A stretch of 20,000 nucleotides of DNA from Pelagomonas calceolata (taxonomy: Eukaryota): the NCBI GenBank assembly GCA_918797485.1, contig CAKKNE010000002.1:6120474-6140473 (forward strand). The letters run 5' to 3'. The notes below the pieces were generated by a model that was given only the letters and a program-made list of their open reading frames with translations, ran no database searches and was not told the origin of the DNA. The first letter of the stretch is position 1. Every line of letters begins with the position of its first letter. The position numbers and the translations under genes were made by a program. Positions 1 to 20,000 of this stretch are shown here, one piece after another.

Positions 1-706
1 CCAAGCCCTCCTTCTCGGGGGCCCAGAACTGGAGGCCGCACGCCTCCAATCGTTTGCGGTCCCACTTCGCGAGGCTCGCGGGCAGGAACGCGTAGCCCTT
101 CTTGCGCACGTCCGAGCCCTTGCCCTCCCACGACTGCAGGAGCTTGCCTCGCTTGAGCGCCGCCACGATGCTGCCGTGGAGCTGGCGCAGCGGCGCGAAG
201 ACCTTGGGGTCCAACGAACAGAACCCCGCGCCCGCGCAGGCGTGGTCGGCCGGGGCCATGCCGCCCTCGAAGCGTAGCGGCCGCGCCTTCTCGACGAGCG
301 CCTCGAGCTCCTCGCGGTCCTTTCGTTCTTCTTTCGAGTGGGCGCGGTTCTCCTTCTTCTTCTTCGGAGGCGACGGGAGCGGCTCCGGCTGCTTCTCGAC
401 GCGGCGCTTCTTCGGCTTCTTGCAGTCCTGGCAGAGCCACTCGCCGCGCGGCAGCCGCGTCAAGCCGACGCACGCAAAGTGGAACCAGTTGTCGCAGCCG
501 CCTTCGCACGCGACCATCTCGCCGTAGTAGCTGCCGCCGCAAACGCAGCCGCGCCAGTCGGCCCACTCGTCGTCGACGCCCTGGACCAGGGGCGCGGCCT
601 TGTCGTCGGCAGCTGCGGCCTGCTCGCGCGCGTACGCCTCGCGGATCGCTTCCGCACTCTGGTCCGCCGCGAGCGTGCGCGCCTCGTCGTGCATGGGGTC
701 ATCCAT
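1..706 (-). CDS. PHD-finger protein (ING-type PHD), 3' part runs off the window
   Basis: Not in the ORF track; hand translation from ATG at 706 gives [15 protein letters not shown]...[42 protein letters not shown] (C4HC3 PHD), then a Lys-rich NLS-like stretch (PPKKKK). The frame is open to position 1. Confidence 0.85.
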
Positions 707-935
707 GCTGAAGGTCTCTGCACGCCTTCGTCGGGCGCAAAAGCTGCGCGCTGTCGATGGCTTATACCAAACGTGTCAAAAGCGATTTTTACGCAGCGAA
801 TACTTGCGTAAATGGCCAAGTTCTGGCTGTGTTGACCTCGAGACAAAACCCGTGCCGACTCTCGAAACCTGTCGCTGGCGCCAAAAAAAAAACACTAAAA
901 TTCACAAACGAGAGAGAGTGACTACTTTTACACAG

Positions 936-3900
936 TTATACCTTCGCCGCGCCGCACGCCGCGCACTGGAGGAAGCCCGCCTCGGCCTCGGAATGGGCGT
1001 AGGTGCACTTGGAGCAGGTCCAGGGCTCCGCATCGACGTCGAAGACGACGTCCGAGGCCGACGGCTTCTTCGGCGCGGGCTTCTTGGCCTTGGGCGCGAA
1101 GAAGCTGCGCACGTCGCCGCCGGCCGACGACGCCTTGCGCTTGGCGGGAGCGGAGCGGCGCTTCGCGGGCGGCGCCCGCTGCGATGGCGGCGCCCGCTGC
1201 GGCGGCGGCGGCGGCGGCTTCGGCGCGAGCGGCGCCCGAGGCGCGCCCGAGTCGTCGCCCTTCTTCTTGAAGAAGGACTGGATCGTCTTGGGCGGCGTCG
1301 TCGCCGCGCGGAGCTTCGCCGCGTCGACAGGCGTCGGCGGCTCGGCTCGCACGTGCTGGCGCGCGTGGGCCGCGCGCTGGCGGCTCCGCTGGGCGAGCGC
1401 CGCGCGCAGCGTATTGAGGACGTGCGTCGGGAACCGCACGCCGACGATCGTCTCGGACGGCAGCACGACGCGGACCGCGCGGAGGCGCTGGTCCTCCTTG
1501 TTCATCTCGACTTGGCGCTCCGCGACGGTCTGGGCGAGCGCCGGCCAGAGCGGCAGGACGTTGCCCGCGACGAGGCCGAGCCGCTTGAGCCGGCCGCCGT
1601 TGTCCTGGTTGTGCGACGACTCGTACTCCAGCGTCCACGCCTTGCGCAGCTGCTCCCGCTCCTCGTCGGACGCCGACGGCAGGCCGCCAGCGTGGCACGT
1701 GTACTTGCTAATGATGTCGTGCGCGAAGAGCTCGGTCGCGTTGGCGCCCGTGTTCGGCCGCGTGATGAGAAAGGTCTGGGCCGCGTTCGCCTTGCGGACC
1801 GCCATCATGATGTAGGGCCGCTTCGTCCGCGTGTTGGTGTGGTTCGAGATGTAAAAGCCCGCGCCCCGAAACGACCGCCGCGTCGCGTCCGGGTCGTTGT
1901 CGCCCGGCCTTGCGTTCGCGCGGCCCGTGCGCAGCTGGTCCTGCGCCGCGTCGAACGACGCGCCGCGATCCAGCGTGAGCTCGTAGAGTTTGGTAGACGC
2001 GCCGGACACGGCGTCGACGTCGACGGTGGTCACGGCGTTCACGACGACCGACGACGCGCGCACGGACGCCAGCCCGGCGTCGTAGGACCCCGCCGCCTTG
2101 GCCGCCTTGACGACGGCGGCGTGCGCCACGGAAAAGTACTGGAACAGCAGCTTTTGGTCCGCGACGGGCGTCGCCTGGAGCCGATTCAAGAACAGCCTCA
2201 CGTCGCCGTCCTTTTTTGGTTCGAGGTCGAGCGTGTCGTAGGCGTGGTGCGCGGCCGCGGCGAGCATGGACGTCTCGTCGGAGGCGTTGTAGAGCTGGGG
2301 CGCCTCCTCGTAGAGGTAGGGCGCGAACGCGTCGTAGGCCGCGCGCCGCGTCGACCGCGCCCTCGCGGCGTCGCGCGCCATCGCGACGGCCGCGCGCAAG
2401 GCGTCGTTCTCCGCGCCGTCGGGATCGACGTTGGCCGCGACACTTCGCGGGTCCCGCCCGTAGTCGCGGCACGCGCGCGCCACGTTCTTCAGCGCGTCCC
2501 GACCCTGGGGCGTGTCCAGGTCAAAGTCGCCCAGGTCCTGGCCCGACGCCGCCCGGCGGTCGCCCTTGGTGAGGGCCCCCAGGGACGCCAGACGCTTCGC
2601 GACGGCCGCGGCGAACCGCGCTTCTCCCCCGAGATCCGTCGCCAGCAGCGCGTAGACGGGCGCCGTGGCCTGGTGCGAGCGGTGCGTCCGGCCCAATTGC
2701 TGGATACACTTGTCCGCGGACCAGGCCAACTCCAACGTCACGTGGACGCGGCGGTGCTGCGCGCCTTTGGAACCAATGGCCGCGTGCAAGGACACGCCCG
2801 TCGAGGCCGCGTCCGAGATGATGGCGATGCGCTTCTTGCCGTCCTGAAAGGCCGCGCGCTCCCGGAGGTTCGTCGTCGTGCTGTCCTGGTCCCGCGAGGC
2901 GTCGAACCGCTGCTCGTAGCGGTAGCGGCCGTTCTTGCGCGCGACGCGGAGGCCCCGGCCCGTCATTTCCGCCACCGTGTCGGGCCCGCCGAGCCGGTCG
3001 ATGAGATCATCTAAAGGCGACGGTGGCACCGGCAAGTCGTCGAGGCGCTGAAGGATCGCGTCGCGCAGCGCGACGAGCTCGGGGATGGGCTCGCCCTGTT
3101 TCTCCGCCGCCGCGCGCCGCGCGGCCTTCCACCGCGCGACGTGCTCCGCGGAGGGCGGGCCCCGGTCCGTCGTCAGGATCTTCCGCACGACCGCGTCGTC
3201 GATTTCCTCCAGGGGCTCCGGCGCCGGTTGTACCGGAAAGTGCTGCTGCACGAACGCGCGCGCCGACGAGCGCGCCGCGGCCACGAGCCCCGGCGCCGCG
3301 TCGCCGACCTTGGCGTGGGCCTCGGCCATGACGTCCCGCAGCCCCGCCTCGCCGGTCGACTGGAGGCCGACGACGACGGACTTGCCGGCGGCCACGGCCT
3401 CCTTGGCGCGCTCGGCCACGTACGGCACCTTGGCCGCCGTCTGGACCTCGCGGAAGAAGCGGAGCTGCGCGCCCCAGAAGCGCTGGCGCGCCGTGCCCGC
3501 CGCCGCGCCGCGGAGCTGCGTGCGCGTGATGGCGCGGTCGAGGGCGCGCCGGAGGCCTGCGCGCGCGAGGAGCCCGTTTGGTTTCGTTTCGAGAGAGGGG
3601 ACGCGGCGTCGGCACCGCGCCACCACGCCGCCGCCTCGTCGTACGCGTCGCTGGCCTCTTTATCCAGATCGCAGGTCCAGCGCTCGAACTCGCAGCGCTG
3701 CCAGGCGAGGCCCCGCGACACGTAGGCGCCGCTCGACTTGAGCTCGAGCGCGAGCAGCTCCAGCGCGCCGACGCCGCGCTTCTCGAGCGTGTCGGCGAAT
3801 GTCTTAAAGTCGGCGAAGGACGTGCCCGCGCCCCACAAGCCCAGCCGCTCCGCGTAGGCCATGTTCTTGATCTCCGAGACGCCCGTCGCCGACGCGTAGA

Positions 3901-5078
3901 TCACTCGCGACAAAGGGAGCTTGTCCTGCAGGGCGCGGACGGCGCGCGAGACCTTCGTCGAGGCCTCCTCGTTGGACGCGTCAAAGTTCTTGGCGCCTGT
4001 GCGTCGCAATACGTCTAAGCCACGACTACGGGCGACGAGAAGTGTAAAGCTATTTCAAAACACAGCTTCGCTACGGTGCGCCTCGTCGAAGATGACGCAG
4101 CCGTCGAAGCTGGGGCCGCCGCACCACGCGACCAGTTGGTCGAGGCGCGACTGCTTCTTCGTCGTGGCGGCCGAGACCAACGTCGCGTAGGTCGCGAAGA
4201 GGACCGCGTTCTTGAGCGTCGGCCCGCCAAAGGCCTTCTTTTGTAACGCGTCGAGGCCGCGGCAGCCGTCGAGGACGGGAATGTGGCACGACACCGCCTG
4301 GAGGTCCCGCTCCGCGTCCACCCGCAAATCGGTGCCGACCGAGAACCAGAGGTGCCGGCCGCGGCCGCGCGCGACGCCGTCCAGGATGCACCCGGCGAGC
4401 TGGCGGCCCTTGCCGACGCCCGCGCCTGCGTGCGAATCGATCGATCATGCCATCTGCGCTCCGTGGAAAATGAATGCGATTCGCGCGCTGGCCCGCGCCG
4501 TCGCCCAGGAAGAATCCCGCGCGGACGCCGTTCGCGACGACGGCGTGGCGCCGCGCCGCGCGCAGCGCGCCCTCGAGCTGCAGCGCCGACAGCGCGCCCG
4601 AGTTCGCGCAGGCCTCGAGCGCCGCGCCCGGGTCGACGTCGACGAGGGAGGGCGCGGCGACCGACGCCAACAGCACGGACTCGCTGATCTCGCCCGGGTG
4701 CACGCGGGCGTTTGCTAGACTTGCCGGCAGCGGCGGCGCCGCGTAGGCGGCGAAGACCTCGGCCTCGATCGCCTCGTCGACGGCGTCCGCGTCGTCCTCC
4801 TTGGGCTGCGGCGCGGCGCCGGACGCCGGAGCTGCGTGCGCGGCGCCGGCCGCGGGCGCGGCGCGCGGCGGCGGCGGCGCCGACGACGAGGCCTTCGAGT
4901 CGTCGTCGCCGAACTTGAGCATGCGGTACAAGGCGACCTCGGCCTGCTGCGCGTTGAGGCCCTCCGCCTTCTTTTGGACGTAGAATTGGCAGCAGCCCGA
5001 GATTAGCGACGCGTCGGGGCGCTTAACGCTCGCGCGCTCGAGGGCGCGCAGCGCGGCTGCTCTGGACTCAGCACTCAT
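936..5078 (-). CDS. Strawberry notch (SBNO)-family SF2 helicase-like protein with C-terminal RanBP2-type zinc finger; 4 exons (5078-4499, 4425-4075, 3996-3616, 3556-936)
   Basis: The spliced product restores SBNO motifs LSALQLEG, GFFLGDGAGVGKGRQ, FDEAHRAKN, YASATG, YAERLGLWG, FWGAQLRFF, GLQSTGE, AEMTGR, IISDAASTGVSLHA, ELAWSADKCIQQLGRTHRS and KRLASLGALT. The C-terminus reads WTCSKCT...CAACG. Intron lengths of 73, 78 and 59 nt match the frame shifts between the ORF-track pieces. Confidence 0.93.
3557..3615 (-). other. Spliceosomal intron (GT-AG, 59 nt) in SBNO gene
   Basis: TGG CGC G|GTGCCG...GCGCAG|GC CTC joins WWRG-LRRAL and corrects the frame. Confidence 0.8.
3997..4074 (-). other. Spliceosomal intron (GT-AG, 78 nt) in SBNO gene
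   Basis: CAC C|GTAGCG...GCACAG|GC GCC AAG restores the DEAHRAKN motif; the intron contains an in-frame stop. Confidence 0.88.
4418..4498 (-). mobile_element. Introner element (MITE-like) forming a 73-nt GC-AG intron (4426-4498); element 4426-4490; 8-bp TSD at 4418-4425 and 4491-4498
   Basis: Minus strand: GAC G|GCGCGGGC CAGCGCGCGAATCG...CGATTCGCACGCAG|GCGCGGGC GTC. There is a perfect 8-bp direct repeat and 14-bp terminal inverted repeats with 2 mismatches. Removal restores GDGAGVGKGRQ. Confidence 0.88.
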
Positions 5079-5368
5079 TTTTTTGAATCCAGTAGGGAGA
5101 GCGCTCCTCGCGCTCTCGGTCAATGCGCAGCGCGCGCGGCTCGCGCAGCGCTTTTAGGTCGCTGCGAGCTCTTGCGGCGAGCACCTCCCACTCGTAGGCG
5201 CCCCGTCGAGCAGCGCTCGAGCTGAAATCGGTCCATGACGGGTTTTTGTCCCAAAAAAAGCGCTGGCCAAAGCGCGCCAAAACGGCAGGTCAGAAGCACG
5301 CAGACCTCGTGAAAGACGCCCATTTGACGTATCGTACCAAAGCAAGCCAAAAAGCGCACAGCTGTCGG

Positions 5369-6274
5369 ATGCGCCTTTGCAGCATCGCGGCGCTCGTCGC
5401 CGTGCGCGCCGCAGCGCTGCAACCCGTGCGACGGCTGCAGCCACTGCGTGCAGCAGCCACCGCAGAGCCAGCAGCGCGAAAGCCTGCGAACCTGCGCGCC
5501 GCGGCCTCGGCGACCGCCTGGGCCGCGAGCGCCGCGTACTCTCTCGGCACGTACAAGCCCCACCGCATAGCTCACAACGCCGTCGGCATTGCACAAGCAC
5601 TAACCGCCCTACCGCTCGTCGCTGCCGCGGCCCAGGCGCCCGACGACAGGCGCCTCGCGCTGGCCTGGGCCGCCGCGAGCGCGTGGTCGGTCGCGTGCGT
5701 CGTCTTTGCGCCGGCGGTCACGCGCGCGTTCGTGCGGGGCACGTCGCACCCGGTGCGCTACCCGCCAGCCCTCGCTGCGCTGGCGATCGGGCTGCACGTC
5801 TTTGCGGGAGTCGGCGCGACGCGGAGCTGGCGTCGGGCGGGCGGCACGCCGGACACGGCGGTGAGCGGCGTGCTCCGCGGCGTCGCGCCGGCCGAGGACG
5901 TTTCGTCGACGGCCGCCGTCGAGCTCGCCTTTTGCGCCCGCGCGTTCGCCGTCTTCGCCGCCGGCGCGATCCTGGCGCCGTTCCCCGTCGCGACGCTGCC
6001 GAGTCTCCTGGGCAAGCGGATGGCGCGCGCGTTCGGCGCCTGGTCTCTGCTGGGCGCCGCGGCGTGCCTCTCGCTGCGGGACGCGAAAGGCGCCGCCGCG
6101 CGGCCGCTGAAGCGCGGGCTCCGGGCGCACGCGCTGGCACACGTCGCCCTCGCCGCGGCGCGGCCGTTCGTCGACGGCATGGGCCTCTACCCGGCGGCGA
6201 CGGCGTGCGCGCCCGCCTGGGCGGCGACGCTCCTCGCGTACGGCGTTTTGTTGGACGGAGTAAGGCGGTGCTAG
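5369..6274 (+). CDS. Multi-pass membrane protein of unknown function, probably plastid-targeted
   Basis: ORF from ATG 5369 (MRLCSIAALVAVRAAALQPVRRLQPLRAAA) resembles a signal peptide plus Arg-rich transit peptide. It has several hydrophobic segments and GC3-rich codons. Confidence 0.65.
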   Translation: MRLCSIAALVAVRAAALQPVRRLQPLRAAATAEPAARKPANLRAAASATAWAASAAYSLGTYKPHRIAHNAVGIAQALTALPLVAAAAQAPDDRRLALAWAAASAWSVACVVFAPAVTRAFVRGTSHPVRYPPALAALAIGLHVFAGVGATRSWRRAGGTPDTAVSGVLRGVAPAEDVSSTAAVELAFCARAFAVFAAGAILAPFPVATLPSLLGKRMARAFGAWSLLGAAACLSLRDAKGAAARPLKRGLRAHALAHVALAAARPFVDGMGLYPAATACAPAWAATLLAYGVLLDGVRRC

Positions 6275-6565
6275 TTTTTATTTCTGAGGCTGATCAGCTC
6301 GTTCCGGGACGTTTCTAGAGTCCGAGATTTTCCGAGATTTATTTAGCGGCTCTTTGGCATGATCGCCTGCGGTCCTGCGGTACTCCGCCTCACCAAAAAA
6401 GAAGCCAGCGAACGCATCGTCGCGCCGCGTCCCCCGACCCCCGCCACACGCGCAACTGTCCCCATCTCCACGCGCTGCGGCGAGCGGGGGGAGCTGCGCA
6501 AACAAGGCAATCTGGGGGCAGCCCCTCTTCTCTGGCATCGACGCCGTGCCGCGAACCCGCCCCTC

Positions 6566-8167
6566 ATGAAGCTCGCCCTCCTCGCCCTCGCGGCCACGAC
6601 GGCGCACGCCGCCTGCCCGAACTCGTGCAGCGGCCACGGCACGTGCGGCGCCGACGACACGTGCACGTGCTACCAGGACTGGGTCATGGGCGACCAGGAC
6701 GGCGGCGACTGCTCGGACCGCCGCTGCCCCTACCAGGTCGCCTGGTCGGCCGGCCCCGACAAGACGGGCAACATCCACACGTACGCCGAGTGCGCCGGCG
6801 TCGGCATCTGCGACCGCGGCTCGGGTGACTGCGAGTGCTTCGAGGGCTACACGGGCCGCGGCTGCGGCCTCCAGACCTGCCCGAACGACTGCTCGGGCCA
6901 CGGCGAGTGCGTCTACGCCGAGGACGTGACCTTCGGCACCGTCTACGGCGACTACAACGTAGACGCACCGTCTGGGGGCCTCGGCGTCGGCGCCGTCAAG
7001 ATCCCCCAAAAGCCCAACTGGGACTCGGGCAAGGTGCGCATGTGCGTCTGCGATCCGGGCTACACGGACATCGACTGCTCGCGCCGCATGTGCCCCAAGG
7101 GCAACGACGTCATGGACGAGCGTTTGGACCTGGTCACGGCGCTCAAGTACCACAGGCAGTATTTGGTTCTCATTGGCGCCGGTGCGCTCGGCGACGGCGT
7201 CGCGTACGACGACGCGGGTGCCGAGTGCCAAACGTCGCAGATCAAGTTCCAATCTACCCAACCCACTTCCGACGCGTGCTTCGCCGACCTCGTCGGCCGC
7301 TCCTTCGCCCTCACGTTCACGTCCCAGCTCAACCAGTCCTACACGACGAGGCCCATCGTCATCGCGAAGATCAGCGACCAGACCGGCAGCACCGACACCG
7401 AGAAGCGGGACGCCGCCCAAACGGCGACGGCCGCGGCCGTGAAGGACGCTTTGCGCGAGCTCCCCAACTACGTCATCGATGACTGCGAAGTGGACTGCTG
7501 GTACGAGGATACCTCGGGCGTCGGCGCACACTACCCGTCCGTGAAGTGCGAGGTCGAGTTCACCGGGTCGTCCGTCGCGGGCCCCCAGTACCTCCTGGAG
7601 GTCGAGGCCGACAAGTGCGACTCCGGCTGCACGCCCCAGCTGTCGAACCCGGTCCGGCTCAAGTCCGCCCTGAGGCCCTCGACGGAGGGCAACCCCACGT
7701 GCCCATACCCACCCTATGAATGTGGGACTGCCTTCTGGGGCAAGAGCGGGACGTATGGTATTGTGGGCACAGCGGGGATTGATGATAGTGCTACGACGCT
7801 TCCCGTAACGGATGGTGCTGATATTGGTGTAGATGCAACCGGTCTTGACAAATACATCATGGTCGGCAGCGAGGTCATGCAACTTACCGCCATCGCGGGT
7901 ACGTCTCTGACTGTAGTGCGCGGCCACGATGGAACGACTGCTGCGGCTCACGCCGGTGGAGATATAGTATACCTCTTATCCGGCACGACCAAGGGTTCTC
8001 AAGGTCCGCACCCGGACGTCCTCTCGCACGTCGCTGAGGAGGAGGCTGCCGACTACAACTCGTTCGAGTGCGGCCGCCGCGGCAAGTGCGACTACTCGTC
8101 CGGCGAGTGCGAGTGCTTCGAGGGCTACATGGGCGACCGCTGCCAGACCCAGACGGCGCTCATCTGA
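6566..8167 (+). CDS. Secreted EGF/tenascin-repeat protein of the stramenopile tubular mastigoneme (Sig1/Ocm-like) family
   Basis: Signal peptide [15 protein letters not shown], then EGF-like repeats [48 protein letters not shown] and [23 protein letters not shown] long spacer precedes the C-terminal [23 protein letters not shown]...QTALI. The architecture is recognised from memory as mastigoneme-type. Confidence 0.82.
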
Positions 8168-8292
8168 GCCGTCCCTCCCCGTCCCCCCCCCGGCCGGTCG
8201 CGTCGACTTTCGTTCGGTCAAGTTGAGCGTTTCCGCGAATACATATTTCCAAGTCCTAATACTAGTAGGCATCTTTCCTTAAAGTTAGACCT

Positions 8293-8409
8293 GCTGCTTC
8301 CCAAACGCCGCCAAAATACCCGTATATTTCACTATCAAATATTAATAAACAGAAATCGCCAGCCGAGCCGCCATCAGCTGATGAGGGGCGACGTCGCCGC
8401 GAAGACCGC
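8293..8409 (-). repeat. Inverted copy of 18571-18688 (last codons and 3' UTR of the TPR-glycosyltransferase gene)
   Basis: Hand alignment to the reverse complement of 18571-18688 shows about 10 substitutions and 2 small indels over ~117 bp. Shared blocks include AAATATTAATAAACAGAAATC and AGCCGCCATCAGCTGATGAG. Confidence 0.92.
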
Positions 8410-8431
8410 AGGAGCTTATCCGTCTGATTTA

Positions 8432-8899
8432 CTAGAAGCAACAAACGCGCACGCCGACCGAGCAGCCGTCCGGCGGATGGCCGGGGGCCATGCACGCGCA
8501 GAGGCGATTATTGAAGGTCTCCCAGTCCTCGTCGTGCTCATGCCAGTGGAACGTGTTGGTGCCCGACGTTCGCCGGTACTCGCGGCCGCAGAGAGGTTGA
8601 GGGAAACAGCATTGAAAGTCACGCACGTACGCGTCTTCGTCAACAGCCCGGAGCGTCGCGCACCAAGGGAAAACCATCAACGCCCACCCGCACCAGACCC
8701 CTCTGAGAGAATGGGCCGAGATGCGACCTTCGAAGTGTGTCTGGCCGTGCCATTGTCCCCGCTCCATCGGTATTGGCACGACCGGCGTGAATTGCTCCGC
8801 CGCCGCGGACGCTTGCAGCCTGAGGAATAACGACGGCTTCCTGCATCTCATGTCCGACGACATAACCCTGCACGATCTTTTCCCCTTCGTACACCTCCA
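8432..8899 (-). CDS. Small Cys-rich protein of unknown function; 5' end uncertain, possibly frameshifted or a pseudogene
   Basis: ORF 8432-8863 has a protein-like C-terminal half (MERGQWHG...GVWCGWALMVFPWC...RRTSGTNTFHW...CACM...VRVCCF). A plausible N-terminus (MEVYEGEKIVQGYVVG..., ATG ~8899) lies in a different frame, with no obvious intron joining them. Confidence 0.4.
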   Translation of the reverse strand, partial: WRCTKGKRSCRVMSSDMRCRKPSLFLRLQASAAAEQFTPVVPIPMERGQWHGQTHFEGRISAHSLRGVWCGWALMVFPWCATLRAVDEDAYVRDFQCCFPQPLCGREYRRTSGTNTFHWHEHDEDWETFNNRLCACMAPGHPPDGCSVGVRVCCF

Positions 8900-9135
8900 T
8901 CTCTATTGCGGCGGGTGGTGTCTGGGCTGCTGCCAAAAGGGGCAGCTTATTTACACAAAATGTGCAAGACTCTGCTGTTTTTGCGCAGGTCACGATCTCT
9001 TTGGCACCATACCGATTGGCCACGGCCGCCTGCCGGTGAAATCGGCGCCGCGCGCCTCCTCGTGTTAGTTCCAGGCTCCTGGTGCTCTGGATGCTCTCCC
9101 CCCCTAATTTTACCCCCCCCTGCGTCCACAGAGCC

Positions 9136-9148
9136 AAAAAACAAAAAA
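9136..9148 (-). terminator. RNA polymerase III terminator (two T6 tracts) downstream of the tRNA gene
   Basis: Minus strand TTTTTTGTTTTTT begins ~17 nt after the discriminator base. Confidence 0.75.
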
Positions 9149-9165
9149 GAAGGGTCTGATTACCG

Positions 9166-9301
9166 TGCTCAATACCGGGAGGTCGCCGAATTTGATCGGG
9201 CTCGAACCGGTGACCTCAGGCAAGCTTCCTTCATGGAGAAGGGCATAAGACCTGCACTCTGACCAAATACCCGGACAAGGAGTCCTCTGAGTTAATCGAG
9301 C
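9166..9301 (-). tRNA. trnI-UAU: tRNA-Ile(UAU) interrupted by three introns: 9267-9286 (15/16), 9223-9243 (37/38), 9180-9200 (59/60)
   Basis: Removing 20+21+21 nt gives a 74-nt cloverleaf GCTCGATTAACTCAGTTGGTCAGAGTGCAGGTCTTATGTGCCTGAGGTCACCGGTTCGAGCCCGGTATTGAGCA. Stems: acceptor GCTCGAT/ATTGAGC, D ACTC/GAGT, anticodon CAGGT/GCCTG, T ACCGG/CCGGT. It has T-loop TTCGAGC, anticodon TAT and discriminator A, with oligo-T downstream. Confidence 0.92.
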
Positions 9302-9435
9302 AATAATCAGCGGCCGGCGCACACGCGTGTAGGAGTGCTGCCAGACCTGCTTTTTCGGCGTTTTTGTGAGATAGGTAGGAACGCAAAAGAAAACCCGGTG
9401 GCCCGTAAATCAGTCCGAGGCTGCCACAAAACACC

Positions 9436-11291
9436 ATGCCGCCCACCGCGCGCACCCCGCTCGCCCGCCCGCAGCGACCACAGCGATGCTGCCCGCGAAA
9501 ATTCACGCGCTGCGTAGTAATAACCGCGGTGTTTGCCGCCATCTCCCTGCTCTTGGCCTGGGAAGTCAAATCGGGCGGCGCCTGGGCGCGGCCGTCGACG
9601 TGGCGCGACTACACGTCGTCGCACCACAACGCGCGGCTGCGTAGCCTCGAGACGTGGCGCGCGAACGCGACGGCCGAGATCGCCGCGCTGAAGCGGCGCG
9701 ACGCCGAGCTCTCGGACCGGATAAAAGCGCTCGAGGGCGGCGGCGGCGGCGGCGCGTCGTCCTCGAAGAGCCTCGAGGAGCGCCTCGCCAAGGACGAAGC
9801 CCAAGAGCAGGCGGACGTCAAGACGCTGCGCAAGGAGACGGACGCGGCCCAGGCCAAAAGCCAGGCCTACACCGACCACCGCGTCGAGGAGTCCGACGCG
9901 AAGACGAAGGAACGCGTCGATGGCGTCGAGGCGGCGCTCGGTCCGCACGGCTGCGTCGCTTATTGTTCCGAGGCGCCTTCACCCGTTCCTCGAGTATCGG
10001 ACCCCCAACCACGAAACCACACAGGCGCGTACCAGGAGGAGGCCGGCATCGCAATGGATAGGGAACGCGACCTCGTCTACCACTGGATCGCCGGCACGTT
10101 CGCTTTATTATGCTGCGTGATCGCGCTGGGGGGCATCGTCGCGCACGCGCGCGCGCTCGCGCGGCCCGAGGTCCAGCGCAAGATCCTCGCCTTATTGTGG
10201 ATGCCGCCGATCTATGCGTTGTGTTGCTGGTGTTCGCTGCTCTTCCCGCCGTACGCGCCGTTGTTGGCGGTAGGCCGCGACGCGTACGAGGCGTACGCGA
10301 TCTGGGTGTTTGTTCGAGGCCGGCGTCCCATTTTTTTGTATCGGCGATCCTTGCGTCGATGGCGTCAATGGCCCCGCCGCGCCGCCGCCGCCGGCTCAAC
10401 GCGCGCAAAACGCAGGTCGCCTTCCTGATCGCGGTGCTCGGCACGACGTCCAACAGCGACGGCGACACGTCGGCCGCGACGAAGTACGCCGTCGTCGTCG
10501 CCAAACTAGAAACGGACGACGCGGCGGGCGAGCACGCGCTGCCGCGCGCCTTCTGCCCGCCCTGCGGCCGCAAGCCGCCTGCCAAGGTGTTCGTGCGGCA
10601 GTGCATGCTCGCGGTGATGCAGTTCGTTTTGTTGAAGCCGCTGCTGGGCGTGGCGGACTACGCGCTTGGTGTGGCGGCGGACGACGCCATTGAACGGCAC
10701 GACTCCATCAAGTGGGCCGAGCGCGCGAGGTTAGGGATCTTGGTGCTGCAGAACGTCTCCGTCTCGATCGCACTGGGCGCGTTACTCAAGGTGTACCACG
10801 CGACGGCGTACCGACTACGCGAGCACAACCCCTGGCCCAAGTTCGTCTGCGTCAAGGGCGTGGTGTTTCTGACCTTCTGGCAGGGGACCGTGATCTGGGC
10901 GCTGACGGGCTCGGGCGACACGAAAAAAATGTTCGCCACGAAGGACGTCGCAGACGCGGTGCAGAACTTCCTGGTCTGCGTCGAGATGTTCGTGGCCGCC
11001 GTCGTGCACTCGTACACGTTCGGCCCCGAGGAGTGGCAGCCGGGCTACGCCGCGGGGCCCGGTCTGGCCGTGAGCGACAACTTCGCGGCCGGCGACTTTT
11101 TCAGCGACGTGAAGTACGCCTTCCAGCGGCAGCGCGCGCGGTCCGCGTCGGATCCGGCCGCGCCGCCGGCGCTCTCGCCCGGGCGTGACGGCGACGGCGA
11201 CCCGCCCGCCGTCGCGGCAGGCGATGACGGCGACGACGACGCGGCGGCGTGGACGCGCGGCGGCGACGGCGACGACGACGCGGTGCCTTGA
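9436..11291 (+). CDS. Organic solute transporter OSTalpha/TMEM184-family protein with N-terminal TM + coiled-coil extension; introns 10312-10415 and probably 9941-10024
   Basis: Motifs QRKILALLWMPPIYA, RDAYEAYAIWVF, QFVLLKP, NVSVSIAL, PWPKFVCVKGVVFLTFWQG, QNFLVCVEMF and HSYTF. A GT-AG intron at 10312-10415 joins ORFs 9436 and 10110 in frame. Confidence 0.9.
9941..10024 (+). other. Probable in-frame (84 nt) GT-AG intron
   Basis: CTC G|GTCCGCAC...CCACACAG|GC GCG. It is lower in GC and interrupts a helical region with Pro/Cys-rich filler, but it contains no stop, so it is not required by the frame. Confidence 0.6.
10312..10415 (+). other. Spliceosomal intron (GT-AG, 104 nt)
   Basis: GTG TTT|GTTCGA...ACGCAG|GTC GCC TTC restores WVF-VAFL and the reading frame. 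Confidence 0.8.
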
Positions 11292-11488
11292 TGCTGTTTC
11301 CTTGTTTATTTTGAACTAACTACTGCTCTCTGTCTTCTCGCATTGATCAGCGCAGAGGCGTCTTAGAGAGGCGTCCCAACCGTTGGACCCAACGCGTGCT
11401 TATCTCTCCGCGAGGGTAAGGACAGTGGACGTCAGTGGGCCGAATAGTCCTAGATAGCTAGTTACGACGGGAGAAGAAGAAGCGACGG

Positions 11489-12658
11489 CTAGCCGCGGCG
11501 CGCCGCGGCGCGCTCGGCGCGCGACGGCTTCGCGCCGACGAGCTCCCCGAGCTTCTTGAAGCGCGCCCGCGAGAAATTGTCCTTGTCCGTCCAGCCCGGC
11601 TTGTTCGTGTACGTCAGGTAGAGCGTCGGCCGCGGCTCGTCGGACTTGTTGCCCATGCCGCGGTGGCCGAGGCGGTAGTCGAAGAGGATCGCCGTGCCCA
11701 TGCGCGGCGCCGGGTTCACGCAGCGCTCCTTGACCCAGGCGTCCCGTCCTAATACGTGCGTGCCCTTGCAGAACTCCGTCGGCCCGTTCGAGGCCGAGCC
11801 CGGCGGGATCAGGTCCACCAGAGGCACGAAGACGTTCACCGCGTGCGGCGGCGCGTGGTTCCTCAAGTTCAAGTGGACGCCGTCCGTATGATAATTCTGG
11901 GCCTCGGCGCCGGGCATGGACAGGAAGACGCCCGCCGCGATGAGCTCCGGTTTGTCGGTGCCCAGGATCTTGCGCAGCACGGGCTTCCAGTCCGCGGCGC
12001 CGTCGACGAAATCGGCAAAGGGCCCCTCGAACTTCGCCTCGTCGCGCTGCGGGAGGCACGGCGGGTTCAGGTCGAAGCGGCCGCGGCCTCGCTCCCGACA
12101 CACGTCGAAGCCCGCCTGGAGCTCGTGGTGCAGGCCCCGCGCCTGCACCGTGCGCAGTACGGCCTCGTAGAACTCGAAGGCCGCGTCGCGTGCGGCCTCG
12201 ACCGTCTCCTCGCGGACGTAGGGCGCGTCCATGACCGCGAGGCCGTCCCGCTCAAAGGCCGCGGCGTGCGCCGCGACGGGGTCGTCGCCGGCGCCCTCCG
12301 CGGCGGCGGCGATGAGGCGGTCCCGCTCGCGGTCCGCGGCGACGCGCCGCTCCGCCGCGCGCCGGCTCCGAAACTTGGCCCCGTCGGGCGCGTACCATTG
12401 GTGGTACGCCTGGCCCGCCGACCGGTCGTTCTTGCCCCGGCGCAGGGTCATGACGGTCCAGCCGTCGGGGCACCAGACGCGGCCGTCGTCGACCGTCGGC
12501 GCGCCGCCGACGTGCGCCTTTGTGCTCAGCGAGTCGAGGAGCCGCGCCTTGGCGTCCCCGACGTCCTCGAAGCGGTGCTCCTTGCGGCGGCCGATGTAGC
12601 CGGCGCCCCCGCGCTTTGCCGGCGCGGCGTTCTCGTCCTCGCTGCGGCGCTTCGACAT
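11489..12658 (-). CDS. PhyH-family 2-oxoglutarate/Fe(II) dioxygenase with N-terminal MBD-like domain
   Basis: Dioxygenase motifs FERDG, QNYHTDG (HxD), VNVFVPLVDL, NGPTEFCKGTH and FDYRLGHRGMGN...RPTLY. The N-terminal PDGW...RRGK..SAG....YAPDGAKFRS resembles the methyl-CpG-binding domain pattern. Confidence 0.85.
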   Translation of the reverse strand: MSKRRSEDENAAPAKRGGAGYIGRRKEHRFEDVGDAKARLLDSLSTKAHVGGAPTVDDGRVWCPDGWTVMTLRRGKNDRSAGQAYHQWYAPDGAKFRSRRAAERRVAADRERDRLIAAAAEGAGDDPVAAHAAAFERDGLAVMDAPYVREETVEAARDAAFEFYEAVLRTVQARGLHHELQAGFDVCRERGRGRFDLNPPCLPQRDEAKFEGPFADFVDGAADWKPVLRKILGTDKPELIAAGVFLSMPGAEAQNYHTDGVHLNLRNHAPPHAVNVFVPLVDLIPPGSASNGPTEFCKGTHVLGRDAWVKERCVNPAPRMGTAILFDYRLGHRGMGNKSDEPRPTLYLTYTNKPGWTDKDNFSRARFKKLGELVGAKPSRAERAAARRG

Positions 12659-12991
12659 TGTTTCTGGCAGCTCAAATTAGGCGCGCCAAAAATGGATGCG
12701 GTTGCAGCGCCTAAGAGAGCGTTACCGCTCGCAGCAGCAAACCACAGCCCACAGGTCGTGCTGCACGAACTCTCTACTATCGCTGCAGCGCGTAGTGCGC
12801 GTTTGCGTGCCGCGCCAAGCTGTTGCTTTGAAACCTAGCTCAGAGACATACTAGGCAAGTTCGGAGAGTTATTCCGAGGTAACTCCACTCAGATGAATCG
12901 TACTAATATGAAAAACGCGGCCCGAGAGGAAGGAGGAGGGCCGACGAATCGACGCGCGGTGGCTAGTCAGTCAAACAGGAATTCATTTTAG

Positions 12992-14092
12992 TCAAGACAG
13001 CAGCCACTTCCGCAGCGCGTAGTAGAGCGCCGCGTGGCGCACGGCGTAGAGCCCGAGCGCCGCCGCGGCGCCGCCGGACGCCGCGTCCGCGAGCGTCGCC
13101 ACGTAGTCCGCCGCGTCGACGCCGAGGAGCACCAGGAGCGCCGGCGCGAGGACGGCCAGCGCCGCGCCCTCGCCGGCGAGCGGCACGGCGAAGGCGCGCG
13201 ACCACTCCTCGCCCCGCTGGCGCGCGTAGCCCGCCTTCCGGAGGCGGCCGTCGAGGTCTCGCAGGTGCGCGACGCCGTAGAGGACGTGCGCATCGCCTTC
13301 CGTCGCCGTGACGGCCTGGACGCATTTTTGATTCCTTTTTCCGATGAGGACGTCGTCCGCCGAGCGGGCGGGCGCCTCGGCGAGGAGCGCTCGAGCGAGG
13401 CCTAATCGGGAGAGCGCCCCCGTGTCAAGCCGGAGCGCGCCGGCGGCTACTGCCCGAGCGGCCGCCTCCGTGTTGACGCTCTTGCCGCCGCCTTGCCAGT
13501 CGAGCGCCGCGACCGCGAGCTCCGGCGCGGGCGCCAGCGCGCACAGGACCCGCGCCGCAGCGGCGCCGAAGGTCACTTCCACGCGCTCTTTCTTGGGCAC
13601 GTCGCGCGTGAGGTAGCGGAGCTCGGACGGCCTCTGCTCCGCGCCGCCGATCTCGGCGCGCGAGAGGTCCGCGACGCGCCAGTCGTTCGCTTTCGCCGTG
13701 CCGCCGAGCGCGTCGAGCTGCGGGACTAAGGAACAGCTCGCCGCGGCGCTCCGCGCGTCGTCCGTCGCCGCGATCGACGTCGTGAGGGCGCCCTTCTCGT
13801 CGATGAGCGACGCGTCCACGATCGACTCGAAGAGCACGCGGCCCTCGATATTTTGAACGTCGCGCCAGTAGGCCTCCTCGGCGACGTGGACGACGCCGCG
13901 CACCGTTAGTTTCGCGCCCGCCGGCGTCGTGTAGGCCCTGGACGCCGTCTCGACGACGAGCCGGTCGTTCTCTCGCGTCGCGCGGATCCACGACGGCGCG
14001 GCCACCGCGGCCGGCGACAACCGGGCGGTGCTGGGACCGATGGCCACGCCGGCGGCTTGCGTTATGTAGAGGAGCGCGAGACGCGGCCGCAT
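12992..14092 (-). CDS. TraB/PrgY/GumN-like protein with N-terminal targeting peptide and C-terminal hydrophobic segments
   Basis: ATG 14092 (MRPRLALLYITQAAG). Motifs GVVHVAEEAYW, VLFE, ADL, LIGKRN and LYGVAHL resemble TraB-like metal-binding motifs. Family assignment is from memory. Confidence 0.6.
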   Translation of the reverse strand: MRPRLALLYITQAAGVAIGPSTARLSPAAVAAPSWIRATRENDRLVVETASRAYTTPAGAKLTVRGVVHVAEEAYWRDVQNIEGRVLFESIVDASLIDEKGALTTSIAATDDARSAAASCSLVPQLDALGGTAKANDWRVADLSRAEIGGAEQRPSELRYLTRDVPKKERVEVTFGAAAARVLCALAPAPELAVAALDWQGGGKSVNTEAAARAVAAGALRLDTGALSRLGLARALLAEAPARSADDVLIGKRNQKCVQAVTATEGDAHVLYGVAHLRDLDGRLRKAGYARQRGEEWSRAFAVPLAGEGAALAVLAPALLVLLGVDAADYVATLADAASGGAAAALGLYAVRHAALYYALRKWLLS

Positions 14093-14396
14093 TTTATAAA
14101 TCCAGAAGAAACCAGGAGAGGCTGCCTGCTGACTTTTTACGGCGAGTGCTCTCGCCAGCGCTTGCCTCGGCTGTGCTGAGGAGTGTTTGTGACCGATACT
14201 TCTTCCGTTAGCCACGCGTCAGGGCGCTCCTGGTGCGCGAAGCAGCACAAAACGATTCATGCTAATGTCTTACAGGACGCTAGCGCGCTACGCACAACAA
14301 AACCGACACGGGCTGCCCGATGCACCAATGACACCATCGATGATGCCCAAAGGGCAAAACCGATGATATCTCCAGCCATGCGGCGAAAGGGGTAAG

Positions 14397-15257
14397 ATGC
14401 ACCACCTTTGGTGGTGGGCCCTGCTGCTCCTCTGCGGGGCAGCATCCCTGGACGACCGACAGCAGTTCGGCAAATTCCTCCAGCAGCTGAAGCGCAAGCC
14501 CACACATGGCGAAGGAGGCATCCCGCGCCTCCTCTTCACGTCGCACCGGACGCCGCGCGCCGAGCTGCCCCCGAAGCTCCGGGAGAACGTGGACGCCTGG
14601 CGGCGCCTGAACCCGAGTTTCGCCTTCCGTTACTTCGACGACGCCGCCCAGTCGAAGTTCATGCGCGAGACCTGTGCAGTGCCGCGCTGCCTCGAGGCTT
14701 ACGACGTCCTCGTCTCCGGCGCGGGCAAGGCGGATCTCTTCCGCATCGCGTATCTATACTACGTGGGCGGGTGGTGGGTCGACGCGGATCTCAAGCCGGG
14801 GCCCATCGCGGAGAACTGCGACCTCGCGTACCCGGAGAAGCTCCTGCTCGTGGCGGAGCGCCACGGCATGCCGCGCTTCATGATCTTGGCAGGGAACGGC
14901 CACCCGCTGCTAGCCAAGACGCTCGCGACGCAGATTGCAAATGTCTTCCGCAACCACAGGCGCAGCCCGGAGAACCGCCGCAACACGTTGTTCGTCACGG
15001 GGCCGTCGACGCTTGCGAAGAGCATCTGCGACGAGCTCGGCGCGGACTTAGGGAGTCCGCACTGCGGCCGGGGCCGCTTCGTGGGCTTCGCCGGCGCGAC
15101 GAAGCTAGCCCCGTTCGCCGCGCGCGCCTTCGCCGGCGGCTTCCGCATGGACACGTGCTCCGAGTTCTGGTTCAGCCCCTTCCCCGATTTCGACCACAAG
15201 CGCGAGCTGCGGAGCATGAACCTGACGCACTACAGCCTCCTGCGCACGGCGAGGTAG
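14397..15257 (+). CDS. GT32 (OCH1-like, DxD sugar-binding) glycosyltransferase, secretory pathway
   Basis: Signal peptide or anchor, then IPRLLFTSH, WRRLNPSFAFRYFDD, KADLFRIAYLYYVGGWWVDAD and TGP. Confidence 0.88.
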   Translation: MHHLWWWALLLLCGAASLDDRQQFGKFLQQLKRKPTHGEGGIPRLLFTSHRTPRAELPPKLRENVDAWRRLNPSFAFRYFDDAAQSKFMRETCAVPRCLEAYDVLVSGAGKADLFRIAYLYYVGGWWVDADLKPGPIAENCDLAYPEKLLLVAERHGMPRFMILAGNGHPLLAKTLATQIANVFRNHRRSPENRRNTLFVTGPSTLAKSICDELGADLGSPHCGRGRFVGFAGATKLAPFAARAFAGGFRMDTCSEFWFSPFPDFDHKRELRSMNLTHYSLLRTAR

Positions 15258-15298
15258 TTCGATTTGTAATTATTACGTTGTACGACAGACAAGAGAAA

Positions 15299-16675
15299 CT
15301 AGGCAACATCACCACAGAGCGGCGCCTCGAGCGGGGCGTCGTCCGGCGCGGGATCGTGGCGCACGTGGTCGGCGGCGGCGCGGCGCGCGAGCAACGCAAA
15401 AGCCGCGTAGCCCGCCGCGCACGCGAGCAGCACGCTGCGGAAGCCGAGCAACAGGCCGACGCGGTCGACGACGCGGCCGCCGACGAGGGGCACGATCGCC
15501 TTCATCAGGTTCTGCGCCGCGAACTGGATCCCGGACGCGATCGTCGCCGCGTCGCGCGGGCTCGCCGCCAGCACCACGCCGTTGATCGCCGGCGTCGGCA
15601 GCGCGCCGAAGAACAAAAAGCCCCAGCAGAGCGCGATGAAGGGCCAGGGCCGGCCCGGCCCCGCGAGCGGCAGCAGCGCGACGCAGCCGACGGCGCCGAG
15701 CGCCGCCGCGCTCACGAAGCTAAGCGTCGGCCCGAGGCGGTCGTAGCCGCCGATCCGCTTTTCCACGACGTAGGCGCCCACCAGGTTGCCGGGGATGGGC
15801 GCCGCGACGAAGACGGCCGACACCGCCGTCGTCTGCAGCGAGGTCGGCCACGAGGGCGCCTCGCGCGCGGCGACCTGCTTGATGAAGTAGAGCACGAAGC
15901 CCACCGTGCCGCAGACGAACGCGCCCGCGCCGACGGTGCGCGCGACGACGGGCGTCGCCAGCGTCGCGCGGAGCTTGGTGAGGCCGGACCGCTGCGGCGC
16001 CGCGGCGCCGAGCAGGCGCTGCGCCTCGCCGGTGCGGGCCACGTCCATGATCTCGGCCGGGAAGCACGCCGCGGAGACGGCCGCGAGCGCCATGAGCCCG
16101 GCCTCGACGAGGTAGAGCCGCGTCCAGGGTGCGCTCACGGCGCTGCCGATGGCGAAGCCGCAGAGAATGCCGCCGAGCAAACAGACGTTCAGCAGCGCGA
16201 GCCAGAGCGGCTTGCGTTTCGACGGCGCCCTCGCGTCGACCCAGGCGGGGAAGTGCACCGCGGCGCAGCCCCAGCCGAGGCCGCCGAGCGCCCGCGCCGC
16301 GACGAGCGCGCGGTAGCTCGGCCGCAGCGCCGCGGCGGCCGCAGCGACGGCCGGCAGCGCGCACGCGCCCACGAGGACCTTCCGCGCGCGCACGCGCTCG
16401 AAGAGCGCCATGGCGATGATGCCCGCGGGCACGATGCCGTAGTCGGGCGCCGCCGCGACGACGCCCTCCTGCGCGTAGTCGAGGCGCAGGCTCGCGGCGA
16501 TGCGCGGCATCGCGCTCGAGACGACGCCGGCCTCGAAGGCGCGGGCCACCGTCGCGGCGCAGGCGAACGCGAAGAAGACGTGCGTGATGACGCTCCGTTT
16601 GATGACGACGACGGGCTCCTCCCCTGGCCCTGGGGGTGGTGCTGCTGCTGCTGCAGCGTCGGCAGTAGGGCTCAT
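15299..16675 (-). CDS. Major facilitator superfamily transporter (Spinster-like)
   Basis: Many hydrophobic segments arranged in two halves around a central loop; ARALGGLG, PAWVDARAP and GGRVVDRVG motifs. Likely ATG at 16675 (MSPTADA). Confidence 0.8.
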   Translation of the reverse strand: MSPTADAAAAAAPPPGPGEEPVVVIKRSVITHVFFAFACAATVARAFEAGVVSSAMPRIAASLRLDYAQEGVVAAAPDYGIVPAGIIAMALFERVRARKVLVGACALPAVAAAAAALRPSYRALVAARALGGLGWGCAAVHFPAWVDARAPSKRKPLWLALLNVCLLGGILCGFAIGSAVSAPWTRLYLVEAGLMALAAVSAACFPAEIMDVARTGEAQRLLGAAAPQRSGLTKLRATLATPVVARTVGAGAFVCGTVGFVLYFIKQVAAREAPSWPTSLQTTAVSAVFVAAPIPGNLVGAYVVEKRIGGYDRLGPTLSFVSAAALGAVGCVALLPLAGPGRPWPFIALCWGFLFFGALPTPAINGVVLAASPRDAATIASGIQFAAQNLMKAIVPLVGGRVVDRVGLLLGFRSVLLACAAGYAAFALLARRAAADHVRHDPAPDDAPLEAPLCGDVA

Positions 16676-16901
16676 TCTTTTTGTTGGCGTTGGCTTTGCT
16701 GCGGGTATATTACTACGAAACAGCTGTACTATGCTTGCGAGGCGCCCTGCGTAAGTGTTTTTTTCGCGGCGCCGCAGCCCTAATCGAGCTAGTTGTAACC
16801 CACTAGATTTACATCCCGCATCCGCTGGTACGCCTGGTGGAGCTGTCGCTGGGGCAGCGGGCCGCTGCCTAAACACCGCACGCATTCATCTCTGCACAAA
16901 A

Positions 16902-18609
16902 ATGGGCAGCCGTGCGGCCCTCGCCACACTTGTGGCATTGGTCCTAGCAACAACCAAAGCGGACGAGGCGTCAAGCGCCGCCGCGCGCGCCGCGTTAGCA
17001 CGCAGAAAAGGTCTCGAATTGTACGCGCCGCAGCATCAGATCGAAATGGTCCCGGGAACCGCTCCTGTACCCGGGACGAACGAGACGGCGCGGCTTCTCG
17101 AGGCGAAAGCGTGGTTCGAGAAAGCGGTGGAAGCGGACCCGAGCGACGCCACGAACCACGCATACCTGGGCAACGCCTGCGTGCGCTTGGACGACTTGGA
17201 AGGCGCCGAGCGCGCGTACGCGCGCGCGCTCGAGCGCGACCCCACGAACGCGCGCGTCCTCTCGAACTGGGGCAGCGCGTACGCCAAAATAGGCAACTAC
17301 GGCCGTGCGGTGGAGCTCTTTGATCAAGCTGTCAAGCTGACGCCGGAGGATGGCACCCTTGCAAAGAACCGGGACTCGGCCGACATGTTTCTGCGGGTGG
17401 AGCAGATGGCCGCCGTCGTGCGAGGTCACGGTGACGTGGAGGACCCCTGGGATTTCGCGGGCTTTCTCGCGGGTATCGCTTGTGTGGAAATCAAGTTTCA
17501 AATTCCCCCGTGCCAACCTGCGAAACATAGGCACCAACTACAGCGAGCGAGGCGAGGTCGCGTTCAAGATGGTCGTCGAGACGTACCCGGACCTGCACGA
17601 GAGCGCGCTCGCCCACTTGCGCGCCGCGACCGCCGCGCGCCCGCTCGGTGCCGCTCACGCCCATGTGCTGGCCAACACGCTGGTCGCCGCGCACATGGCC
17701 CGGCACCCGGAGCGGATCCGCCGCGGCGCCGCGGCGCCCCTGCTCGACGAAGCAACGGCGGTGCTCAACGCGACGTTGAACAATGCGCGCGGCCTGAGCG
17801 TCGAGGCCCGGCGGCTGCGGCCCGGCGGCGGCGCGCTTCGCGTCGTCTGCGTGGCGTCGAGCGAGCGAGCCGAGCTGACGCGGCTCCGCGCCTCCGTGAA
17901 ACGACTTGGCGCCGAGCTGACCGTACTGGGTCTCGGCCAGCCCTGGCGGGGTCTGGGCAGCAAGGTCGCGCTGCTCGCGGCGCACCTCGATGCGAGCGGT
18001 GTCGCCGCCGACGACTTGATTCTCTTCCTCGACGCCTACGACGTGCTGCTGCTGCCCGCCGCCGCGCAGTTGCGCAAGCGATTTACAGCGCTCGAGCGGG
18101 AAAAGCAGGGCGCCGTCGTCTTTAACTCCGAGGTGAACTGCGCGCCGGACCCGTCTATGCGTCTCCTGTACGGCCGCCCGGCCGACGGCGCGCCGTTCCG
18201 CTTCCTGAATTCGGGTATTTATCTCGGCCGCGCGCGAGACGTACGCTCCATGCTGGCGGTGGTCGCTGCTGATGTCGAAGCGCACCACGCGTCGTTAGGC
18301 GCCGACCCGTACCGCTTCGACGACCAGCGGTGGTTCAATCGCTTCGCCATCGCATTTCCAGAACGCGTCCACCTGGATGCTCGTGCGAGCTTCTTCCACA
18401 CGCTGCAAGACATGGACGCGTCCGACTTTGATATCGTCGACGGCGACCTTGTTTCGAGAATCTCCGAAGCAGCGCCGATGGCGGTCCACGGCAACGGCAA
18501 CGGCATTACCGCTTTCCACGACCTCTCGCGGCGCCTGGCCGCGGACCTCGGCTGGCCCGACTCCTCCGACGCGGTCTTCGCGGCGACGACGTCACCGCTC
18601 ATCAGCTGA
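16902..18609 (+). CDS. Secreted TPR-repeat protein fused to a PLOD/LH3-type glycosyltransferase domain; intron 17473-17530
   Basis: Signal peptide and about 3 TPRs (FEKAVEADP, AYLGNAC..YARALERDP, NWGSAY..FDQAVKLTP). The GT domain has VLGLGQPW, LFLDAYDV, VVFNSEVNCAPD, FLNSGIYLG, DDQRWF and VHGNG. Confidence 0.87.
17473..17530 (+). other. Spliceosomal intron (GT-AG, 58 nt)
   Basis: GCG G|GTATCG...ACATAG|GC ACC joins ORFs 16755 and 17350 in frame. Confidence 0.8.
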
Positions 18610-18688
18610 TGGCGGCTAGGCTGGTGATTTCTGTTTATTAATATTTTATAGTGAAATACGGACATTTTGGCGGGGTTTGGGGCGCAGC
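18571..18688 (+). repeat. Right arm of the inverted duplication with 8293-8409
   Basis: See 8293-8409. This arm ends where the subtelomeric satellite begins. Confidence 0.92.
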
Positions 18689-18689
18689 C

Positions 18690-19752
18690 TTGGGGCCCGA
18701 AGGGCCCTGGGGCTGGGTGTTGGACACAGGGTTAGGGTTCGGGCCCGGAGGGCCCGAAGGGCCCGAAGGGCCCTTCCAGCACCTTGGGCTGGATGTTAGT
18801 GTTCTGTGTCAGGATTGAGGTTGTGAATAGTCTTTCGTGAGGTTATGGGCAGTCTTTGGTGGCCGGTGCTGGCCACAGGGTTAGGGTTCGGGCCCGGAGG
18901 GCCCGAAGGGCCCGAAGGGCCCTTCCAGCCCATTGGGCTGGATTTTAGTGTTCTGTGTCAGGATTGAGGTTGTGAATAGTCTTTCGTGAGGTTATGGGCA
19001 GTCTTTGGTGGCCGGTGCTGGCCACAGGGTTAGGGTTCGGGCCCGGAGGGCCCGCCGGCTCGAAGGGCCCTTCCAGCCCATTGGGCTGGATGTTAGTGTT
19101 CTGTGTCAGGATTAAGGTTGTGAATAGTGTTTCGTGAGGTTGTGGGCAGTCTTTGGTGGCCGGTGCTGGCCACAAGGTTAGGGTTCGGGCCTTGGGCCCG
19201 GAGGGCCCGAAGGGCCCGAAGGGCCCTTCCAGCCCATTGGGCTGGATTTTAGTGTTCTGTGTCAGGATTGAGGTTGTGAATAGTCTTTCGTGAGGTTATG
19301 GGCAGTCTTTGGTGGCCGGTGCTGGCCACAGGGTTAGGGTTCGGGCCCGGAGGGCCCGAAGGGCTCGAAGGGCCCTTCCAGCCCATTGGGCTGGATGTTA
19401 GTGTTCTGTGTCAGGATTAAGGTTGTGAATAGTGTTTCGTGAGGTTGTGGGCAGTCTTTGGTGGCCGGTGCTGGCCACAAGGTTAGGGTTCGGGCCTTGG
19501 GCCCGGAGGGCCCGAAGGGCCCGAAGGGCCCTTCCAGCCCCTTGGGCTGGATGTTAGTGATATATGTCAGAATTGAGGCGCTGGTAGTGTTCGGTGGGGT
19601 TGTGGGTAGTCTTTAGTGGCTGGTGCGGGACATAGGGTTAGGGTTCAGGCCAGCTCCCCGGGCAGGGCCCGAAGGGCCCTGGCTTCGGGCCCTGGGGCTG
19701 GATGTTAGTGTTCTGTGTCAGGATTGAGGTTGTGGGCAGTCTTTGGTGGCAG
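18690..19752 (+). repeat. Telomere-associated tandem repeat, ~148-156 bp unit, ~7 copies
   Basis: Unit starts (GGCCACAGGGTTAGGGTTCGGGCC and variants) are at about 18722, 18871, 19020, 19168, 19324, 19473 and 19628. Each unit carries an embedded GGTTAGGGTT and GGGCCCGAAGGGCCC-type elements. Confidence 0.95.
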
Positions 19753-19758
19753 CAGCGC

Positions 19759-20000
19759 GGGTTAGGGTTGGGTTAGGGTTGGGTTAGGGTTGGGTTAGGG
19801 TTGGGTTAGGGTTGGGTTAGGGTTGGGTTAGGGTTTGGGTTAGGGTTAGGGTTAGGGTTAGGGTTAGGGTTAGGGTTAGGGTTAGGGTTAGGGTTAGGGT
19901 TAGGGTTAGGGTTAGGGTTAGGGTTAGGGTTAGGGTTAGGGTTAGGGTTAGGGTTAGGGTTAGGGTTAGGGTTAGGGTTAGGGTTAGGGTTAGGGTTAGG
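19759..20000 (+). repeat. Telomere: (TTAGGG TTGGG)6 variant zone, then pure (TTAGGG)n from 19840
   Basis: Read directly; the G-rich strand runs 5'->3' towards the end of the window. Confidence 0.99.

Follow-up and report, generated by a model that had tools for sequence, protein, structure and literature searches.

The closest described counterpart of the gene reported here is the red-algal (Cyanidioschyzon merolae) tRNA-Ile(UAU) gene, which is described as containing three introns, at positions 12/13, 37/38 and 53/54 (PMC9602550, Figure 7 legend), the third being assigned to the T-loop in the 2013 text. The D or T intron of this gene is reported to be removed first and the 37/38 intron last, and C. 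merolae provides an RT-PCR precedent for the splicing of loop introns (PMC3728597). In the same account, the A and B boxes in C. merolae are interrupted, TATA-like elements lie upstream, and the box-binding homologs of TFIIIC are missing. Nuclear tRNAs of Chondrus crispus have D-loop (20/21) and T-loop (58/59) introns, whose splicing was verified by RT-PCR (bioRxiv 10.1101/2021.12.21.473619); two heterokont genomes were likewise annotated in that study, which mentions no introns of this kind for them. [quoted passage not shown] The archaeal intron positions listed in PMC4090602 include 59/60, and the same review states that eukaryotic tRNA genes with an insertion in the D or T arm are generally read as pseudogenes.

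The model presented in PMC8450103 restricts eukaryotic genes to one intron. According to the proposal of a 2023 review (PMC10485636), the splicing endonuclease of many eukaryotes other than animals and fungi is archaeal-like, with two subunits, and might excise introns at non-canonical positions. The review predicts such introns where the enzyme is built of two subunit types, and it points out that eukaryotic tRNA scans ignore them. The accessible part of a 2026 review (PMC13578239) lists ectopic introns for red algae and a red-derived nucleomorph only and names no stramenopile; that of PMC3978253 mentions atypical tRNA introns for red algae and has nothing on stramenopiles. The preliminary description of the DNA studied here knew of no stramenopile case, and our literature search, with most subscription journals outside its scope, likewise found no report of ectopic nuclear tRNA introns in this group. 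As for precedents, that description named the multi-intron tRNAs of C. merolae and missed the three-intron gene for the very same isoacceptor, C. crispus and the Guillardia nucleomorph.

The locus comes from the stramenopile Pelagomonas calceolata, and we consider it very probable that it is a transcribed nuclear tRNA-Ile(UAU) gene with three inserts, all likely cut by a tRNA splicing endonuclease that reads the local BHB shape. The stretch of DNA analyzed, hereafter the window, comprises 20,000 nt of contig CAKKNE010000002.1 (assembly GCA_918797485.1, positions 6,120,474 to 6,140,473). It is GC-rich eukaryotic DNA, with a TTAGGG telomere at one end, into which runs a 149-bp subtelomeric array (18716-20000) of 6.8 copies, each with a telomere seed. 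An ARAGORN tRNA-Phe call at 18671-18757 and the weak covariance-model matches there lie on this GC-rich repeat and are probably false. Pfam matches were found in six of the seven frames scanned, five of them near or above the cut-off (e.g., strawberry notch, OST-alpha and PhyH); the PhyH gene belongs to a cluster at 59% identity that includes members from Aureococcus anophagefferens, and its diatom matches lie at ~45%, which places the host among the pelagophyte stramenopiles. The tRNA gene sits between two divergently transcribed genes. Elsewhere in the window, the protein encoded at 6566-8167 looks secreted and has teneurin-like EGF repeats at its two ends, with a segment of lower GC near 7700-8000. 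An expressed gene absent from the long-ORF list occupies ~8370-9073 on the minus strand; it starts at 9064-9073 and probably contains an intron near 8900-8990.

The gene and its visibility to scanners

The tRNA-Ile(UAU) gene lies on the minus strand, from 9301 to 9166 (136 nt), and is divided into exons of 15, 23, 22 and 14 nt by inserts of 20, 21 and 21 nt, with the anticodon TAT at 9247-9245 (Table 1). Deletion of the three inserts yields a 74-nt tRNA in which all stems are whole, with 7/7 pairs in the acceptor stem (one G-U), 4/4 in the D stem, 5/5 in the anticodon stem (one U-G) and 5/5 in the T stem, and the conserved D- and T-loop bases are kept; in the ARAGORN drawing it ends in discriminator A (A73). 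The spliced form thereby combines the cloverleaf, conserved loop bases, UAU anticodon and A73 of a tRNA-Ile(UAU). The exons are collinear, with no 3' half lying upstream of its 5' counterpart, and a permuted gene was rejected for this reason.

Table 1. Features of the tRNA-Ile(UAU) locus, in window coordinates
Feature	Coordinates	Strand	Basis
Invariant 212-nt block among the window, L126 and L131	9142..9353	.	Alignment
Candidate RNA polymerase III terminator made of two T6 runs	9136..9148	-	Sequence; two fragments pass them
Trailer arm of perfect 7-bp inverted repeat	9156..9162	-	Sequence, predicted fold
Exon 4, positions 60-73	9166..9179	-	ARAGORN, deletion scan
Intron 3, T-loop 59/60, 21 nt	9180..9200	-	Shuffle p 0.0009, deletion scan; kept in all covering reads
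Putative B-box motif, its last three bases being the start of intron 3	9198..9208	-	Unspliced DNA; sole match in window
Exon 3, positions 38-59	9201..9222	-	ARAGORN, covariance model
Intron 2, canonical 37/38, 21 nt, relaxed motif	9223..9243	-	ARAGORN intron call; kept in all covering reads
Exon 2, positions 16-37 including 20a	9244..9266	-	ARAGORN, profile
Intron 1, D-loop 15/16, 20 nt, full hBHBh'	9267..9286	-	Shuffle p 0.00026; missing from one X23 read pair
Putative A-box-like motif, its last three bases being the start of intron 1	9284..9294	-	Unspliced DNA; 2 matches in whole window
Exon 1, positions 1-15	9287..9301	-	ARAGORN, profile; spanned by spliced read pair

Neither ARAGORN nor Rfam reported the gene in the raw, unspliced DNA, and a covariance model run on that DNA found the middle of the gene alone (28.2 bits, top of 49 rows). 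When all eight splice states were presented, ARAGORN at its default score called tRNA-Ile(tat) in two, the fully spliced form and that in which the 37/38 insert alone is kept, both of which lack the D and T inserts. A blind profile, trained on 59 distinct viral Ile(UAU) genes that have no intron and themselves score 80-127 bits, gave the gene 83.0 bits versus -24.7 bits for the best of 150 random pieces; it placed the D and anticodon inserts at coordinates identical to those of the parse and demanded a third insert of 21 nt. This third insert it set at 9191-9171 rather than 9200-9180, because the profile takes no account of pairing. A pairing scan over 1306 single deletions in the 3' part returned 14 top rows, all of length 21 and with 12/12 stem pairs, of which six retain the T-loop motif. 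Five of these six (59/60 to 63/64) yield one identical product owing to a CCCG direct repeat, intron 3 opening with the same four bases as exon 4, and among these equivalent junctions BHB geometry selects 59/60. The parse into three inserts and a 74-nt cloverleaf given by the preliminary description is thus confirmed.

The motifs at 9284-9294 (11 nt) and 9198-9208 match the A-box and B-box consensus and are putative promoter elements. Their arrangement suggests ordinary internal promoter use by polymerase III, with the intron starts keeping the boxes whole; no TATA-like motif occurs in the 99 nt upstream of the gene. The trailer arm of the inverted repeat pairs with the leader at 9310-9304 and in the predicted fold would lengthen the acceptor stem. 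Neither arm varies in L126 or L131, two metagenomic copies of the locus that are described below. No variation is seen among the three copies in the 52 nt upstream of the tRNA (9302-9353) either; this stretch, which includes a 10-bp palindrome, may serve as a long leader or belong to the neighboring plus-strand gene's promoter.

Bulge-helix-bulge geometry of the inserts

The inserts were compared with the BHB rule, in which a 4-bp central helix is flanked by two 3-nt bulges, each cut after its second base, and were scored by the central helix plus the intron hairpin against 200,000 intron shuffles. The D intron has a complete central helix (4/4 pairs) and a 4-pair hairpin, and the T intron has 3/4 central pairs, with a U-C mismatch, and likewise a 4-pair hairpin (for shuffle p values see Table 1). 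When nine cut registers were tried, the tRNA-derived one alone gave both helices for the D (4+4) and the T (3+4) inserts. Both introns therefore show BHB structure in precisely the register that restores the loops, which bears out the earlier proposal that the rule predicts the 15/16 and 59/60 junctions; the helices and bulges named in that proposal are all present in the sequence. The anticodon intron fits the strict register loosely (shuffle p 0.028), with a C32:G pair, a 3-bp central helix and a 5-bp hairpin. It is better described as a relaxed intron of the canonical eukaryotic type, since it lies one base 3' of the anticodon and its base -3 pairs with C32. An origin of the D and T introns as decayed copies of the arms they interrupt was considered and dropped, 197/3000 and 248/3000 constrained shuffles, respectively, scoring as high (not significant).

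The central helix of the D motif occupies positions 10-13, so that the D stem is barred until the D intron has been removed. The preliminary description had this motif competing with both the D and the acceptor stems. The exclusion of the D stem stands, whereas competition with the acceptor stem need not occur: the motif is predicted at -6.4 kcal/mol without its outer helix, which would draw on acceptor-stem bases, versus -8.0 kcal/mol with it, so that the D stem alone is unavoidably blocked. ViennaRNA does not favor the motifs, placing the cloverleaf with all BHB motifs at -39.2 versus -45.7 kcal/mol for the best fold and giving the T central helix a probability of 0.01 or less in every state tested. 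It also misfolds the mature cloverleaf, for which reason we regard it as a weak judge of BHB motifs and give these values little weight. Equilibrium folding gave no prediction of the order of splicing.

Transcripts of the locus

Transcription was followed in four poly(A) runs from one sample (X21-X24), of which 6-12% of the reads were used, mapped at 85% likeness, with strand judged from the library orientation on the flanking plus-strand gene. The 12 reads that fall on the tRNA-Ile(UAU) gene all come from the tRNA strand. Run X23 mapped nine reads, seven of which extend over the ends, so that two reads supply all 250 covered bases in 9153-9322. Across this interval, the binned depth drops to 1.41 and 0.24 in two bins and then returns to 2. 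No pair of ungapped reads fits this profile; the sole identical-mate, one-gap solution is a fragment of 9165-9309 with a gap at 9267-9286, which is exactly the D intron. The gapped pair, as read from the binned depth, represents one molecule, from which the D intron is gone, in which the 37/38 and 59/60 inserts are retained, and which continues into 8 nt of the locus's own leader. The mapping tool printed no joint because it requires three reads. The expected likeness of the gapped read (125/145) agrees with the under-90 class of X23, two of whose three reads the pair explains.

A single molecule thus shows precise removal of a D-loop intron in RNA, which supports the preliminary description's claim of real splicing at a non-canonical site and suggests that this alga likely removes tRNA introns by RNA shape, as do archaea and red algae. 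It is quite improbable that the pair instead stems from another genomic copy in which the D insert is missing, or from a reverse transcriptase skipping the intron hairpin: although only one molecule is concerned, its gap equals both predicted cut sites to the base and it extends into the leader of this very locus, and the junction has no direct repeat that might favor a jump of the enzyme.

The remaining ten reads on the gene are ungapped and unspliced, and the T and anticodon inserts are retained in all covering reads. The search for spliced RNA that the preliminary description proposed hence produced one D-spliced intermediate, with neither T or anticodon intron removal nor a mature product seen in these poly(A) reads; the 85% cut-off conceals molecules lacking two or three introns, which makes their absence uninformative. 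Modeled as proper pairs, the six X21 reads (three pairs) admit two solutions, both of which include a fragment of 9165-9340 and one whose RNA 5' end at 9266 would, if the reads pair properly, coincide with the 3' cut site of the D intron. The X22 fragment reaches 9357 or 9358, and the X24 fragment spans 9125-9290. Of the six fragments, two stop at 9165, a single base beyond the discriminator, which is compatible with 3' trimming or CCA. Some fragments begin 39-56 nt upstream of the gene and two run beyond the T runs; such starts and passage are atypical for polymerase III and may reflect polymerase II read-through.

These extensions, up to 56 nt upstream and beyond the T runs in poly(A) libraries, would accord with removal of the inserts by another route, for example by the spliceosome acting on polymerase II read-through from the neighboring divergent promoter. 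We judge this the least likely of the alternatives, and very improbable in absolute terms, since on the transcribed strand none of the inserts has GT at its start or AG at its end, the inserts are 20-21 nt long, and the observed gap obeys BHB geometry. Spliceosomal introns were accordingly rejected, the insert ends being neither GT..AG nor AT..AC.

[quoted passage not shown] The D and T introns, each of which blocks the L-shaped fold, are proposed for this reason to leave first, by two cuts after the second bulge base and subsequent ligation. The RNA would then refold into the L shape, lose the 37/38 intron last and, after CCA addition, serve as a tRNA for AUA, a rare codon. The ordered splicing envisaged in the preliminary description fits both the D-spliced molecule and the red-algal precedent, in which non-canonical introns are reported to go first and the 37/38 intron last (PMC3728597). 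Demand for this tRNA appears low, AUA accounting for 2/78 Ile codons in seven reading-frame stretches.

Conservation and comparison with known systems

A scan of marine metagenomes for the gene found six loci, four of which were ordinary genes and were dropped. The other two, L126 and L131, are syntenic copies, ~94.5% identical to the window over the surrounding 1.8-2.0 kb. Among the three copies, none of the 136 positions of the tRNA-Ile(UAU) gene varies, versus 13/66 and 23/134 positions (36/200 in total) in the adjacent non-coding flanks, and the invariant block of Table 1 is the longest such run within the ~1.6 kb alignment. Elsewhere in the alignment, 356/1275 windows of 62 nt and 55/1127 windows of 136 nt are also invariant, so that conservation counts as moderate evidence. 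The comparison for compensatory changes suggested earlier met with two orthologs without a substitution in 136 nt, and hence with no compensatory changes in the BHB helices. In L131, positions 4710-4863 match window 18433-18588, the end of a PLOD-type glycosyltransferase gene, at 83% but are located where the window has 8183-8409, which suggests a small rearrangement or a captured gene fragment between strains.

In viral contigs, the five matches to the first search pattern proved to be ordinary genes whose upstream motif was fortuitous; the stricter patterns for D and T introns had 0, 0 and 1 chance match; and a D-loop insert occurred in 0/92 distinct viral contexts (from 120 of ~140 loci). 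The pattern for the D-intron form of Ile(UAU) matched nothing in the collection of prokaryote genomes. Of the 120 viral loci, 101 were called as Ile(tat) by ARAGORN, and several of the 19 that it left uncalled have short inserts; many of the tRNA-Ile(UAU) genes in these loci (L006-L125) carry anticodon-loop inserts of ~9-63 nt.

Another possibility is that the locus is a partly processed dead end or a young pseudogene, in which the D insert is cut, the weaker T motif stays uncut and another tRNA reads AUA. The mismatch and very low predicted probability of the T central helix, the predominance of unspliced reads and the rarity of AUA would all accord with this, as would the customary assignment of D/T-arm insertions in eukaryotic tRNA genes to that class (PMC4090602). 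However, every stem and conserved base is intact, exons and introns are invariant where the flanks drift, and the T motif reaches its low shuffle p value in the very register that restores the loop. We therefore regard a dead end as unlikely, even if it is the strongest of the alternatives, and conclude that the tRNA-Ile(UAU) gene is real and probably functional.

More broadly, we favor, with distinctly less assurance than the reading of the gene itself, the view that a tRNA splicing endonuclease guided by RNA shape arose independently in pelagophytes, and that these algae have further, hidden tRNA genes with D- and T-loop introns. If so, the gene would be the first such case in a host nucleus outside red algae, its intron gain having been filtered to spare the internal polymerase III boxes, and the eukaryotic enzyme proposed to be archaeal-like and made of two subunits would gain a marine model, the tRNA sets of these marine algae being by implication under-annotated. 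A stramenopile nuclear gene with a D-spliced intermediate would carry the ectopic-intron trait into another supergroup and make the two-subunit proposal of PMC10485636, as worded there, testable in stramenopiles.

The mechanism is a known one; what is new is the lineage and the intron positions. With the multi-intron tRNAs of archaea (Thermoproteales, which have (alpha-beta)2 endonucleases), the pelagophyte gene shares the hBHBh' geometry; unlike them, it sits amid eukaryotic nuclear genes near a TTAGGG telomere. It likewise differs from the Guillardia theta genes in that it belongs to a host nucleus rather than a red-algal-derived nucleomorph. As in C. crispus, where the loop introns are missed by scanners or their genes called pseudogenes, it escapes standard detection, but the red alga has at most two introns per gene, and at other positions. 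In C. merolae, a red alga and not a stramenopile, the box motifs are interrupted, whereas both are intact in the pelagophyte DNA, which has no TATA-like motif upstream. The introns of the two Ile(UAU) genes lie at 12/13, 37/38 and 53/54 in C. merolae versus 15/16, 37/38 and 59/60 in P. calceolata, and this difference indicates that those of the pelagophyte were probably gained independently of the red-algal ones. That the same isoacceptor has three introns, at differing positions, in two algae so distant from each other suggests that gain has recurred in a tRNA of low demand.
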